A DNA stretch of 64,000 nucleotides from Puia sp. (GCA_035317125.1 DATHHO010000194.1:17930-81929), one strand, 5' to 3'; shown: positions 1 to 64,000, counted from the first letter of the stretch. The notes: generated by a model not told the origin, from the letters alone. Translations and numbers: made by a program.

Positions 1-1953
1 TACATCGATCATCCGCAACCGGTAGTATCCGATGGCCGGCAGCGGTTGATCGTCGGAAAAGGAATAAAGATCGTTAATGGTCGAGCCGCTTATGACCGAT
101 CCGCCCATCGCCGGGCTGCCGTTGCCGGCAGCCGCTGTGCCCGTGGACGCAGGCCCCGCAATCGTCCCGATCCGGCTGAAATCCGCCCCACCCGCACTCC
201 TTTCTATTTCGATACGGGAAAGCTCCTTATCATCCGTCAGCGTAAAATGCAGCAACACCGACTCACCCGCCTTTGTGCCCGTAAAATTCAGCAGCGACAG
301 CGGCAGCACCGTCTGCAAACCCGCCACCTGCATGGATGTCACCGACATGGGCGCAAGACTCAGTTGCAGGCTGCCGCCAGCCGGTGAAATACTCGTCGTC
401 TGCAGCGCATTCTGCGTGTGGCTGACAAAGGTCTCCGACCCCGCCGGCAACCCCGACAGCGTCAGTATGGTAAAGGCCTGGTTCACCGGCGCGAAACCCG
501 AGAACTGGACCGTCACATTTTCCGTCTGGCTTTGCGACTTGTTGACCAGCACCACCGTCACCGAATCGTTTGTGTTATTCACCGTCGCGTACGACCCTAC
601 ATCCGGCTCATCGCTGGACACCGCGCTCACGCTGGTGCCTTTGTTATACCGGCTGTACAGATGCAGCGTCTCCCACATCCCTGCACCCCAGGTCCAGGGC
701 GTAAAGAACTCCACCCCATGTTTCATAAACTCCCCCATCGTCGACGCATACCAGACGGCCAGCAGATTGGCATCGTTCCCCGAATTGATCCCCGTCTCGG
801 ACACCGCGAAATGCACCCCATGGTTCATGCCCATATATTTGTTCAGCCAGCTCTGGCATCGTCCAAAAATATCTTCTACCTGGATCGAGTTATCCCATCC
901 GCCATTCACCACCTTCACCCCGTTGGCTTCCGGGAAGGCATAGCTGCTGTCAAAGAAGACCCGGTGCATCTGCGTGATGACCGCTGCGCTGCTGCTGCCC
1001 GGATAAAAATGCAGATCGATCACATCCAGCAGCCGGATGCCCGTCGACGCCTGCTCTTCGGCGACCCGCTTGATAAAATATTCCATCCACGGATATTGTT
1101 TGCCGTCACTGCCCGTGACCGGCGCGTTGTTCCAGTTATACCACTGCCATTCGTTGGGGCTCACAGGTCCGGTCAGTTTGATCCCCGGATACAACGCCCT
1201 CGCCTTCTTCGCCACCGCGAAATACAGTTGCATAAACGCCTCCGCGCTGGGCTGCACCGGCATCACATCGTCATGCGTGCTCGACCAGATCTCCACTTCG
1301 TTGTCCATATTCCAGTAGCGGATCTTTGTCGAGTCCAGCCCCTGGCCGCCCGGCCCGAACCAATGCCCGATGATCCCCGTCGTCGAATCCGCCGGCCAGT
1401 GCCCGAGATAGCGACTGGTATCGCCGTTCTGCGTCGCCTGCGCTCCGCCCGCCGCATTGGGGATACCGCCTCCCGCAAGGTTCTGCACCGTGCCCGTCCA
1501 CCAGTTCGATCCGTTATAATCCCAGTCGTCGAAATTATTCGTGTTGTTCCTGGCGGATTGGCCGATCAGCTGGAACCCCCACATCCCCTGCGCCGCTGGA
1601 ATATGCTGCTGCAGGGAGGCCGCGGCAAAATCCCAGTCATGCGCATAGACATTGTTATACCAGTCGGGATGGCTCGACAGCTTCTGCCGCCAGTTGTATT
1701 TCGTGAGATTGTTGCCGCCATTCTCGCGGAAGAAATTCAGCCCCGCATCCTTATACAGCTGCCACTGCGTGGCGCTAAGCGGGCTGCCCGCATTGTCCGA
1801 CAGGGAATTGTTGCGGCCATAGATATACGGGGACACCGTCCGGCGACCGGACAAAATATCGACCTGGACCTGTACGGTCTGGGCTATGCAATTAAAAATG
1901 GAAAAGCTGGCTGCTGCCAGCAGAAGGCAGGATAGAAAGGGTTGTTTCTTCAT
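1..1953 (-). CDS. Glycoside hydrolase family 44 (endoglucanase/xyloglucanase-like), secreted, probably T9SS cargo; 3' end runs off the window
   Basis: Absent from the ORF track because there is no stop in the window. Manual minus-strand translation from ATG at 1953 gives MKKQPFLSCLLLAAASFSIFNCIAQ (signal peptide), then VSPYIYGRN, FRENGGNNLTKYNW, WNMDNEVEIW (acid/base Glu) and AVSETG (nucleophile), then a VLPLSLLNFTG...IERS...YSFSD...GYYRLRMID pre-CTD Ig-like domain typical of Chitinophagaceae T9SS substrates. Frame stays open to base 1. Confidence 0.85.
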   Translation of the reverse strand, partial: MKKQPFLSCLLLAAASFSIFNCIAQTVQVQVDILSGRRTVSPYIYGRNNSLSDNAGSPLSATQWQLYKDAGLNFFRENGGNNLTKYNWRQKLSSHPDWYNNVYAHDWDFAAASLQQHIPAAQGMWGFQLIGQSARNNTNNFDDWDYNGSNWWTGTVQNLAGGGIPNAAGGAQATQNGDTSRYLGHWPADSTTGIIGHWFGPGGQGLDSTKIRYWNMDNEVEIWSSTHDDVMPVQPSAEAFMQLYFAVAKKARALYPGIKLTGPVSPNEWQWYNWNNAPVTGSDGKQYPWMEYFIKRVAEEQASTGIRLLDVIDLHFYPGSSSAAVITQMHRVFFDSSYAFPEANGVKVVNGGWDNSIQVEDIFGRCQSWLNKYMGMNHGVHFAVSETGINSGNDANLLAVWYASTMGEFMKHGVEFFTPWTWGAGMWETLHLYSRYNKGTSVSAVSSDEPDVGSYATVNNTNDSVTVVLVNKSQSQTENVTVQFSGFAPVNQAFTILTLSGLPAGSETFVSHTQNALQTTSISPAGGSLQLSLAPMSVTSMQVAGLQTVLPLSLLNFTGTKAGESVLLHFTLTDDKELSRIEIERSAGGADFSRIGTIAGPASTGTAAAGNGSPAMGGSVISGSTINDLYSFSDDQPLPAIGYYRLRMIDV

Positions 1954-2030
1954 GGGTCACAGGCTTTTAGGTTCGCCGGTGTCGGGTTGGAAGGGGCTAT
2001 ACGTACTGCAAGGACAGTGCCAAATGAGCC

Positions 2031-2080
2031 TGCTTTTGTCCATGCGCGATGACCGTGCTTTTGCCCATGCGCGGCGACCG
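2031..2080. repeat. 25-bp imperfect tandem direct repeat (2 copies)
   Basis: TGCTTTTGTCCATGCGCGATGACCG (2031-2055) and TGCTTTTGCCCATGCGCGGCGACCG (2056-2080); 22/25 identical. Confidence 0.8.
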
Positions 2081-2119
2081 CTGAACCCATGCTTCCCCCG
2101 CTGTCCGGCTATTGGCTCC

Positions 2120-3196
2120 TTACTTTCCCATAAAAAAATCAAGCAGGTCCTGCTGCACCTGGGCGGTATTCTCCTGTACCATCCAGTGTCCCACGCCTTT
2201 GATCTCCGATTCTTTTACATGCTCCGCCACCAGCCGGCAATGATCCCCAAGGAACGATGCGGCCTGGTATTCCCCGCCCATAGCCAGCAGGGGCATTTTC
2301 AGCTTGTGTTTCGCCAGCTCCTTATTATCTTTTGCATCCTGTTCGAAATTGCCAAACCAATGGAAGGCCCCCGTTGTGGCGCCGGGCTGCGAATAAGCCC
2401 TGACAAATTCATCGACCTCTGCCCTGGTAAAGGCGTCGTTCACATGCCCGACCACCGGCCAGAAATTCGTGAGGAACAACCGTTCCCTTCCCGCGACCAG
2501 CGCGCCCGATGCGGAAAAATTAAAAAAGCCAAACCACCAGGCCTGCGCCCTGACCATGCTCCACACCGGCTCGATCCCCGGCAGCAAAGCATCCATAAGC
2601 GCTATTTTCTTTACCTCGTCGCCAAACTGTGCGGCATAGGCATAGGCTACCATCAGCCCGATGTCATGCCCGGCGAGGTTGATACTCTTGTAACCCAATT
2701 TTTTGATCAGCTCGTGCAGATCGGCGGCCATCGTCTTCTTGTCATACCCACCGGCTGGTTTGTCCGACTCGCCGACACCGCGCAGATCGGGCGCGATCAC
2801 CGTAAAATGTTTGGAGAATTCGGGCAGGAGCCGGTTCCACATATACCAGTTCTGACCAAAACCATGCACCAGCAGCAGGGGCTCGCCTTCGCCGCCGATG
2901 ACATAGTGGATCTTCACCCCGTTGACCGTCGCATACTGATCTTTGAAATTGGCGGGCGGGGTCGCGGGTTTGAGAGAGGCGTCCGCGTTGGCTGTTCCGG
3001 AGGCTCCGGAGGCGGAGGGACTTGCGCTTGGTGCGTCTGTGACGGAGGCTGCGCTGGCGGAGTCGGTCGGGTTGGTCGCCGGGGCCGTTCCGGATGCCTT
3101 GTCGCCGTTGTTGCAGGCGGAAAGAAGCAGGAGACAGCAGATGGACGCGAAGGCCATGGACCGCGCGGGGCGGGGGAGTATTATCTTTTTAAACAT
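2120..3196 (-). CDS. Alpha/beta hydrolase lipoprotein (epoxide hydrolase/dehalogenase-like)
   Basis: Lipobox LLSAC, Ser/Ala/Thr/Pro linker, HGFGQNW oxyanion motif, GHDIG Asp nucleophile, GVGHW catalytic His. Confidence 0.9.
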   Translation of the reverse strand: MFKKIILPRPARSMAFASICCLLLLSACNNGDKASGTAPATNPTDSASAASVTDAPSASPSASGASGTANADASLKPATPPANFKDQYATVNGVKIHYVIGGEGEPLLLVHGFGQNWYMWNRLLPEFSKHFTVIAPDLRGVGESDKPAGGYDKKTMAADLHELIKKLGYKSINLAGHDIGLMVAYAYAAQFGDEVKKIALMDALLPGIEPVWSMVRAQAWWFGFFNFSASGALVAGRERLFLTNFWPVVGHVNDAFTRAEVDEFVRAYSQPGATTGAFHWFGNFEQDAKDNKELAKHKLKMPLLAMGGEYQAASFLGDHCRLVAEHVKESEIKGVGHWMVQENTAQVQQDLLDFFMGK

Positions 3197-3258
3197 GGGT
3201 TTTTTTGAGTGGGTTGTATGTAATTTAAACTAAAATTTTTTATATCCTCTATTCCGGG

Positions 3259-4980
3259 ATGCAGAGGACGGCGGAGATCATCCCGGAAATAGTACATTTG
3301 ATCCTGATGATCCCATCCACCAAGAAATGGCCTTTCCCCGAGCCGGACCCGAATGTCTGCGGCGCCAGCGTCGACAAGGCCGCTTACTGGAATTTTATCA
3401 ATACGCAGCTCGGCAACGGCGATCTGATCAATGATCCGGTCACGGATCCCGTCACAGGCCCAGGCGCCGATCCAGTCACGGACCCAGCGACAGAAAAGGA
3501 CCAGCCCGTACTGCGAAGATATTTCGGCTGGGGCGCCGCGGCGGGCATAGGGCTGCAATCTGCCGGTCAATTACTAAAAGATATTTGCGCGGGCGATGAA
3601 CCCCGCTGTCCGGTCTGTCCGCTGAAATACAACTGCGCCTGGTATGCGGGGCAACGCGGGACAGACAGCCTGTCGGGCCATGAGACGGGTCGGGCGGCAA
3701 CGGAGCGGGCAGCGAAGGATCGGTCCGCCCCTTCCTTTGCGGATTTTTTCTGCGGGGCCGGTGGGCTTTCGCTGGGCTTCGAATGGGCGGGGCTGAACCC
3801 GAAGATCGCCACCGATCTCGATCCCTGGTGCATGGCCACCTATGCATACAACCGCAGCAACGCCACGATCGAAATGTCGGCGGGCGATATCAGGGACTGG
3901 CTGGCCAGCCACAAGCGGAGAAAAAGCTGGGATATCGACATCGTTACGGGTGGCGTCCCCTGCCAGAGCTTCAGCACGGCCAACCGGCAGCGCAGGGACA
4001 ACGACCCCCGCGACAAGCTTTATACCTCCCTGCTCGATGCCTGCCGGATGATCGGCCCCAGGTTCATCCTGATCGAGAACGTTTCGGGTATGCTGAAAGA
4101 ATACGATGGGGTCATCCATGACCTCGACAGGCTGGGTTATCATGCGGCGCATATCCTCCTCAATGCAAAGGACTATGGCATCCCGCAAAACAGACGCCGG
4201 GTCTTCTTCCTCGCCGTCTCCGGCAAACATTACCCCGATGCGGAGGCAAGACTGCGGTCCACCATCGCGGCCATCGTGGACAAAAAGACCGGTGTACCCA
4301 TTCCCCTGGCGGCGGCTATCGGTGATCTGCCAACGCTGCTGGCGCATTCCAAAAGGAACGATACCAGTTTTAATAATGCCGCCTCGGGTCGTGCTTTTAC
4401 GATGCATACCCTTTCGGGAGCCAGCGGCTGGGTACGGTCCCTCCATGCCGGGGCCACAACGGTCCCTCTGTTCCATCACAAGGCGAGATATAACAACCGG
4501 CGCGATATCGAGATCTTCGGGCGGCTCAGACCGGGAGAGAATTCGCTGGCCGCCTCCATCCGGGAGATCATGCCCTATGCTAACAGGAACGGGATCTTCA
4601 AGGACAAATATTTCAAGCTGCGGCATGATGAATATTGCAGGACCATCACGGCGCATATGCGGTATGACTGCAACATGTATATCCATCCGGAGCAGGCCCG
4701 CGGACTGACGGCGCGGGAAGCCGCACGGGTACAGAGCTTCCCGGACGATTATGTATTCCTCGGCAATTTCCAGCGCCTCTACCACCAGATCGGGAATGCC
4801 GTACCACCCATGCTGGCAAGGGTCCTCGGCGAGGCCATCCGCGAAAATCTCCATGCAGCCAGCGGGGGAAGTGCCGGGCACACGACGGCCATCGGGGGAA
4901 GCCCTGATCACGCGCCGCTGGTTAAAAAAATTCAGGCCATGGGGCGATCACCGAAAAAACAGCTTAATGAAAGCATTTGA
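3259..4980 (+). CDS. DNA (cytosine-5)-methyltransferase 1 with N-terminal EndoIII-type Fe-S loop
   Basis: Motif I DFFCGAGG, IV GGVPCQSFS, VI ENV, VIII YGIPQNRRRVF, IX/X LTAREAARVQSFPD...QIGNAVPP; N-terminal C-X6-C-X2-C-X5-C at residues 110-126; start codon uncertain. Confidence 0.9.
   Translation: MQRTAEIIPEIVHLILMIPSTKKWPFPEPDPNVCGASVDKAAYWNFINTQLGNGDLINDPVTDPVTGPGADPVTDPATEKDQPVLRRYFGWGAAAGIGLQSAGQLLKDICAGDEPRCPVCPLKYNCAWYAGQRGTDSLSGHETGRAATERAAKDRSAPSFADFFCGAGGLSLGFEWAGLNPKIATDLDPWCMATYAYNRSNATIEMSAGDIRDWLASHKRRKSWDIDIVTGGVPCQSFSTANRQRRDNDPRDKLYTSLLDACRMIGPRFILIENVSGMLKEYDGVIHDLDRLGYHAAHILLNAKDYGIPQNRRRVFFLAVSGKHYPDAEARLRSTIAAIVDKKTGVPIPLAAAIGDLPTLLAHSKRNDTSFNNAASGRAFTMHTLSGASGWVRSLHAGATTVPLFHHKARYNNRRDIEIFGRLRPGENSLAASIREIMPYANRNGIFKDKYFKLRHDEYCRTITAHMRYDCNMYIHPEQARGLTAREAARVQSFPDDYVFLGNFQRLYHQIGNAVPPMLARVLGEAIRENLHAASGGSAGHTTAIGGSPDHAPLVKKIQAMGRSPKKQLNESI
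3433..3492 (+). repeat. 12-nt in-frame tandem repeat (DPVT-DPVT-GPGA-DPVT-DPAT)
   Basis: GATCCGGTCACG / GATCCCGTCACA / GGCCCAGGCGCC / GATCCAGTCACG / GACCCAGCGACA. Confidence 0.8.
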
Positions 4981-6025
4981 TCTGTGCTCCGGGATCGGCG
5001 GGTTCAGGGTCGGGGCGGAGCTGTCGCGCATAGGCCACCGGGTTAGCTTTGCCGCACACAGCGACATGGATGCCTATGCCAACAGGGGTTATGCCGCGAT
5101 CTTCGGGGACAGCCTCAGCCTTGGAGATATCCAGCAACACACCCGTCTGCCGGATGAATATGGGATCGGGGGTCCGCTGCCAGCCCAGGAAGAAAGAGCT
5201 GCGCGGATCGCGGAGGCCTTGCCGGACTTCGATCTGTTGTTTGCCGGCTTCCCCTGTCAGCCGCATTCGCTGATGGGCAACCGCAGAGGCACGGGGGACG
5301 ATCGCGGAAATCTTTTCTATGACATCGCCGGGATCATCAGGGTAAAACAGCCGGAGTATTTTATCCTGGAAAACGTCAAGGCCATCCTGTCCGTGAACGG
5401 GGGCGCTTTCTACCGGGAGATCGTCGACACCCTTGAACGCCGGTTGAACTACAAGCTGCGGGTCTGGTCGCTGAATGCGCTGGATTATGGAGTGCCGCAG
5501 ATCAGAAGAAGAGTGTTCTTTGTCGGATCAAGGGACAACGATCTTCCCACCGGACCTCCGCCGCGTGTCGATATCGCGGGATCGGAATACCCCACCACCT
5601 GGCATCTGCTGGAGCGTGGCGCCGGCGAAAAATATTTTCTCTCCGGGAAAATCCTGAAGACCATCCTCAAGAGCGAACACAAAGGGTACAAAAGAAAAGC
5701 GGAGATCAACAAGCTGATCGCAAGACCCCTGTGTAAGAGCATGCATAAGATGCACCGCGCCAGCCAGGACAACTATTATTCGGAAGATTTTATCCAGGGT
5801 CATTATCAGGCAGACAGCCTCGCCGTGCAGCTCGCGCCTGTCCCCGATCCAAAGATCCGGAAGATCACGCCCCGGGAGGCCTTCCGTATACAGTCCTTTC
5901 CCGACGGGCATATCGACCGGCTGCTCGATGCCGGTCTTTCCGACACCCGCCTCTATATGCTGGCCGGAAATGCCGTACCCCCTCTCCTCGTAAAGGCGAT
6001 CCTTGATCATGTGTTCGGGGAATGA
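4967..6025 (+). CDS. DNA (cytosine-5)-methyltransferase 2
   Basis: Start reassigned to ATG 4967 (MKAFDLCSGIGGF, motif I at the N-terminus); AGFPCQPHS, ENV, YGVPQIRRRVF, ITPREAFRIQSFPD, AGNAVPP; overlaps the MTase 1 stop by 14 nt. Confidence 0.92.
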   Translation: MKAFDLCSGIGGFRVGAELSRIGHRVSFAAHSDMDAYANRGYAAIFGDSLSLGDIQQHTRLPDEYGIGGPLPAQEERAARIAEALPDFDLLFAGFPCQPHSLMGNRRGTGDDRGNLFYDIAGIIRVKQPEYFILENVKAILSVNGGAFYREIVDTLERRLNYKLRVWSLNALDYGVPQIRRRVFFVGSRDNDLPTGPPPRVDIAGSEYPTTWHLLERGAGEKYFLSGKILKTILKSEHKGYKRKAEINKLIARPLCKSMHKMHRASQDNYYSEDFIQGHYQADSLAVQLAPVPDPKIRKITPREAFRIQSFPDGHIDRLLDAGLSDTRLYMLAGNAVPPLLVKAILDHVFGE

Positions 6026-6048
6026 GCACGGGACCGGGCCCGCGGGTT

Positions 6049-8598
6049 TTACCGGGTGGGTTGCCCAGGAATGTTTCCCTCAAAAAAGAATAGTTTCCGG
6101 TGCAGCTCATTAAATTTATTATGAAAGATCCCTGCTATGGCGCTGTCGATATTACCCATGCTCCGGGTCGACAAAACCCAGTTCAGGGGCACTTCCCCCG
6201 CCGTCGCCTCCAGCGGCACCTGGATAAAATTGCCGCCCAGTTCCCGCTCCGTATAGTTTTTCAGCAATTCGGTATAGGTCCTCGAATATCCACCCCGTAT
6301 GTCATAGATCCCATAGCCGACCGAACTGATTTCGTTCAGGAACCCCGTATTCGTATACTCATCCTTATCGCCAAACCGGAGCTGGATGACATAAGGCTTT
6401 ATATGCCGGTGGCACAGGCTATCTTTCAGGGATTGCAAAATTTCCAGCATAGTCTTGGCGCCCGTGTTCTCGACATACCCCCCGTCCACATAGTGGTACG
6501 TGCGGTCTCCATTCTGTCTGACGGCGGCCGAAGGGGAGATCAGGGGAAAACGGGAACTGAAATTGACCGCTGTGCTATAATTGACACCACCCCTTAATTT
6601 CTCCAGCAAAAGGTCTCTGTCTCTGTAAAACAAAAAGCTGTCCGGTTTCGTGTTGCTGAGAAAGCATTGCAACCCGCTTTCTACCTCCGTCGTGTTGATA
6701 AACCAGGCCGGGGCGACATCGGGGTTGCAGGTCTGGCTCCGGATAAAGTCCGAGGAATAAATATTTCTATCCCCTGTCTTCTTAAATATTTTATGATAAT
6801 CATGTTCCCAGGCTTCTTCCAGCGCGATCGCCCTGTCCAGACGCCCGATGTGAACAGGCCAGAAATAATTGAGGATATCCCCGTAAAACATCTTTGACAG
6901 CACCGGGCTCAGCAGATCTTTGCTAAAGAACTCCCTGCTCTTCCGGCGGTAGTAGGTCGTGTCGTAGATGGCCGTCGTATCGACCTCCAGATAATTTACG
7001 GCATTGAAAAAACTAACGCCAACGGACCCTCCGGAGACCGTAGAAAAGGCATAGATGTCCTTTCTGAATTCCGGGAAATGGTCCTGTATCCCGGCGAGGA
7101 GCATCGCCGTAAACGCGCCTGTCCGAAGAGCCCCTCCTTCCGCGGTGATGAAGATCACCGGATAGACCCAGTCCGGATCGGAGTGGCAGGTATCGGATAA
7201 GGCCGTCCCGCCTTTCCACCGGGTAAGATGCGCCGAATCTTGTAAATGCCGGCCGAACCATCTGTTGAAATGGCTGTTCAGGGACAGACGCGTATCTGCC
7301 ATTTTTCCTTGTTCGTTATAGTGTACCGGGTGATCTGCGTCGACATACGACACGATCAGGAACCAGGCCACGAGGAGCCACCGGATAGAGATAAAGACCC
7401 CTTTCCTGTACCGGTAATCGATATACAACAAGCCGGAATATACCCCCTGCCAGCATCCAAAGGACAGACAGACAAGCCCCGGAGCGCCTATCCAGTCGCT
7501 GGCATACAAAAAGTTCACCGAAATGAGCAATATGACAGCAAGTGAACTCAGGGCAATGGTCCTCACCTGCCGGTGCAGGGTCCTGTAGAACGCAGGGACA
7601 TTCTTATAAACCCACCGGTAGGAACCGGCGTTGTTAATCACATATTTGTAGCGCTGGCGCCTGAAGTTCGGCAGATATTCGTTCTCAAAATGGGTGGGTG
7701 GCCGGAAAGCCAGCGGGGCCTGCTCGCTCTCGAGGATCAGGTGATCCGGAAAACTCCCCGCCGGCATGGATTTTACGATTGCGACAAACCGCTTATAGGC
7801 CTTTTTCAGCTTTTTCGCCGGCTCGCTGTTATTAAAAAAACTTGTCTTCCGGATGGTGAAAATATAATCGTTGTAGATCCCATAGAGTTTGTTTGCCCAG
7901 TCTTCCTCTTCCTTGGGCAGTTTAAAAAAGTCCACCGCCCATTTCCACGAAGGGTCCTTCCTGAATCTGACATTGAAGCCGTCATCCAGATAAAACCGGG
8001 CAAGCCCCGCGGACACCAGGATGAGCAGGATAATGACCGTCGAAAAGGGCCAGGCCACCGACCAGAAGCTTTTTTCCGATCCCCCGTCCAACACGTGGAG
8101 ATTGCTCAGGGTGACCGTCACGACGCCAAGCAGGACGACCAGGAAAGGCAGCAGAAGATAGACCATACTGAAGAACCGCTGAAGTTGTTTACGGTAATTC
8201 ACGCGGCTGCCGGAAAGCGATTTCCCCGAGTTGTCGCTGATATAGATCTTATACCGCGCGCCGAATTCGGCCAGGACTGCCCATCCCGCGACGCCCACCA
8301 GCAAAGACAGCAGGGAGCCGAAATGAAAGGCCGACAAGTCTTCTATGACGATCAGAACGACATCCTTTCCCTGAGGCAACGCGAGGAAAATTACCCCGGC
8401 AAGAATATTAAATACAAAGAATAAACGGGTCGGCTTGAATACTTCCATAAAGTCCGTAACCTTGTCGGATATCGCGATGCTGTCTTTGGGCTCCGGTCCC
8501 CTTGAGGCAAACTGCAGTTTTCTGATCTCGATCCCGACAAGCCGGAATATATACAATAAGATGTCCAGGAGACGGGTGATCCATTTAAATAAGTTCAT
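6049..8598 (-). CDS. Multi-pass membrane protein with C-terminal patatin/cPLA2-like phospholipase domain
   Basis: Several hydrophobic helices in the first ~420 aa; AEGGALRTG glycine loop, TVSGGSVG nucleophile Ser, YVDGGY catalytic Asp. Confidence 0.85.
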   Translation of the reverse strand: MNLFKWITRLLDILLYIFRLVGIEIRKLQFASRGPEPKDSIAISDKVTDFMEVFKPTRLFFVFNILAGVIFLALPQGKDVVLIVIEDLSAFHFGSLLSLLVGVAGWAVLAEFGARYKIYISDNSGKSLSGSRVNYRKQLQRFFSMVYLLLPFLVVLLGVVTVTLSNLHVLDGGSEKSFWSVAWPFSTVIILLILVSAGLARFYLDDGFNVRFRKDPSWKWAVDFFKLPKEEEDWANKLYGIYNDYIFTIRKTSFFNNSEPAKKLKKAYKRFVAIVKSMPAGSFPDHLILESEQAPLAFRPPTHFENEYLPNFRRQRYKYVINNAGSYRWVYKNVPAFYRTLHRQVRTIALSSLAVILLISVNFLYASDWIGAPGLVCLSFGCWQGVYSGLLYIDYRYRKGVFISIRWLLVAWFLIVSYVDADHPVHYNEQGKMADTRLSLNSHFNRWFGRHLQDSAHLTRWKGGTALSDTCHSDPDWVYPVIFITAEGGALRTGAFTAMLLAGIQDHFPEFRKDIYAFSTVSGGSVGVSFFNAVNYLEVDTTAIYDTTYYRRKSREFFSKDLLSPVLSKMFYGDILNYFWPVHIGRLDRAIALEEAWEHDYHKIFKKTGDRNIYSSDFIRSQTCNPDVAPAWFINTTEVESGLQCFLSNTKPDSFLFYRDRDLLLEKLRGGVNYSTAVNFSSRFPLISPSAAVRQNGDRTYHYVDGGYVENTGAKTMLEILQSLKDSLCHRHIKPYVIQLRFGDKDEYTNTGFLNEISSVGYGIYDIRGGYSRTYTELLKNYTERELGGNFIQVPLEATAGEVPLNWVLSTRSMGNIDSAIAGIFHNKFNELHRKLFFFEGNIPGQPTR

Positions 8599-8622
8599 GG
8601 CATACTGTTTTAGGACGGGTTA

Positions 8623-9681
8623 TCAGAATTTAATGGGGCCGCCGATCGGCACTTCCACGGCAAGCCTGTACATAAAATCTTTTGCGGTAGGCCTGACCGC
8701 ATCACCGGACACCAGATTCCCGCTGGCATCTTTCTTTGCGGATGCCACGGGCAACAACAATCCGAATTTTAGCCGGATAGACTGCAGCGCCTTTGGAGCA
8801 TTCTCGCCAAAGGCATTGAAGGCCGACTCGAAATAAAGGTTCTGCCGGTAATAATTGTAAGGAATGGAGTCGGTCTTTACGCCGGTCAGCCAGGGTGAAT
8901 AATAATACCCCGCCATCAGATAGGACCCCTGGAATATCCCGTTGATCTCCATGATCCCCACATGACCGCCCACATAGGCATTTCCGTTAAAGACCTTCAG
9001 CCCGCCACCGATGAATCCGGCCCTCATCGTCCAGGGATGTATCCGGTTCAGGGAATAGTTGAGGCTTACCACGGCCTCGTTCAACCGCAGGGGAATGGAA
9101 TTACTGCTGTCGCTGGAAGACAGTCCCGCATCCGCCCCGATCAGGGCAAACGAAAAATGGCGCCCATACATACGCCTCCTGTCGGTAAGGTTTACCTTAA
9201 ATAAGATATCCAGGAGCTCGCTGTTCACTTTGATCCCGGCTATCGACTTGATAAAAGAGCCCACAAAGAAATTCGGACTGGGATTTCCGGTCGTGAAATG
9301 TATGATGATGACATTACTATTGGAAAAGATGAGGGTGACGGTAAACCCCGAAGTCGCGGTGTCCAGGACAAACATCCTGTTACAGGTGGCCATATGGGCC
9401 GCCACGGCCAGGTTGCCGGAGATGGCTAATCCATTCCTCCCGTTAAAATCATACAGCACCGATCCCGACACCGAGTTGACGTCCGCGGGAAGGTTGATCA
9501 CGCTGAAGGTAAAGGGGTGTCCGTTCAGTACTGTCCTTTCCACCTGCTGGCTCGATGTCCCGCCGGAAAAGGTGGACGTATAATCGAACACCAGGTTGTC
9601 GGGTGGCGTCTGCCCGAATGAATGGATGAACAACAATAGGATGGAAAGGGTAGAAAGGGCGGCTGGAATTGCCTTTTTCAT
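8623..9681 (-). CDS. Hypothetical secreted protein, possibly outer-membrane beta-barrel
   Basis: 352-aa ORF with signal peptide MKKAIPAALSTLSILLLFIHSFGQ, alternating amphipathic strands in the C-terminal half, terminal Phe; ends 24 nt before the patatin gene start. Confidence 0.75.
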   Translation of the reverse strand: MKKAIPAALSTLSILLLFIHSFGQTPPDNLVFDYTSTFSGGTSSQQVERTVLNGHPFTFSVINLPADVNSVSGSVLYDFNGRNGLAISGNLAVAAHMATCNRMFVLDTATSGFTVTLIFSNSNVIIIHFTTGNPSPNFFVGSFIKSIAGIKVNSELLDILFKVNLTDRRRMYGRHFSFALIGADAGLSSSDSSNSIPLRLNEAVVSLNYSLNRIHPWTMRAGFIGGGLKVFNGNAYVGGHVGIMEINGIFQGSYLMAGYYYSPWLTGVKTDSIPYNYYRQNLYFESAFNAFGENAPKALQSIRLKFGLLLPVASAKKDASGNLVSGDAVRPTAKDFMYRLAVEVPIGGPIKF

Positions 9682-9901
9682 ACAATGAGTTTTTGGTTTG
9701 CCTACTCTATATCCCGTTTTCGGCGATCCGGGCGACCAGAAGATGGTTGGTCGGACAAAGCTCCATAGCCCGGAAATCCCTTCCTAACGTCATTCCGCCT
9801 GTCCAGACCACGTATTATTCTGGTAGAGAAAGAGGTGTTTTCACGTAGACTCGGAATTTTATTTAGATATATTATTGCATTTCAACCTTAAATCTTAATT
9901 T

Positions 9902-10564
9902 ATGTCACAAACAAGATCCACAGTCATTGTAGTTATTGGCTGCCTTGCAGCCGGGTTTCTTGCCGGATACCTGGCATTTAAACCCAGGACGGAGACCACG
10001 AACACAACCGCACCCGCCGCCGCAGCCACATCCGACATCCCTGACGAACACGCATTCGATCAACTGGAAATCAGGGGCCACCGGTGGGGACCTCATCCGA
10101 CCCCGGGAGCGAACGACAACCTTGATGCCTATAGAAAATCGACGGCATTATTAAATCTGTCACTGTTCCATAATGGAGGAAAGACAAAATGCATTGTTCA
10201 TGAACCTTCGACCGCACTCGATTATGATACCGGCTTTTTTCCCGATTTCATCGCCACTCATCCCGTGGTAAGTAGCAACTACAGATGGGTCATCGGCTTA
10301 TACCCCGAGATATGCAGGGAAAAAATGCGCGATGGCACCATCCGGCCGAGGGTCAGTATTTTTATGATCCCTACCATGCGCAACATAGATACGGTAAATC
10401 ATCGTTATGATATACTGGATTATGATTCTATAAAGAATACGCCAGGTTTCGACATTTATTATAAGACCGACCCGGCCAGAATCAAGCCCAATACGGCGCT
10501 GGCAAATAGGATAAAGCTGTATGGCGATCAATTCATTTATGACCTGGGGACCATTTTCCCATAA
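9902..10564 (+). CDS. Hypothetical protein with N-terminal membrane anchor
   Basis: 220-aa ORF; single hydrophobic helix TVIVVIGCLAAGFLAGYLAF; AT-rich leader; first gene of a four-gene run. Confidence 0.8.
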   Translation: MSQTRSTVIVVIGCLAAGFLAGYLAFKPRTETTNTTAPAAAATSDIPDEHAFDQLEIRGHRWGPHPTPGANDNLDAYRKSTALLNLSLFHNGGKTKCIVHEPSTALDYDTGFFPDFIATHPVVSSNYRWVIGLYPEICREKMRDGTIRPRVSIFMIPTMRNIDTVNHRYDILDYDSIKNTPGFDIYYKTDPARIKPNTALANRIKLYGDQFIYDLGTIFP

Positions 10565-10576
10565 ACCCGACCGAGC

Positions 10577-11233
10577 ATGCTTTTCTTCTACAGCACCGTG
10601 ATCGCCATCGAGCTTATCTGTCTGATCTTTTCCCTGTTCTTACTTTCCGGTAAAAGGACAGGATGGTACAGGCAGCTGATCTGGTTGCTGGTTTTAGTAG
10701 TGGGCGTAGAATCATCGGGCTTCTATATTTATTTTATCAGACATTTCAGAAGCAATTATCTGCTGTTCAACATTTTCCTGCCGGTGTATGTTTTTTACAC
10801 CGGCTGGATCATGTACCAAATGTACCGGCCATTATCCAACAGCAGGATCCTGATAACGGGCATGCTGGCCGTCTTCAGCGCGATCTACCTGTTGGAAAGC
10901 ATACCAACCCATTTTATCGTGTTCAGCGCCAACGCCAATACCTCATTTTCCATATGCATGGTGATCATTTGTCTGGTCTACTATTATTTCCTGATTAAGA
11001 CGGAAGATTTTATCGACGTGTACAGGTATGCGGATTTCTGGCTGGTGACCGGATTGTTCTTTTTCCATTTTGTAAGCACCGCCAGCAATTTCTTTTTTAA
11101 ATATATGACCATCATAAATAAGGATTCGATCGTCCCGATCAGGTATAGTATTGAGATCCTGATCAATTTTATCCTATATTCCTGTTGGGTTTATGCCTTT
11201 ATATGCAGATACAGAAAGACAATATCATCCTGA
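10577..11233 (+). CDS. 7-TM integral membrane protein (putative sensor subunit)
   Basis: 218 aa, about seven hydrophobic segments with short loops; overlaps the kinase gene. Confidence 0.85.
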   Translation: MLFFYSTVIAIELICLIFSLFLLSGKRTGWYRQLIWLLVLVVGVESSGFYIYFIRHFRSNYLLFNIFLPVYVFYTGWIMYQMYRPLSNSRILITGMLAVFSAIYLLESIPTHFIVFSANANTSFSICMVIICLVYYYFLIKTEDFIDVYRYADFWLVTGLFFFHFVSTASNFFFKYMTIINKDSIVPIRYSIEILINFILYSCWVYAFICRYRKTISS

Positions 11234-11994
11234 TCATTGCCGTGATCACCGGCATTTTCCTGATGGCCGCGCTCTTTATGTTTTTTTATATATCGATCTT
11301 TATCGAACGTAAGAAAAGGCATAAGGAGGAGAAAGAGCGGATGAACCAGCTGTTCGGGAATGAGCTGATCCGGACGGAAGTGGAAGTACAGGAACAGACG
11401 AGGAAGAACCTCGCCAGTGATCTGCATGACAATATAGGACAGCTGCTGAGCCTTACCAGCATGATCCTCGGGTCGCTCAACATAAAAGATGCGGAAAAGG
11501 CGGAGCAGAAAATTTCCGAAGCACAGGGCCTGGTGATCCGTTCCATAAAAGAACTGAGGCAACTTTCAAAGCTTATCCATGGAGAGCAGCTTATCCAGCA
11601 GGGCCTGACCGAGGCCATAAGACAGGAGATCAACTGGCTCGAACGTAACGGGCATTATTCGATAGCGTTTCACGGGCCGGAGGGGACTGCCCCCTTTGAG
11701 GATGCGGAGAAGAACCTGTTCATGTACCGCCTCTTTCAGGAATCACTCAATAATATTATCAAACATGCGGAGGCCGACAAGATAACCGTTGAATTGAAGT
11801 ATATTGAAAACAGGGTCGCGCTGTCCATCGGGGACAACGGCATAGGCTTCGGGCCCCGGGACGCGGCGGCGGAGGGACAGGGTTTGGGGCTGAAGAATAT
11901 GCAGCGGAGGGTCGCCATGCTGAATGGCGCCATGAACATTCAATCCGAGCCAGGACGGGGTACCCTTATTTATTTTTCCATTCCATACGCATGA
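11203..11994 (+). CDS. Histidine kinase (HisKA_3 + HATPase), single TM, no sensor domain
   Basis: Start reassigned to ATG 11203; TM IILIIAVITGIFLMAALFMFFYI; H-box ASDLHDNIGQ; FQESLNNIIKHA, DNGIGF, GLGLKNM, GRGT. Confidence 0.92.
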   Translation: MQIQKDNIILIIAVITGIFLMAALFMFFYISIFIERKKRHKEEKERMNQLFGNELIRTEVEVQEQTRKNLASDLHDNIGQLLSLTSMILGSLNIKDAEKAEQKISEAQGLVIRSIKELRQLSKLIHGEQLIQQGLTEAIRQEINWLERNGHYSIAFHGPEGTAPFEDAEKNLFMYRLFQESLNNIIKHAEADKITVELKYIENRVALSIGDNGIGFGPRDAAAEGQGLGLKNMQRRVAMLNGAMNIQSEPGRGTLIYFSIPYA

Positions 11995-12650
11995 TCATGG
12001 CCACTCAGAAAATAAATATTGCCCTGGTAGACGATCACGCCCTGTTCCGCAGCGGCATTGCCAACCTTTTATCCGAATTCGCCGATCTGTCCATTGTATT
12101 TGAAGCAGCGAACGGTAAAGAGTTGCAACAACTTCTGCCGGGTCATCAGGAGGTGGATGTCATATTAATGGATATCAATATGCCCTTGGTGGATGGTTAT
12201 GCGGCCACGGTCTGGGTCAGGCAACATTACCCGCTTATCCAGATATTGGCTTTAAGCATGTTTGACGATGACCTGGCTATCATAAAAATGGTGAAGGCGG
12301 GTGCAGGCGGATATGTTTTGAAGGAATCGAAGCCCGCGGAACTATACCGTGCCATCAATGAGATAAAGGAGAAGGGACTTTATATCAATGAAATAGTCTC
12401 CGGCAGGATCATGCGCTCCATGCAGCAGCCCGAACAACCACCCGCGGGCGAATCCTTGATCACGGTGAGAGAGGCGGAGTTTATACAATATTGCGCCTCC
12501 GAACTTACCTATAAGGAGATCGCGGATAAAATGAAGGTAGCCGCAAGGACCGTGGATAACTATCGTCAGTCCCTTTTTGACAAACTGGACCTGAGATCGA
12601 GAGTGGGGCTGGTGCTGTATGCCATAAAGAACGGGATCGTAAAATTATAG
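11991..12650 (+). CDS. NarL/LuxR-family response regulator
   Basis: REC domain LVDDH...ILMDINMP, K in GYVLKES; C-terminal LuxR HTH TYKEIADKM...RTVDNYRQSLFDKL; ATGA overlap with the kinase. Confidence 0.95.
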   Translation: MIMATQKINIALVDDHALFRSGIANLLSEFADLSIVFEAANGKELQQLLPGHQEVDVILMDINMPLVDGYAATVWVRQHYPLIQILALSMFDDDLAIIKMVKAGAGGYVLKESKPAELYRAINEIKEKGLYINEIVSGRIMRSMQQPEQPPAGESLITVREAEFIQYCASELTYKEIADKMKVAARTVDNYRQSLFDKLDLRSRVGLVLYAIKNGIVKL

Positions 12651-12659
12651 ACCGGGGTA

Positions 12660-12720
12660 TAGAGGTTGAACTTTTTGCAACAAATTGAAAATGAACCGTC
12701 TGCAAAAAGTTCAACCTCTA
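12660..12720. repeat. REP-like palindromic element, copy 1
   Basis: Perfect 20-bp inverted repeat TAGAGGTTGAACTTTTTGCA (12660-12679) / TGCAAAAAGTTCAACCTCTA (12701-12720), 21-nt loop; between convergent genes. Confidence 0.85.
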
Positions 12721-12802
12721 GTATGACTTTGCGATAGTGGAGGGGTGGCCATTTACCGCAGCCAATCCGCAGGGAAGGCCGCCCCCCCCACACCGGGCCA
12801 AT

Positions 12803-13192
12803 TCATGAATTCGCCACCCGCAGCCCACCCGTGCCGCCCGCTCCTTTCGCAGGCATGGCCGCCGGTACTTTACGCGACCGGCGGGCAGGCGCCGGGGCCG
12901 ATGCGGCCTGGGGCCCCTCCTTATCCCGAAGGACCAGCAGCCAGGCGGCCTCCAGCAATTCTTCGAGGTCCTTATAATGCAGCAGCAGGCTGGCCCGCTC
13001 ACCCGCCTCGGCAAAAAGATCATTATCGGTGGACACACAGGCCTCCACCATATTCCAGAGATAAGCCCTCCATTCATGCAGGCGGTAATCGACAAAGAAA
13101 TCTTTCATCACCTGGAAAGGGTCCTCCCGCTGTCCAGGCTCAAGCCGTATAGGCTGATCAAACAACCCAGGCTGTTCCAGAAAATATGACAT
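12803..13192 (-). CDS. Hypothetical helical protein of a family I recall from Chitinophagaceae
   Basis: 129-aa ORF with globular core DPFQVMKDFF...WRAYLWNMVEAC...LLLHYKDLEELLEAAWLL and a low-complexity tail; divergent from an XRE gene. Confidence 0.7.
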   Translation of the reverse strand: MSYFLEQPGLFDQPIRLEPGQREDPFQVMKDFFVDYRLHEWRAYLWNMVEACVSTDNDLFAEAGERASLLLHYKDLEELLEAAWLLVLRDKEGPQAASAPAPARRSRKVPAAMPAKGAGGTGGLRVANS

Positions 13193-13481
13193 AAAATTTA
13201 ATTTAAAAGGTGCTGTAAGATGAACACTAACCTGTCCGGCAGCACACTCAAATCAGCCGGGTTGAAGGAGGGAGGCCCCGGCATTTTGGTGTCCACGAAA
13301 TTACGATTAAAGAAATTTAAGCGGGCACAACTTATGACCGGGAACCAATTAGTTTTCCACATCAGGATTAATGCGCGGCCCGCTGCTCATTTCCCAGCAT
13401 TGTTTTTTAAATTGTGCGATATTGAACCTGTCCCTTCGGAAAGCATTAAACCAAGTCCTTGCATAATAAATCAACCCCAGC

Positions 13482-13712
13482 ATGACGCCAGCTGAAAAGG
13501 AGACCCTGAAAAAGAATTTCGGGAAATATGTCAAGCATCTCAGGGAAGCAAAGGGCCTCACCCTTGAAGAAGTTGCCCTGCGCTGCAAAATGGACGATAG
13601 CAATATCTCCAAGATCGAGCACGGCAAACGCGACAGCAGCCTGACCACCATGGCTCAGCTGGCGCATGGGCTGGGCATGACTCTCCAGGAATTATTCAGG
13701 GGAAAATTCTGA
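13482..13712 (+). CDS. XRE-family helix-turn-helix regulator
   Basis: VKHLREAKGLTLEEVA...SNISKIEHGKRDSSLTTMAQLAHGLG matches the HTH_3 pattern. Confidence 0.9.
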   Translation: MTPAEKETLKKNFGKYVKHLREAKGLTLEEVALRCKMDDSNISKIEHGKRDSSLTTMAQLAHGLGMTLQELFRGKF

Positions 13713-13793
13713 CGGGGCCGCGGAGCACGGCGTACAGCCATAGGGCGGGACCCGGGGCCGCGGAGCGCAATGGCCTCCCCGGATGCCCCATCC

Positions 13794-14972
13794 TCAGGGT
13801 ATGCAGCTCAATATAATCGCGCAGGCCTCCCCAATCTGTGCTTCCGTGATCGGCAGCGGCGGCGCTATCCGCATACACTGCGGGGCGAAAAGGAACCAGT
13901 CGGTGAGCAATCCCTTTTTCAGACAGGCGGCAATCGTCTGCTTATTGATCGCATGACTTCCAAACTCGACGGCGATCAGCAATCCACAACTCCGCACGGC
14001 CTTTATCGAAGGATGAACAAGCAACTTCCGGAACAGCGCCTCTTTCTTTGCGACCTGCGCGATCCAATCCTCCTCCAGCAAGAGCTGCAACGATGCCAGC
14101 CCCGCTGCACAACTGACCGGATGGCCTCCGAAGGTCGTGATATGGCCCAGCATCGGCCCTCCCGTCAGCGCAATCATTTTATCCCTGCCGGCAACGAATG
14201 CTCCCAGCGGCATCCCGCCTCCCAGCGCCTTGCCCAGCAACAAAATATCCGGTACGACCCCATATTGCTCAAACCCCCACAGGCTGCCCGTACGGCCAAA
14301 GCCGGCCTGGATCTCGTCCAGCACCAGCAACGCGCCGGATGCATCACATTTTGCCCGCAACGCACGCAGCCAGGTTTTATCGGGTGCAAAAACCCCTCTT
14401 TCGGCCTGCACCGTCTCCGCGATCACACAAGCCGTATCCTCCGTGATCCTGCCGAGGGCTGCGGCGGAATTATATTCTTCATGCCAGACGCCCGGCAGCA
14501 GTGGCCGGAAAGCATTCCGCCAGTATTCATCTCCGATCAGGCTCAGCGAGCCTTGCGTTGATCCATGATACGATTGCCGGAAGGCTACGATCTCCGTGCG
14601 TCCCGTAACCCGCTTAGCCAGCTTCATGGCCCCTTCCGTGGCCTCCGTCCCCGAGTTGGTGAAATAAACGCTGTTCAGGGATGCTGGCAGGTTCGCCGCC
14701 AGCAGGCTGGCATACTGCACCTGCGGGGTCTGGATCAGCTCGCCATACACCAGCACATGCAGATAACGGTCTGCCTGATCTTTGATCGCCTGTACGACGC
14801 GCGGATGACGATGCCCGGTATTACACACGCTGATCCCTCCGATGAGATCGATATATTCCCTGCCGGCCGGATCGTATAAATGGATGCCTTCCGCACGCGC
14901 GATCTCCAGCCCCAGCGGCTCGGGCGATGTCTGCGCAACATGCCGGAAGAAAAGTCGGGAATTCGTGTCCAT
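13794..14972 (-). CDS. Class III PLP-dependent aminotransferase (acetylornithine aminotransferase-like)
   Basis: Start reassigned to ATG 14972; YIDLIGGI, FTNSGTEATEGA, SYHGST, LDEIQAGFGRTG, GKALGGG (PLP Lys), TTFGGHP. Confidence 0.93.
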   Translation of the reverse strand: MDTNSRLFFRHVAQTSPEPLGLEIARAEGIHLYDPAGREYIDLIGGISVCNTGHRHPRVVQAIKDQADRYLHVLVYGELIQTPQVQYASLLAANLPASLNSVYFTNSGTEATEGAMKLAKRVTGRTEIVAFRQSYHGSTQGSLSLIGDEYWRNAFRPLLPGVWHEEYNSAAALGRITEDTACVIAETVQAERGVFAPDKTWLRALRAKCDASGALLVLDEIQAGFGRTGSLWGFEQYGVVPDILLLGKALGGGMPLGAFVAGRDKMIALTGGPMLGHITTFGGHPVSCAAGLASLQLLLEEDWIAQVAKKEALFRKLLVHPSIKAVRSCGLLIAVEFGSHAINKQTIAACLKKGLLTDWFLFAPQCMRIAPPLPITEAQIGEACAIILSCIP

Positions 14973-15008
14973 GGACCGCAAAGTTCGGCAAAATTGCACG
15001 TTTCCCCG

Positions 15009-15016
15009 TAGATTTG
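15009..15016 (+). promoter_or_regulatory. Bacteroidota -7 promoter element
   Basis: TAGATTTG matches TAnnTTTG, 20 nt upstream of ATG 15037. Confidence 0.6.
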
Positions 15017-15036
15017 CTGAAACAAAAAGTCTGGCC

Positions 15037-15588
15037 ATGGCTACTATCCTCCCCGTAGAAGGTGTATTCCCCAAGTTCGGTAAAAATTGTTTTGTAGCGC
15101 CAAACGCCACCGTGGTCGGGGACGTCATCATCGGTGACGAAAGCAGCATATGGTTCAACACCGTGATCCGCGGTGACGTCAACAGCATCCGCATCGGCAA
15201 CAAAGTAAATATCCAGGACGGAGCGGTGCTGCACTGCACATATAAAAAAACACAGACGATCATCGGCAACAACGTCAGCATCGGGCACAACGCCATCGTG
15301 CACGGATGCAAGATCGCAGATAAGGTGCTGATCGGGATGGGCGCCATCATCATGGACAATGCGGAGATCGGCAGCAACTCCATCGTCGCCGCCGGGGCCG
15401 TCGTCCTCGAGAACACCAAGATCGAAGAAGGCACCATTTACGGTGGCGTCCCCGCAAGGAAAATAAAGGACATCCCGCCCGATCTGATCAGCGGACAGAT
15501 AGACCGCATCGCCGAACACTACATGAAATATGCAAGCTGGTTCAAAGATTCCAATGCCGTCAACGAAGGCCAGCCCGCCGCAAAATAA
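15037..15588 (+). CDS. Gamma-carbonic anhydrase family protein (hexapeptide repeats)
   Basis: Start reassigned to ATG 15037; IRGDVNSIRIG, NIQDGAVLH, IGHNAIVHGC Zn-ligand histidines. Confidence 0.93.
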   Translation: MATILPVEGVFPKFGKNCFVAPNATVVGDVIIGDESSIWFNTVIRGDVNSIRIGNKVNIQDGAVLHCTYKKTQTIIGNNVSIGHNAIVHGCKIADKVLIGMGAIIMDNAEIGSNSIVAAGAVVLENTKIEEGTIYGGVPARKIKDIPPDLISGQIDRIAEHYMKYASWFKDSNAVNEGQPAAK

Positions 15589-15862
15589 ACTTAGCATTTA
15601 CGCAATAATCAAAAGCCTCATACAAGGCCGCAAGCCACCGATCACATAACCCTGTATCCCATAGGGAATTGTCCCTCAAAACCCCCATTTCCCCTTATAA
15701 CCCTTACATACTAATCCGGGCTAAATTCCGCGCCAGGCTTGCAAATACAGGATAATATTTGTAGGTTTAAAATGTTTAAATTCTATCCCGTTGAAAGCAC
15801 CCATACTACACCCAACCCCCAGCCACGGCCGGAATCAAATCCCGCCGTCTTGCAAAGCAAAA

Positions 15863-16051
15863 TTGCCAAAAAGCAAACCCATTTTATTTTTCCTGCTGAT
15901 CGCCGTTCTTTCCACAGGCAACAGTTCCTGCGGAATGATCCATAATCTATTCGGTCAGAAGACCGGCTGCCCCAGCGATGGTAAAAATGTGGGGGCGGAA
16001 CGGTTGTTAAGCGGCGAGAAAGTCCCCAAAGCGCCGAAATTCAAAGCCTGA
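15863..16051 (+). CDS. Small putative lipoprotein (62 aa, TTG start)
   Basis: A-rich context before TTG; (M)PKSKPILFFLLIAVLSTGNSS-C signal-peptide-II-like leader, then GMIHNLFGQKTGCPSDGKNVGAERLLSGEKVPKAPKFKA. Confidence 0.6.
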   Translation: MPKSKPILFFLLIAVLSTGNSSCGMIHNLFGQKTGCPSDGKNVGAERLLSGEKVPKAPKFKA

Positions 16052-16090
16052 TACACCGATACCCTAATATAAAATCTAAATCCCTACACT

Positions 16091-16426
16091 ATGAGCCCTC
16101 TGACGCTACGCACCGATTTCGGTTGCACCGAAGCTGTCATCGACGAAGATTGCGGCCTGAAACGCTTTTACGAAGTGGCCAACATTCTCTCCGATGACCT
16201 TGATATTAAATTCACCCAGAAAACAGACGATTTTGATTCGCTGATGTGGGATTTCAGTTACAAGGGGCATGTGCTGACCTTGCACTACAATATCTACACC
16301 GGCATCTCGATCTACCCCCGCAAATTCCGCGAGGCGCCGCGAAAGGATAATGACGCGGTGGTCGAGGTCGCAAAATTCCTCGAAAGCAAACTCCTTATCA
16401 ATACCGCCAAACGATATATGGCGTAG
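16091..16426 (+). CDS. Conserved hypothetical protein (possibly DUF3630-like)
   Basis: 111-aa ORF with normal codon use, AT-rich leader and downstream terminator; family name from memory only. Confidence 0.75.
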   Translation: MSPLTLRTDFGCTEAVIDEDCGLKRFYEVANILSDDLDIKFTQKTDDFDSLMWDFSYKGHVLTLHYNIYTGISIYPRKFREAPRKDNDAVVEVAKFLESKLLINTAKRYMA

Positions 16427-16464
16427 AAGTCCACGGGCTCATTGCTTGCCATACTCCTTACCGC

Positions 16465-16495
16465 TAAACCCGCCTTCCGCGGGTTTATTTTTTTT
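16465..16495 (+). terminator. Rho-independent terminator
   Basis: AAACCCGC-CTTCC-GCGGGTTT followed by a T-run. Confidence 0.8.
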
Positions 16496-16527
16496 GCCCC
16501 GGACTTTGCTTAGTATATTGCTAAAGA

Positions 16528-17676
16528 ATGGCTTCCTCCAAACAAAGCGCCCCGTTCTATACAAGGCTGGCAATGGTGCTGATCAGCCTGATCTCGCTGT
16601 TTTACATCGCCATCGCTGGTAAGGAAGTGCTGGCTCCCCTCCTTTTCGCCCTGCTCTTCTCGGTGCTGCTCCTGCCCCTCGCCAATTTTCTGGAGCGGCG
16701 GCTGAAGCTCCCCCGTAGTCTGGCCGCCCTATCTTCGGTCCTATTGCTGTTGCTGTCTATCGCCGCGGTCTTATATCTCGTCGGCTCGCAGATCAGCAGC
16801 CTGGCAAACGACTGGCCTTTGTTCAAGAAACAGGTCTCTTCTTCGCTGCAGGACGTCCAGCACTGGATCTCGCAGACCTTCCACGTGGAAGTCGAGGACC
16901 AGATGAATTATGTTGAAAACACGACCAGCCATATCCTCAGCACCGGACCTGCCGTGATCGGCGGCGCCGTCCTGTCCGTATCCTCCCTCCTGCTGTTCCT
17001 GGCCTTTACCATGATCGATACCTTCTTCCTGCTGTATTACCGCCGGCTGCTGGTGCGCTTCCTCGTCGCCGTATTCAAGGAAGATAATTCCGTCACCGTG
17101 TACGAGATCATCGCGCAGGTGCAGACCCGCATCCGGCAATATATCCTCGGACTGCTGCTGGAAATGATCATCGTGTCCAGCGCCTCCTGTCTCGGTCTGT
17201 GGATCATCGGGGTCCGGTATTCGATCCTGCTCGGTCTGCTGGCCGGTCTGCTGAACTTCGTTCCCTATATCGGCATCTTTATCGCGCTGCTGCTCAGCAC
17301 CCTCGTCACGTTTGCCACGGCCGGCGTGGCGAAACTGCTCTGGGTGATCTTCACCCTGCTGGGCATTCATCTGGTGGACGCCAACGTGCTCCTGCCCATG
17401 ATCGTCGGATCCAAGGTAAAGGTCAATGGCCTGATCACCATCCTGGGCGTGATCATCGGTGGCAGCGCCTGGGGCATCACCGGCGCATTCCTCGCCCTGC
17501 CGGTCATCGCCATTATCAAGATCGTATTCGACCGTATAGAGCCACTCAAGCCCTGGGGCATGTTGCTGGGAGATGAAATTGACGAGAAACAGCCCGAGCC
17601 GCTGAAGGAGGAGATCAAAGAAGAAGGAGCACAGAACGGCAATACTACTCATAACCAATCAGCGACGAACCCGTGA
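16528..17676 (+). CDS. AI-2E family transporter
   Basis: Multi-TM; LAPLLFALLFSVLLLP, LLNFVPYIG, ANVLLPMIVGSKVKVN, WGITGAFLALP motifs. Confidence 0.92.
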   Translation: MASSKQSAPFYTRLAMVLISLISLFYIAIAGKEVLAPLLFALLFSVLLLPLANFLERRLKLPRSLAALSSVLLLLLSIAAVLYLVGSQISSLANDWPLFKKQVSSSLQDVQHWISQTFHVEVEDQMNYVENTTSHILSTGPAVIGGAVLSVSSLLLFLAFTMIDTFFLLYYRRLLVRFLVAVFKEDNSVTVYEIIAQVQTRIRQYILGLLLEMIIVSSASCLGLWIIGVRYSILLGLLAGLLNFVPYIGIFIALLLSTLVTFATAGVAKLLWVIFTLLGIHLVDANVLLPMIVGSKVKVNGLITILGVIIGGSAWGITGAFLALPVIAIIKIVFDRIEPLKPWGMLLGDEIDEKQPEPLKEEIKEEGAQNGNTTHNQSATNP

Positions 17677-19238
17677 ATACCGCCTTGCAACAAAGCCTGC
17701 TCTCCCTCGTGAACAACAGCACGGACTATATGGCCACCGCCGACAAGGATGGCAATGTGCTCTACATGAACCTCGCGGGCAGAAAGCTGGTGGGCCTCGA
17801 TCCCACGCAGAACCTCGCGGGATTGAATACACGCGATTACCTGTCGTCCTGGGATCTTGAAAAAGTGACCACAGAAGTGCTGCCCTGCGTGGAAGGTTCC
17901 GGAAGATGGACCGGAAGGCTCAGCCTCCGGCACCTGCTCACCTCCGAGGTCATCCCCTGCCAGGCCAGCTTCATCCGCATCGACGATCCGGAGACCAGCG
18001 CCTATATCGGAAGAGGAGTCACCCTGCGGGACCTGCGGCCCGAGATCAACGCCAGACAGGCCCTTTCCACCAGCGAACAGCAGCTGAGGATGGCCGTTGA
18101 GCTGGCACAGCTCGGCACCTGGAGCATCGATCTGTCCACCATGACCGCGACCTTCTCCAAAAGATCGAAGGAACTGTATGGCTTCACGGGCGACGAAGTA
18201 TCGTTTGCCGACGGCATCATGGCCATCGACGAAGACGACCGTGACCGCGCCATCGTCAATTTCCAGAAATCCCTTGACCCCCGGAACGGAGGCATCTATG
18301 AAGACACCTATGCCATCCGCAACCTGATCACCGGCCGGCAGCACGCGATCAACCTGCAGGCAAAAGTTTATTTTAACGAAAAGAACGAGGCCTGGCTGAT
18401 CGCCGGCACCCTCCAGGACATCACAGAACAGAAGACCGCGGAAAAAGACCTCGAAGACCAGGTGCAGCGCAGGACCGAAGAGCTGAACAAAGCGAATTCC
18501 AATCTTTCCCGCAGCAACCAGGAGCTGGAGCAGTTCGCCTTCATCGCCTCCCACGACCTCCAGGAGCCCCTGCGCAAGATCCGCATCTTCTCCGGGCTGC
18601 TGGAAGAAAAAAGCCGGGAAGCCTTCAGTGAAGAAGGCCTCCGCCATCTCTCCAAAATCAGGGCCTCTGCGGAACGGATGGACCGGCTCATCCGGGACCT
18701 GCTGGAGTTCTCGAGGGTAAACATAAAGAATGAACTGAGGGTCCCGGTGGACCTGAACGAGGTGATCCGGAAAGTGCTGGACGACTTCGACCTCGCGATA
18801 AAAGAAAAAAGGGCCATGATCCATGCCCAGCAGCTCCCGGTGATCGAGGCGATCCCCCTGCAGATGAACCAGCTGTTCTACAACCTTATCGGCAACGCCC
18901 TGAAATTCAGCCGCCCCGGCGTGCCGCCGCTCATACAGATCACGGCCAGACGCCTGTCTTCGCGGGAAGCGATGAAATTCTCGGGTCTTGAAGCCGGACA
19001 GCTCTACTGGGCATTCGAGATCGCCGACAACGGCATCGGGTTCGACCCATCCGTGGCCGATAAGATCTTCACCATCTTCCAAAGGCTGAATACCCGGGAC
19101 AAATATGAGGGCACCGGCATCGGGCTGGCCCTTTGCCGGAAGATCGTCAACGCACATGAAGGTCTGATCTTCGCTAGTTCGGAAAAGAAGGCGGGGGCCG
19201 TATTCCACCTGTTCCTGCCCGTAAAGTCCCTTTCGTAG
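17673..19238 (+). CDS. Cytoplasmic PAS-PAS sensor histidine kinase
   Basis: GTG start overlapping the AI-2E stop; two PAS/PAC repeats; H-box FIASHDLQEPLRKI; NLIGNALKF, DNGIGF, GTGIGLA. Confidence 0.93.
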   Translation: MNTALQQSLLSLVNNSTDYMATADKDGNVLYMNLAGRKLVGLDPTQNLAGLNTRDYLSSWDLEKVTTEVLPCVEGSGRWTGRLSLRHLLTSEVIPCQASFIRIDDPETSAYIGRGVTLRDLRPEINARQALSTSEQQLRMAVELAQLGTWSIDLSTMTATFSKRSKELYGFTGDEVSFADGIMAIDEDDRDRAIVNFQKSLDPRNGGIYEDTYAIRNLITGRQHAINLQAKVYFNEKNEAWLIAGTLQDITEQKTAEKDLEDQVQRRTEELNKANSNLSRSNQELEQFAFIASHDLQEPLRKIRIFSGLLEEKSREAFSEEGLRHLSKIRASAERMDRLIRDLLEFSRVNIKNELRVPVDLNEVIRKVLDDFDLAIKEKRAMIHAQQLPVIEAIPLQMNQLFYNLIGNALKFSRPGVPPLIQITARRLSSREAMKFSGLEAGQLYWAFEIADNGIGFDPSVADKIFTIFQRLNTRDKYEGTGIGLALCRKIVNAHEGLIFASSEKKAGAVFHLFLPVKSLS

Positions 19239-19387
19239 ACGGCTCACCGGCGAAACCCGGCGTCAGGCCGCCCAACCTCGGGCCGCCCACCCTCAGACCG
19301 TAAGCCCCCGGTTGTTTTTGGCAATAGCATGCGGATAATGCCGATTTGTCGCTTACACCCTTAACTTTGTCCGAATAATTTGACGGT

Positions 19388-19807
19388 ATGCCAAGATCAG
19401 GACCTATCATCCTTGTAGAAGACGATATAGACGACCAGGAACTCATCACGGAGATCATTGGGGGATCTCCTGTCAGGAATCCGCTGAAGATCTTCCACAA
19501 CGGGCTGCAGGCTTTAGAATACCTGAAAAACTCCACGGAATATCCCTTTCTCATAATCTGCGATGTCAACATGCCCGTAATGAACGGGCTGGAACTGAGA
19601 CAGCATATGCAAGATGACCTGTCCATGCACAACAGGAGTGCACCCTTTATCTTTTTGTCGACCACGGAAGACCGCGAAGTAGTGAAGAAGGCCTTTGCGC
19701 TTTCGGTCCAGGGGTTCTTCAAGAAGCCCTCCGAATTCCGGGAGCTACAACGGCTGCTGGAACTGGCCCTGAATTACTGGAAGCATTGCGAATATCCGAA
19801 GAAGTAA
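19388..19807 (+). CDS. Single-domain response regulator
   Basis: LVEDD, ICDVNMP, FFKKP; upstream TAACTTTG -7 element at 19362-19369. Confidence 0.92.
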   Translation: MPRSGPIILVEDDIDDQELITEIIGGSPVRNPLKIFHNGLQALEYLKNSTEYPFLIICDVNMPVMNGLELRQHMQDDLSMHNRSAPFIFLSTTEDREVVKKAFALSVQGFFKKPSEFRELQRLLELALNYWKHCEYPKK

Positions 19808-19835
19808 GGAGCATGACCGTAGCGGGTGCGGCCCT

Positions 19836-20375
19836 CTATTTCTCCAGGATGGCCCTGAGATTGGAGAGGCTGGTCTCCATATCCTTGCCCAGCATCTTTT
19901 TCAGATTGAGCAACACATGAAAGATCCGCATGGGGAAATTGCGGGTGCCGCTGAACACCCAGCTCAGCCTGGTCTGATCCTGCGCCAGGGACCGGGTCGT
20001 CATATAGGCGAAGGATACCCCTTTGAAGGGCCGCTCGAAGCGGATCTCCAGATCGATCCTTTCCCCTTCGGTGAGCTTCTTTATTTCCTGCTCGCCCTTG
20101 CCTACGTTCTTATTAGCGCTGTCCCAGGTGGCCACGAAACCAGGCGTACCATCCGTACCCCTGTATTCTTTTTTGGCGTCAGGGTCCATCATCACCCATT
20201 TATTATACTCATTCTGATGGCGGAGGAGTTTGACATAGCCAAAAACGTCCTGTCTGGGCCTGGCGATGGTCACTTCTTTTTCGATAGCGTATTCTTCTTT
20301 TGCAAAGAAGGCCACGACGAGGAGGAGGAGGATAAGGATCCCGAGGATGCTGAGGATGATCAGTAGCGTGTTCAT
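19836..20375 (-). CDS. SRPBCC family protein with N-terminal TM anchor
   Basis: IEKEVTIARPRQDVFGYV...WDS...GKGEQEI...RFERPF pattern. Confidence 0.88.
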   Translation of the reverse strand: MNTLLIILSILGILILLLLVVAFFAKEEYAIEKEVTIARPRQDVFGYVKLLRHQNEYNKWVMMDPDAKKEYRGTDGTPGFVATWDSANKNVGKGEQEIKKLTEGERIDLEIRFERPFKGVSFAYMTTRSLAQDQTRLSWVFSGTRNFPMRIFHVLLNLKKMLGKDMETSLSNLRAILEK

Positions 20376-20427
20376 GCAGCAAACATACGGCGTTCCTTCC
20401 GTTGGGATGGGGTGTATTTACGGCAAA

Positions 20428-20871
20428 TTACCAGGGTAATTGCGACATTCGGCGCACCGGCTGCCAGTAGCTCATCACATACTGGATCAGCAGGATCGCG
20501 GCCAGGATGCCGGCGATATTTTGCGACATCGACGTATAGAAGCCAGTGATCTCCAGCAGAACGCCAAGGCTATAGACATGCAGGATACCCTGACCGGCTA
20601 TTTCAAAGTATTTATAAATACCGCCTGCGATAAGGGTTGTTACGATAAGGATGACATAGGAGTTGACCCTGCCGATGTGCAGCCGGAAACTACAGAGGAC
20701 ATAGATGCAGGAAGCCAGCAAAAAGCTCATGCCCACATGCGCGGAAAAATGCACCAGCTTCTCATGGTCGGAGAACGAATCGGGGAAAATAAACCCGAAA
20801 TAGAGTATACCCAACAACAAGGCGAACTTTACTATGCGGCCGGTCCAGGCTTTTCTTTTACTGATCTCCAT
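20428..20871 (-). CDS. Small membrane protein (VanZ-like, tentative)
   Basis: 147 aa, about four TM helices, EKLVHFSAH motif and conserved late Glu/Asn. Confidence 0.7.
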   Translation of the reverse strand: MEISKRKAWTGRIVKFALLLGILYFGFIFPDSFSDHEKLVHFSAHVGMSFLLASCIYVLCSFRLHIGRVNSYVILIVTTLIAGGIYKYFEIAGQGILHVYSLGVLLEITGFYTSMSQNIAGILAAILLIQYVMSYWQPVRRMSQLPW

Positions 20872-21039
20872 GATACGATCCGAATTTCCCTGTACTAAAC
20901 GAATCTCATGCCGGGATCGGGGCGCCCCACCCCAAAAGCGTTAATTAAATTGTAAAAGCCCGGCCGCCGCCCGGCCATAAATCTCCCGCCGTTCGCTTTT
21001 ATACAATTCCGGGGTCGGCCGTCGTCCTATTTTTGGGGC

Positions 21040-21519
21040 ATGAAAAAACATAAACGCTTTGCGGTGATCCCGCTGCTGGCCGTTGCCTGGCTGCCCTTTT
21101 CCTGCATCACTCCGCAATCAAAAACAAAGACCGGCCTGGACGAGGCCCGCGCGGCGATTGCGAAAAGCAATGCCCTTTATTTCCAATCATTTGCAAAAAA
21201 CGATTCCTCGGTATTCATCGACCGCTATGCAAAAGATTGCTGCATCATGGCGCCGGGCATGCCTGCACAGTGCGGACCGGATGCACCGCTGAATTTCTTC
21301 CGGATCGCCTACGGCGAGATCGGGCTCAGGGATGGTAAATTCATCACCACGGATGTCTATGGCGACGGCGAAGAATTCGTCACCGAAGAAGGGCTCTGGC
21401 AATCCTTCAATGCGGTCGACAAGCTGTTCGACAACGGAAAATTCCTCGTCCTCTGGAAGAAGACCCCGGATGGGTGGAAGATGTTCCGGGATTCTTTCAG
21501 CAGTGACAGGGGGAAATAG
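21040..21519 (+). CDS. NTF2/SnoaL-like (DUF4440-type) exported protein
   Basis: Lipobox-like PFSC; AIAKSNALY...Y...GKFLVLWKKTPDGWKMFRDSFSSD. Confidence 0.87.
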   Translation: MKKHKRFAVIPLLAVAWLPFSCITPQSKTKTGLDEARAAIAKSNALYFQSFAKNDSSVFIDRYAKDCCIMAPGMPAQCGPDAPLNFFRIAYGEIGLRDGKFITTDVYGDGEEFVTEEGLWQSFNAVDKLFDNGKFLVLWKKTPDGWKMFRDSFSSDRGK

Positions 21520-21530
21520 GGAAGGCATCA

Positions 21531-22412
21531 TCATTCCCCCATCTTCGCAATCGTCTGTTGCAGCAGCGCGTTAAATTCCTGCGGCTTCTCCACCATGGGG
21601 AAATGCCCGGTGGCATGTATATACCGTATTTCGAAGGGGAGCTTATTGGCTATGAATCCTGAAGTGTCCGTAGGCGTGACATCGCTGTTGATCAGACATA
21701 ATTTCCGGTGGGTCGCCCGCAGCTTAGCCACCTCATCGAAATGGCTGTCCTCCATGCACGCAATGGCGATGGCGGAATCCGCATGGACAACATCGTTCAG
21801 CACTCTTTTTCGGATGCTGCTGTCCGTGGTCTTATAGAACAAGGCCTGGTTGAAATATTCGGTCGCCACGGCCCGGAAATCATGTTTGAGGGCGATGATC
21901 GCATTGGCTTCGTCCTGTTTAGACTGTGTGTCCTGCGGCTGGCCAAATCCCTTGAAGTTGTCGATCCCTACCAGACCGACGACACGGCTGGTATCGTTTG
22001 CTGCTGCCTCGAGGATGATGCCGCCGGCCATGGAGTGTCCCACCAGAATGACCTTTTTCAGGCCCAGCCTCGACATCACCGTATCGATATCCCTCCCATA
22101 AGCCTGCGTAGTCCACAGTTTTCTGTTCTTGCCGGACTGGCCAAAGCCCGGAAGATCGACGGCGACGACCCGGTAATTTTTGCTGAAAAAGGCTTCCTGA
22201 TCCGACCAGTACCCCTTATTAATACACCATCCGTGGACAAAAAGCAGCGTGGTATCTCCCTTGCCGCTGTCGGTATAATCGATCTTAACGCCCTGGTCTT
22301 CGATGCCGGTCTTCTCCGCAGCGGTTGCGGTGGCAGCAGTGTTGTCGGGGGTGTTGGTACAGGAAAATTGCGAACAGGCCAGGAGGATAACAGGAAGGAG
22401 ATACTTCTTCAT
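21531..22412 (-). CDS. Alpha/beta hydrolase lipoprotein
   Basis: QFSC lipobox; FVHGW, DLPGFGQS, GHSMAG nucleophile Ser, TGHFPMVEKP. Confidence 0.9.
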   Translation of the reverse strand: MKKYLLPVILLACSQFSCTNTPDNTAATATAAEKTGIEDQGVKIDYTDSGKGDTTLLFVHGWCINKGYWSDQEAFFSKNYRVVAVDLPGFGQSGKNRKLWTTQAYGRDIDTVMSRLGLKKVILVGHSMAGGIILEAAANDTSRVVGLVGIDNFKGFGQPQDTQSKQDEANAIIALKHDFRAVATEYFNQALFYKTTDSSIRKRVLNDVVHADSAIAIACMEDSHFDEVAKLRATHRKLCLINSDVTPTDTSGFIANKLPFEIRYIHATGHFPMVEKPQEFNALLQQTIAKMGE

Positions 22413-22436
22413 AAGCGTAACTATTGAATAATATAG

Positions 22437-22988
22437 TCAAAATTCCCATACCACGATGCTCCAGTCTTCCCCATCCGGGGCCTCGTACTCATGCAGAAGG
22501 GTAAAGCCGATGCGCTCATGCGCGCGGATGGAACGGGTGTTCCTGACCGAGACCTCGGTGATGGCGAAATCATAGCGCCCCTGCATACGACGCCGGTACC
22601 CGGCATAACAACGATCGAGGATGCCCTGCCCGCGATATTCCTTGCCGACACACACCTGTCCCACCACGATATAATGATAGCCCGATACCGGCTTGCCCTT
22701 ATACGGGACCTTGCCGAACATTTCAAACATGGGGATCAGCACGGGGATGTCTTTCTCCGAGGCGGCGGTCATGGCAAGGAGATAAGCAACGACGCGATCG
22801 CCGTCCTTTGCGATGACATGCTGCTCGATATCGTTCATTTTCTTCAGATCGTCAAGGCTATGCACCACCGTTACGAACCCCTGTCCCGCCATCTCTTCCG
22901 GGCTGAGGTTTACCGGCAGATTGCTTCGCTGCAGGGCCATGATCCCTGCGAGGTCTTTGTCGGATGTTGCGATGGTATAGGTTATCAT
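22437..22988 (-). CDS. GNAT family N-acetyltransferase
   Basis: VGQVCVGKEYRGQG acetyl-CoA motif A; NTRSIRAHERIGF. Confidence 0.88.
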   Translation of the reverse strand: MITYTIATSDKDLAGIMALQRSNLPVNLSPEEMAGQGFVTVVHSLDDLKKMNDIEQHVIAKDGDRVVAYLLAMTAASEKDIPVLIPMFEMFGKVPYKGKPVSGYHYIVVGQVCVGKEYRGQGILDRCYAGYRRRMQGRYDFAITEVSVRNTRSIRAHERIGFTLLHEYEAPDGEDWSIVVWEF

Positions 22989-23455
22989 GACCGCCCTCCC
23001 ACGACCAATCTTCTCAGAGCCATGGTATAGCCCAGATGCAGCCCTTCATGATAGGGAAGAAAAGCAAGCACGTCCCCGATCGTGTTCAGCTGGACCCCAT
23101 AGCGGTTGGTCCATGGGATATAATTGGAAAAAAGCCCGCTCCGCCAGTCGGATTCGAACCGGTCGATCGTAGAAAGGAATAAGCTTTTGATGGCATCCAC
23201 CTCGTCTGCATTGAGCACCCGCACCGGCTTCGTATCCGGCTTGTTCGCGTTGAAGAAGCCCTCGTCCACGACAACATTCTGCCCTGCCCGCACATAGGAT
23301 ACGTTCTGCTGGGCAGCGATCATATGCGAGATGTTCCAGATGATGTTATTGTTAAATCCCTGTGGGATCAGGTTCAGCTCCTCCACCGTCAGATCGGCGA
23401 CGAGGTTGAGCAAAAATTTTCGGGTGTTTCGGATGATCTCGAATTGTTTGTCCAT
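22985..23455 (-). CDS. DinB family protein
   Basis: Start reassigned to ATG 23455; NNIIWNISHMIA and YHEGLHLG metal-binding histidines; ATGA overlap with the GNAT gene. Confidence 0.9.
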   Translation of the reverse strand: MDKQFEIIRNTRKFLLNLVADLTVEELNLIPQGFNNNIIWNISHMIAAQQNVSYVRAGQNVVVDEGFFNANKPDTKPVRVLNADEVDAIKSLFLSTIDRFESDWRSGLFSNYIPWTNRYGVQLNTIGDVLAFLPYHEGLHLGYTMALRRLVVGGRS

Positions 23456-23555
23456 TTGCCAGGCTGATTTGGGGAAGGACAAATGTACAAAAAAAGTGCA
23501 GGTGGTAAAAACCACCCGCAGAGTCACATGAGAAAACTGTGAATTAGGAAAAAAT

Positions 23556-24002
23556 TTAAAAGGCTATGCTGTCTGAATCCAGATACTCTACCCGCATGGC
23601 GCCGCGCGCCATAGAATGTTTATAATTTTCGCCCATCATGATCCATTTTTTAAACCCCTGGGCGTTCAGCTGGCTGATGATGATCTTTTCTCCCGGATCG
23701 GGCGCCAGTATGATCTCCATCCTCCCCTTCCCGCAAACCCGGAACTTTTCCACCGAATCGATATTGACCAGATATTTTTTATTGATGCGATAAAAATTCG
23801 CCGAGTCCAGGCTCATTTCAATATCCCTCAGCGGCCGGGAAAGAATATATTTCAACCCCTTTGCTTTTTCTACAAGGAAGCAGAGCTTGTTCTCCAGATA
23901 GATATAGGCGATGCTCTCCTGCTTGAATACAAAATACTCTTTGCCTTTCCGCACGATGATCCGTCTGCAATCGGATTTTTCTGAATTGAGCTGAATATTC
24001 AT
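23556..24002 (-). CDS. Stand-alone LytTR DNA-binding domain protein
   Basis: IAYIY...LRDIEMSLDSANFYRINKKYLVNI...IIISQ; no REC domain. Confidence 0.88.
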   Translation of the reverse strand: MNIQLNSEKSDCRRIIVRKGKEYFVFKQESIAYIYLENKLCFLVEKAKGLKYILSRPLRDIEMSLDSANFYRINKKYLVNIDSVEKFRVCGKGRMEIILAPDPGEKIIISQLNAQGFKKWIMMGENYKHSMARGAMRVEYLDSDSIAF

Positions 24003-24065
24003 GGAAGTATGTATTACAGCATAAAAATAACCACATACTCCGAAGAAAAAGAACCCTTCATCAAA

Positions 24066-24084
24066 ATACCGCCATAAGGGGGAT
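24066..24084. promoter_or_regulatory. Candidate 8-3-8 operator site upstream of the LytTR gene
   Basis: ATACCGCC-ATA-AGGGGGAT; same geometry as the sites at 34589 and 36994. Confidence 0.45.
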
Positions 24085-24176
24085 ACCGCGCTGGATCAGG
24101 GTTCCATCGTTACACTCTGTGCTGCCAACGGACCATATCCTTTCGCTGATACGGCCCCGGCAGACTCCGGCCTCCG

Positions 24177-24671
24177 CTACTGATCCTTATAATCATCCTC
24201 GATAAATCCCGTCCTCGCCGTGCCGCTGATGACATAATTGAGTTTATCGGGATCGTCCGAGAAATTGATCTGCATATAGATGCTGTCGGATTTATTACCG
24301 CCTTTTGTTGTCCCCGCGCCAGCCAATATCTTGCCATTGAGGATGTTCACATAGCTGCTGTCGCCGTTATAATTATTCGATGCGTGAGTAGCCGTAAAGG
24401 TCTGACTGGAAAAACTGGCCGCTGCCTTGCATTTGAAGATCCACGAATGCTGCAGATCATCCACCCAGATCGAGTCGCCGCTGGCTGCCGTATTATAGGT
24501 GTCGAGAAAAAAAGTGCCCAGACTGTAGATATCATCTCCATTGTACGTCAGCGTCACATACCAGCCATTGGCTATCTTATGGGCCTTTGTCGTTCCCGGA
24601 TCGAAGGCCTTTTTACAGGAAGAGACCACGATGACCGCGGTGAAAAAAAAGAGAAAAAATATTTTTTTCAT
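24177..24671 (-). CDS. SusCD-associated lipoprotein (Lipid_bd / BT2261-like)
   Basis: VSSC lipobox; IANGWYV, TYNTAA...IWVDD, KSDSIYMQINFSDD, ISGTARTGF. Confidence 0.8.
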   Translation of the reverse strand: MKKIFFLFFFTAVIVVSSCKKAFDPGTTKAHKIANGWYVTLTYNGDDIYSLGTFFLDTYNTAASGDSIWVDDLQHSWIFKCKAAASFSSQTFTATHASNNYNGDSSYVNILNGKILAGAGTTKGGNKSDSIYMQINFSDDPDKLNYVISGTARTGFIEDDYKDQ

Positions 24672-24681
24672 GTTGTTGTTT

Positions 24682-25353
24682 TTATTGTTTCTGCCATTTC
24701 TTGGTTAAGATCAATCCGCCGGCCTGGAAATCTTCCCGGTCGATCGTCCAGGTGATCAGCCCTCCCACATAGGTTCCGTCTGGTGTGCTTTTTACATGTC
24801 CGACCGTGGTGACCTGCTCGGGAACGGTCAGCGTCGTACCGTCCAGACAGAAGAAATAGACGGCTATGGTCACCGAACTTCCCCCGCCCCAGCAATTGCT
24901 GGTATAGTACAATCCCTTATCGAGTTTGGTGATGACGGCGTTGGCTGGGGCCGAGCCGCCGACGGGCGCATAGGTACCCGAAAAGTCCGCCGTGGAGGTC
25001 TCGGGCCCGGGGATGACCCATACGATACGGGTTGCCGTGGCCTGATAGCCATCCTTATTGGAGGCGGTATAGGTCAGGGTATAGGGGCCCACCTCTGCGG
25101 TGTTCACCGTCCCGTCGATGGTGACGGGAACGGCCTGGCCATTGACCTCGGCCTTTACGCCGGGGTCCGTAAATGGGGTGCCTTTGACGACGGACATCGC
25201 CGCCAGTCCCACCCGGGTAATGACGGGGAAGTAGATGATCTTCGCGCCGGCCGGTGGTCCCTTGGGGTCGCTTGCCGTAAATTTATTACAGGACAGGAAT
25301 GATCCTGTCAACAACAGGGAAAGGAACAGATAAGAAATTTTCATGTAGCTCAT
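24682..25353 (-). CDS. SusCD-associated lipoprotein (DUF5011/DUF5012, BT2262-like)
   Basis: FLSC lipobox; YFPVIT...FTDPGVKA...GPYTLTYTASNKDGYQATATRIVWV...DFSGTY. Confidence 0.82.
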   Translation of the reverse strand: MSYMKISYLFLSLLLTGSFLSCNKFTASDPKGPPAGAKIIYFPVITRVGLAAMSVVKGTPFTDPGVKAEVNGQAVPVTIDGTVNTAEVGPYTLTYTASNKDGYQATATRIVWVIPGPETSTADFSGTYAPVGGSAPANAVITKLDKGLYYTSNCWGGGSSVTIAVYFFCLDGTTLTVPEQVTTVGHVKSTPDGTYVGGLITWTIDREDFQAGGLILTKKWQKQ

Positions 25354-25367
25354 TTTATAAATGAAGT

Positions 25368-26873
25368 TTATTTAGCCCACCATACCGGTGTCGTACTCGG
25401 CACCTGGGCCGGCGTGTTACTGTTTTTTGTGCTTTCCGTGGATGGCCAGACAAATCGTTTGGGCATCAGTCCCGGTCCCAGCGATGAATTCCTGGTTATG
25501 ACCAGTCGTCCCGGAACGTAGGCGGCATCGGTCGAATACACGCTGCTGCTGGCGGGAAATCCCGTACGGTTCTTTTCCATATATGCTTCGAGGGCATGAC
25601 ATCCAAAAGCGCAGGAGGCCCATTTCTGCCGGATGACCTGTTCGATCTGGCCCAGCGCCACGCCTCCCTCCATTTCTTTGCCCCATTCATAAGCGCCTCC
25701 GGGTGCGACAAAGGACGACCCATCAAGGTTGATGGAGGCAAACGCTGCGATCACACCCTGGTCATAAAGGCCCTTCGCCTTGCTCCCGCCGAAATAACGG
25801 ATATCCGCCTCTGTCTGCATGAAGTAGGATTCTGCAAGAGAAATAAATTCCACCGGGTCCGTGGCCGCCCGGTGATCGGTGCCGCGGAAAACAGGCGCCG
25901 ATGCATAGGTTGGATCGCTGCCCGCAAAATCCCCCTGGTTGATGGAAGCCGGATGAGCGGCAAGAAAATAATATACGATCCGGGGATCGCTGTTCGACAA
26001 CAGCCAGCTGACGAAGGTAGTGCTGGCCCTGATATTGGAGGGGCTGTTCAGGCTCCTTTTATCCTGTTCGTACAGCGGATTGTCCAGAGACGGCGCGTCG
26101 GTGAAACGGGTAACCGCCGCATCCGTGGTCAGAAAGACCGCTCCGCTGTTATACAAGGCCGTTATACCCGCCGTGGCGACATCCGCATGCGCATTGATCA
26201 TCCGCAGGTACATCTTCAGCTTCAGGGTATTGGCAAAGGCCTTCCAGTTGTCCATGTTACCGGAAAAGACCAGGTCCTGCTTACCGGGCAGCGTATTGGT
26301 GATGGCGGAGAAATCCCTCGCCAATGCCGAATCGATGCTGCTGAGGAGGCTGGTATAGATAAAATAGCCGTCGTCGAATTTTGGGTCCAGTTTCTGCGAC
26401 CCTTTCAGGGCTTCCGAATAAGGCACCTTATCGTAGAGGTCCACCAGCACCTGCAGCGTGTAGGCCTTCATCACCGTGGCCATCAGATAATAGTTCCAGT
26501 CGCCGCTGGCCCCGGCCTGATCGATGACGAACTGATAATTCTTCAGCCCGGTCGTATACAGAGAGGTCCATGAATCATTGACAAAGCCAATGGAGGGTGG
26601 CAGATCGTAGGTATCGATCTTCGTGTACTGCTCCGCGCCATTCGCCTGCGTAAAGAATTCGGACCACATGCCGCCGACGATCTCCAGATCGCCGCCGACC
26701 ATGCCGGTCGTGGCCAGCACGGCCACCGGTAATACGAGTGCGGGGGTGCCCAGCTCCAGCGATGGGAAATTCGGATCGTGGTTGATGTCCAGCTGCTTCC
26801 TGCAGGAGCCGGCCATAAGGACCAGACAAAGCAGGCTGCCTGTCCTGAGCGTTCGTTTGCTTACTGTTCGCAT
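25368..26873 (-). CDS. susD: SusD/RagB family outer-membrane lipoprotein
   Basis: AGSC lipobox; LDINHDPN, LVDLYDKVPYSEAL, FANTLKLKMYLRM, SLAESYFMQTEA, IRQKWAS, PKRFVWP. Confidence 0.93.
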   Translation of the reverse strand: MRTVSKRTLRTGSLLCLVLMAGSCRKQLDINHDPNFPSLELGTPALVLPVAVLATTGMVGGDLEIVGGMWSEFFTQANGAEQYTKIDTYDLPPSIGFVNDSWTSLYTTGLKNYQFVIDQAGASGDWNYYLMATVMKAYTLQVLVDLYDKVPYSEALKGSQKLDPKFDDGYFIYTSLLSSIDSALARDFSAITNTLPGKQDLVFSGNMDNWKAFANTLKLKMYLRMINAHADVATAGITALYNSGAVFLTTDAAVTRFTDAPSLDNPLYEQDKRSLNSPSNIRASTTFVSWLLSNSDPRIVYYFLAAHPASINQGDFAGSDPTYASAPVFRGTDHRAATDPVEFISLAESYFMQTEADIRYFGGSKAKGLYDQGVIAAFASINLDGSSFVAPGGAYEWGKEMEGGVALGQIEQVIRQKWASCAFGCHALEAYMEKNRTGFPASSSVYSTDAAYVPGRLVITRNSSLGPGLMPKRFVWPSTESTKNSNTPAQVPSTTPVWWAK

Positions 26874-26883
26874 GAATAATATT

Positions 26884-29800
26884 TTAGAAGGTAATTTTTA
26901 AAGTTGCGCCATAGCTTTTCGAGAGAGGCCCGCTGGAGAATTCGCCGAGCTGGCCCGCAAGGTCATTGCCGATATTCGTCTGCTCCGGATCCACATATAC
27001 ATTTGACTTTGGCGTCCACAGCAGGAAATTCTTTCCGAAGATGCCGATGGAGGCCGCGGATGCCCCGATCCTTGTGATCCAGGCATGCGGCAGCGTGAAA
27101 GAAATATTCACGTCCCTTAATTTCAGAAAGGACCGGTCGAAGATCTCCAGGCCGTAGCCGGAGCCGGCATTATACGCGGGGTTATAATAACCAAAGGTGA
27201 AATCGTTTTGTCCGCTGCCATGTCCGCCCAATGCCGGCGACCCTGCGCCTATCTGCGTTTTGTTCTCCGAATATACCAGCTTGCCACCCGCATCCAGACT
27301 TGCGTTCACCGAATTGGGCAGCGTGAAGGGTTTGCGGTCGTTATATGTCGTGGCGATGCCGTTGCCGTCGAAGAGCACGGTATTGGCCGTATTGCTGAAC
27401 ATGACGCCGCCATAACGGAAGTCAAGGGAAAAGCTCAGCGCAAAGCTCTTGTACGCAAAACTATTGCTCAGGCCCATGGTATAATCGTAGATGCCGGCGC
27501 CGAAATAGCCGTCCGCCAGACCGAATTTATCCAGGGGGGTGGCGTTGACCATCGGGAAACCCGAGTTGGCATCGACCACGACCCTTCCATCCGATGTCTT
27601 CTGCGGGACGGGCGCATAAATGGAGGCCACCGATTTGCCCAGGACGGACCGGAGCCCGGCGCCGCCACTGACGCCATAGATCAGCGGGTTCTTCGTGGCC
27701 CCGGTCAGTTCGTCCACCTTATTCCAGTTCCTCGCGAACGTATAGACGAAGTTCCACGTGAAGTCCTTCGTCTGCAACGGCACGGCGTTCAGCGTAAGCT
27801 CGATGCCTTTATTGCTCACGACCCCAAGGTTCTCCACGACGTTGGTGTATCCCGTTGTCGGCGCGGTGGGGATCTTGAAGATCTGACCTTTGTCCTTTCT
27901 GTCATAGCCGGTGATATCGAGCCCCAGCCGGTCGTGGAAGAATTTGATCTCGGTCCCGAATTCCAGTTCGTCGACCAATATGGGTTTCAGATTCGTATTC
28001 CCGATGACATCGCTGATCCCAAATCCGCTGACCCCGTTGAACGGCGTGGTCAGGGTGCCGAATGGCAGGTTGACGGTGCCCGCGCCAAGACTGGGATAGA
28101 CCAGATAGGGCGCTGCATCCGAGCCGGTACGTCCATAAGCGGCCCTGAATTTGAGGAACGAAATGGTGTTCCTCGACTTCAGCATTTCCGAGGCTACCCA
28201 CGAAAGGTTGGCGCCTGGATAAAAAATGGAATTGTGATCGATGGGCAGTGTGGATGACCAGTCGTTACGGACATTCCCCGTGAGGAATAACTGGTTCTGG
28301 TACGAGAGGGTCACCTGTCCGTAGACGCCCATTTTCCTGCGCAGCGCGCTCTGGTCGAGGACGACGGGCGCGAGGCTGGTATTGGACAGGCTGTAGAAGC
28401 CCGGTATGACCAGATTGGTGATCGCCGATGCCGCGGACTGTTGGTTGACCTGGTAATAATTGGCGCCGGCCAGTGCATCCAGCGAGAAATCCTTTCCGAG
28501 GTCGGTATTGTATTTCAGGATGAAGTCCCCGTTGATGATCCCGTAGAAATCCGCGGAACGGGTCACGGAGCCCGCATCTTCGCTCCTGGTCCATTGTTCG
28601 GGGTTGCCGGCTGAATTCCAGCTGCCGGGGCTGGCGGAGGCTACCTGCTTCCAGGTCAGGGTCCTGGCGTTGGTAAAGTCACCGCCAATTCTCAGCACGG
28701 CGCTGAGGGAATGGCTGATCTTATAGCCCATGTCCAGGTCCCCGAAGAAACGGTCCGACCGCTGCTGGTTGCCATTCTCGTTCAATCCAAAATAGGCGTT
28801 CTCCGAGAAAGGGGTAAAATAATTATCGATGTTGAAGAACTTGTTTTTATAATCCCGGAATTGCCGGATAGAGATATCGACGGGGATCTGCAGGACATTC
28901 AGGAAGATCCCCCCACCGTCGGAACCGTTCTGGCCCGTACCGGGAATGCTCAGCTTGCGGTTGATATAGTTGAAAGAGGTATTGAACGAAAAATTGCCAT
29001 AGTTGCTGTTGGTCCTCAACGCAAAGGAATTCCGCTGAAGGAAATCGGACTTCGTGGGTACGACCCCGTCACTGTTGGTGTTGCCATACGAGAAGTAGAA
29101 TCGGTTGGCGTCCGTGCCGCCGGAGATCGCCAGGTTGTTGGTGGTCTCCAGACCCGTCTCGTAAAAATCCCGCAGGCCGTTCTTCACGGCGGAGAAGGGC
29201 TTGATCAGCTGAGAATTATCGACCTTGGATCCCCAGAGCCTGGGCTTGCCATCGAGGCGGGGTCCCCAGGAGCCGTTCTCGCTGAGCACGAATACTCCCC
29301 CCCATCCCTGACCGAACTCCGTCTGGTAATCGGGCAGCTTGCCAACCTTGCTGACGGTGACGGCGCTGTTGAATTCTATTTTTAGTTTGCCGGCATGGCC
29401 TTTCTTGGTAGTGATCATGATGGCGCCGTTCTTGGCCAGCCCGCCATACAGCGATGAGGCCGCCGTTCCTTTCAGCACGGTGATGCTTTCAATATCGTTG
29501 GGGTTGACATCGTTCATCCCGTTACCGAAGTCCTGCTGGTTTGACAGGAGGTTACCCCCATTGGTAAGGCTGCTGTTGTTCTGGATCTGCACATCGCTGA
29601 GTGGTACGCCGTCGATGACGTACAGCGGCTGGTTGTTGCCACCGGCGATGACACCATATCCTCTCAGGATCACTTTTGTGGAAGACCCCGGCCCGCCGGT
29701 GTTGGAGATCTCGGCGCCGGCGATTTTACCCTGTAGTCCGTCGCGCATGCCGACGGGGGCGTTCTTGTTGATGGCTGCGGTTCCAAAGGTAGTCGTGGAG

Positions 29801-30189
29801 TAGCCAAGCCTGGCCTTGCTCTGGGATTGCCCCAGGGCCGTAACGACCACTTCCGTCAACGCCGTTTCCTTGGGGATCAGCGTCACGTCGAGGCTGGTCC
29901 CGTTGACGACGACCTCGGCGGTCTGGTAGGCGGCGGATGTGATGACGAGGGTCTGCCCGCGGGTAAGCCGCAGATGGAAGGCGCCGTCCACATCCGCGGC
30001 GATGGAGGCCTTGCTGCCTTTGATCCGGATGGTGGCGAAGGGAACGGCCTCGCCCTTGTTGTTGCTGATCTTGCCGGTGATGGTTTCGGGCTGTGCGGCG
30101 GGCTGCCGTTGCGTCGGCGACTGTGCAACGGACGGTGCGATCCCTCCCAACACGCCAAAGAAGAAGGAGAACAGAAGAAAAATTCGCAT
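26884..30189 (-). CDS. susC: SusC/RagA family TonB-dependent transporter
   Basis: N-terminal extension, plug with QPLYVIDGVP and DIESITVLKG...AASSLYG...NGAIMITTKKG, barrel ending in YGATLKITF. Confidence 0.95.
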   Translation of the reverse strand: MRIFLLFSFFFGVLGGIAPSVAQSPTQRQPAAQPETITGKISNNKGEAVPFATIRIKGSKASIAADVDGAFHLRLTRGQTLVITSAAYQTAEVVVNGTSLDVTLIPKETALTEVVVTALGQSQSKARLGYSTTTFGTAAINKNAPVGMRDGLQGKIAGAEISNTGGPGSSTKVILRGYGVIAGGNNQPLYVIDGVPLSDVQIQNNSSLTNGGNLLSNQQDFGNGMNDVNPNDIESITVLKGTAASSLYGGLAKNGAIMITTKKGHAGKLKIEFNSAVTVSKVGKLPDYQTEFGQGWGGVFVLSENGSWGPRLDGKPRLWGSKVDNSQLIKPFSAVKNGLRDFYETGLETTNNLAISGGTDANRFYFSYGNTNSDGVVPTKSDFLQRNSFALRTNSNYGNFSFNTSFNYINRKLSIPGTGQNGSDGGGIFLNVLQIPVDISIRQFRDYKNKFFNIDNYFTPFSENAYFGLNENGNQQRSDRFFGDLDMGYKISHSLSAVLRIGGDFTNARTLTWKQVASASPGSWNSAGNPEQWTRSEDAGSVTRSADFYGIINGDFILKYNTDLGKDFSLDALAGANYYQVNQQSAASAITNLVIPGFYSLSNTSLAPVVLDQSALRRKMGVYGQVTLSYQNQLFLTGNVRNDWSSTLPIDHNSIFYPGANLSWVASEMLKSRNTISFLKFRAAYGRTGSDAAPYLVYPSLGAGTVNLPFGTLTTPFNGVSGFGISDVIGNTNLKPILVDELEFGTEIKFFHDRLGLDITGYDRKDKGQIFKIPTAPTTGYTNVVENLGVVSNKGIELTLNAVPLQTKDFTWNFVYTFARNWNKVDELTGATKNPLIYGVSGGAGLRSVLGKSVASIYAPVPQKTSDGRVVVDANSGFPMVNATPLDKFGLADGYFGAGIYDYTMGLSNSFAYKSFALSFSLDFRYGGVMFSNTANTVLFDGNGIATTYNDRKPFTLPNSVNASLDAGGKLVYSENKTQIGAGSPALGGHGSGQNDFTFGYYNPAYNAGSGYGLEIFDRSFLKLRDVNISFTLPHAWITRIGASAASIGIFGKNFLLWTPKSNVYVDPEQTNIGNDLAGQLGEFSSGPLSKSYGATLKITF

Positions 30190-30240
30190 AGACAGTTTTT
30201 TTGATTAAGCTGATAGAATAGTATGGGGTAGACAAGCGAA

Positions 30241-30259
30241 TTTGCGCCGGAGGGGAGAT
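30241..30259. promoter_or_regulatory. Weak candidate 8-3-8 operator site upstream of susC
   Basis: TTTGCGCC-GGA-GGGGAGAT; one good half-site, 52-70 nt from the ATG. Confidence 0.3.
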
Positions 30260-30349
30260 TATCGGCGGGGCAGGCGCTCAATATGGACTCTCGCTGCCGG
30301 AACGAGTGAAAAATCCTGCTGATCGGATGGCGGGGAAAGCAGCGGGGTG

Positions 30350-30997
30350 CTAGATAAATCTGTTCTTTTTCGCCTCGCTGATGGCGTCGGCGCGGGAGTG
30401 GACGTTTAGCTTGAAGTAAATGTTCTTGATATGCGTCTTTACGGTCTCGAGGTCGATGAATAATTCCTTGCCGATGCGGGTGCGGCTGACTCCGTTGGAG
30501 ATCATCTCCAGGATCTGGGTCTCCCGTTTGGTCAGCGGCGTATCCTGGTTCTTTTGAAAGGACCGGATGACCAGGCGTGCGATATTCGCGCTCATGGGAC
30601 CGCCGCCCTCCATCACATCATAGATGGACTGGATCACCTTGTCCGAGCTGGTATTCTTGGTAAGGTATCCCGAAGCGCCCCGGGTGAGCGCATCGAGGAT
30701 GACCGACTCCGAATCATATACGGTCAGGATGATGATATGAGCGCCGGGGGCCAGGGCTTTTATCCTGGGTATGGCCTCTGTACCCGTCATGCCGGGGAGT
30801 CCGATATCCAGCAGGATCACGTCCGGGTTATCATCCCTGATCGTCCTGAACGCCTCTTCCGCCGAGTCATAGGTATTGACGACCCGGTAGGCCGGGTTGG
30901 AGTTGATCAGGTAACCGTACCCGTCCCTGATCGTCGCGTCGTCTTCGATCAGAACGACCCTGATCACATATTTTCCGGTCATTTGTGTGGATGTCAT
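30350..30997 (-). CDS. NarL/LuxR-family response regulator
   Basis: LIEDD, LLDIGLPG, GYLTKN; LTKRETQIL...TVKTHIKNIYFKLNV. Confidence 0.95.
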   Translation of the reverse strand: MTSTQMTGKYVIRVVLIEDDATIRDGYGYLINSNPAYRVVNTYDSAEEAFRTIRDDNPDVILLDIGLPGMTGTEAIPRIKALAPGAHIIILTVYDSESVILDALTRGASGYLTKNTSSDKVIQSIYDVMEGGGPMSANIARLVIRSFQKNQDTPLTKRETQILEMISNGVSRTRIGKELFIDLETVKTHIKNIYFKLNVHSRADAISEAKKNRFI

Positions 30998-30998
30998 A

Positions 30999-33900
30999 CT
31001 ATCCTATTTTAATGGTCAGTTCTATACGGGTGCCGGAGGGCGCCACAATTCCTGCGGGTTGTCCTCTGCCCGGCGCCGCAATTGCCTTGGATTCTCCTTC
31101 CCGGCTGCCGGCGGCGGAAACGATCTTCAGACCGGCATGGATCCTGGAGGAGCGCATATGCATATTGTTTACCCCATACCCTTTTTTGTTTTGCTGGAGA
31201 TGACGGACGGATGGCGATCCCGACGGGTCTTGCGCGACAAACCCTTTCCCATCGTCCTCCAGCGAAAAAATCATGGCATGCTGCCCATCGGACCGGATCC
31301 GGAAAATGACATTGCGGCAACCGGAATGCTTCAGGACATTGTTCATCGCCTCCTTAAAGATCATGGTGATGTTGCGGCTGTAATCGCTGGGCAGCCGCGT
31401 GCTCATCGTCCCGGGCGTCTCCGTCACGAACTGGAACTGGATGGCCGTCTCCTGAAAGAGCTCGATGCCAAAATCCTGAAGGCGCGTGGAGATCCCGTCC
31501 ACACTGTCGCTCTCGGGGTTCAGGGACCAGAGGATATCCTTGGTCCCGGTATAAAGCGCGGCTACATTCTCTTTGATCTGTGTGAGGATCCTGGCCGTGT
31601 CTGCGGAAGTGGAGGACGCGGCGGGCCGTGCGTCCCCGGGCAGCGCGGCAGCATGGGCCGGCGCAGCAGTGGATGATGCCGGTCCGGATGATCCGGCGGC
31701 TGGAGGCGAGGCAGCGGCAAGGGCCGGCGTGCCGGACAATTTATTCTGTAGTATATCCGTCAGCACGGAGATCCGCGTCAGCTTGTTTCCCAGCTCATCA
31801 TGAAAATCTTCGGATGTGCGCTGCCGGATGATAAGCTGCTCCTCCTGTTTAAGCTTCTCGATCTGCCGCTGTCGTCTGACCTTCGACCGGATGCGGTAGC
31901 TCTGGATCCAGAGCGTCAGGCCGATCAACAGCATGATCAGCAGCAGATCGAACAGCTTTGTTTTATAAAAAGGCGCGATGATCTCAAAGGGAAAAGCCGC
32001 CTCATTATCCGAATAGCCCGCATCCGCGGTGTAGGAACGGACGAGGAAGCGGTATTTGCCGGGTGGCAGGCCGGGATATACGACAAAAGGGTCCGGCGTC
32101 AGATCGGAGAACCGCTTGTCCGCCCCTTCCAGCATATACTCATAATACACGGCGTCCGGATTGGCCAGGCTGATGCCCCTGAACTCAAAGCTCAGATGGT
32201 TGCTGTCATGGGCCAGACGCAGACCGGGGGGAATGGCATATCCCTCCGTCAGGCTGTCTGCATAGCTGACGGGGCTCCCCGGCGCAACCGGCCCCATCTC
32301 CTTTGAGAAAAGCCTCACTTTCTGCAGGACGATATGAGAAGGAAAGGATTGACGGGCAACGGTGGATGGAGTATATATGACGGCGCCGTTGTTCGTTCCC
32401 CACCAGATGCTGCGGTCCCTGCGCATAAAGCTTACATTCTCGCTGCATTCGCTGGCCGTCATCGATCCCTTCACGGCGTAGCTGATGATCCGCGCCTTCT
32501 CCGCCAAGGTCCCGGACGCCGCGCCGACCTTGCCAGCCGCAGTTCCGGCACCTCCGCCCGCTCTGCTGCCTCCGGCTCCCCCACTCCCGCCGAAGGCCAG
32601 TTTGTTGATGCCGCGACCCGTACCCGCCCAGACATCGCCCTGTCCATCCACCAGCAGGCTGTATATAAAATCCGAACTGAGGCCGTCGGCCGCCCGGTAG
32701 CCGCTCATGCTGTTCCGGGTCAGGTCCCAGGCTACGATCCCTTTATCCTCGGTCCCGATAAAAATAATGTTATCCCTGCGGGTCATGCACATCACCGGCG
32801 AATTACCCAGCGGCTTCACCAATTCCGGCGCGCCGCCTTTTCCGATCAGGAAGAGCCCTTCCGGCGTACCGGCCAGCACGGAATCCTTACCCGCGACGAA
32901 CACGCAATTGGTAAAATTCGTAAGCCGGATGATCTGCGCATGACCGTCATGGTAATGAAATAATCCGAACGGGGTGGCGAACCAGTAGTTGACGCTCCGC
33001 CCGCGCCGCGTGTTGTCGCCTGTCTTGTTGCTGTCTCCGGCTTTGTCGCTGTCGCCCGTCTGGCTGCTGTCCTCCGCCGCCGCATTGATGAACGCGGGGA
33101 GGCCCGTGCCGGGCCGGTCCATCCGGGAGAAGCGTTCGGCGCCAGCCGCCACGTCTGTCCTTCCGGGCCGGCCGGCTCCACCAGTTCCACCAGCCCCATC
33201 ACCCACGCCTGCGCGCCCTGCCCCGGGTCCATATTCCCAGATGCCTTCATTCTCCGTTCCGATCAGCAGTCCGCCTCCCCGGCTGGGGTATATGCTGGTG
33301 ATCTTTTTTATCGTTACCCCCGCGGGTACGCTGATCCTCGCGAGCCGCCCTCCTTCATAACGGTAAAGCCCATCCCCATACACGCCCATCACGATCCGGT
33401 GCTGTCCATCCTCTGCGATGCCCGTGATAAGGGTGCCCGTAAGCCCCTGCGACCGGTCGAGGAAACTGAAGTCCTCATAAGAATACCGGAAGATCCCCGA
33501 TCCGTTGGTGGCAAACCAGACATTGTTCTCCCTGTCCCGGAAGATATCGCCGACCGGGCTCTCGGTAAATCCGTTGGCGGTAGAGAACCGCGTCAGGGCA
33601 TGATCCGCCCAGCGGTATAACCCCTTGGTGCTGGAGATCCAGAGATCGGAGAAAGGCCCCTGGGCTGCCGTGATCAGATCGCCTTCAAGGCCTTTCAACG
33701 CCGCATCCTGCACAGGATGGACCTTTCCATGCAGGGCTTCCAGCATTCCCCGCGCATGCAGCAGCCAGATCCTGCCTTCCACCGCATCGTCGAACAGTAT
33801 CTTCGAAATGACAAGCGGGTTACCGGACAAACCGATCTTAGGGACCCAGCTTCCATTTTCCAGTGCATAAATACCTTTTTTATAAATGGCAACCCAGGGC

Positions 33901-34550
33901 CGTCCCGATCTGTCCAGCGAGATCGTGCTGTAGATCGAGACGCTGTCGCCGTCGGCGAACACGGGGGAGAAGACCTGGTTGCCGGATGCCCGCATATCGG
34001 GAGTGGTCCGCGCATCGGGGGAGGGGACGGGATCGGGGAACGGTCCAGCACCGGGGTTTGCGCCCACATTGATCCGGTACAGCCCCCGCCCGGCGAGGGC
34101 CCAGAGCACGCCCTGCGTATCCTGCACCACCATGCGGATAAAGTTGGTGCCTGAACGGCCGGGAAAGGGATAATTGGTAAACCGGTTGCCGTTAAAATAA
34201 CAAAGACCGGAGGTCGTGCCGACCCAGATGCCCTTTCTGCGGTCATTGATCACCGAGGTGGAAAAATTATAGAGAAGGCCGTCGGCCTGGGAAAAATTCC
34301 GGAACTGTCGCCCGTCAAACCGGGAGATGCCGCCCACCGTTGCGATCCACAGATGATGCGCCGCGTCCTGGCAGAAAGCATTCGCCTGGGATTGCACCAA
34401 CCCTTCTTCCACATTGTATTTAAAAAAGCTGTATTTCTGGCCGCACAGATCACGCGGGGCCACAAAGAACAGAAAGAGGAACAACCAACTGTACCGGTCG
34501 CTGAACGGCCCGCCAGACGGCTTACCCAATGAAAGTAAACAGATTCTCAT
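30999..34550 (-). CDS. Beta-propeller (Reg_prop/Y_Y_Y) sensor histidine kinase, HisKA_3 type
   Basis: Start reassigned to ATG 34550; GLVQSQ..QD..HLWIAT.GG repeats, Y_Y_Y domain YEYMLEG...LPPGKYRFLVRS, TM, H-box EDFHDELGN, EDDGKGF, GYGVNNM; several Gly/Ala/Pro insertions. Confidence 0.92.
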   Translation of the reverse strand: MRICLLSLGKPSGGPFSDRYSWLFLFLFFVAPRDLCGQKYSFFKYNVEEGLVQSQANAFCQDAAHHLWIATVGGISRFDGRQFRNFSQADGLLYNFSTSVINDRRKGIWVGTTSGLCYFNGNRFTNYPFPGRSGTNFIRMVVQDTQGVLWALAGRGLYRINVGANPGAGPFPDPVPSPDARTTPDMRASGNQVFSPVFADGDSVSIYSTISLDRSGRPWVAIYKKGIYALENGSWVPKIGLSGNPLVISKILFDDAVEGRIWLLHARGMLEALHGKVHPVQDAALKGLEGDLITAAQGPFSDLWISSTKGLYRWADHALTRFSTANGFTESPVGDIFRDRENNVWFATNGSGIFRYSYEDFSFLDRSQGLTGTLITGIAEDGQHRIVMGVYGDGLYRYEGGRLARISVPAGVTIKKITSIYPSRGGGLLIGTENEGIWEYGPGAGRAGVGDGAGGTGGAGRPGRTDVAAGAERFSRMDRPGTGLPAFINAAAEDSSQTGDSDKAGDSNKTGDNTRRGRSVNYWFATPFGLFHYHDGHAQIIRLTNFTNCVFVAGKDSVLAGTPEGLFLIGKGGAPELVKPLGNSPVMCMTRRDNIIFIGTEDKGIVAWDLTRNSMSGYRAADGLSSDFIYSLLVDGQGDVWAGTGRGINKLAFGGSGGAGGSRAGGGAGTAAGKVGAASGTLAEKARIISYAVKGSMTASECSENVSFMRRDRSIWWGTNNGAVIYTPSTVARQSFPSHIVLQKVRLFSKEMGPVAPGSPVSYADSLTEGYAIPPGLRLAHDSNHLSFEFRGISLANPDAVYYEYMLEGADKRFSDLTPDPFVVYPGLPPGKYRFLVRSYTADAGYSDNEAAFPFEIIAPFYKTKLFDLLLIMLLIGLTLWIQSYRIRSKVRRQRQIEKLKQEEQLIIRQRTSEDFHDELGNKLTRISVLTDILQNKLSGTPALAAASPPAAGSSGPASSTAAPAHAAALPGDARPAASSTSADTARILTQIKENVAALYTGTKDILWSLNPESDSVDGISTRLQDFGIELFQETAIQFQFVTETPGTMSTRLPSDYSRNITMIFKEAMNNVLKHSGCRNVIFRIRSDGQHAMIFSLEDDGKGFVAQDPSGSPSVRHLQQNKKGYGVNNMHMRSSRIHAGLKIVSAAGSREGESKAIAAPGRGQPAGIVAPSGTRIELTIKIG

Positions 34551-34585
34551 GCTTGAGATAAAATTGCCGTTTAAATGTAATACAT

Positions 34586-34610
34586 AAAATCCCCCTTTCA
34601 GGGGGATTTT
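34586..34610. promoter_or_regulatory. Perfect 11-3-11 inverted repeat (operator and/or terminator)
   Basis: AAAATCCCCCT-TTC-AGGGGGATTTT, between the TBDR stop and the kinase start. Confidence 0.6.
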
Positions 34611-34640
34611 GATGGCTGGCATACTCCCGCAGGGCGGCAA

Positions 34641-36944
34641 TCAGCCATTGCTGGTGGCGGCGCGGCTTTTTTCCTGTTCGGCCCCTCCGCTCCTTTTCGG
34701 TGCGGCGCCGATGGTGCGGCTGCCAAAGCCGTAGCTGAAACTGATGGTGGCGATCCTCGTCTCCCTCCGGGTGGTAAAGGATTCGAAATAATCGGTGAAG
34801 GTCGTGGTCCCCCGCACGTAATTGGAGAAGAAGATATCCGACACGTTCAGCTTGATCGTGCCTTTATTTTTCAGGATGGTCCGCTGAACGCCTGCCGTTA
34901 CCTGCCATTGAGGCCTGATATAATAAAATCCATAGACCTCGCCCGCCCGGTAGAAGCCATTCAGTTCTCCTTTCCAGATCTTGCCCATCGTGAGGCTGTT
35001 GTTGCTGTTCAGGTTCCAGGTGAGATTGCCCTTGTCGAGATCCGTATTCGCCAGGCTGCCTTTATAATGACCGTAGTACAGAGAAAGATCGGTGCTGGTG
35101 TTCCACCATCTGGTCACCTGCAAGGGCAGGGAAAAAGAAAGCGTATAATAGCGCACTTTGTCAAGGTTCTTATTGCCCTGGACGGTGACATGCCCGTTCG
35201 ACTCCAGGGGATACAGCACTTCGGTGATATTATCGCGGGTGACGCTGTAGGATACCGTGGTGGTCAGCTTCTGCCGGAAGGTATGGGACAATTCGAAATT
35301 ATAGGTTTCCTGCGGCCGCAGATAAGGATTGCCGGCCGTATAGGTCGTGGGATCGATATAGAATTTGAAGGGGTTCAGCTGCTTGTAGGTTGGCCGGTCG
35401 ATCCTCCTGCCCGCCGCAAAGGAGAATTCATGTTTGTCCGAGAGGGTGTACTTCACCGTGAGATGCGGGAACAACTGCAGATAGCTGCTGTCGAAGGCCT
35501 CGGCCGTGGTCAGCTGATCCCCCCGGACCCTTGTCTGTTCAGCCCGGACGCCCAGCTCATAATTCCATTTCTTATGGTCAAGGGTCCACGTAAAATAGGC
35601 GGCCTGGATATTTTCCTTGTAAATAAAGTGGTTGCTCTTGGAGGTGTCCAGTACCGGTGAGCCGCCGCTCTCGTCGAAGAAGGCGATATCATTGTCGGAA
35701 TGGACATAGCTTGTCTTGAACCCCATCTCTATCTTTACCCCATGCCCCAACGGTCGCGTATAGGCGGCCTTCAGCGATTCGATCCGGAGCCGGCCGGGCA
35801 GGGAGCCGGATAAAATATAGGAAGGCGACAGCGGGGAGCCATCGGGCTTGAAATAATTCGTGGTGAAATCCTGCACCGTATTGTTCCAGTAACGGGCATA
35901 GTCGAGGTCTACATCGAGCTCGGTTCCGCTCGTGTCGAAATGATGCCGGAGACTCGCGTTGAGCGCATAATTGTACCAGCGTTCGTCGGAGCGGTTGGTA
36001 GTGCGGAACGTAGATACCTGCCGGTCGGCCGGGTCCAGCACATCCGAGGAGTTGTCCCCCTTCAGCGTATAGCTGTTCTTCAGGCCATTCGCCACCCATC
36101 CGATCACCGTGTGGGGCGAGAGGTTGTAGTCCATGCCCAGTCTGGCCACCTGGGTGTGGAAGGGAAAAATAATATTATCCCGTTGCCGGTAGGCGCCCAC
36201 GGCCGTATCGCCGCTGAAAAAACGACGATACAGCAGGGGGTTGACAAAGCCTTTGCGGTAGGAATAATTGTAGCTGCCAAAGATATTCAGCGCGCCGTGG
36301 CGATAGTTGAGCGTGATGCCTTCGCTCATTTTTGAATACAGCCCTTGTCCGGCGCTGAGATTGAGGGTGCCATTAAAGCCCGATAACTGGTTTTTCTTAG
36401 TCCGTATGTTGATGATCCCCGCACTGCCCGCCGCCTCGTATTTTGCGCCGGGGTTGGTGATCAGTTCTATTTTTTCGATCGTGTTGGCGGGCATGGCCCT
36501 GAGCTGATTGGCGAGGTCGGTGCCCGACAGGGGAGACAGCTTCCCGTCGATCATGATGATGACCCCCTGCCGGCCCTTCAGACTGATGTTGTCGTTCTGG
36601 TCCGTAGATACGCCAGGGGAGCGGGCGAGGATCTCGAAGACGGAACTTCCGGCGGCGGTGATGCTGCTCTCGACATTGATGATGGTCATGCCCGGCCGGT
36701 GTTCGATGAGGGGTTTCTTACCGGCGACGATCACGCTCTTCAGGGTTTTGGCGCCGGAGGCAGGCAGGCTGTCCCCCGTACCAGTGGCTGCGAGACTGTC
36801 CTGCTTTTGAGCCTGACCAAAGGCCCGCGGGGCGGCCGCCAAAAAGAGAAGGGTGCAGATGGACGCCAGGACTGCCTTGACCGGCGCGAAGGCCCTGCCG
36901 GGAGCGTCGGCCGTTATCCGCGTGAGCCGGGGGAAATGAGCCAT
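34641..36944 (-). CDS. TonB-dependent receptor (OMP beta-barrel_3 type, non-SusC)
   Basis: Signal peptide; LKSVIVAGKKPLIE, EILARSPGV, IEKIELITNPGAKYEAAGSAGIINI plug; RRIDRPTYKQLNPF, GNPYLRPQ; ISFSYGFG. Confidence 0.92.
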   Translation of the reverse strand: MAHFPRLTRITADAPGRAFAPVKAVLASICTLLFLAAAPRAFGQAQKQDSLAATGTGDSLPASGAKTLKSVIVAGKKPLIEHRPGMTIINVESSITAAGSSVFEILARSPGVSTDQNDNISLKGRQGVIIMIDGKLSPLSGTDLANQLRAMPANTIEKIELITNPGAKYEAAGSAGIINIRTKKNQLSGFNGTLNLSAGQGLYSKMSEGITLNYRHGALNIFGSYNYSYRKGFVNPLLYRRFFSGDTAVGAYRQRDNIIFPFHTQVARLGMDYNLSPHTVIGWVANGLKNSYTLKGDNSSDVLDPADRQVSTFRTTNRSDERWYNYALNASLRHHFDTSGTELDVDLDYARYWNNTVQDFTTNYFKPDGSPLSPSYILSGSLPGRLRIESLKAAYTRPLGHGVKIEMGFKTSYVHSDNDIAFFDESGGSPVLDTSKSNHFIYKENIQAAYFTWTLDHKKWNYELGVRAEQTRVRGDQLTTAEAFDSSYLQLFPHLTVKYTLSDKHEFSFAAGRRIDRPTYKQLNPFKFYIDPTTYTAGNPYLRPQETYNFELSHTFRQKLTTTVSYSVTRDNITEVLYPLESNGHVTVQGNKNLDKVRYYTLSFSLPLQVTRWWNTSTDLSLYYGHYKGSLANTDLDKGNLTWNLNSNNSLTMGKIWKGELNGFYRAGEVYGFYYIRPQWQVTAGVQRTILKNKGTIKLNVSDIFFSNYVRGTTTFTDYFESFTTRRETRIATISFSYGFGSRTIGAAPKRSGGAEQEKSRAATSNG

Positions 36945-36993
36945 ACGATTGTTTAAAGATGGCCCAAAGTAATTTCTTTTTGAGGGGGCGTCT

Positions 36994-37012
36994 ATCCCCC
37001 CAATGGGGTGAT
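36994..37012. promoter_or_regulatory. Candidate 8-3-8 operator site upstream of the TBDR gene
   Basis: ATCCCCCC-AAT-GGGGTGAT, 50-68 nt from the ATG at 36944. Confidence 0.5.
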
Positions 37013-37026
37013 ATGGATGAGTGGTT

Positions 37027-37332
37027 CTATTTGTATTTCTTCCTGGGGCTTTGCGAAGTGTGGAATACTGAAATTATCCTTATTGTTCTTTTACTGTTGA
37101 TCTTATAAATGATTAAAAAGGGGAAAGTAGGAACAGGTGTTTCTTTGTAAGATTTATATCGGCTGGGATATCTGCCAGGGGTCTTCTCTATATCTTTGAT
37201 CCGGTCAAGGACTTCTGCAAGAAATCTGTCCCCGAGTCCTCGCTGTCTTTCTTCATACCAATCCCAGGATATTGCCATCTCTTTTTGCGCCCGGCTTGAT
37301 AAGATGCTGAAATGATTCAGCTTATTTGCCAT
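37027..37332 (-). CDS. Type II toxin, RelE/ParE family
   Basis: SRAQKEMAISWDWYEERQRGLGDRF...I...P.RY...FPFLIIY...IISVFHTSQSP; start ATG 37332. Confidence 0.9.
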   Translation of the reverse strand: MANKLNHFSILSSRAQKEMAISWDWYEERQRGLGDRFLAEVLDRIKDIEKTPGRYPSRYKSYKETPVPTFPFLIIYKINSKRTIRIISVFHTSQSPRKKYK

Positions 37333-37582
37333 AACGTTTCTTTCGCAGTTTGTCAATAGACGCTTCCAGCTGTGGAACGGTAAAGCCCTTATCCGCGCCT
37401 GATTCTAACGCTTCGTAGCGATTATCTAATTCAGCAATAAAACCCTTGTTTTTCCACCATTCATTCGTTTCCTCAATTTCGTTTTCGAGAAGGTTATAAA
37501 TGGCGTTTAATTTCTTATCATCCGCTACGCGGATATAATCATATAATTTATGGCGGATTGAAGCGCTTTGATTTGGACTCAT
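37322..37582 (-). CDS. Putative antitoxin (addiction-module type)
   Basis: Upstream of and overlapping the toxin by 11 nt; IRHKLYDYIRVADDKKLNAIY...ELDNRYEALESG; start ATG 37582; TATCTTTG -7 element at 37600-37607 (minus strand). Confidence 0.8.
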   Translation of the reverse strand: MSPNQSASIRHKLYDYIRVADDKKLNAIYNLLENEIEETNEWWKNKGFIAELDNRYEALESGADKGFTVPQLEASIDKLRKKRYGK

Positions 37583-37694
37583 ACAAAGATTCTTATTTAC
37601 AAAGATAACCTTTACAAAGAAAGAATAAAAATGATCGGTCATAGATTAAACAATTGATATTCAATCAATTACATTGAATAAACAGTAGAGCACC

Positions 37695-38708
37695 TTAATA
37701 GCTCTTTTCTTCGATCGAGTCGAGGATGCCGCAATAACCGATATAGCGGTCTTCGTGGATCAGCCCGTCCCGCACGGCCTGTTTCACCATGCATCCGGGC
37801 TCTTCCATGTGCAGGCAGTTATTGAACTGGCACTGACCGGCCAGGACACGCATCTCGGGATAGTAGCCCGAAAGTTCCTGTCTGGAGATATCCACCAGCC
37901 CGAATTCGCGCATACCGGGGGTGTCGATGATCTGGCCGCCGCCGGCCGCAGCAGATCCGCCGCTGGCTGCATCGCCCGCATTGCCGCGATGAGATCCGCC
38001 GGTCACGATGCCCGCGCCGTCCTGCCCCGCAGGCAGATCAAACATCTCCGCAAACGTAGTCGTATGGATGCCCTTGCCGCTCCACCCGCTGACCTCGTGC
38101 GTCTTACGGTTAAGCGATGGGAAGATAGCATTCAGAAAAGAAGATTTCCCCACGCCGGAATGCCCGCTGAGCAGACTGATCTTACCCAGGAGGGTCTCCT
38201 TCAGCTCGTCCACTCCTTCCCCCTTCTGGACGCTCATCCGGATCACCCGGTAGCCGATGGCCCCGTACATATCCTTCCACTGTCCGAACCTATCCTCCTC
38301 CTTTTTCCGGTAAAGGTCGGTCTTGTTGAATACCAGGATGGCGGGTACATGATAGGCCTCGCAGGCTACGAGGAAACGGTCGATAAAACCCTGCGATGTG
38401 CGCGGGTCCTTCAGGGTGGCGATGAGCAGGGATTGATCGATATTGGCAGCGATGATATGATGCTGCATCTTATGGGATGGGGATTGCCGGTTGATATAAT
38501 TCCTCCGGTCGTGGATCTCCGTTATATTGGCCGTCCTTTCTTCCGTGCTCTCCATTTCCAGTTCCACGTCGTCGCCTACGGCAAGGGGATTGGTCGAGGT
38601 GATCTCGTCCAGCTTGAAGACTCCTCTGATACGGGCATTCCACATCGTTCCGTCCTCCGCCTTGACGATATACCAGCTTCCCGTCGATTTATAGACTTTT
38701 GCGCGCAT
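37695..38708 (-). CDS. rsgA: Ribosome small subunit-dependent GTPase A
   Basis: OB fold KSTGSWY; NKTD, GHSGVGKSS, HTTT, IIDTPG; Zn finger CQFNNCLHMEEPGC. Confidence 0.96.
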   Translation of the reverse strand: MRAKVYKSTGSWYIVKAEDGTMWNARIRGVFKLDEITSTNPLAVGDDVELEMESTEERTANITEIHDRRNYINRQSPSHKMQHHIIAANIDQSLLIATLKDPRTSQGFIDRFLVACEAYHVPAILVFNKTDLYRKKEEDRFGQWKDMYGAIGYRVIRMSVQKGEGVDELKETLLGKISLLSGHSGVGKSSFLNAIFPSLNRKTHEVSGWSGKGIHTTTFAEMFDLPAGQDGAGIVTGGSHRGNAGDAASGGSAAAGGGQIIDTPGMREFGLVDISRQELSGYYPEMRVLAGQCQFNNCLHMEEPGCMVKQAVRDGLIHEDRYIGYCGILDSIEEKSY

Positions 38709-38777
38709 GGGGGCGAAATTACAATAAATAAGGTCTGGAATGTCTGGGCGGGAGACCGGCGGCGCAGATTCGCGGGC

Positions 38778-39785
38778 CTATGGGAACTTGCGGAATACCG
38801 TCCAGCGCAGCAGGAATTCCAGCATCAGGAACAGGACGGCGGCGAAGGCGAATGGAAAGAACTGCTCGCTGTAGCGCCGGATGGCCGTTACCTCGATCCG
38901 GGATTTTTCCAGGTGGTCGATCTCGCTGTAGATACTGTGAAGGCTCTCGTTATCTTTTGCGCGGTAATATTTTCCACCCGTCTCCTGTGCGATCTGGGTG
39001 AGCAGCTTCTCATCGATGTTCACTTTCTCCCGCTGCATGACCACTCCGTTGGCCGTCTGGAAGGGCACCATCGCAAAGCCTTCCGTTCCCATCCCGACCG
39101 TGTACACCCGCACGCCGACCGACTTGGCGATCTCCTTGGCGCTGTTGGGGTCGATGAGGCCACCATTGTTCTCCCCATCCGTCAGCAGGATAATGACCTT
39201 GCTCTTCGAAGGGGAATTGCGCAGCCGGTCGACCCCGGTGGCGAGGCCCGAACCGATGGCGGTGCCATCCTCCAGCAATCCGCTCTGTACATTATTCAGT
39301 TGTGTCTTCAGCACGGAACGGTCGGTGGTCAGCGGGCACATGGTAAAGCTCTCCCCGGAAAAGATCACCAGCCCGATCCTGTCGGTAGGACGGTTGTCGA
39401 TAAATTCGCCGGCCACGGCCTTGGCAGCCTCCATACGGTTGGGGGTGAAATCCGTTGCCAGCATGCTGCCGCTGATATCCAGACAAAGTACGATATCGAT
39501 CCCCTCTCCGTTGACCAGCTGCTCGTCATTGCGGGTCTGGGGCCTTGCCAGCGCAAAGATCAGGCTGCTGACGGCCAGCAGTCTCAGCACAAAAGGGATG
39601 GGCCGCAGCGCATTCTTCCAGGAACGCGGACCCCTCGCAAACGGGCGCACCGTGGACACCAGCACCGTCCCCTGCGCCATGCCGGATCTTTTCCATTCCC
39701 AGTACAGCAAGAGGGGTACCAGGGCAAAGAGCCCGAAGAACGCCGGCTGGCCAAAGCTGATATGTTGATACCACTCGTAGATCAA
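38778..39785 (-). CDS. batA: VWA-domain protein BatA
   Basis: N-terminal BatA TM region; MIDAS DISGS, DRIGLVIFSG, GTAIG, ILLTDGENN, RVYTVGMG. Confidence 0.9.
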   Translation of the reverse strand: MIYEWYQHISFGQPAFFGLFALVPLLLYWEWKRSGMAQGTVLVSTVRPFARGPRSWKNALRPIPFVLRLLAVSSLIFALARPQTRNDEQLVNGEGIDIVLCLDISGSMLATDFTPNRMEAAKAVAGEFIDNRPTDRIGLVIFSGESFTMCPLTTDRSVLKTQLNNVQSGLLEDGTAIGSGLATGVDRLRNSPSKSKVIILLTDGENNGGLIDPNSAKEIAKSVGVRVYTVGMGTEGFAMVPFQTANGVVMQREKVNIDEKLLTQIAQETGGKYYRAKDNESLHSIYSEIDHLEKSRIEVTAIRRYSEQFFPFAFAAVLFLMLEFLLRWTVFRKFP

Positions 39786-40877
39786 TTATTTCTCTTGTTT
39801 ATTTAGTTGGTTGACCGGTCCTCCCGTTGCGTCCGGGCCCTTCAGGTTATAGTTTGTCTGTGGTCCCGCAGTGGTCATTGTCTGCGCGCGTTCCGCCTCC
39901 TTTGCCCTCTCCAGCTCATCGAGGCTTCCGAGGGAGGCGCGGATCACTTCGAAACTTTGCTCATTATCACCGGCGCCCGGCTGGTATTTCGCGAATTTTA
40001 CAAAGTCGGTCATCCGCAAGGTGTCCGACAGCCTTGTGAATTCTTCGGCAGGAAGAGGCAGCTTGCGCAGCTTCCCGATCAGCTCTTCATTGGTCTCCGA
40101 AAGGCTGGCGATACCCAGCCGGCGAAGGATGAACTGGCGGAGGATATCATTGAGCCGGGTATAATATATTTTTACCTGGCCATTCTCGGCAAGCCGCTGC
40201 TGCCGCAGCTCTTCGAGCTGCCGGACGGCTTCCTCATAAGGCGACAGCCTTGGCCTGAGCAGTTCCTGCAACGCACCCGCCTTCAGCAGCTTCTTCTTCC
40301 GCACCAGCCAGATGACGATGGCGAGCGCCAGCAGGGTGAAGCCGCCGACGATCCAGCCGATCCATTTCGCAAAGGGGTTGGGTATGTCGATAATATCCCT
40401 GATATCATGATAATCTTTGGAGGCGTCGAATTTGGAATAGCCGACCCCGACGCGTACGGAGTCGGTGAAATATTTTTTTGTACCCACGGCAAAGGGCAGC
40501 CGCGGAATGGACCAGGCCCCGGAATCGAAGCTGGTGATGGTGAGGTACTGCCGGTAATAGCGTTCGCCGGTGCGTATCACGGAATCCGTCTTGCCCCTTT
40601 CCACAAAATCGAAATGCGGAAGGCTGTCCAGCGGGGGCCAGGACAGTTGCGCATCGGCAGGTACGGTGGCTTCCAGCATGAGCTGGATGGGCTCGCCGAT
40701 AAGGATCTCGTGTTTGTCAACGGTGGCTTTTACCGGAGAGGGCAGTTGCGGCGCGGGCGCGGATGATCGCCGGGTATGCGGGGCTTGCTGATGCGGAGCC
40801 TGCGCGGGGACAGTCCGGGCCTGGAGCAGGAGAATGAGGGTGCATGCTAACGCTATATGTAGGGGTTGTTGTCTCAT
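39786..40877 (-). CDS. Bat-operon membrane protein (BatD-like Ig domain + TM)
   Basis: Signal peptide; KHEILIGEPIQL, LTITSFDSG, DYHDIRDI, TM, SPYEEA, YYTRLNDILRQF, DFVKFAKY. Confidence 0.85.
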   Translation of the reverse strand: MRQQPLHIALACTLILLLQARTVPAQAPHQQAPHTRRSSAPAPQLPSPVKATVDKHEILIGEPIQLMLEATVPADAQLSWPPLDSLPHFDFVERGKTDSVIRTGERYYRQYLTITSFDSGAWSIPRLPFAVGTKKYFTDSVRVGVGYSKFDASKDYHDIRDIIDIPNPFAKWIGWIVGGFTLLALAIVIWLVRKKKLLKAGALQELLRPRLSPYEEAVRQLEELRQQRLAENGQVKIYYTRLNDILRQFILRRLGIASLSETNEELIGKLRKLPLPAEEFTRLSDTLRMTDFVKFAKYQPGAGDNEQSFEVIRASLGSLDELERAKEAERAQTMTTAGPQTNYNLKGPDATGGPVNQLNKQEK

Positions 40878-40880
40878 TTT

Positions 40881-41864
40881 CTAAGCCGGGCGGTTGCGCC
40901 CGACGAAAAACCGTTGTAATATTTTAACATAATCCTCATCCGTACGCAGATGGAGGAGATCGCAACCGGCTTTGCTGAAAATACTTTTGCAATGTTCCGT
41001 ATGATCAAAAAAATATTGCTGATAAGCGGTACGCACAAGGAAGTCGCTGGTGTCGACCCAATACCTTTTCCCCGTCTCCGCGTCCTCCGCCTCGATCATG
41101 CCGATGGCGGGCAGCTCCATATCCATTTTGTCGTATACTTTTATCCCGATCATGTCGTGTTTCTTCCCGGCCACTCTCAGCGCCTCTTCGAACCGGACGG
41201 TGTGATCTTCGCGGCGGAGACGGGAGGCGGATACCGCGCCGGCGGAAGACCCGGTATTGGCGGCGGTTCCGGCGTTGGGCGTCCCCGGCTCGGGGCCCGA
41301 GTCCTCTGCAAAATCGCTGAGGAGGAACACGATGCTCTTCGAGCGGACCGACCGGGTGAGGAAGCGGATGGCCTCGTTCACGCTGGTGCCTTTTTGTTTG
41401 GGCTCCGTGGTCAGCAGCTGTCTCACGATATAGAGTACATGGTCCCGTCCTTTCTTTGGCGGGATATATCCTTCGATCTTGTCGCTGAACATGATCATCC
41501 CTACCTTATCGTTGTTGTTGATGGCGGAGAAAGCCAGCACCGAACAGATCTCGGTGATGAGGTCCTTCTTACGCGCATGGACCGTCCCGAACAAAGAGCT
41601 GGCGCTCACATCGACCAGCAGCATCACGGTCAGCTCCCGTTCTTCCTCGAACAGCTTGCTGAAGGGATGGTTGAAGCGCGCCGAGACATTCCAGTCGATG
41701 AAGCGGATATCGTCCCCCGCCGCATATTCCCGCACTTCCCGGAAGCTCATCCCCCTGCCCTTGAAGGCGCTATGGTATTCACCCGTGAACAGGTGTCGGG
41801 TGAGCCGCTTGCTTTTTATTTCCAGCTCACGGACCTTCTTTAATATTTCGGCAGTGGTCAGCAT
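40881..41864 (-). CDS. DUF58 domain protein
   Basis: GEYHSAFKGRGMSFREVREY..GDDIRFIDWNVSAR, EERELTVMLLVDVSAS. Confidence 0.93.
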   Translation of the reverse strand: MLTTAEILKKVRELEIKSKRLTRHLFTGEYHSAFKGRGMSFREVREYAAGDDIRFIDWNVSARFNHPFSKLFEEERELTVMLLVDVSASSLFGTVHARKKDLITEICSVLAFSAINNNDKVGMIMFSDKIEGYIPPKKGRDHVLYIVRQLLTTEPKQKGTSVNEAIRFLTRSVRSKSIVFLLSDFAEDSGPEPGTPNAGTAANTGSSAGAVSASRLRREDHTVRFEEALRVAGKKHDMIGIKVYDKMDMELPAIGMIEAEDAETGKRYWVDTSDFLVRTAYQQYFFDHTEHCKSIFSKAGCDLLHLRTDEDYVKILQRFFVGRNRPA

Positions 41865-41886
41865 GTATCCTGCGGGTCGTCTTTTA

Positions 41887-42888
41887 TTATGGAATGGGTA
41901 TGGCTTTTAAGATCTCATCGATGATCTGCTCCACTTTCATGCTCTCCGCCTCCGCCTCGTAGGTGAGGCCGATGCGATGACGGAGCACGTCTTTGGAGAT
42001 GGTGCGGACATCCTCGGGAATGGTATAGCCCCGCTTGTTGAGGAAGGCGTTGGCCTTGGCGGCGAGGGCCAGATTGATGCTTGCACGGGGGCTGCCTCCG
42101 TAGGCGATCATGGGCTTCAGCCTTTCCAGCTTGTATTTCTCGGGCGTCCGCGTGGCGAATACGATATCCAGGATATAGTGCTCTACTTTTTCGTCCATAT
42201 AGATCTGCCGGGTAAGTTCCCTGGCCTGGATGATCTCCTGCATCGAAACCACCTGTTCTACTTTGGGCGCCTTCATGCCCTGCACGTTCTGCCGGATGAT
42301 CATCTGCTCCTCCTGTTTGGTCGGATAATCCACGATCACTTTCATGATGAACCGGTCCTGCTGCGCCTCGGGAAGCGGATAGGTGCCTTCCTGTTCGAGG
42401 GGATTCTGCGTGGCCAGCACCAGAAAAGGCTCTTCCAGCTTGTGGCTGGTGTCGCCGATGGTGACCTGTCTTTCCTGCATGGCCTCGAGCAGCGCGCTCT
42501 GCACCTTAGCGGGGGCGCGGTTGATCTCATCGGCGAGCACGAAATTGGCGAAGATGGGTCCCTTGCGGACCACGAATTCGTGTTTCTGCTGGTTGAAGAT
42601 CATGGTGCCGATCACGTCGGCGGGCAGGAGGTCGGGGGTGAACTGGATACGGCTGAATTTTCCATGGATGGCCTCCGCCAGGGATTTTATCGCCAGCGTC
42701 TTCGCAAGGCCAGGCACCCCTTCGAGCAGGACATGCCCATTGGTCAGCAGGCCCATAAGAAGGCGGTCGAGCATATAATGTTGTCCCACGATGACGCGGC
42801 CTATCTCATCGCGCAGTCTGTCGATAAAGGCAGCCTGGTACTGGATCTTATCATTGAGTTGTCTGATATCCTCGGCCGTATAAAGCAT
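41887..42888 (-). CDS. moxR: MoxR-family AAA+ ATPase
   Basis: Walker A EGVPGLAKT, RIQFTPDLLPAD, LADEINRAPAKVQSALLEAMQE, ATQNPLEQEGTYPLPEAQQDRF. Confidence 0.96.
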   Translation of the reverse strand: MLYTAEDIRQLNDKIQYQAAFIDRLRDEIGRVIVGQHYMLDRLLMGLLTNGHVLLEGVPGLAKTLAIKSLAEAIHGKFSRIQFTPDLLPADVIGTMIFNQQKHEFVVRKGPIFANFVLADEINRAPAKVQSALLEAMQERQVTIGDTSHKLEEPFLVLATQNPLEQEGTYPLPEAQQDRFIMKVIVDYPTKQEEQMIIRQNVQGMKAPKVEQVVSMQEIIQARELTRQIYMDEKVEHYILDIVFATRTPEKYKLERLKPMIAYGGSPRASINLALAAKANAFLNKRGYTIPEDVRTISKDVLRHRIGLTYEAEAESMKVEQIIDEILKAIPIP

Positions 42889-43045
42889 TGTTTATTAGAT
42901 TAGGTTGCAAAATACGAATTCAGTGGGCAAGTAGCTTGCCAAGTTCAGGGATTATCATTTTAATGTCGTTTTAATAGAGGACGCGGGCAATAATTTTTTA
43001 CCGGGGGAGTTTTAAACCTGGAGGGCCTTCGACCTTCCAAGATAA

Positions 43046-43507
43046 ATGATGAGAAGGATAAATTCGATATCCATATTATCCGTCCTTGTCGCCTGCCTCT
43101 CCCTGGCCTCCTGCGACAGCAACAGCTCTTCCGGCGAAAAGCTGAAATTGCTTACTCATTCTCCCTGGAAATACGAAAAAGCGGGCTTCGGCTCGGATGA
43201 TGATGGGGTATTCAATGCCCTGGACCCGCGTATTGCGGGCAATGAAAAGGACAATACCATCTTTTTCCGGACAGATGGTTCCGGGGCTTTTGTGCAATGC
43301 TCCGTCAAGGGCAAGCTTCCCCGTGCCGACAGTCTGCCCTTTATGTGGGCCTTTCAGAATAATGACAGCACCATTTATTTCAGGGACCAGTATTATAAGC
43401 TGCAGGAGCTGAATAACGACCATATGGTGATCTATGCGGACCAGAAACTGGGCGGGGTCAACAGGCGATATACCATCGTATTCCGGCACGCCGCGAACAA
43501 GCAATAA
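43046..43507 (+). CDS. Lipocalin-like lipoprotein
   Basis: LASC lipobox; LLTHSPWKY, KDNTIFFRTDGSG, PFMWAF. Confidence 0.8.
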   Translation: MMRRINSISILSVLVACLSLASCDSNSSSGEKLKLLTHSPWKYEKAGFGSDDDGVFNALDPRIAGNEKDNTIFFRTDGSGAFVQCSVKGKLPRADSLPFMWAFQNNDSTIYFRDQYYKLQELNNDHMVIYADQKLGGVNRRYTIVFRHAANKQ

Positions 43508-43533
43508 AAAGCGGGCTTTTTCGTTAGAGCCTT

Positions 43534-44001
43534 ATGCGAAAACAAGTGTTGATCGTACCTTTTCTGTTTTCTCTTCTGTTCCTGGCCATCTTTGTGGGCT
43601 GTGGCAAGAAATCGTCCCCTGCTCCCGATCCAGGCGCTTCGCCGATCACCCTGTCTTCCTGGAAATACGACACTTCGGGCGTCGATTTCGACAAGAACGG
43701 CACCATCGACTTTGCGGATACCCTCCTCAAAGCCTGCCAGAAGGACAATACCTATCTTTTCAAGAATGACAGCAGCGGCGTCAGCGATGAGTCGACCACC
43801 AGATGCAAGGTCTCGGACCCACAGACCGTTCCGTTTAACTGGGGCCTGCGGAATAATGGGACCATCCTGTTGCTGGCGGGAAATACCGTCCTTAGCGGCA
43901 GCCTGAATATCTCCAGCGTCACCTCCACCAAATTCAATCTTTACAAAGACACCACCGTCTCCGGGATACCGATCCGGTATCTGATCATGCTGAAACATTA
44001 G
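43534..44001 (+). CDS. Lipocalin-like lipoprotein (paralog of the upstream gene)
   Basis: FVGC lipobox; LSSWKY..GVDFDKNG, CQKDNTYLFKNDSSG, PFNWGL. Confidence 0.82.
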   Translation: MRKQVLIVPFLFSLLFLAIFVGCGKKSSPAPDPGASPITLSSWKYDTSGVDFDKNGTIDFADTLLKACQKDNTYLFKNDSSGVSDESTTRCKVSDPQTVPFNWGLRNNGTILLLAGNTVLSGSLNISSVTSTKFNLYKDTTVSGIPIRYLIMLKH

Positions 44002-44043
44002 CCTTCTTCTTTGAACATGGGAGGATGACTTGCGTTTTTGCTG

Positions 44044-44105
44044 ATAGAGGTTGAACTTTTGGAAAAGGTTCATTCTCAAGGTGTTCGAAAAAGTTCAACC
44101 TCTAT
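44044..44105. repeat. REP-like palindromic element, copy 2 (inverted relative to copy 1)
   Basis: ATAGAGGTTGAACTTTT (44044-44060) / AAAAGTTCAACCTCTAT (44089-44105); reverse-complemented loop shares AACA..TTGA.AATGAACC with copy 1. Confidence 0.85.
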
Positions 44106-44249
44106 TGCTGTTTGCGTATAGTGTGGGGGCGTCTTCACTGCGGAGTGAGTGCAGGCGGACTGGCCCGTGACGGGCCGAAAAGGACGGCGGACCGTAGGGC
44201 GAAGGGCGAAGGCAGCAAGCCGGAGACCCCCCGATGCCGGATCAGCCCT

Positions 44250-46334
44250 TTACGCCAGATATTTCCCGACAATGGGCATACGACGTCCCACGCCAAAGGC
44301 CTTGCAACTGACCCGGATAATGGGGCAGAACTGATTGCGCTTGTATTCATTGGCATTGACCAGTCTGAGGATCCTGGTGACCATTTCAGCCCCGATGCCC
44401 ATCGCCACGATCTCTCCCGGCCCCTGCCTCTTCTCTATATACTGGTACAACACCTTATCGAGGATATCGTATTCCGGCAGGCTGTCGCTGTCCTTCTGAT
44501 CGGGTCTTAATTCCGCCGAGGGCGCCTTGGTGAGGATGTTCTGGGGGATGATCTCCCCATTGCCCGAAAGGGATCCCGGCCCCTGTCTGCGGTTGATATA
44601 CCGCGCCAGGGCATAGACCTGCAGCTTGTACACGTCTCCCAGTACGCTCAGCCCGCCCGCCATATCGCCATACAGCGTACCATAGCCCGTGGACAGCTCG
44701 CTCTTATTGGAGGTGTTCAGCAGGATATAACCGTATTTATTGGCGATGGCCATGAGGATATTGCCCCGGGTACGGCTCTGAAGGTTCTCCTCCGCGAGAC
44801 CAAAGGGCGAGTCTTTAAAGATGGGCTTCAGCGTTTGCAGCAGCGATCCATAGACCTCCTGGATAGGCACTATGTCGTATGGATTGCCCAGATTGCGCGA
44901 GAGCTGTTCCGCATCGCCGATGGAATGCGAACTGGAATACGGTGAGGGGAGCAGGATGGCGCGTACATTGTCCTTACCGAGGGCTTCGCAGGCGAGAGCC
45001 AGGGTGACGGCGCTGTCGATACCCCCGCTGCTGCCCAGGATGGCTTTTGTAAAGCCCATCTTGACAAAATAGTCGCGGATGCCCAGCACCAGGGCCTCAT
45101 GGATCTCGTGGATATTCTTATCGGCTACCAGATATTCGATCACTTTATCGGGGTCCTGAATTTTGGACACCCGCATTTCGCGGTCGAAAAAGCCGGATTC
45201 TTCAAGGGGCGCGCCTGCGGATGGGGTCCGGACGGAACGGAAACCCGTGGACAAGCGATGCTGAGTTGCGGTGTGTGCGTTTACCGTCTGCGGGGCCGCG
45301 GTCTGCGGGGTTTCGGTCTGCGCGGCGAGATGTGCCGGATCGGTCTGTGGATGGTGATGCACCGACAGCACGGATGGGGTCTCCCCAACCCCATCGACGG
45401 GAATGGAAAAACCCGGCAGGATCTCTTCGTACAAAGGAGCCACCAGATGCGGGTGGGCGGGGGAGACTGCTGGCGCGGGGCCGGAACCGGAGATGGCGGA
45501 CGTGAGGCCGGAAACGGAGGCCGCTGGCGTGGGGCCGGAACCCGGAACCGCAGCCGCCACGTCGGGGTGGAGCGTTTCATCGGCGATGCCGACGACCGCA
45601 AAATCTTCCTGGAAATAGTTCATTTCCTTCAGCAGCCGGCCCGATGCATCATAGACAAGGCTGCCGCCATCGAAGACGATCTCGGTCTGCGAGCCCACGG
45701 CATTACAATAGAACATGGGGAGCCGGTATTTGAGCACGTTGCGGCGCACCACTTCCCTGCGGTCCTCGTCATGGTCATAGTCGAACGGCGAAGCGGAGAT
45801 ATTGATCATCAGGTCGGGCGACTGCTCCACCAGATGGTCCATGGGACAGACACGGTACAGAGGGTTGTCCCCCAGGTTCCAGATATCCTCGCAGATGGTG
45901 AGCGCGATCTTCTTCCCTTTGAAGGGGATAACGTTCCACGCATACCCCGGCTCGAAATACCGGTATTCATCAAAGACGTCATAGGTCGGCAGACAGGTCT
46001 TGTGCGCCACGCCTTTGACCTCCTTTTCATAGAGGAGCCACGCGGCGTTGAAGAGGCCCTTGCCCTTTGGCGCGGGGTTCCGCGCGGGCGAACCGATGAT
46101 CACCCCGATGGTATCCGCTTCCTCCCGGATGAGGTCTACCGCTGCATGGCATTCCGCGATGAAGTCCTCGAATTCGAGGAAGTCGCGGGGTGGGTATCCG
46201 CAGACCGATAATTCGGAAAATACCACCAGATCGGCGCCTGCCTCTTTTGCCTGGCGGATGCCTCCGATGATCCTGCGGGTATTCGCCGCGAAGTTGCCGA
46301 TATGATAATTCTGTTGTGCGAGCGCGATCTTCAT
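44250..46334 (-). CDS. nadE: Glutamine-dependent NAD+ synthetase
   Basis: Nitrilase domain FSELSVCGYPP, K (AHKTCLP), TICEDIW; synthetase domain GSSGGIDSA, ENLQSRTRG, NTSNKSE, GYGTLYGD, PSAELRPDQKDSDSLPEY. Confidence 0.96.
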   Translation of the reverse strand: MKIALAQQNYHIGNFAANTRRIIGGIRQAKEAGADLVVFSELSVCGYPPRDFLEFEDFIAECHAAVDLIREEADTIGVIIGSPARNPAPKGKGLFNAAWLLYEKEVKGVAHKTCLPTYDVFDEYRYFEPGYAWNVIPFKGKKIALTICEDIWNLGDNPLYRVCPMDHLVEQSPDLMINISASPFDYDHDEDRREVVRRNVLKYRLPMFYCNAVGSQTEIVFDGGSLVYDASGRLLKEMNYFQEDFAVVGIADETLHPDVAAAVPGSGPTPAASVSGLTSAISGSGPAPAVSPAHPHLVAPLYEEILPGFSIPVDGVGETPSVLSVHHHPQTDPAHLAAQTETPQTAAPQTVNAHTATQHRLSTGFRSVRTPSAGAPLEESGFFDREMRVSKIQDPDKVIEYLVADKNIHEIHEALVLGIRDYFVKMGFTKAILGSSGGIDSAVTLALACEALGKDNVRAILLPSPYSSSHSIGDAEQLSRNLGNPYDIVPIQEVYGSLLQTLKPIFKDSPFGLAEENLQSRTRGNILMAIANKYGYILLNTSNKSELSTGYGTLYGDMAGGLSVLGDVYKLQVYALARYINRRQGPGSLSGNGEIIPQNILTKAPSAELRPDQKDSDSLPEYDILDKVLYQYIEKRQGPGEIVAMGIGAEMVTRILRLVNANEYKRNQFCPIIRVSCKAFGVGRRMPIVGKYLA
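45285..45329. repeat. 15-nt in-frame tandem repeat x3 inside the nadE linker
   Basis: CGTCTGCGGGGCCGC / GGTCTGCGGGGTTTC / GGTCTGCGCGGCGAG. Confidence 0.75.
45469..45549. repeat. 27-nt in-frame tandem repeat x3 inside the nadE linker
   Basis: GCTGGCGCGGGGCCGGAACCGGAGATG / GCGGACGTGAGGCCGGAAACGGAGGCC / GCTGGCGTGGGGCCGGAACCCGGAACC. Confidence 0.75.
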
Positions 46335-46338
46335 TCTG

Positions 46339-46346
46339 CAAATTTA
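46339..46346 (-). promoter_or_regulatory. -7 promoter element 4 nt before the nadE ATG
   Basis: Minus-strand TAAATTTG-CAGA-ATG. Confidence 0.6.
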
Positions 46347-46391
46347 CGTCGGACTGGATTATTGTACTAATTTGCGTGCCACAACGTTTGT

Positions 46392-47420
46392 ATGGACATG
46401 AAGAGAATATTCCTGACCGGGCTGCCCTTGCTGCTGCTGCTGGCCTGCGGTCATAAGAAACAGGGTCCAGATGTCTCCGGTGTTATGGTAGAAGATGTGC
46501 ATATCGAACGGTTTGATACGGCCTTCTTCGCGCTGGACTCGAATAATATCCTTACCGGGCTGCATCGCCTCGCCCGCGAATTCCCCTGGTTTACCAATGA
46601 TTTCGTGGCGAATGTCCTCGGCGCCGGGCCGCTGTCCGATACGAACCGGGTCGCCCTGCAGGCCTCCCGTCAGTTCATGGTCAGCTATCTGCCGGTAAAA
46701 GATTCGCTGGAAGGCAGATACCGGCAGCTGGGCTGGCTGGAAAAAGAGCTGAAGAACGGGTTCCAGCATGTAAAATATTATTTCCCGAAATATCCACTGC
46801 CCCGCAAAGTAGTCTGCTTTATCGGTCCTTTCGACGGCCCCGGGGTCGCCATCACTCCTTTCGCGCTGGCCATCGGGCTGCAGTCCTGGGCCGGCAAAGA
46901 TTTCCCCTTCTATCTCACCGGCAAAGGACAGGACATGTACCCGCTGTATATATCGAGACGCTTCGAACCGGCCTATATCACCGCAGGCTGTATGAAGGCC
47001 ATTGCCGACGATCTGTTCCCAGACAACAGCGATAACGCCCCCCTCATCGAGCAGATGATCGGCAAGGGCAGGTATTGGTGGCTGTTAGACAAGTTCCTAC
47101 CCGACGCGCCGGACAGCATAAAGTCGGGCTTTACCGCAAGACAACTGAACTGGTGCGCCGCCAACGAAGGCATCATCTGGAATTTCTTCCTGACGAACAC
47201 CGATCTTTTTACGATCGACCCCGAGATCATCAAGAATTATATCGGCGAAGGGCCCGGTACGCAGGGCATGCCCGATGTCGCACCCGGCAATATCGGCGTC
47301 TGGACCGGCTGGCAGATCGTAAAGAAATATGCGGATGCCCACAGCGATCTGACGCCCGAACAGCTCATGCGCATCCCCGTCCGGAAGATCTTCGACGAAG
47401 CGAAGTATAAGCCGAAGTAG
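46392..47420 (+). CDS. gldB: Gliding motility lipoprotein GldB
   Basis: LLAC lipobox; IERFD, FQHVKYYFP, LAIGLQSW.G, QMIGKGR, WCAANEGIIWNFF, APGNIGVWTGWQIVKKY, AKYKPK; start 46392 or 46398. Confidence 0.9.
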   Translation: MDMKRIFLTGLPLLLLLACGHKKQGPDVSGVMVEDVHIERFDTAFFALDSNNILTGLHRLAREFPWFTNDFVANVLGAGPLSDTNRVALQASRQFMVSYLPVKDSLEGRYRQLGWLEKELKNGFQHVKYYFPKYPLPRKVVCFIGPFDGPGVAITPFALAIGLQSWAGKDFPFYLTGKGQDMYPLYISRRFEPAYITAGCMKAIADDLFPDNSDNAPLIEQMIGKGRYWWLLDKFLPDAPDSIKSGFTARQLNWCAANEGIIWNFFLTNTDLFTIDPEIIKNYIGEGPGTQGMPDVAPGNIGVWTGWQIVKKYADAHSDLTPEQLMRIPVRKIFDEAKYKPK

Positions 47421-47478
47421 GCCGGCGGTCACCCGGCGATCATCCGGCCATTGCGGGGCGTCGGTCAGTGCGGACATC

Positions 47479-48417
47479 CTACAGCCCCAGTTTCTTCTTC
47501 TCTTTTTTGGTCAGTTCCGCGCCGATGACCTCTTTCGGATGTCCTACGGTATAGGTCTTGTGGATCTGGAGCGGCTCTTTATCGTTTTCTCCGGTATAGA
47601 ACAGCACCGGCACTTCGAGGAAGAAAGGCAGCGGCTTAGCACTGGCGTCCACCTTCTCGTCGGTCAGTCTCCGCTGGTCGAGCCAGGTCACGGACATGAA
47701 TACCTGGTATTTGTCGCTCTCTTTATTGAATATGGCCAGCGGCTGTCCGGGGATGACCCAGTCGCCAGGCGCGATAAGCAGTTGTACCGGGGCCAGGATC
47801 GAATAATGACCCAGTGTGCCATCCCGGTGCTCGATGGCGATCCTGTTGCGCTTGTCGGTATAGGCCTGCTGTTTCTTCTCGCCTTCCTTGTCGTCATCCG
47901 TCGCTATATAAACGATCCCCGCACGGGAGGCGCAGATGGTATCGCCTTGTTTATAGGTGAAGCCGGTGGCATGGAACTCATCGGTCCTTTTCTGCCCAAG
48001 CCGCTCTTCCAGCGAAGAGACCTTTGCGATGCGCAACGCGTTGCCGGATGTGGAGGGCATCAGATAAACGAAATTGGTATCGGGTGGTCTGGAGAATGCC
48101 CGGCCCGGAAAATAGCGGTAGGTATAATTGAACATGCGGCTGCCATTGGAGTTGACCCGCGGGGTCAGCTTCATGACCTCCGTCCTGCCTCTGGTCACCG
48201 TTCTGAAAAAAAAGCCGGTGGGCAGGCTGGTCGTATATCCCGTCAGCGTGTTGAAATTCAGCTTGACCGTGTAGTCCACGAAGGCCCTGCTGTCGGAATA
48301 GATAATAAAGGAATTGTCTGCACTCCGCTCGCTGCTGCAGGTGATCAGTCCCTCCTGCGAAAGGACCCGCTGATGAAAAAAAAGAAATAATGCCGCGGTG
48401 ACCAGGGTCTTGTTCAT
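47479..48417 (-). CDS. M23-peptidase-fold protein with degenerate Zn ligands
   Basis: GDTICASRAGIV, NRIAIEHRDGTLGHY, GDWVIPGQPLA match the M23 fold; HxxxD and HxH are absent. Confidence 0.75.
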   Translation of the reverse strand: MNKTLVTAALFLFFHQRVLSQEGLITCSSERSADNSFIIYSDSRAFVDYTVKLNFNTLTGYTTSLPTGFFFRTVTRGRTEVMKLTPRVNSNGSRMFNYTYRYFPGRAFSRPPDTNFVYLMPSTSGNALRIAKVSSLEERLGQKRTDEFHATGFTYKQGDTICASRAGIVYIATDDDKEGEKKQQAYTDKRNRIAIEHRDGTLGHYSILAPVQLLIAPGDWVIPGQPLAIFNKESDKYQVFMSVTWLDQRRLTDEKVDASAKPLPFFLEVPVLFYTGENDKEPLQIHKTYTVGHPKEVIGAELTKKEKKKLGL

Positions 48418-48645
48418 ATCGAAAAGGTTTTATAAAAGAGGCTTAATGAGGCAATTATAAATAAAAATCCTGATTCCGGGCCGGGAGGGCCGGAAAAAGT
48501 TTACCGGATAAGCAACCTCTGCGTTAAACCAAGACGTTTATAAACCGGCAGATCTCCTGTGGGACTGCTTCCAGGGATATCTCTCTGTGGGTATCGGATG
48601 ATAGACCTACCCTGGAATTTTCATTCATATCAACCTATAATTAAC

Positions 48646-49518
48646 ATGAAAAAGTTAACCGGAATTTCCGCAGGCATCACTATGCTTGCACTCGTCCTTA
48701 GCCTCAGTATGTGTTCGAAAAAATCTGATCCCGCTCCCCCTCCAGGCCCTCCTGCTAAAACAGTGAGCCTCAAGACAAGCGCGACCCTCGGCAGCTACCT
48801 CTCCAACAGCAAAGGACAAACTCTTTATTTCTTTGCAAACGATGCAAACGGATTGAACAATTGCTCGGGTGGCTGCGCTACATTATGGACCGCCTCCACT
48901 TCCACGGCCGCTCTCACGGCTGATTCGCTGGGCACCGGTCTCAACCTCACGGATTTTGGGGTCGTCACCGGCGGAGCACAGCTCACGTACAAAGGATGGC
49001 CGCTGTACACCTACAATCCCGGTGGATCGCCTGAGGCTTCGGGCGTGGTCTCGGGTGATGGGTTCGGTGGAATTTGGTTTGTCGCCAAGCCCGATTATTC
49101 CATCATGCTGGCCAACACGCAGCTGATCGGAAGTGATGCCATCCATTACAAGTCCGACTATACTGCAGGTGATGCCAGCACCACCTACTTTACGGATGCC
49201 AAAGGTGGGACGCTGTACATCTTCAAAAAAGACAGCGCCAACCATAATAAATTCACCAAGGCCGATTTTTCAAACAATACGACCTTCCCTATCTACGATA
49301 CGGTAACGACCCTGGCCGTTCCGTCCGTGCTGGACAAGACGCAGTTCACCTCTACCACGGTGTTTGGAAAGGTGCAGCTGAGCTACAAGGGATGGCCGTT
49401 GTATTATTTCGGGGCCGATGCCGGCACGCGTAGTTCCAACAAGGGGATAACGATCGGTGGGATCGGCACGATCTGGCCTGTGGCAGTGCTGGGTTTGCCG
49501 GCGGCGCCCCATCCATAA
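48646..49518 (+). CDS. COG4315-type lipoprotein (Lipoprotein_15 / Y-X4-D repeats)
   Basis: Start reassigned to ATG 48646; lipobox Cys in LSMC; repeated G.TLY.F..D and QL.YKGWPLY motifs. Confidence 0.88.
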   Translation: MKKLTGISAGITMLALVLSLSMCSKKSDPAPPPGPPAKTVSLKTSATLGSYLSNSKGQTLYFFANDANGLNNCSGGCATLWTASTSTAALTADSLGTGLNLTDFGVVTGGAQLTYKGWPLYTYNPGGSPEASGVVSGDGFGGIWFVAKPDYSIMLANTQLIGSDAIHYKSDYTAGDASTTYFTDAKGGTLYIFKKDSANHNKFTKADFSNNTTFPIYDTVTTLAVPSVLDKTQFTSTTVFGKVQLSYKGWPLYYFGADAGTRSSNKGITIGGIGTIWPVAVLGLPAAPHP

Positions 49519-49630
49519 AGAACATGACCCCGGGCTACCTGTAATGATCAACCGGTGCCCGGGTATTTTATTGGGGAATGCCCGCGCGGGGAAGGAGCGG
49601 GCGGCGGGCCAGCCGGAGAACGGCCCGCCC

Positions 49631-52585
49631 TCAGAGCGCCGGCCAGAGACCGGCCTCTACATTCCGTATATCTTCCCGGAGATGTTCTTCCAGCTCCGCG
49701 AACAGGAGCGAGACCTTCTCCACCAGTCCGGACAAAGCCGCTTTTTCTTTTGCCGCCTGTTCGATCTTCGTCAGTAATTCCATCAGGGTGGAGGCCTGCA
49801 GCATGCCGGTGCTGCCCTTCAGCTTATGGGCCATGAAGTACACCCGGTCGAAGTCCTGCTGGCCGGCGGCGACCTGCAGCTCCTTCAGTTCTTCGGGCAG
49901 CTGTACGAGGAATGCATTCAGCATATCCACAAAATATTCGCGGTCGCCGATCTCTTCCAGCAATCCGAGGTCGTAGGCCTTCGATCCTGTCTTGTTCATT
50001 CCAGCCGGCTGGGCGACATGGCCGCCGGTATCGTTCAGCAACGCGGAGATCCTCCTGTACAGCTCCATGAATTCGAATGGCTTGGACATATAGTCGTTCA
50101 TGCCTACCCCCAGACAACGCAGCCGCTCGCCTTTCAGGGCATTGGCCGTCATGGCGATGATCGGCGTCTGGATCTTCAGGACCGTCCTGATATATTTGGT
50201 GGCCGCATAGCCGTCCATGACCGGCATCTGCAGGTCCATGACGATGAGGTCATAACGGCTGTCCTGGAGGCGCTTCACCGCCTCCTCTCCATTGGCTACG
50301 ATGTCCACGACCGCCCCCACCTTCTTCAGCACGTGGTCTATCAGCTTCTGGTTGATCTCGTTATCTTCGGCTATGAGTACCCGTCTGCCTTTCAGCAGAT
50401 GGTCGTAATCATAGGCATTCGTATGCGCGGGGCGGGATTTGCCTTCCCTCTCCTCGTATTCATATGGGATGTCGAAGCTGAAGGTGGAACCCTCGCCCGG
50501 CTTGCTGGTCACGGAAATATCCCCGCCCTGCAGTCTCAGCAACTGCCGGCAGATCGACAACCCGAGGCCGGTGCCGCCGTATTTCCGGGAGATGTCCTGA
50601 CCCGCCTGGGAGAAATTCTCGAATATAAAGGGCTGGCTTTCTTCCGGGATCCCAATCCCCGTGTCCGATACGGCGAAAGCGAGGACGACTTTTCCCTTCG
50701 ACATGTTCTCCGGCTTTATCTCCAGGCGGATATAACCATGCTCGGTGAATTTCTGCGCGTTGCCCACCAGATTGATCAGCACCTGGTTCAGCCGGTGCGG
50801 ATCGCCTTTGAGCAGGTCCGGCACTTTCGGGTCTATTTCCACCTGCATCCCGAGGCCCTTCTTATTCAGGCGGTGTTCAAAGATGGCGCAGGCATTGCCC
50901 ACGACATCCTTCAGGGAGAAATCGATCTTTTCTATGGTGAGCTTGCCGGCCTTTATCTTCGAGAAATCCAGGATATCGTTGATGATCACCAGCAGATTGC
51001 TCACGGAGCGCTTGATGATGACCGCGAATTCCTTCTGTTGTTCCGTCAGGGTAGTGTCCAGCAAAAGATTGGTCATCCCCTGGATGCCATTCATCGGAGT
51101 CCTTATCTCATGGCTCATATTGGCGAGGAACTGTTCCTGCAACCCTCTTGCTTCTTCCGCATCTTTCATCGCCCTGACCAGTTCCTGCTGGTCGTGTACG
51201 CGTTCGGTGATGTCGGTCGCGATACCACAGATACCGAGTACCGCATGGTCGCTGTCCAGCAAAGGGAATTTCACCAGCAGCAGGTTGATATTTCCGTTCT
51301 CCGTATGGACCAGTTCCTCCGTCTCCAGGGACTTTCCGGTGCGGATCACTTCATCATCCAGCGATTTGTAATGATCGGCCACTTCCTTGTCCGAAATATC
51401 ATAATCCGTCTTGTTGATGATGTCTTCGTCACCCAGGTTCAACACCTCCTTGAAATGCCTGTTCGCCATGATATATCTGCCCGCCAGATCCTTTACATAG
51501 ATCATGGAGGTGGTGTTGTCCAGGATGGATTGCAGCAATAACTGGTTCTCCTTCAGCTTGAATTCGTATTGTTCCAGTTCGAGCTGCATCTGTTTCTTCT
51601 CGGAGATATCCTTGATGATACAGTGAAAGCCGGTAGGGTGATTTTTTTGCATCAGCAGCACCGCGGATTGCTCCACCCACTTTTCCTTTTTATCCTTGGT
51701 GACAATAAAAAAAGTCAGCACCGTCTCACGGATGCCCAACTTGAGCTGGTTATAATAGTGGGCATTCACCCTGTCGATGCAGGATGGCGCGATCAGCAGG
51801 GAGAAATGCATGGACTCCAGTTCATTCAGCGGATAACCGGTCAGCTCGGTGGCCTTCGTACTGGCGGAGTTGATATGTCCCATCAGATCGGTGGAATAGA
51901 TCACAGCGCCCGCATTCTCCACGAGGTTGCGGTATTTGAATTCGTTGGTCATGAACTTCTCCTCGGCGTTCTTTCGTAAGGCAATATCCTTATTGAGCTG
52001 GAACAGGATCAGGACGACAAAGAAGAACGCGAAGATGATCCCGGCGATCAGCTCGTACATGCTTTTCCGGTATTCTTCCTCGCTGGAATGCTGACGCCGG
52101 GAGAGCAGGGCCGTCTCCTCCTGCATCATCGAGCGCAACGATGCATTGAGCAAACCGTTGAGCCGGTGTTGCCGCCAGGAGAAAGATAACCTGTCTTTGT
52201 CGGTGGACATAGACAGAGGGATGATGGCCATGCTGTCTTCCAGTATTTTCTTCTGGTAAACATGATCGGTGAGGTCCTTTATATTCTGTTGCTGTCTGGG
52301 GTTATCCCGCGTGAGCTGCAGCAGATGGCCGAGCTGGTCGTTGATCTTGATATTGAGAGAGGGGGCGGCCGTGATAGAGGATTCGGCCTCGATCGTCAGG
52401 GCATTGATCTGCTCGATCTGTTTCAGCACATCATTGGTATGGTTGGTCCAGAAATCGGTTCTTTCGAGATTGTGCTGGTTGATGTACAAAAGCCTGATCA
52501 CGAAACAAAGGGAAAATACCGAAAACAGCAGCAGCCAGGCTATTTTTCGTTGTATTTTTGGTATCCCATTGAAAATGAGGCTCAT
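49631..52585 (-). CDS. Hybrid histidine kinase (CHASE3-like, PAS x2, HisKA, HATPase, REC, Hpt)
   Basis: Two TMs; [45 protein letters not shown]. Confidence 0.94.
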
Positions 52586-52662
52586 ATGTAGTACGATTCA
52601 TGAGGTAATCCGCTAAACTACTGTTCTAACGAAATAAGCGGGTAAAGATTTTATTTTACCCG

Positions 52663-52694
52663 CAAAAAGGCCCCGGGTTTTACCCCCGGGGCCT
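52663..52694 (-). terminator. Rho-independent terminator
   Basis: Minus-strand AGGCCCCGGG-7 nt-CCCGGGGCCT-TTTT; a second hairpin GCGGGTAAA/TTTACCCGC lies adjacent at 52638-52663. Confidence 0.75.
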
Positions 52695-52750
52695 GGCAAC
52701 GGATCCGTTCATAAGGCTAAGATCAGTTCATTCCGCATCGTCGCGTTGGG

Positions 52751-53443
52751 TCAGGAGGCGGTGTCCTTGTTCTCCATAAAATGTTTGAATCCGTGGACAT
52801 CCTTTTCGATCATGTCGCGGAACAGGGGGTTGAGCAACCGGGATATTCCTTCCCCTACTTTTCCCATCGGAGGGCGGTAAGAGATGAGGGCATCCACGCG
52901 GGTAGCCTTTCCGGGAGTATCCGAAAAACTGATCTTCCCCACATTATCGACGGATGCATTGGCAACGGAGTGCCAGGAAAGTTCGGAACCTTCCTCTTCC
53001 CTGACGATCTCCGCTTCCCACCCGATGGAGACAGGCCATCCCGGGACCTTGGCGGTCCAGGAGGAACGCTTGTCATCGATCTCGTGTACGAATTCGAGGT
53101 GCTTCATGAATTTTGGCAGGTTGCTGAGCTCGCGCCAGAAGGCATAGACCTCTTCTCTTGGCCTGTTCACGACCACGCTGGCCCTGACATTGATGTTGCG
53201 GGCATGATCAGTGCTGTATCTGTTCCGTTCGAGCGCGGAATACAGGTTGCAGTGACCGGATGCACCCCGGTACAACAGATATCCTCCGGCCAGCAGCAGG
53301 AGCGTGTCTGCCTTATGTTTGCGGGTAACATGATACAGCAGAAGGGAGCCTGCGATAGCTGAAATGGCCCTTTCCGCCTTACCCATATTGATTAAGCGGC
53401 TGGTTATGGAGCGGCTCTGCAGAGAAATATTTTTTGGATCCAT
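52751..53443 (-). CDS. SRPBCC family protein with DUF2892/YgaP-like N-terminus
   Basis: INMGKAER..S..AG..LL...RGASGHC; NRPREEVYAFWRELSNLPKFMKHL, WEAEI. Confidence 0.9.
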   Translation of the reverse strand: MDPKNISLQSRSITSRLINMGKAERAISAIAGSLLLYHVTRKHKADTLLLLAGGYLLYRGASGHCNLYSALERNRYSTDHARNINVRASVVVNRPREEVYAFWRELSNLPKFMKHLEFVHEIDDKRSSWTAKVPGWPVSIGWEAEIVREEEGSELSWHSVANASVDNVGKISFSDTPGKATRVDALISYRPPMGKVGEGISRLLNPLFRDMIEKDVHGFKHFMENKDTAS

Positions 53444-53552
53444 GATGGTTTATTTACACGTGAACAAAAGGGTGTGGAACACCCATCTGTTGTTATGCAA
53501 ATAGCTTGCCGCGGGGGCAGTGCGGGAGATGCGGGCCGGAGGGGCGCCGGCC

Positions 53553-54668
53553 CTAGGCCGTCGCGGGTCTTCTGCCGAGCTGGCGCATCATGCGGAAATG
53601 GGAGGCGATGGCGCTGGTCATAGTGGGGAATTCGTTATAGGCGATCCCGAATTCCTGACAGGTGCGTTTCACGATCTTGCTGATCGCGGGATAATGTACA
53701 TGGCTGATCCGGGGGAACAGGTGATGCTCTACCTGGAAATTCAGGCCGCCGACATACCAGGAAATGATCTTGTTCCGCGGGGCGAAGTTGGCGGTGGTCT
53801 TTACCTGATGGATGGCCCACTCTTCCTCCAGCTTCTTCGAATCGCCTTCGGCGATGTATTCGAATTCGGCATGCTCGACCACGTGGGCGAGCTGGAATAC
53901 GATGGCAAGCACCAGCCCCAGCGTGATATGCATGCTGGTGAACCCGATGGCCCAGGTCTTCAGGCCGACAAAATAGATGGGGATCGCTACATAGAAGGCT
54001 ACGTATAATAATTTGCTGATCCAGAAAACGACATGCTCCCTCAGATCCATTTTCTGCAAAGGGGTACTGACGATCCTGCTTTTAAAGTATTTGGAAAAGT
54101 CCATCATAAAGGCCCAGGCAAAAGAGGAGATCGCATAGACCAGCACGACATAGATATGCTGGAAGCGGTGAGCGGGCACCCATTTCTGGGTGGAGCACTG
54201 GCGCATCACCGGGCTCTTGGCGATGTCATCGTCGATGCCGTCCACATTGGTATAGGTATGATGAATGATATTGTGCTTGAACTTCCAGATAAAGGCATTC
54301 CCGCCCAGTGCGTTGAGGGTAAGCCCCATCAGGTCGTTGACCCAGCCTTTGGTGGAATAGCTGCCATGACAGGCATCGTGCATGACATTGAACCCGATGC
54401 TGGCGAGCGTGAGGCCGAGCCCCGCGCAGAAGAAGCATCCGGTGATGGCCTGGAACAGGGAAGGATGGGCGAAAGGACCCGATGTACGGAAGAACAACAG
54501 CAGGCCCGTATAGATGAGCAGGGAAGCCGGGATCAAGATACCCGATTTGGCATAGAGTTTCCAGTTACCTGTTTTCCTGATCTTATGATTAGTGAAGTAT
54601 TGGTCAACAGATGCTTTCAGGCTGGTGTAGAAAGCGTTGCTTTTATTAGAGAAACTTAACTTGGTCAT
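53553..54668 (-). CDS. Membrane fatty-acid (acyl-CoA) desaturase
   Basis: His boxes HDACH, HNIIHH and QVEHH; GGLNFQ. Confidence 0.94.
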   Translation of the reverse strand: MTKLSFSNKSNAFYTSLKASVDQYFTNHKIRKTGNWKLYAKSGILIPASLLIYTGLLLFFRTSGPFAHPSLFQAITGCFFCAGLGLTLASIGFNVMHDACHGSYSTKGWVNDLMGLTLNALGGNAFIWKFKHNIIHHTYTNVDGIDDDIAKSPVMRQCSTQKWVPAHRFQHIYVVLVYAISSFAWAFMMDFSKYFKSRIVSTPLQKMDLREHVVFWISKLLYVAFYVAIPIYFVGLKTWAIGFTSMHITLGLVLAIVFQLAHVVEHAEFEYIAEGDSKKLEEEWAIHQVKTTANFAPRNKIISWYVGGLNFQVEHHLFPRISHVHYPAISKIVKRTCQEFGIAYNEFPTMTSAIASHFRMMRQLGRRPATA

Positions 54669-54873
54669 AAAGGAATTTTATCGGAAAGGGATGATGACTG
54701 ATGGCACGACTCACCATAGAACCCTTTAAAGACGATTTTATTGTGATCTTCTCCCGCAAGGTACTGCAGTTTAACAAGAAGGGAAAATTAAGCGTGTTAA
54801 ATTCCCGCGGTAATCCGGATTGTCATGGTCTTGTCCGGTGACCGGGATCCCTGTGGGCCGGTCGCGGGTATGA

Positions 54874-55350
54874 TCACTTCCCGATCCTGTCCTTCATCAG
54901 TTGCCGGGCCGCCTGGATCTCGGTGATATCCCTGAAAGAATCCTTCGGGATCATAAAAAACGACCTCGGATTGAAATAAACATGAAAGAAATAAGCGGTT
55001 TCTTTAAAGGCGCTGAAATTTTCCCACGGCCAGTGCTGGCTGCCCCGCTGGGTCTCCAGCAGGATGCCCTGATCGTTCAGGCTCATGATAAAAGTATCCT
55101 TGAAGGTGGCCGATTTTTTATAAATGCTCAGCGGCAGCAGTCTCCGCACTGAGATCCAGAGAAAGAACCACAGCAGCGAAAAGATCAGGAACGAGATAGG
55201 CTGGATCTCTTTAAAATAAAACAGGATGGCTGACAAAATGGCAAAAACATTGATCACAATGCTGAGTATCCTTATTTCGAGCCTCCCAAAAAAATGCCCG
55301 CGGAGCCCGTCGAGCACCTGCTTTTTATTATATCCGAATGAAACAGTCAT
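54874..55350 (-). CDS. YcxB family protein
   Basis: Two TMs, then ILLET.RGS..WPWENF..F.ET..FFHVY....F.IPK.SF. Confidence 0.85.
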   Translation of the reverse strand: MTVSFGYNKKQVLDGLRGHFFGRLEIRILSIVINVFAILSAILFYFKEIQPISFLIFSLLWFFLWISVRRLLPLSIYKKSATFKDTFIMSLNDQGILLETQRGSQHWPWENFSAFKETAYFFHVYFNPRSFFMIPKDSFRDITEIQAARQLMKDRIGK

Positions 55351-55459
55351 TTACATGCTTTACTTGGGAGTAAAAATAAGGAATCGGGCGGGTTCTCCGG
55401 GCGCCTTCTCCGGGCAAGCGCACAAAAAAACCGTCCCGGGCAAGCGGGACGGCGGCAAA

Positions 55460-55478
55460 TTCATTCATTCATTCATTC
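55460..55478. repeat. (TTCA)n microsatellite, about 4.75 units
   Basis: TTCATTCATTCATTCATTC. Confidence 0.8.
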
Positions 55479-55493
55479 TTTCGGGGGTGAGTT

Positions 55494-55625
55494 CTATCTC
55501 ATATCCCTGCAACGGCTGTAGTGATGGCTGGCCGCTTCACCAGGGGTCACGCTACGGGCACAGGAAAATAAAAATAAAAGGGAAGCTACGATCAAGAGGG
55601 CCTGGATTTTTTTCATGCTTTTCAT
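55494..55625 (-). CDS. 43-aa micro-lipoprotein (below the ORF-track cutoff)
   Basis: Manual translation MKSMKKIQALLIVASLLFLFS-C-ARSVTPGEAASHHYSRCRDMR*; basic N-terminus, hydrophobic core, LFSC lipobox, AT-rich leader. Confidence 0.72.
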   Translation of the reverse strand: MKSMKKIQALLIVASLLFLFSCARSVTPGEAASHHYSRCRDMR

Positions 55626-55729
55626 TTTAGGTTATTTCGGATTATATAGAACGTTTATATGCCTGTAATATTACGTATTTATCTGTTTTATTCATAACTA
55701 AAACCGGGGGGGAACCCTTATACGGAGAC

Positions 55730-55757
55730 AAAAAATCCCCCCATGGACATGGGGGGA
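55730..55757 (-). terminator. Rho-independent terminator of nrdJ
   Basis: Minus-strand TCCCCCCAT-GTCC-ATGGGGGGA-TTTTTT. Confidence 0.8.
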
Positions 55758-55833
55758 ATGTTTATGATTAAGTACTGTAAACGAGGTTGTTAGCAGGAAT
55801 GCGCCCCGAGCGCCTGGACCGCGGCGGGCCGGC

Positions 55834-58800
55834 CTAGCTGCATCCCATGCTGTTGCCGCAATTGAGGCATTTATAACAGGTCCCGCTGCGGATCGTGATA
55901 TGGCCGCAGGTATTACAGGCCGGTGCGTCGCTCTGCATGCTCCTGGACGCCGCATTCATGGCGTCGAGGCCGCTTTCCATTTTGAAGGTCCCGGCAGCCG
56001 CCGAAGGCATTTTCACTGCCCTGGAGGGCTGAGGCTGGGGGGTCGGGTTAGCCACGATCCGCACATCGCTCAGTTCGGGCTTCTTATCGTATTCGAGGGA
56101 GGTGGGGATCTCATCCCAGGGGTCCGTACCCGTATTTAACACTTCGGGGCGGTCCAGCACGTGGACGAGATCGGTCCTGCCGAGGTATTCGTATGCGAGG
56201 GCGCGGAAGATGAAATCCACGATCGATGTGGTGCTCTTGATATTCGGATGGTCGACCATGCCGGAGGGTTCGAACCGGGTGAAGACGAATTTCTCCACGA
56301 ACTCTTCGAGCGGCACGCCGTACTGCAGACCGATGGAAATCGCTATGGCGAAGCAGTTCGACATACTGCGCATGGTCGCTCCTTCTTTGGCCATGTCTAT
56401 GAATATTTCGCCAACCGTACCATCGGCGTATTCGCCGGTGCGCAGGAAGATGGCCTGTCCGTTGATCTTGGCCTTCTGGGTGAAGCCGCGGCGTTTGGCC
56501 GGCAGGGTCCTGCGCTCCACGATGGTGGCCAGCGCCCTTTTGAGTTTGGTATCGGGGGATGCCTGGACCCTTTTCTGTACTTCTTCCAGCAATTCCTGCA
56601 CGGTGAGCTTGCCGAGATCGACGATGTTGGAGGCGATCTTTGCCTCGGCGGCAAGGGCTGCAGCGGCGGCGGTCTCGGCGGCTGTGGGGACGGGGGTTTC
56701 TTTCTCCTGTCCGGTGTCCTTCTTCTTCTTATCGGATTTGTTACTGAGGGGTTGTGATAATTTGGATCCGTCGCGGTACAGCGCACAGGCCTTCAGACCC
56801 AGCTGCCAGCTCAGCATATAGGAGTCCGCGATCTCTTCGACCAGCGCCTCGTTGGGCAGGTTGATCGTTTTGGAAATGGCGCCGCTGATAAAAGGTTGCG
56901 TGGCGCCCATCATCCGGATATGTCCGTGTGCGTGGATAAACCGCTGTCCCACCTTGCCGCATTTGTTAGCGCAGTCGAAGACGGGCAGATGCTCGTCTTT
57001 CAGGAATGGCGCTCCTTCCACGGTCATGGTGCCGCAGACATAGTTATTGGCGGCCTCGATCTCATCGTCCGAAAAGCCCAGCGCTTCCAGCAGGTTCCAT
57101 TCGAGGTTATAGTATTGTGCGGGTGAGAATCCGAGCCGTTGCAGGCATTCTTCCCCGAGTGCGTACACGTTGAAAACGAACCCGATCTCGAAGGCGGAGC
57201 CGACGGCGGCATCGAGCTTTTTGATCTCTTCGGCGATAAACCCTTTTTCGCTGAGGCTCTGGTGGTTGATGGCCGGCGCCCCTGCAAAGGTGCCGGAGCC
57301 GACGGCGTATTTGATGATGGTGTCGATCTGTTTGTCCGTATAGTTCAGGTTCTTCAGTGCGGTGGGCACGGACTGGTTGATGATCTTGAAATAGCCGCCG
57401 CCGGATAATTTCTTGAATTTGACCAGCGCAAAATCGGGCTCTACACCCGTGGTATCGCAATCCATAACCAGCCCGATCGTGCCGGTGGGGGCGATCACGG
57501 TGGCCTGTGCGTTGCGGTAGCCATATTTTTCTCCCAGTTGCACGGCCTCGTCCCAGGCCTTCGTGGCCGCGGTCAGTAAATAATCGGGGCAATACTTCGC
57601 CCTGATGCCCTGGGGCCTGATCTGCAGCCCTTCATATTCGTCGGCGTCATAGGCGGCCAGGCGATGGTTGCGCATGACACGCAGCATCTCCTCTTTGTTT
57701 TCTTCATACCTGGGGAACGCCCCCAGTATGCCGGCCATTTCTGCCGAAGTCTTGTAGGCTGTGCCGGTCATGATCGCCGTGAGGGCGCCCGCAATGCCGC
57801 GGGCCTCTTCACTGTCATAGGGGATGCCCATGATCATGAGCATGGACCCGAGGTTGGCATAGCCGAGGCCAAGGGTACGGTAGTCGTAGGACAACTGGGC
57901 AACCTCTTTGGAGGGAAACTGGGCCATGAGGACGGATATTTCCAGCACAGTGGTCCATAGACGTGACGAATACGCGAAGCCTTCCACGTCGAAGCTGTTG
58001 GTGTTCTCATCGTAGAAACGGCGCAGGTTCACGGATGCGAGGTTACATGCCGTGTTGTCGAGGAACATATACTCGGAGCAGGGGTTGGAAGCCCGGATTC
58101 GGCCACCATTCGGGCAAGTATGCCATTCATTGATGGTGGTGTCGTATTGGGTACCCGGGTCAGCACAACGCCATGCTGCATAAGCAATCTGGTTCCAGAC
58201 TTCCCGCGCGGGCAGACGCTTCATGATACGTCCGTCACTGCGGGCTTTCAGTTCCCAGTCCTCATTATTTTCCAGTTTTTCAAAAAAATCGTTGGGTATC
58301 CGGATGGAATTATTCGAATTCTGTCCGGACACGGTCTTGTAGGCTTCTCCTTCGTAATCGCTGGGATAGCCGGCGGCGATGAGGGCGCCAACTTTCTTTT
58401 CTTCTTCCATCTTCCAGTTGATGAAATCCATGATCTCCGGATGGTCGAGATCGAGACACACCATTTTGGCGGCGCGGCGTGTCGTGCCGCCGGATTTTAT
58501 GGCGCCCGCTGCGCGGTCGCCGATCTTGAGGAAGCTCATGAGGCCGGAGGAGGTGCCGCCGCCGCTGAGCTTCTCGCCTTCCCCGCGGATATGGGAGAAA
58601 TTCGTTCCCACCCCCGAGCCATATTTGAAGATCCGCGCTTCGCGGACCCAGAGGTCCATGATACCGCCATCGTTTACCAGGTCGTCTTCGACACTGAGGA
58701 TAAAACAGGCATGGGGCTGGGGACGTTCGTATGCGGACGTGGACCGTTTGAGCTCTCCATCCACCGGGTCGACGAAATAATGCCCCTGAGGCTTGCCCGT

Positions 58801-59247
58801 GATGCCATAGCTCTCGTGCAGACCGGTATTGAACCATTGCGGGGAATTGGGTACGCAGGCCTGATCGAGGATGCTGTATACCAGCTCCTCATAGAACACC
58901 TGGGCGTCATCCGCCGAAGCAAAATAACCATAGCGCTCTCCCCATACTCTCCAGCAGTTGGCCATGCGGTGGGCCACCTGTCTGACGGAGCTTTCTCTCC
59001 CCGTGGAACCATCCGGCTGTGGAACGCCGGCCTTGCGAAAATATTTCTGGGCCAGGATATCCGTAGCAATCTGACTCCACTGTCTGGGCACTTCCACATT
59101 GTTCATTTCGAACACCACTTCCCCGCTCGGATTGCGGATCACGGAAGTGCGGAAATCGTACTCGAACTGATCGAATACGCTGGTGTCGGCCTTGGTGAAG
59201 CGGCGGGTGAAGGGCAAGCCTTTCAGCAATTGCTTTTTATTTGGCAT
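55834..59247 (-). CDS. nrdJ: Vitamin B12-dependent (class II) ribonucleotide reductase
   Basis: Start reassigned to ATG 59247; [23 protein letters not shown] (N-C-E), TACNLAS, IAPTGT, SGAISKT, YRDGSK, TSCPD domain and C-terminal Cys cluster; no intein seen. Confidence 0.96.
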
Positions 59248-59354
59248 AGGTGCGTTCCAATTTAAAATTGTTAAGAGTTTTTTCTCATCGGTTGCGGGGG
59301 ATAACGAAAGTATTTTTTGATTTTGATATTTCCTCTCCCATCTTTTGCACATAC

Positions 59355-59383
59355 TGTGGAAAAAACCAGGCCAGTTTTCCGCA
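59355..59383. promoter_or_regulatory. Inverted pair of DnaA-box-like 9-mers upstream of nrdJ
   Basis: TGTGGAAAA (reverse complement TTTTCCACA, matches TTWTNCACA) at 59355-59363; TTTTCCGCA (1 mismatch) at 59375-59383. Confidence 0.5.
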
Positions 59384-59474
59384 GCCCAGATGGGCCGCGG
59401 TTTGGTCAATTTTAAACAGACGCGAATTATTTTTTTATGCACATTCTGGCCGGGGGTGCATGCGGGGATCCCCT

Positions 59475-60716
59475 CTATTCCCAGCTGGCCTCGGCGTTCG
59501 TGTACCCGGCCACCTTGAACCTGTTCTTCTGGTGCGGGTTGAGATCATAGGCGCCCCGCTTTGTATAAATGGCGATGACCCCATTTTTGCCGCTGATAAA
59601 AGAGGGCGGCGCATACACTTTTATCATCGCGATATCGGCCGTATTGATATAGATATCTTCGGGGTGGGTAAGTGGAAATTCATCGAGGAAGATCGTCACG
59701 CCGGCATTGCGCCAGCGCAGGTTGTACCCGCCGTTGTTGTTGGGCTTGGCCGTAAAGCCAGGCACCTGCCATTTCAGAAATTCATAGACGTTCAGACTGT
59801 GTGCGATAAGGTCGCTTTCCAGTCCGTCGAAGAGCATGAATTCCCTGCTTTTGAACAGACCGCAGGAATATTCCTCGTTGAATTTATCGACCAGCTTTTT
59901 CTGTCTGCCTTTGACGACGACGTCCGGCAGGACGCCCGGACCGGAGGCGGACCGGTTGGCATTGAAATGATAGCGCTTCGCAAGATCGTCCGACCCTGGA
60001 TCGGCGGCTATGCCCCCTGCATCCGCGCCCGGCGCCCCGACCCGTATAAATCTTGTACCCGCAGCATAGGCCGTAAAGGCCGAATCCAGCGGCGTCCGGA
60101 CATCGATCCACAGATACTCCGCCTGGTATTTCTTCGCCGGTGAAAACACGATATAGGCCGTATCATCGAAATACATGCTTTTCAGCCGGAAGCTGCCATC
60201 CGGCCCCGGCTCCGCCTTGTCCATGTAGCCCTCCTTGTCTTTGGCCATGACCAGGTAGGACAAGGGGTTCAGCTTCGGCTTGTAATCCTTTATTTTCCCA
60301 TCCAGATGGAAGAAGCTCTTCTGTACGACAAAATTTACCGCATACTCCCCGTCCGGGATCGCCCCTTTTATGACAAGGTCGCCGGCTGCCTCTCCTTTGA
60401 TGATGGGATAGCGGTATTTCCATCTCCTGTTCTTCCGGAGATCTTCGATGATGACATGGAGGGTGCCCACGATGCTGTCCCGGAGAAAGCCCGGAACATG
60501 ACAGGCAAAGCTCACCGTGTCCCCATGTGCGAACTGCCGCCGGTTCAGCTCGATCAGCAGGGTGTCGGATGCGGGTGCGACGCTACGGGGATGCGGGCGC
60601 GTGGGGGGTGCGGGCATGTTGGCGCCGAGGTGCGGGCGCGCGTGGACGCGGGGGTGCGCGTGAACGCCGCCCGTGGCGAGGATCAGGATCGCGCTGCAAA
60701 AAATTAATCTTTTCAT
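59475..60716 (-). CDS. Hypothetical exported protein: macroglobulin-like N-terminus + TonB-plug-like C-terminus
   Basis: Start reassigned to ATG 60716 ([13 protein letters not shown] signal peptide); [34 protein letters not shown] plug-like motifs without a barrel. Confidence 0.78.
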
Positions 60717-60763
60717 AGTTACCATTGATAAGCCGGGACACCGGGGGTGTCCCGGCGAAAACA

Positions 60764-61894
60764 TTATTTTTTAACCTTGAATTCCTGACGGGTGATGTTC
60801 AGATACCGGTCCCCGTAACTGACGGCCGACTCCAGCTGCGAATCGTCCTGCCAGCTGTTCCACGAATCGATCATGATCAGCCGCGTCGCATTGTCGGCAT
60901 TCATCTTGGCCACATTGCACAGCTTCTGGTACATGGCCCCGCTGTCCGTCCTCGGATAGTTCGGGTTCAGCGTCGCTGGCGTCGTGATCAGCCAGTTATA
61001 GGCCGGGCTGATATTCGGCACATAGGAAATACTGCCCATGCTGTCGGTAAAATACTTCCGGGAATACTCCCAGTTCTGGTCCATGGCCTGCGGCAGCACA
61101 TACCAGCGGTCGTACTGCGAGAGCTGGGTGCTGAAGGACTGGTGATAGATGGCATCCACGCATTTTATATACCGGAAGGGATAGCGGGCCGGAGGGGTCC
61201 AGCGGTCCTGCATGCCGACGATATACATCGTGAAGCCCATCGCGGAAAGGCGGCTCCTCAGCGTGTCATAGATCTTTTGATTGTTGTTGGAATACAGCAC
61301 CTGCGCATTCTGGATATACAGCAGCGTCTTACCATTGACCTTCAGGTAATTGGGGTTGCTCATCCAGTTGGTGGCCGCACGCTGGAAATCGTTGAAGAAC
61401 AGGTTCAGGTTGGTCGCATTGTTTTCCAGCGGCGCCGTATTGGACGCGGCATAGGAACCGGTAGACCAGTTGTACTGAAGGGCGAACTTCATACCCGTCG
61501 TGTTGGCATTGACAAAGGACTGCACGACGGTGGAGTCGGACTTCCAGTTGTTGACGTCCTTATTGGCCGACCGGAAGGAGAAGACAAAGTAATCGACGCC
61601 CGCCGTCGCCGCCTGGGCGATATGCTGGGTCATGACCGTCGGGGGCACTACCCCGTTAGGCATCGCGTATTTGCCCACGGTCGGCACTTCTTTGATATTG
61701 ACATTGAAGGTGCCGAAATTGTAATAGAAGGCCCCCACGGTATAGTCCTGGGTGACCGGGATCTCCTTGATGTCATAAGCAAGGATATTATCACTGGCGG
61801 ATGGGCCCGTATTGTTCTTCTTACAGGAGTAGAAGACGAGGAGGGCCAGTATGGGGAAGAAGGCTATTTTCAGAGTATGACTGATCGGGTTCAT
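60764..61894 (-). CDS. GH99/GH71-like lipoprotein (catalytic residues altered)
   Basis: FYSC lipobox; VGAFYY, QHIAQAATAGVDYF, PNISPAY, IDSWNSWQDDSQLE. Confidence 0.78.
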   Translation of the reverse strand: MNPISHTLKIAFFPILALLVFYSCKKNNTGPSASDNILAYDIKEIPVTQDYTVGAFYYNFGTFNVNIKEVPTVGKYAMPNGVVPPTVMTQHIAQAATAGVDYFVFSFRSANKDVNNWKSDSTVVQSFVNANTTGMKFALQYNWSTGSYAASNTAPLENNATNLNLFFNDFQRAATNWMSNPNYLKVNGKTLLYIQNAQVLYSNNNQKIYDTLRSRLSAMGFTMYIVGMQDRWTPPARYPFRYIKCVDAIYHQSFSTQLSQYDRWYVLPQAMDQNWEYSRKYFTDSMGSISYVPNISPAYNWLITTPATLNPNYPRTDSGAMYQKLCNVAKMNADNATRLIMIDSWNSWQDDSQLESAVSYGDRYLNITRQEFKVKK

Positions 61895-61915
61895 GTAATT
61901 TGTTTTAGGTAACTC

Positions 61916-63718
61916 TTATGGATGATACGTTAAGGTGACCGCATACGTAAAGCCGCCGGTGGCCGCAGCGGTCTGCAGGGCCTGGACGGTCGTCCCGTAC
62001 CATTTCAGCAGGTAGCTAAGATCATACGTTGGATTGGCGGCATTCCAGTTGGGCACGGAGAACGGCAGGGCAAAATGCAGCTGCTGATCGGGGTCCAGAT
62101 CGTCGGCCCGGTTCGTCCCCAGCAGTTTCACCGCGCTGTTGTAACCATTGGGATTGAGGGTCTGGATCGACTGGCTGCTCGTATTCGGATAAGAGCTGCG
62201 GCCGGGTATATCCATATACTGCGGATGCGCCGTATAGCTGCTGTTACCGCCCGGATTGGTCTCGGGAGAGAAAACGAAGAAGCGCGTCCTGCGCTCCAGG
62301 CACCACACGTCGAACCCTCCATCGGGGAAAAGGCTCATCCATTCCTGGATCCAGATCTTGTTGATATCCGCGGCCGGTATGCTGAAATTGACGATCCCGA
62401 GAAAATTATTAAACCCGGTGCCCGAGGTGCCGAACTTGACGCCATCCGTATTCTGATAGGTGGTCAGTGCGGCGGAAGAGATGCCCCAGTAGGCAAAGTT
62501 GGCGGCGATGCCCGCATTATAATATTGTTCCGCCGATGAGGCGCCTCCATAGCCGAGGATCGCGGCCTCCGCCTTCAGGAAAAGGGTCTCTGCATAGCCC
62601 AGCATCATAATGGGCCGGCTGGGGTTCGTCACGACGGATGGGGTGATGTTGGAATAGGATTTCATATTCAGCGAACCAACCGGATTGGCGATGCCCTGGA
62701 GACTGATCCAGCCGGGCAGGTTGGTCGGCGCCAGCGGCATGCCCAGATAAGGGATCGGATAGCTGACTACCCGGAGGGAATCGTCGAGGGTGCTGGTAAG
62801 CGTATCGGTAATGATATACCGGTTGACCAGCGGGACGGAGTCGAAGTAGACGGTCATCCTCGGGTCTTTATAGGACCGCAGGAAGGCCTCGATGTTATCG
62901 CTCATTTTTGGGGGCTGGCCCGTCGCCGTCGCGTTATACGGCCAGACATTATTGGGGAAGATATACTTGATCCAATATTGGCTCTGGTTGTTGGTGACAT
63001 TCTCATAGGCCATCTTCGCCGACTCGGCCTCGTTGCTGATGAGGTTAGCTTCGTTGGACATGACGTCCTGGATATGGCTTACCGCGACGGCGCTCATATT
63101 GCGCATACAGCGCAGCGCGATCTTCAGCCGCAGCGTATTGGCGAACTTGATCCAGTTCGTGAGGGTGCCGCCGGGATAGACCACGTCATAGCTCAGTTTG
63201 TCCCCGCTGGGCTTTATTTTAGAGACGGCATCCTTCAGGTTGGTCAGGATATATAGATACGCGGAATCTTCGCTGTCGAAAAGGATGGTGGACAAGCTGT
63301 TCGGATTGTTGGCCTGCGAAATAGGCATCGGGCCGTAATTGCCCGTCAGGATCGAATAGGCGTAGCATTTCAGGATCCGGGCGATCTGCACGCGATTGTT
63401 GAACGTGGTGTCGCTGCCGTAGTTCACTTCGATCTGCTTCAGGTTTTCCAGCACGTTGACATACATAGTCTGCCAGAGCCCTGCATCGGTCACATCATAC
63501 CGTGAGTTGATGGTGATCTGGTTGCCGATGTCCCAGTACTTAGTCGCATTGTAGTTTTCCAGTTGGTTGTTGATGCTCCTGACCGCCGACTCGATGGTGG
63601 CCTCGGGTGTGACGATCTTGAACTGGGTGGGGTCCGTATTCTTCTTCGTGAAATCTTTCGTGCAGGAGAAGATCGTTCCTGCCAGCGATATAATGAGTAT
63701 ACAAGCTTTTCGTGTCAT
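61916..63718 (-). CDS. susD: SusD/RagB family lipoprotein
   Basis: IFSC lipobox; FTKKNTDP, NYGPMPISQA, WIKFANTLRLKIALR, DPRM..YF, YAETLFLKAEA. Confidence 0.9.
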   Translation of the reverse strand: MTRKACILIISLAGTIFSCTKDFTKKNTDPTQFKIVTPEATIESAVRSINNQLENYNATKYWDIGNQITINSRYDVTDAGLWQTMYVNVLENLKQIEVNYGSDTTFNNRVQIARILKCYAYSILTGNYGPMPISQANNPNSLSTILFDSEDSAYLYILTNLKDAVSKIKPSGDKLSYDVVYPGGTLTNWIKFANTLRLKIALRCMRNMSAVAVSHIQDVMSNEANLISNEAESAKMAYENVTNNQSQYWIKYIFPNNVWPYNATATGQPPKMSDNIEAFLRSYKDPRMTVYFDSVPLVNRYIITDTLTSTLDDSLRVVSYPIPYLGMPLAPTNLPGWISLQGIANPVGSLNMKSYSNITPSVVTNPSRPIMMLGYAETLFLKAEAAILGYGGASSAEQYYNAGIAANFAYWGISSAALTTYQNTDGVKFGTSGTGFNNFLGIVNFSIPAADINKIWIQEWMSLFPDGGFDVWCLERRTRFFVFSPETNPGGNSSYTAHPQYMDIPGRSSYPNTSSQSIQTLNPNGYNSAVKLLGTNRADDLDPDQQLHFALPFSVPNWNAANPTYDLSYLLKWYGTTVQALQTAAATGGFTYAVTLTYHP

Positions 63719-63728
63719 GTTGGGATGT

Positions 63729-64000
63729 TTAAAAAGTTACTTTCAGATCGAATCCATAAGTAGCGTAGGGGAAGGAGCCGCCGGCCTCGATGCCCTGTGC
63801 ATTGCCGGAGTTGTTGGCCGACTCCGGATCGATGCCCTGCGGGGTATGTTTCAGGAGCGTCCAGAGGTTCCTGCCGACAAAGGCCACACGGAGGCCGCGT
63901 ACCGGCATCCTCGCGAACAGTTGCGGGGAAAAGGTATATCCGAAGATCAGTTCGCTGACCTTTATACTGGTGGCGTCGAAGGTGAGGGCCGGGACATTGT
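63729..64000 (-). CDS. susC: SusC/RagA TonB-dependent transporter, C-terminal fragment
   Basis: Manual translation ...FDATSIKVSELIFGY...VAFVGRNLWTLLKHTPQGIDPE...GIEAGGSFPYATYGFDLKVTF*; the rest lies beyond the window. Confidence 0.9.
   Translation of the reverse strand, partial: NVPALTFDATSIKVSELIFGYTFSPQLFARMPVRGLRVAFVGRNLWTLLKHTPQGIDPESANNSGNAQGIEAGGSFPYATYGFDLKVTF

Follow-up and report, generated by a model that had tools for sequence, protein, structure and literature searches.

A conserved four-gene cassette of Bacteroidota is probably a novel two-component sensor that depends on accessory proteins, and is unlikely to be a peptide signalling circuit

The dependence of sensor histidine kinases on accessory membrane proteins has been studied in depth in Firmicutes (LiaFSR, VraTSR, SaePQRS, Bce) and in a few Proteobacteria. 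In the envelope-stress systems of Firmicutes, LiaF and VraT are accessory regulators of the kinases LiaS and VraS, which have two transmembrane (TM) helices each. More broadly, the DesK/VraS and VraR/LiaR/NarL systems are intramembrane or envelope-stress sensors. To our knowledge, Bacteroidota have no established peptide quorum-sensing system. In Staphylococcus aureus, two accessory proteins (SaeP and SaeQ) modulate the kinase SaeS (PMC5083920, PMC3748130), and the QseG-QseE relay is a further comparison system (PMC6075780, PMC12691602). Here we analysed a cassette found in a stretch of 64,000 nucleotides from Puia sp. (hereafter the window). We did not find this cassette described, nor any such accessory-dependent kinase system for Bacteroidota, in a limited full-text collection.

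Like LiaFSR and VraTSR, the cassette combines in one apparently autoregulated operon a HisKA_3 kinase that lacks a sensor domain outside the cell, a regulator of the NarL type and a membrane accessory with a gene of its own. Among characterised proteins, the catalytic cores of these two systems come closest to the window's kinase and regulator. The cassette differs from them in that no similarity to LiaF or VraT could be detected in its accessory, a 7-helix bundle, the kinase has a single TM helix instead of two and no HAMP domain, the host has an outer membrane, and there is an extra conserved partner with a soluble domain, which we call g1. An accessory of the LiaF/VraT family was ruled out, as neither the 7-helix protein nor g1 has a Pfam or NCBIfam family match. 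SaePQRS likewise has four parts encoded by a single autoinduced operon: the lipoprotein SaeP, the polytopic membrane protein SaeQ, a kinase that senses within the membrane (SaeS) and the regulator SaeR. However, SaeS and SaeR are of the HisKA/OmpR type and the gene order is P-Q-R-S, whereas here the proteins are of the HisKA_3/GerE type and the gene of the 7-helix protein overlaps that of the kinase. SaeQ also has fewer TM helices. The likeness is architectural only: homology was ruled out, as we found no sequence relationship and no family match for the accessories. In the UhpC-UhpB-UhpA system of E. coli a separate polytopic receptor similarly acts on a HisKA_3 kinase and a NarL-type regulator, but UhpC is a 12-TM homologue of MFS transporters, and a multi-TM domain is part of UhpB itself. 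We know of no g1-like partner in that system.

The + strand of the window holds four tightly packed genes. They encode g1 (9902..10564; ORF of 220 aa), which belongs to group A of its family; the stand-alone 7-helix membrane protein (7TM; 10577..11233, 218 aa); the sensor-less single-TM histidine kinase (HK; 11203..11994, identified by Pfam and NCBIfam); and a NarL/FixJ-type response regulator with REC and GerE HTH domains in Pfam (RR; 11991..12650, 219 aa). The ORF listing confirms the packing reported in an earlier note on this DNA: a gap of 12 nt between g1 and 7TM (10565-10576), an overlap of 31 nt between 7TM and HK, and one of 4 nt (ATGA) between HK and RR. The overlap of 31 nt is counted from the ATG at 11203 (MQ...), which is the conserved start in an alignment of 38 orthologous kinases; the ORF itself opens at a TTG (11185-11994), from which the overlap is 49 nt. 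The sequence of 11203..11233 is thus read twice, as the stop region of 7TM and as the start of the kinase, and the kinase ATG consists of the last base of 7TM codon I209 and the TG of the near-invariant C210. This overlap measures 22-43 nt, and 3n+1 every time, in 38 of 38 loci. A read-run search for RNA-seq support found the window in only two soil-metagenome DNA runs, and locus L034 in no RNA run. Scanning the window with Rfam models and for tRNA genes gave no matches, and PADLOC models matched none of the six proteins tested, i.e. there was no match to an anti-phage defence system.

We gathered relatives of 7TM by an exhaustive HMMER search (a word-indexed protein search gave almost none) and found loci with a 3-sequence 7TM alignment, broad alignments being too divergent. 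The gene order is kept in ~100 loci of soil Bacteroidota (Pedobacter, Mucilaginibacter, Chitinophaga, Flavobacterium, Filimonas and metagenomes). As the arrangement recurs in so many independent loci, chance juxtaposition or an assembly artefact is ruled out. The 7TM, HK and RR genes follow one another in all 36 genome loci and relatives, and still do so in family members at only 22-32% identity. In the search started from the 7TM protein, the kinase is adjacent in every locus with room; in the reverse search, from the kinase N-terminus, a 7TM gene lies directly upstream in 65 of 65 loci with room. Downstream of the kinase gene lies that of the regulator, at 37 of 38 genome loci and also at metagenome loci. 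The g1 gene is upstream in all loci with room but one (L026), is interrupted in another (L032), and in most is separated from 7TM by a gap of 0-12 nt or overlaps it. Hence the four-gene order is conserved among 7TM homologues, and these co-occur with kinases lacking an input domain from both search directions, two expectations of the earlier note. Neighbourhood comparison across loci revealed neither a conserved peptidase or exporter gene beside the cassette nor any other conserved non-regulatory gene in or near it. With its order kept in ~100 loci, its conserved long overlap between 7TM and kinase and a recognisable operator-like element, the pairing is unusually strict and readily testable.

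The long overlap, with the kinase in the -1 frame relative to 7TM at all loci checked, could in principle reflect an artefact, one gene having been split by a frameshift (sequencing error or pseudogene), or the two ORFs could be joined into a sensor kinase of 8 TM helices by programmed -1 frameshifting. We attach practically no weight to this explanation. A frameshift or pseudogene was rejected on the grounds that isolates, MAGs and metagenomes, ~100 independent loci in all, show the same split without exception, and that the kinase ATG is conserved. Programmed fusion was rejected on topology and on sequence: with the predicted 7TM C-terminus inside and kinase N-terminus outside it would place the kinase domain in the periplasm, and no slippery site of the form X XXY YYZ is visible in the window's overlap. 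The best 150 of 700 representatives of the 7TM family include no fusion and no kinase-sized protein.

In the kinase, Pfam recognises only HisKA_3 (PF07730, 7.7e-10) and HATPase_c (PF02518, 1.8e-16), both above the gathering score; the H-box reads LHDNIGQ in the translation. There is one hydrophobic stretch (residues ~7-33 from the ATG), preceded by a 6-residue outside tail and followed by a basic juxtamembrane segment (ERKKRHKEEK and a predicted coil of ~30 residues) and the H-box. Searches with Pfam, NCBIfam and hydropathy found no HAMP, PAS or other input domain, in agreement with the earlier description of a kinase whose sole TM helix runs into a coiled coil. The TM helix is as conserved as the catalytic domains (pairwise identity of 51%, vs 46% for HATPase). 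The regulator matches PF00072 (7e-23) and PF00196 (6e-12) and has D14, D15 and the acceptor D61, which lies in LMDINMP of the translation. The domain content places the two proteins in a predicted two-component system of the HisKA_3/NarL class, and the kinase, having neither an extracytoplasmic nor a cytoplasmic input domain, would belong to the intramembrane-sensing class. The closest solved structures are DesK (1e-14) and VraS for the kinase, and VraR/LiaR-type proteins (2e-27) and NarL for the regulator. NCBIfam models give LiaS (1e-26) and UhpB (3e-29) for the former and UhpA (3e-23) for the latter. A LiaS/VraS equivalog was ruled out (93.7 bits for Strep_LiaS against a cut-off of 450), and only the core is related.

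The 7TM protein had been described as a pure 7-helix membrane protein with no enzyme motif, which holds: an AlphaFold2 model from a 22-sequence alignment has seven helices (pLDDT 90.7, pTM 0.86), and Pfam and NCBIfam gave no match, with nothing consistent across 101 members. The family comprises 700 cluster representatives at E<=1e-3, and nearly all of the best 150 are 205-230 aa long. A PDB sequence search with the family profile returned nothing below E=0.06, and Foldseek comparison of the model with the PDB retrieved only generic 7-helix bundles (best E 0.32, TM-score 0.47-0.58). A microbial rhodopsin or GPCR fold was rejected, with no significant structural match and no Lys in TM7. The 7TMR-DISM receptors (PF07695 with an extracellular DISMED domain) are alike in concept, an extracytoplasmic domain acting through a 7TM on a kinase. 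Here the domains are spread over three separate polypeptides and g1 is leaderless in some lineages; membership was ruled out, with 1 of 101 members matching PF07695 at E=0.054 and stand-alone proteins of 205-230 aa. The cassette contributes two protein families new to current domain libraries, the 7TM family with at least 700 cluster representatives and the fast-evolving g1 domain of ~150 aa with its G-x-Φ-[F/C]-P motif. Conserved polar and aromatic residues mean that 7TM is not without features. Eleven positions (E12, E45, N60, N65, F154, W155, G159, Y201, W204, F208 and C210) are at least 90% conserved in 101 members; E12, E45 and N60/N65 are intramembrane, and there is an aromatic cluster in TM6/TM7. 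The same 101 members have 9.4 K+R in odd loops vs 3.9 in even loops, which predicts an N-out/C-in topology, and this charge bias parallels the N-out TM helix of the kinase.

We then analysed covariation between the proteins, after removing the top raw 7TM-HK pairs, which were an artefact of the dual-coding overlap. The kinase TM helix accounts for 10% of the kinase columns, yet is involved in 17 of the 30 and 36 of the 100 top 7TM-HK pairs. As an internal control, 18 of the 30 and 55 of the 100 top HK-RR pairs fall in HisKA_3, and only 2 of 100 in the kinase TM helix. The signal is regional: individual 7TM-HK pairs do not exceed the noise level of 7TM-RR pairs, their consistency with membrane depth is not significant (P of 0.06-0.77), Neff is only 60-70, and a single kinase position (23) dominates. 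Co-evolution, which the earlier note had suggested checking, is thus borne out at the level of regions, 7TM covarying with the kinase TM helix and the regulator with the kinase DHp domain. The two-way adjacency, the conserved overlap and the covariation centred on the kinase TM helix together give good support to 7TM as the putative obligate membrane partner of a kinase without input domain. The earlier note had called 7TM the receptor subunit; adjacency, overlap and covariation uphold it as a partner of the sensor-less kinase, while the perceiving role is something we infer.

It is conceivable that the kinase TM helix is itself the sensor, responding like DesK to membrane thickness, fluidity or lipid state, and that 7TM is an inhibitor or scaffold in the manner of LiaF. 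DesK is the closest solved kinase, the TM helix is long (~27 residues) and highly conserved, and the kinases regulated by LiaF and VraT have a homologous catalytic core. Yet one TM helix and a tail of 6 residues offer little to sense with, and the buried polar residues expected of a binding site (E12, E45, N60, N65) sit in 7TM. Our computations fit this alternative and the explanation that we prefer alike, the sole difference being which partner perceives the cue; we consider it improbable.

In our preferred explanation, the cassette is probably an accessory-protein-dependent (three-component) two-component system whose four genes form a self-contained operon. By itself, the single-pass HisKA_3 kinase would be unable to sense outside the membrane. 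The 7TM protein, produced from an overlapping and presumably translationally coupled gene, would be the subunit that perceives or gates the signal, would control the kinase through helix-helix contacts within the membrane, and may sense through its conserved intramembrane Glu and Asn. The kinase, with a putatively bifunctional core of the DesK/LiaS/VraS type, would set the phosphorylation state of the NarL-type regulator, which in turn would bind a GTGTTTTTAC-type operator (the GGTGTTTTTACGG element) upstream of g1 and so autoregulate the operon, if the assumed link between regulator and operator holds. As the sole component with a soluble domain, g1 would be a co-expressed accessory protein. 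Since both 7TM and the kinase lack an extramembrane domain, the cue is most likely associated with the membrane or envelope. If 7TM is the perceiving subunit, the cassette would be a compact model of a 7-helix bundle that gates a kinase purely via a neighbouring TM helix.

The g1 protein of the window has one N-terminal hydrophobic segment in its hydropathy profile (residues 3-28), predicted to be an N-in TM anchor with the domain outside, in the periplasm. It contains three cysteines, C14 (in the anchor), C97 and C138, and not two as previously counted; its closest relatives do not conserve C97 and C138, which lie outside the anchor. Searches of Pfam, NCBIfam, PADLOC and the PDB gave no match, the homologues likewise have none in Pfam and NCBIfam, profiles of groups A and B returned nothing below E=0.06 in a PDB sequence search, and a single-sequence AF2 model has a pLDDT of 37. 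Profile-profile comparison nevertheless links the groups of the family (A-C 82%, A-B 78%, B-C 99%, D-C 96%). They have in common a domain of ~150 aa, in proteins of 150-350 aa that in most lineages are tethered to the membrane, either by a TM anchor or by a lipobox. Members of groups A, B and C are exported, but group D, L015 and L119 lack any export signal. The topology bias of 7TM is unchanged between lineages with exported and with leaderless g1, and because the compartment of g1 switches while this topology stays, docking of g1 on a single fixed face of 7TM is hard to reconcile with the data. This flipping between forms should constrain any mechanism.

The window's g1 ends in ...IYDLGTIFP, and the earlier note had proposed that g1 is the ligand or its precursor, with a D-x-G-x-x-x-P tail as a candidate released signal for 7TM as receptor in a cell-cell circuit; we considered presentation of the tail as well. 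The g1 gene is always encoded beside the 7TM gene and evolves faster than the other three (identity of 20-27% vs 45-57%), and both genes are apparently autoregulated together, as in many quorum-sensing loops. The motif [DN]xGx[ILM][FWC]P forms the extreme C-terminus in 11 of 11 members of group A, the window's subgroup, all of which stop exactly at [FYV][DN]xGx[ILM][FW]P-COOH. Conservation of the upstream protein family and of a version of its C-terminal motif, as anticipated, was therefore found. However, the homologous motif is internal in the larger groups B, C and D, where PPxxC... extensions come after it, and it is conserved across genera without diversifying into pherotypes. The precursor of a released peptide is also hard to see in a protein of 150-350 aa with a folded domain that is tethered or, in some lineages, leaderless, with no conserved processing protease or exporter in the neighbourhood. 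A further argument is the operator-like element upstream of g1 and its extra copies (see below), which points to a regulated accessory or output gene. For these reasons the claim of a peptide precursor finds no support, though contact of the tail with 7TM is conceivable. AgrBDCA likewise unites genes for a membrane protein, a small protein, a kinase and a regulator in one autoregulated operon of four genes, but its propeptide has ~46 aa, and the cassette has no match to the AgrB peptidase family, no polytopic sensor like that of AgrC, and a NarL-type instead of a LytTR regulator. Pfam searches with the window's proteins and with 101 members of the 7TM family gave no match to any component that defines Agr- or Com-type systems, and peptide quorum sensing of these types was ruled out given a g1 of 220 aa, no conserved peptidase or ABC exporter nearby and a single-pass kinase. 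Hence g1 is not likely to be the precursor of a diffusible peptide, and we regard the circuit as a whole as very unlikely. We hold equally little confidence in 7TM as a true receptor of GPCR-like topology that acts in trans on the kinase with the G-x-[ILM]-[FWC]-P end of g1, tethered or released, as ligand. If such a reading were true, the cassette would be a self-contained protein or peptide signalling circuit in Bacteroidota.

Upstream regions of g1 are enriched in an operator-like element. Its core GTGTTTTTAC occurs with at most one mismatch in 45 of 83 non-redundant regions, but in only 4.9% of the control windows and 3.2% of the shuffled sequences. Sites scoring at least 16 with a position weight matrix (PWM) number 51 in 27 kb upstream of g1; another 616 kb hold 9, of which several precede extra copies of g1. 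The candidate core of the window, GGTGTTTTCACG (9834..9845, + strand), lies 57-68 nt upstream of the g1 ATG and scores 13.5 with the PWM of all groups, which ranks it third in the 64 kb. Its score drops below 9 when the PWM is trained on groups C and D only, and we thus propose it only weakly as a site for the regulator. No repeat structure was detected in the intergenic region upstream of the window's g1. The operator and regulator could serve as a reporter for the inducing condition in tractable Pedobacter, Flavobacterium or Chitinophaga.

Since the element precedes g1, including its extra copies, g1 is probably a regulated accessory or output gene. It could even be purely an output, e.g. 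a binding or protective protein against a membrane-active compound, standing apart from a complex in which 7TM is the sole sensor. The operator-like sites are nearly exclusive to g1 promoters, including those of separately transcribed extra copies; g1 shows tandem and internal duplications; its variable compartment is easier to explain for an effector than for a subunit of a complex; and the cassette and its surroundings hold no other conserved non-regulatory gene. On the other hand, the junctions between g1 and 7TM are in most loci too tight for a terminator or attenuator, which implies that g1 shares its transcript with signalling proteins of low abundance; membrane tethering keeps most versions of g1 close to the sensor; and the anchors of group A have a common small-xxx-small helix-packing pattern, read from the alignment. 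We consider a pure effector unlikely, if worth keeping in mind. By analogy with SaeP, CpxP and LiaF-associated proteins, the most likely role of g1 within the accessory-dependent system is that of a regulated modulator or output. In CpxP-CpxAR, for example, the regulated periplasmic accessory CpxP is both an output and a modulator of the kinase, and in QseG-QseE and RcsF-IgaA-Rcs relays of lipoproteins and membrane proteins feed a kinase whose regulator may be of the NarL type (RcsB). The accessories of these systems bind periplasmic domains of their kinases, whereas the window kinase has none and 7TM stands between; we found no homology.

Outside the conserved core, the - strand encodes a divergent signal-peptide protein of 352 aa that ends in ...GGPIKF (8623..9681). 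A homologue of 350 aa (26% identity), absent at other loci, occupies the same divergent position in L003-L006. The window's protein has no match in Pfam. Its gene and g1 have a common intergenic region, in which the candidate operator sits, and the two genes are possibly co-regulated from there, a suggestion that we make with low confidence.

The four genes of the cassette lie on the forward strand in tight succession. The first, g1 (9902-10564, +), appears in the ORF listing as a protein of 220 aa with one N-terminal anchor by hydropathy. It is followed by the gene of the 7TM membrane protein (10577-11233, +; 218 aa in the ORF listing, about seven hydrophobic segments by hydropathy), by the kinase gene (11185/11203-11994, +), whose product combines a single hydrophobic segment with HisKA_3 and HATPase_c domains (Pfam, NCBIfam), and by the regulator gene (11991-12650, +; 219 aa; Response_reg and GerE in Pfam and NCBIfam). 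The spacing is exactly that given in the earlier note: 12 nt separate g1 from the 7TM gene, and overlaps of 31 nt (taking the ATG at 11203 as kinase start) and 4 nt follow. The kinase had been described there as lacking an input domain, which is what we observed: one TM helix is followed by ERKKRHKEEK, a coil of about 30 residues and the H-box LHDNIGQ (hydropathy, Pfam, NCBIfam), and HAMP, PAS and other input domains are absent from the window kinase. Neither g1 nor the 7TM protein of the window gave a match in Pfam or NCBIfam.

We then analysed the recurrence of this gene order. A word-indexed search with the 7TM protein retrieved two relatives only, both in identical gene order, and their alignment was used to seed an exhaustive HMMER search. 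This revealed 700 cluster representatives at E<=1e-3, 213 of them at E<=1e-10. Among the best 150 of the 700, lengths are nearly always 205-230 aa and no protein has room for a kinase, so this is a family of stand-alone 7TM proteins. To follow the genomic context, we scanned one genome per GTDB species and analysed the loci found by ORF calling and phmmer. We detected 36 loci in Pedobacter, Mucilaginibacter, Chitinophaga, Filimonas, Flavobacterium and Chitinophagaceae MAGs, and all 36 encode the 7TM protein, the overlapping kinase and the regulator in this order on one strand. Family members just 22-32% identical to the 7TM protein of the window show this order too. A g1 relative occupies the first position in nearly every locus. 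The reverse analysis, a search of metagenome contigs with the N-terminal TM and juxtamembrane segment of the kinase alone, gave 67 loci, and the 7TM gene is directly upstream in 65 of the 65 whose contig extends 650 nt or more in that direction. Hence, 7TM homologues and such kinases co-occur, in both directions of search, at every locus with enough sequence. Since the flanking genes vary between lineages, the conserved unit is the four genes. One metagenomic relative (L001/L002; 47% identical 7TM protein) encodes g1, the 7TM protein and the kinase with no adjoining regulator; the next gene is an opposite-strand peptidase M13 gene.

In each of 38 loci the 7TM gene runs into the kinase gene, over 22-43 nt and always by 3n+1, and the kinase starts at a conserved ATG. 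In the window the A of this ATG is the last base of the 7TM codon I209, and its TG comes from codon C210. Because the overlap keeps this phase, the near-invariant C210 and the conserved N-terminus of the kinase limit each other through dual coding, and the near-invariance of C210 may partly result from it. The recurrence of the split arrangement in related loci rules out a frameshift artefact or a pseudogene. A frameshift fusion of the two proteins is also implausible on topology. Across 101 family members the odd loops and C-terminus of the 7TM protein carry 9.4 K+R versus 3.9 in the even loops, a charge bias that predicts an N-out/C-in orientation. The kinase must also be N-out/C-in, so the two would be parallel neighbours and not one chain.

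The seven-helix reading of the membrane protein was confirmed by an AlphaFold2 model built on 22 homologues, which has exactly seven helices (pLDDT 90.7, pTM 0.86). As a small correction to the earlier note, conserved polar residues are buried within the protein. At least 90% conservation is found for a polar set, E12 (mid TM1), E45 (TM2) and N60 and N65 (outer end of TM3), and for a second set comprising F154/W155/G159 (TM6) and Y201/W204/F208/C210 (TM7). Among these, the buried carboxylates and amides stand out, by inference, as candidate residues for contact with a ligand, an ion or a helix. Pfam gave no consistent match over the 101 members (one matched 7TMR-DISM_7TM at E=0.054), and we found no sequence relative of the family in the PDB. 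Foldseek retrieved generic seven-helix bundles only, namely class C GPCR TM domains and proteorhodopsin (E>=0.3, TM-score 0.47-0.58). A rhodopsin identity was rejected because TM7 lacks a Lys.

The TM helix of the kinase matches its catalytic domains in conservation, with a mean pairwise identity of 51%, versus 46-47% for HATPase and HisKA_3. Covariation (MI-APC) was measured on 85-91 non-redundant cassettes (Neff 60-70). Before analysis we removed the highest raw 7TM-kinase pairs, which the codon overlap had produced artificially. Of the remaining 7TM-kinase pairs, 17 in the top 30 and 36 in the top 100 involve the kinase TM, which represents 10% of the kinase columns. HisKA_3 is the known specificity interface between kinase and regulator, and it provided an internal control: it held 18/30 and 55/100 of the top kinase-regulator pairs, and the TM 2/100. 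In the co-evolution analysis that the earlier note had suggested, the kinase TM is thus enriched; single 7TM-kinase pairs score no higher than 7TM-regulator pairs, and the test for a similar membrane depth of paired positions was not significant. Kinase position 23, a Pro/Ala dimorphism, dominates the signal. Such regional covariation fits a TM-TM interface and is not residue-level proof. Overall, we regard the 7TM protein and the kinase as probable partners.

The first gene is more variable. We found no homologue of g1 by word index and no match in PDB profile searches, and its relatives fall into four groups. Group A, that of the window (11 distinct members), has an N-terminal TM anchor, and all members end exactly in [FYV][DN]xGx[ILM][FW]P-COOH. 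Group B (about 45 members, Pedobacter and Chitinophaga) mostly has a lipoprotein signal and carries ENRGE[LMI]CP-PPxxCxxxGATLL followed by 0-15 residues. Group C (about 25 members, Mucilaginibacter) has a signal peptide or lipobox, a duplicated domain and DNGELCPxxC followed by a short tail. Group D (7 distinct members) starts with MPIKLND, has no export signal and carries GLDxGxICPPxC followed by 8-20 residues. Profile-profile comparisons link B with C (99%), D with C (96%), D with B (92%), A with C (82%) and A with B (78%). The window protein has three Cys where two had been reported; neither of the two lying outside the anchor is conserved. Its anchor (9902-9985, residues 1-28) contains V-I-G-C14, compatible with the lipobox pattern. 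A TM anchor nevertheless seems more likely than lipidation, because the hydrophobic stretch runs 12 residues past C14 and other group A members have no Cys. Group A anchors have in common a small-residue pattern resembling IG-x3-G.

The earlier note proposed the D-x-G-x-x-x-P tail of g1 as a candidate peptide released as the signal of a 7TM receptor. The motif is real and conserved; it is the end of a folded domain, and only in the subgroup of the window is it C-terminal. In most homologues it is followed by further residues; nor is it diversified, g1 is tethered and in places lacks a leader altogether, and conservation of neighbouring genes does not extend to any for processing or export. For these reasons we consider a released signal very improbable. 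Export-signal-free g1 is also found in the B-like L015 and the A-like L119 (ending YDNGSQYP). Counting group D, the leaderless relatives are those of loci L044-L053, L108, L015 and L119, and most lineages export the protein by TM anchor, lipobox or signal peptide. Where g1 is of group D, the charge bias of its 7TM partner is still N-out/C-in, and none of the models considered explains this change of compartment. The gene is absent from one related locus (L026), interrupted in another (L032) and in tandem duplicate in L035 (2711-3655, 4002-4973) and L090 (563-1459, 1903-2828); an operator-like site of its own precedes each extra copy by about 80-110 nt.

Enriched k-mers in a 260-nt region about the g1 start pointed to the core GTGTTTTTAC, the candidate operator element being also written GGTGTTTTTACGG. 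Allowing one mismatch or none, 45 of 83 non-redundant cassettes carry the core (D 7/7, C 19/22, B 15/43, A 4/11), compared with 4.9% of windows drawn at random from these loci and 3.2% of shuffles. The consensus of groups C and D is CAGGGTGTTTTTACGGTATT; further copies flank it in direct and inverted orientation, and it is found 60-120 nt upstream of g1. Palindromic versions, e.g. CCACGTGTTTTTACGTGG and CCCCGTATTTTTACGGGG, are present at some loci of group A. PWM sites scoring at least 16 number 51 in the 27 kb upstream of g1 and 9 in 616 kb elsewhere, and several of these nine precede extra g1 copies (site 486 before 563-1459 in L090, site 2601 before 2711-3655 in L035). With a PWM trained on C and D only, the highest-scoring site anywhere in the locus fell upstream of g1 for 11 of 47 A and B loci (1.6 expected). 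On the simplest reading, the NarL-type regulator of the cassette itself would use the element as its operator, and g1 would head an autoregulated operon. The window copy, GGTGTTTTCACG at 9834-9845, is a weak PWM match, so we treat the operator of this locus as putative. The best match in the window, TGGGGTGTATTTACGGCAAA at 20408-20427 (+; score 15.9), lies 33-52 nt upstream of a minus-strand gene (19836-20375) encoding 179 aa with an N-terminal TM anchor and a soluble domain, and may be a second regulator target or chance. In L045-L047 and L049, a stand-alone GerE/LuxR HTH gene of 75-78 aa is divergent from group D g1 and has the operator-bearing intergenic region in common with it; its product is possibly a second DNA-binding player there.

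We propose that the 7TM protein would be the perceiving or gating subunit, that the kinase would read it through its own TM helix, and that the regulator would autoregulate the operon. The co-expressed g1 would be an accessory protein, a regulated modulator and/or output, like SaeP, CpxP or the Lia accessory proteins. We lean towards this mechanism as a whole. The case for g1 as a modulator is evenly balanced, and a pure effector role, in which g1 would be output alone, is unlikely.

The kinase core is nearest to DesK, VraS and LiaS; for the regulator, the closest relatives are VraR/LiaR and NarL. DesK/VraS/LiaS-type systems read the membrane or envelope. LiaFSR/VraTSR, like the cassette, join an accessory membrane protein to a HisKA_3 kinase and a NarL regulator. 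SaePQRS is also alike in architecture, with a lipoprotein, a membrane protein, an intramembrane-sensing kinase and a regulator (PMC5083920, PMC3748130), and CpxP-CpxAR, QseG-QseE (PMC6075780, PMC12691602) and UhpABC show architectural resemblance. Judging from sequence comparison, the cassette belongs to none of them, since its accessory proteins have no detectable family in common with LiaF, VraT, SaeP, SaeQ, UhpC or 7TMR-DISM and the kinase scores far under the NCBIfam equivalog cut-offs. We rate it as a putative accessory-protein-dependent two-component system built on two uncatalogued protein families. A full-text literature search of limited coverage, which is not proof of absence, retrieved no published description.

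The window is from a soil metagenome and is clearly of Bacteroidota, with a SusC/SusD pair, a Reg_prop/Y_Y_Y regulator and OMP_b-brl_3; it contains no Rfam family or tRNA, and none of six proteins scanned matches a PADLOC model. Divergent from g1, with the promoter region in common, is a gene for a 352-aa signal-peptide protein (8623-9681, -) ending in GGPIKF, like an outer-membrane beta-barrel C-terminus. A 350-aa homologue (26% identity) has the same position in the related loci L003-L006 only. Beyond it are an 849-aa multi-TM protein (6049-8598, -) with a weak patatin-like phospholipase match and no PADLOC match, and two adjacent C-5 cytosine DNA methylase ORFs (3259-4980 and 4751-6025, both -; 1e-59 and 3e-55), overlapping as called. 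The genes at 3259-8598 could form a restriction-modification or defence-type islet adjoining the cassette. A second, unrelated signalling cluster at 16528-19807 comprises an AI-2E family transporter (16528-17676), a PAS, HisKA and HATPase kinase (17673-19238) and a 139-aa ORF (19388-19807) whose sequence alone reads like a stand-alone receiver domain.
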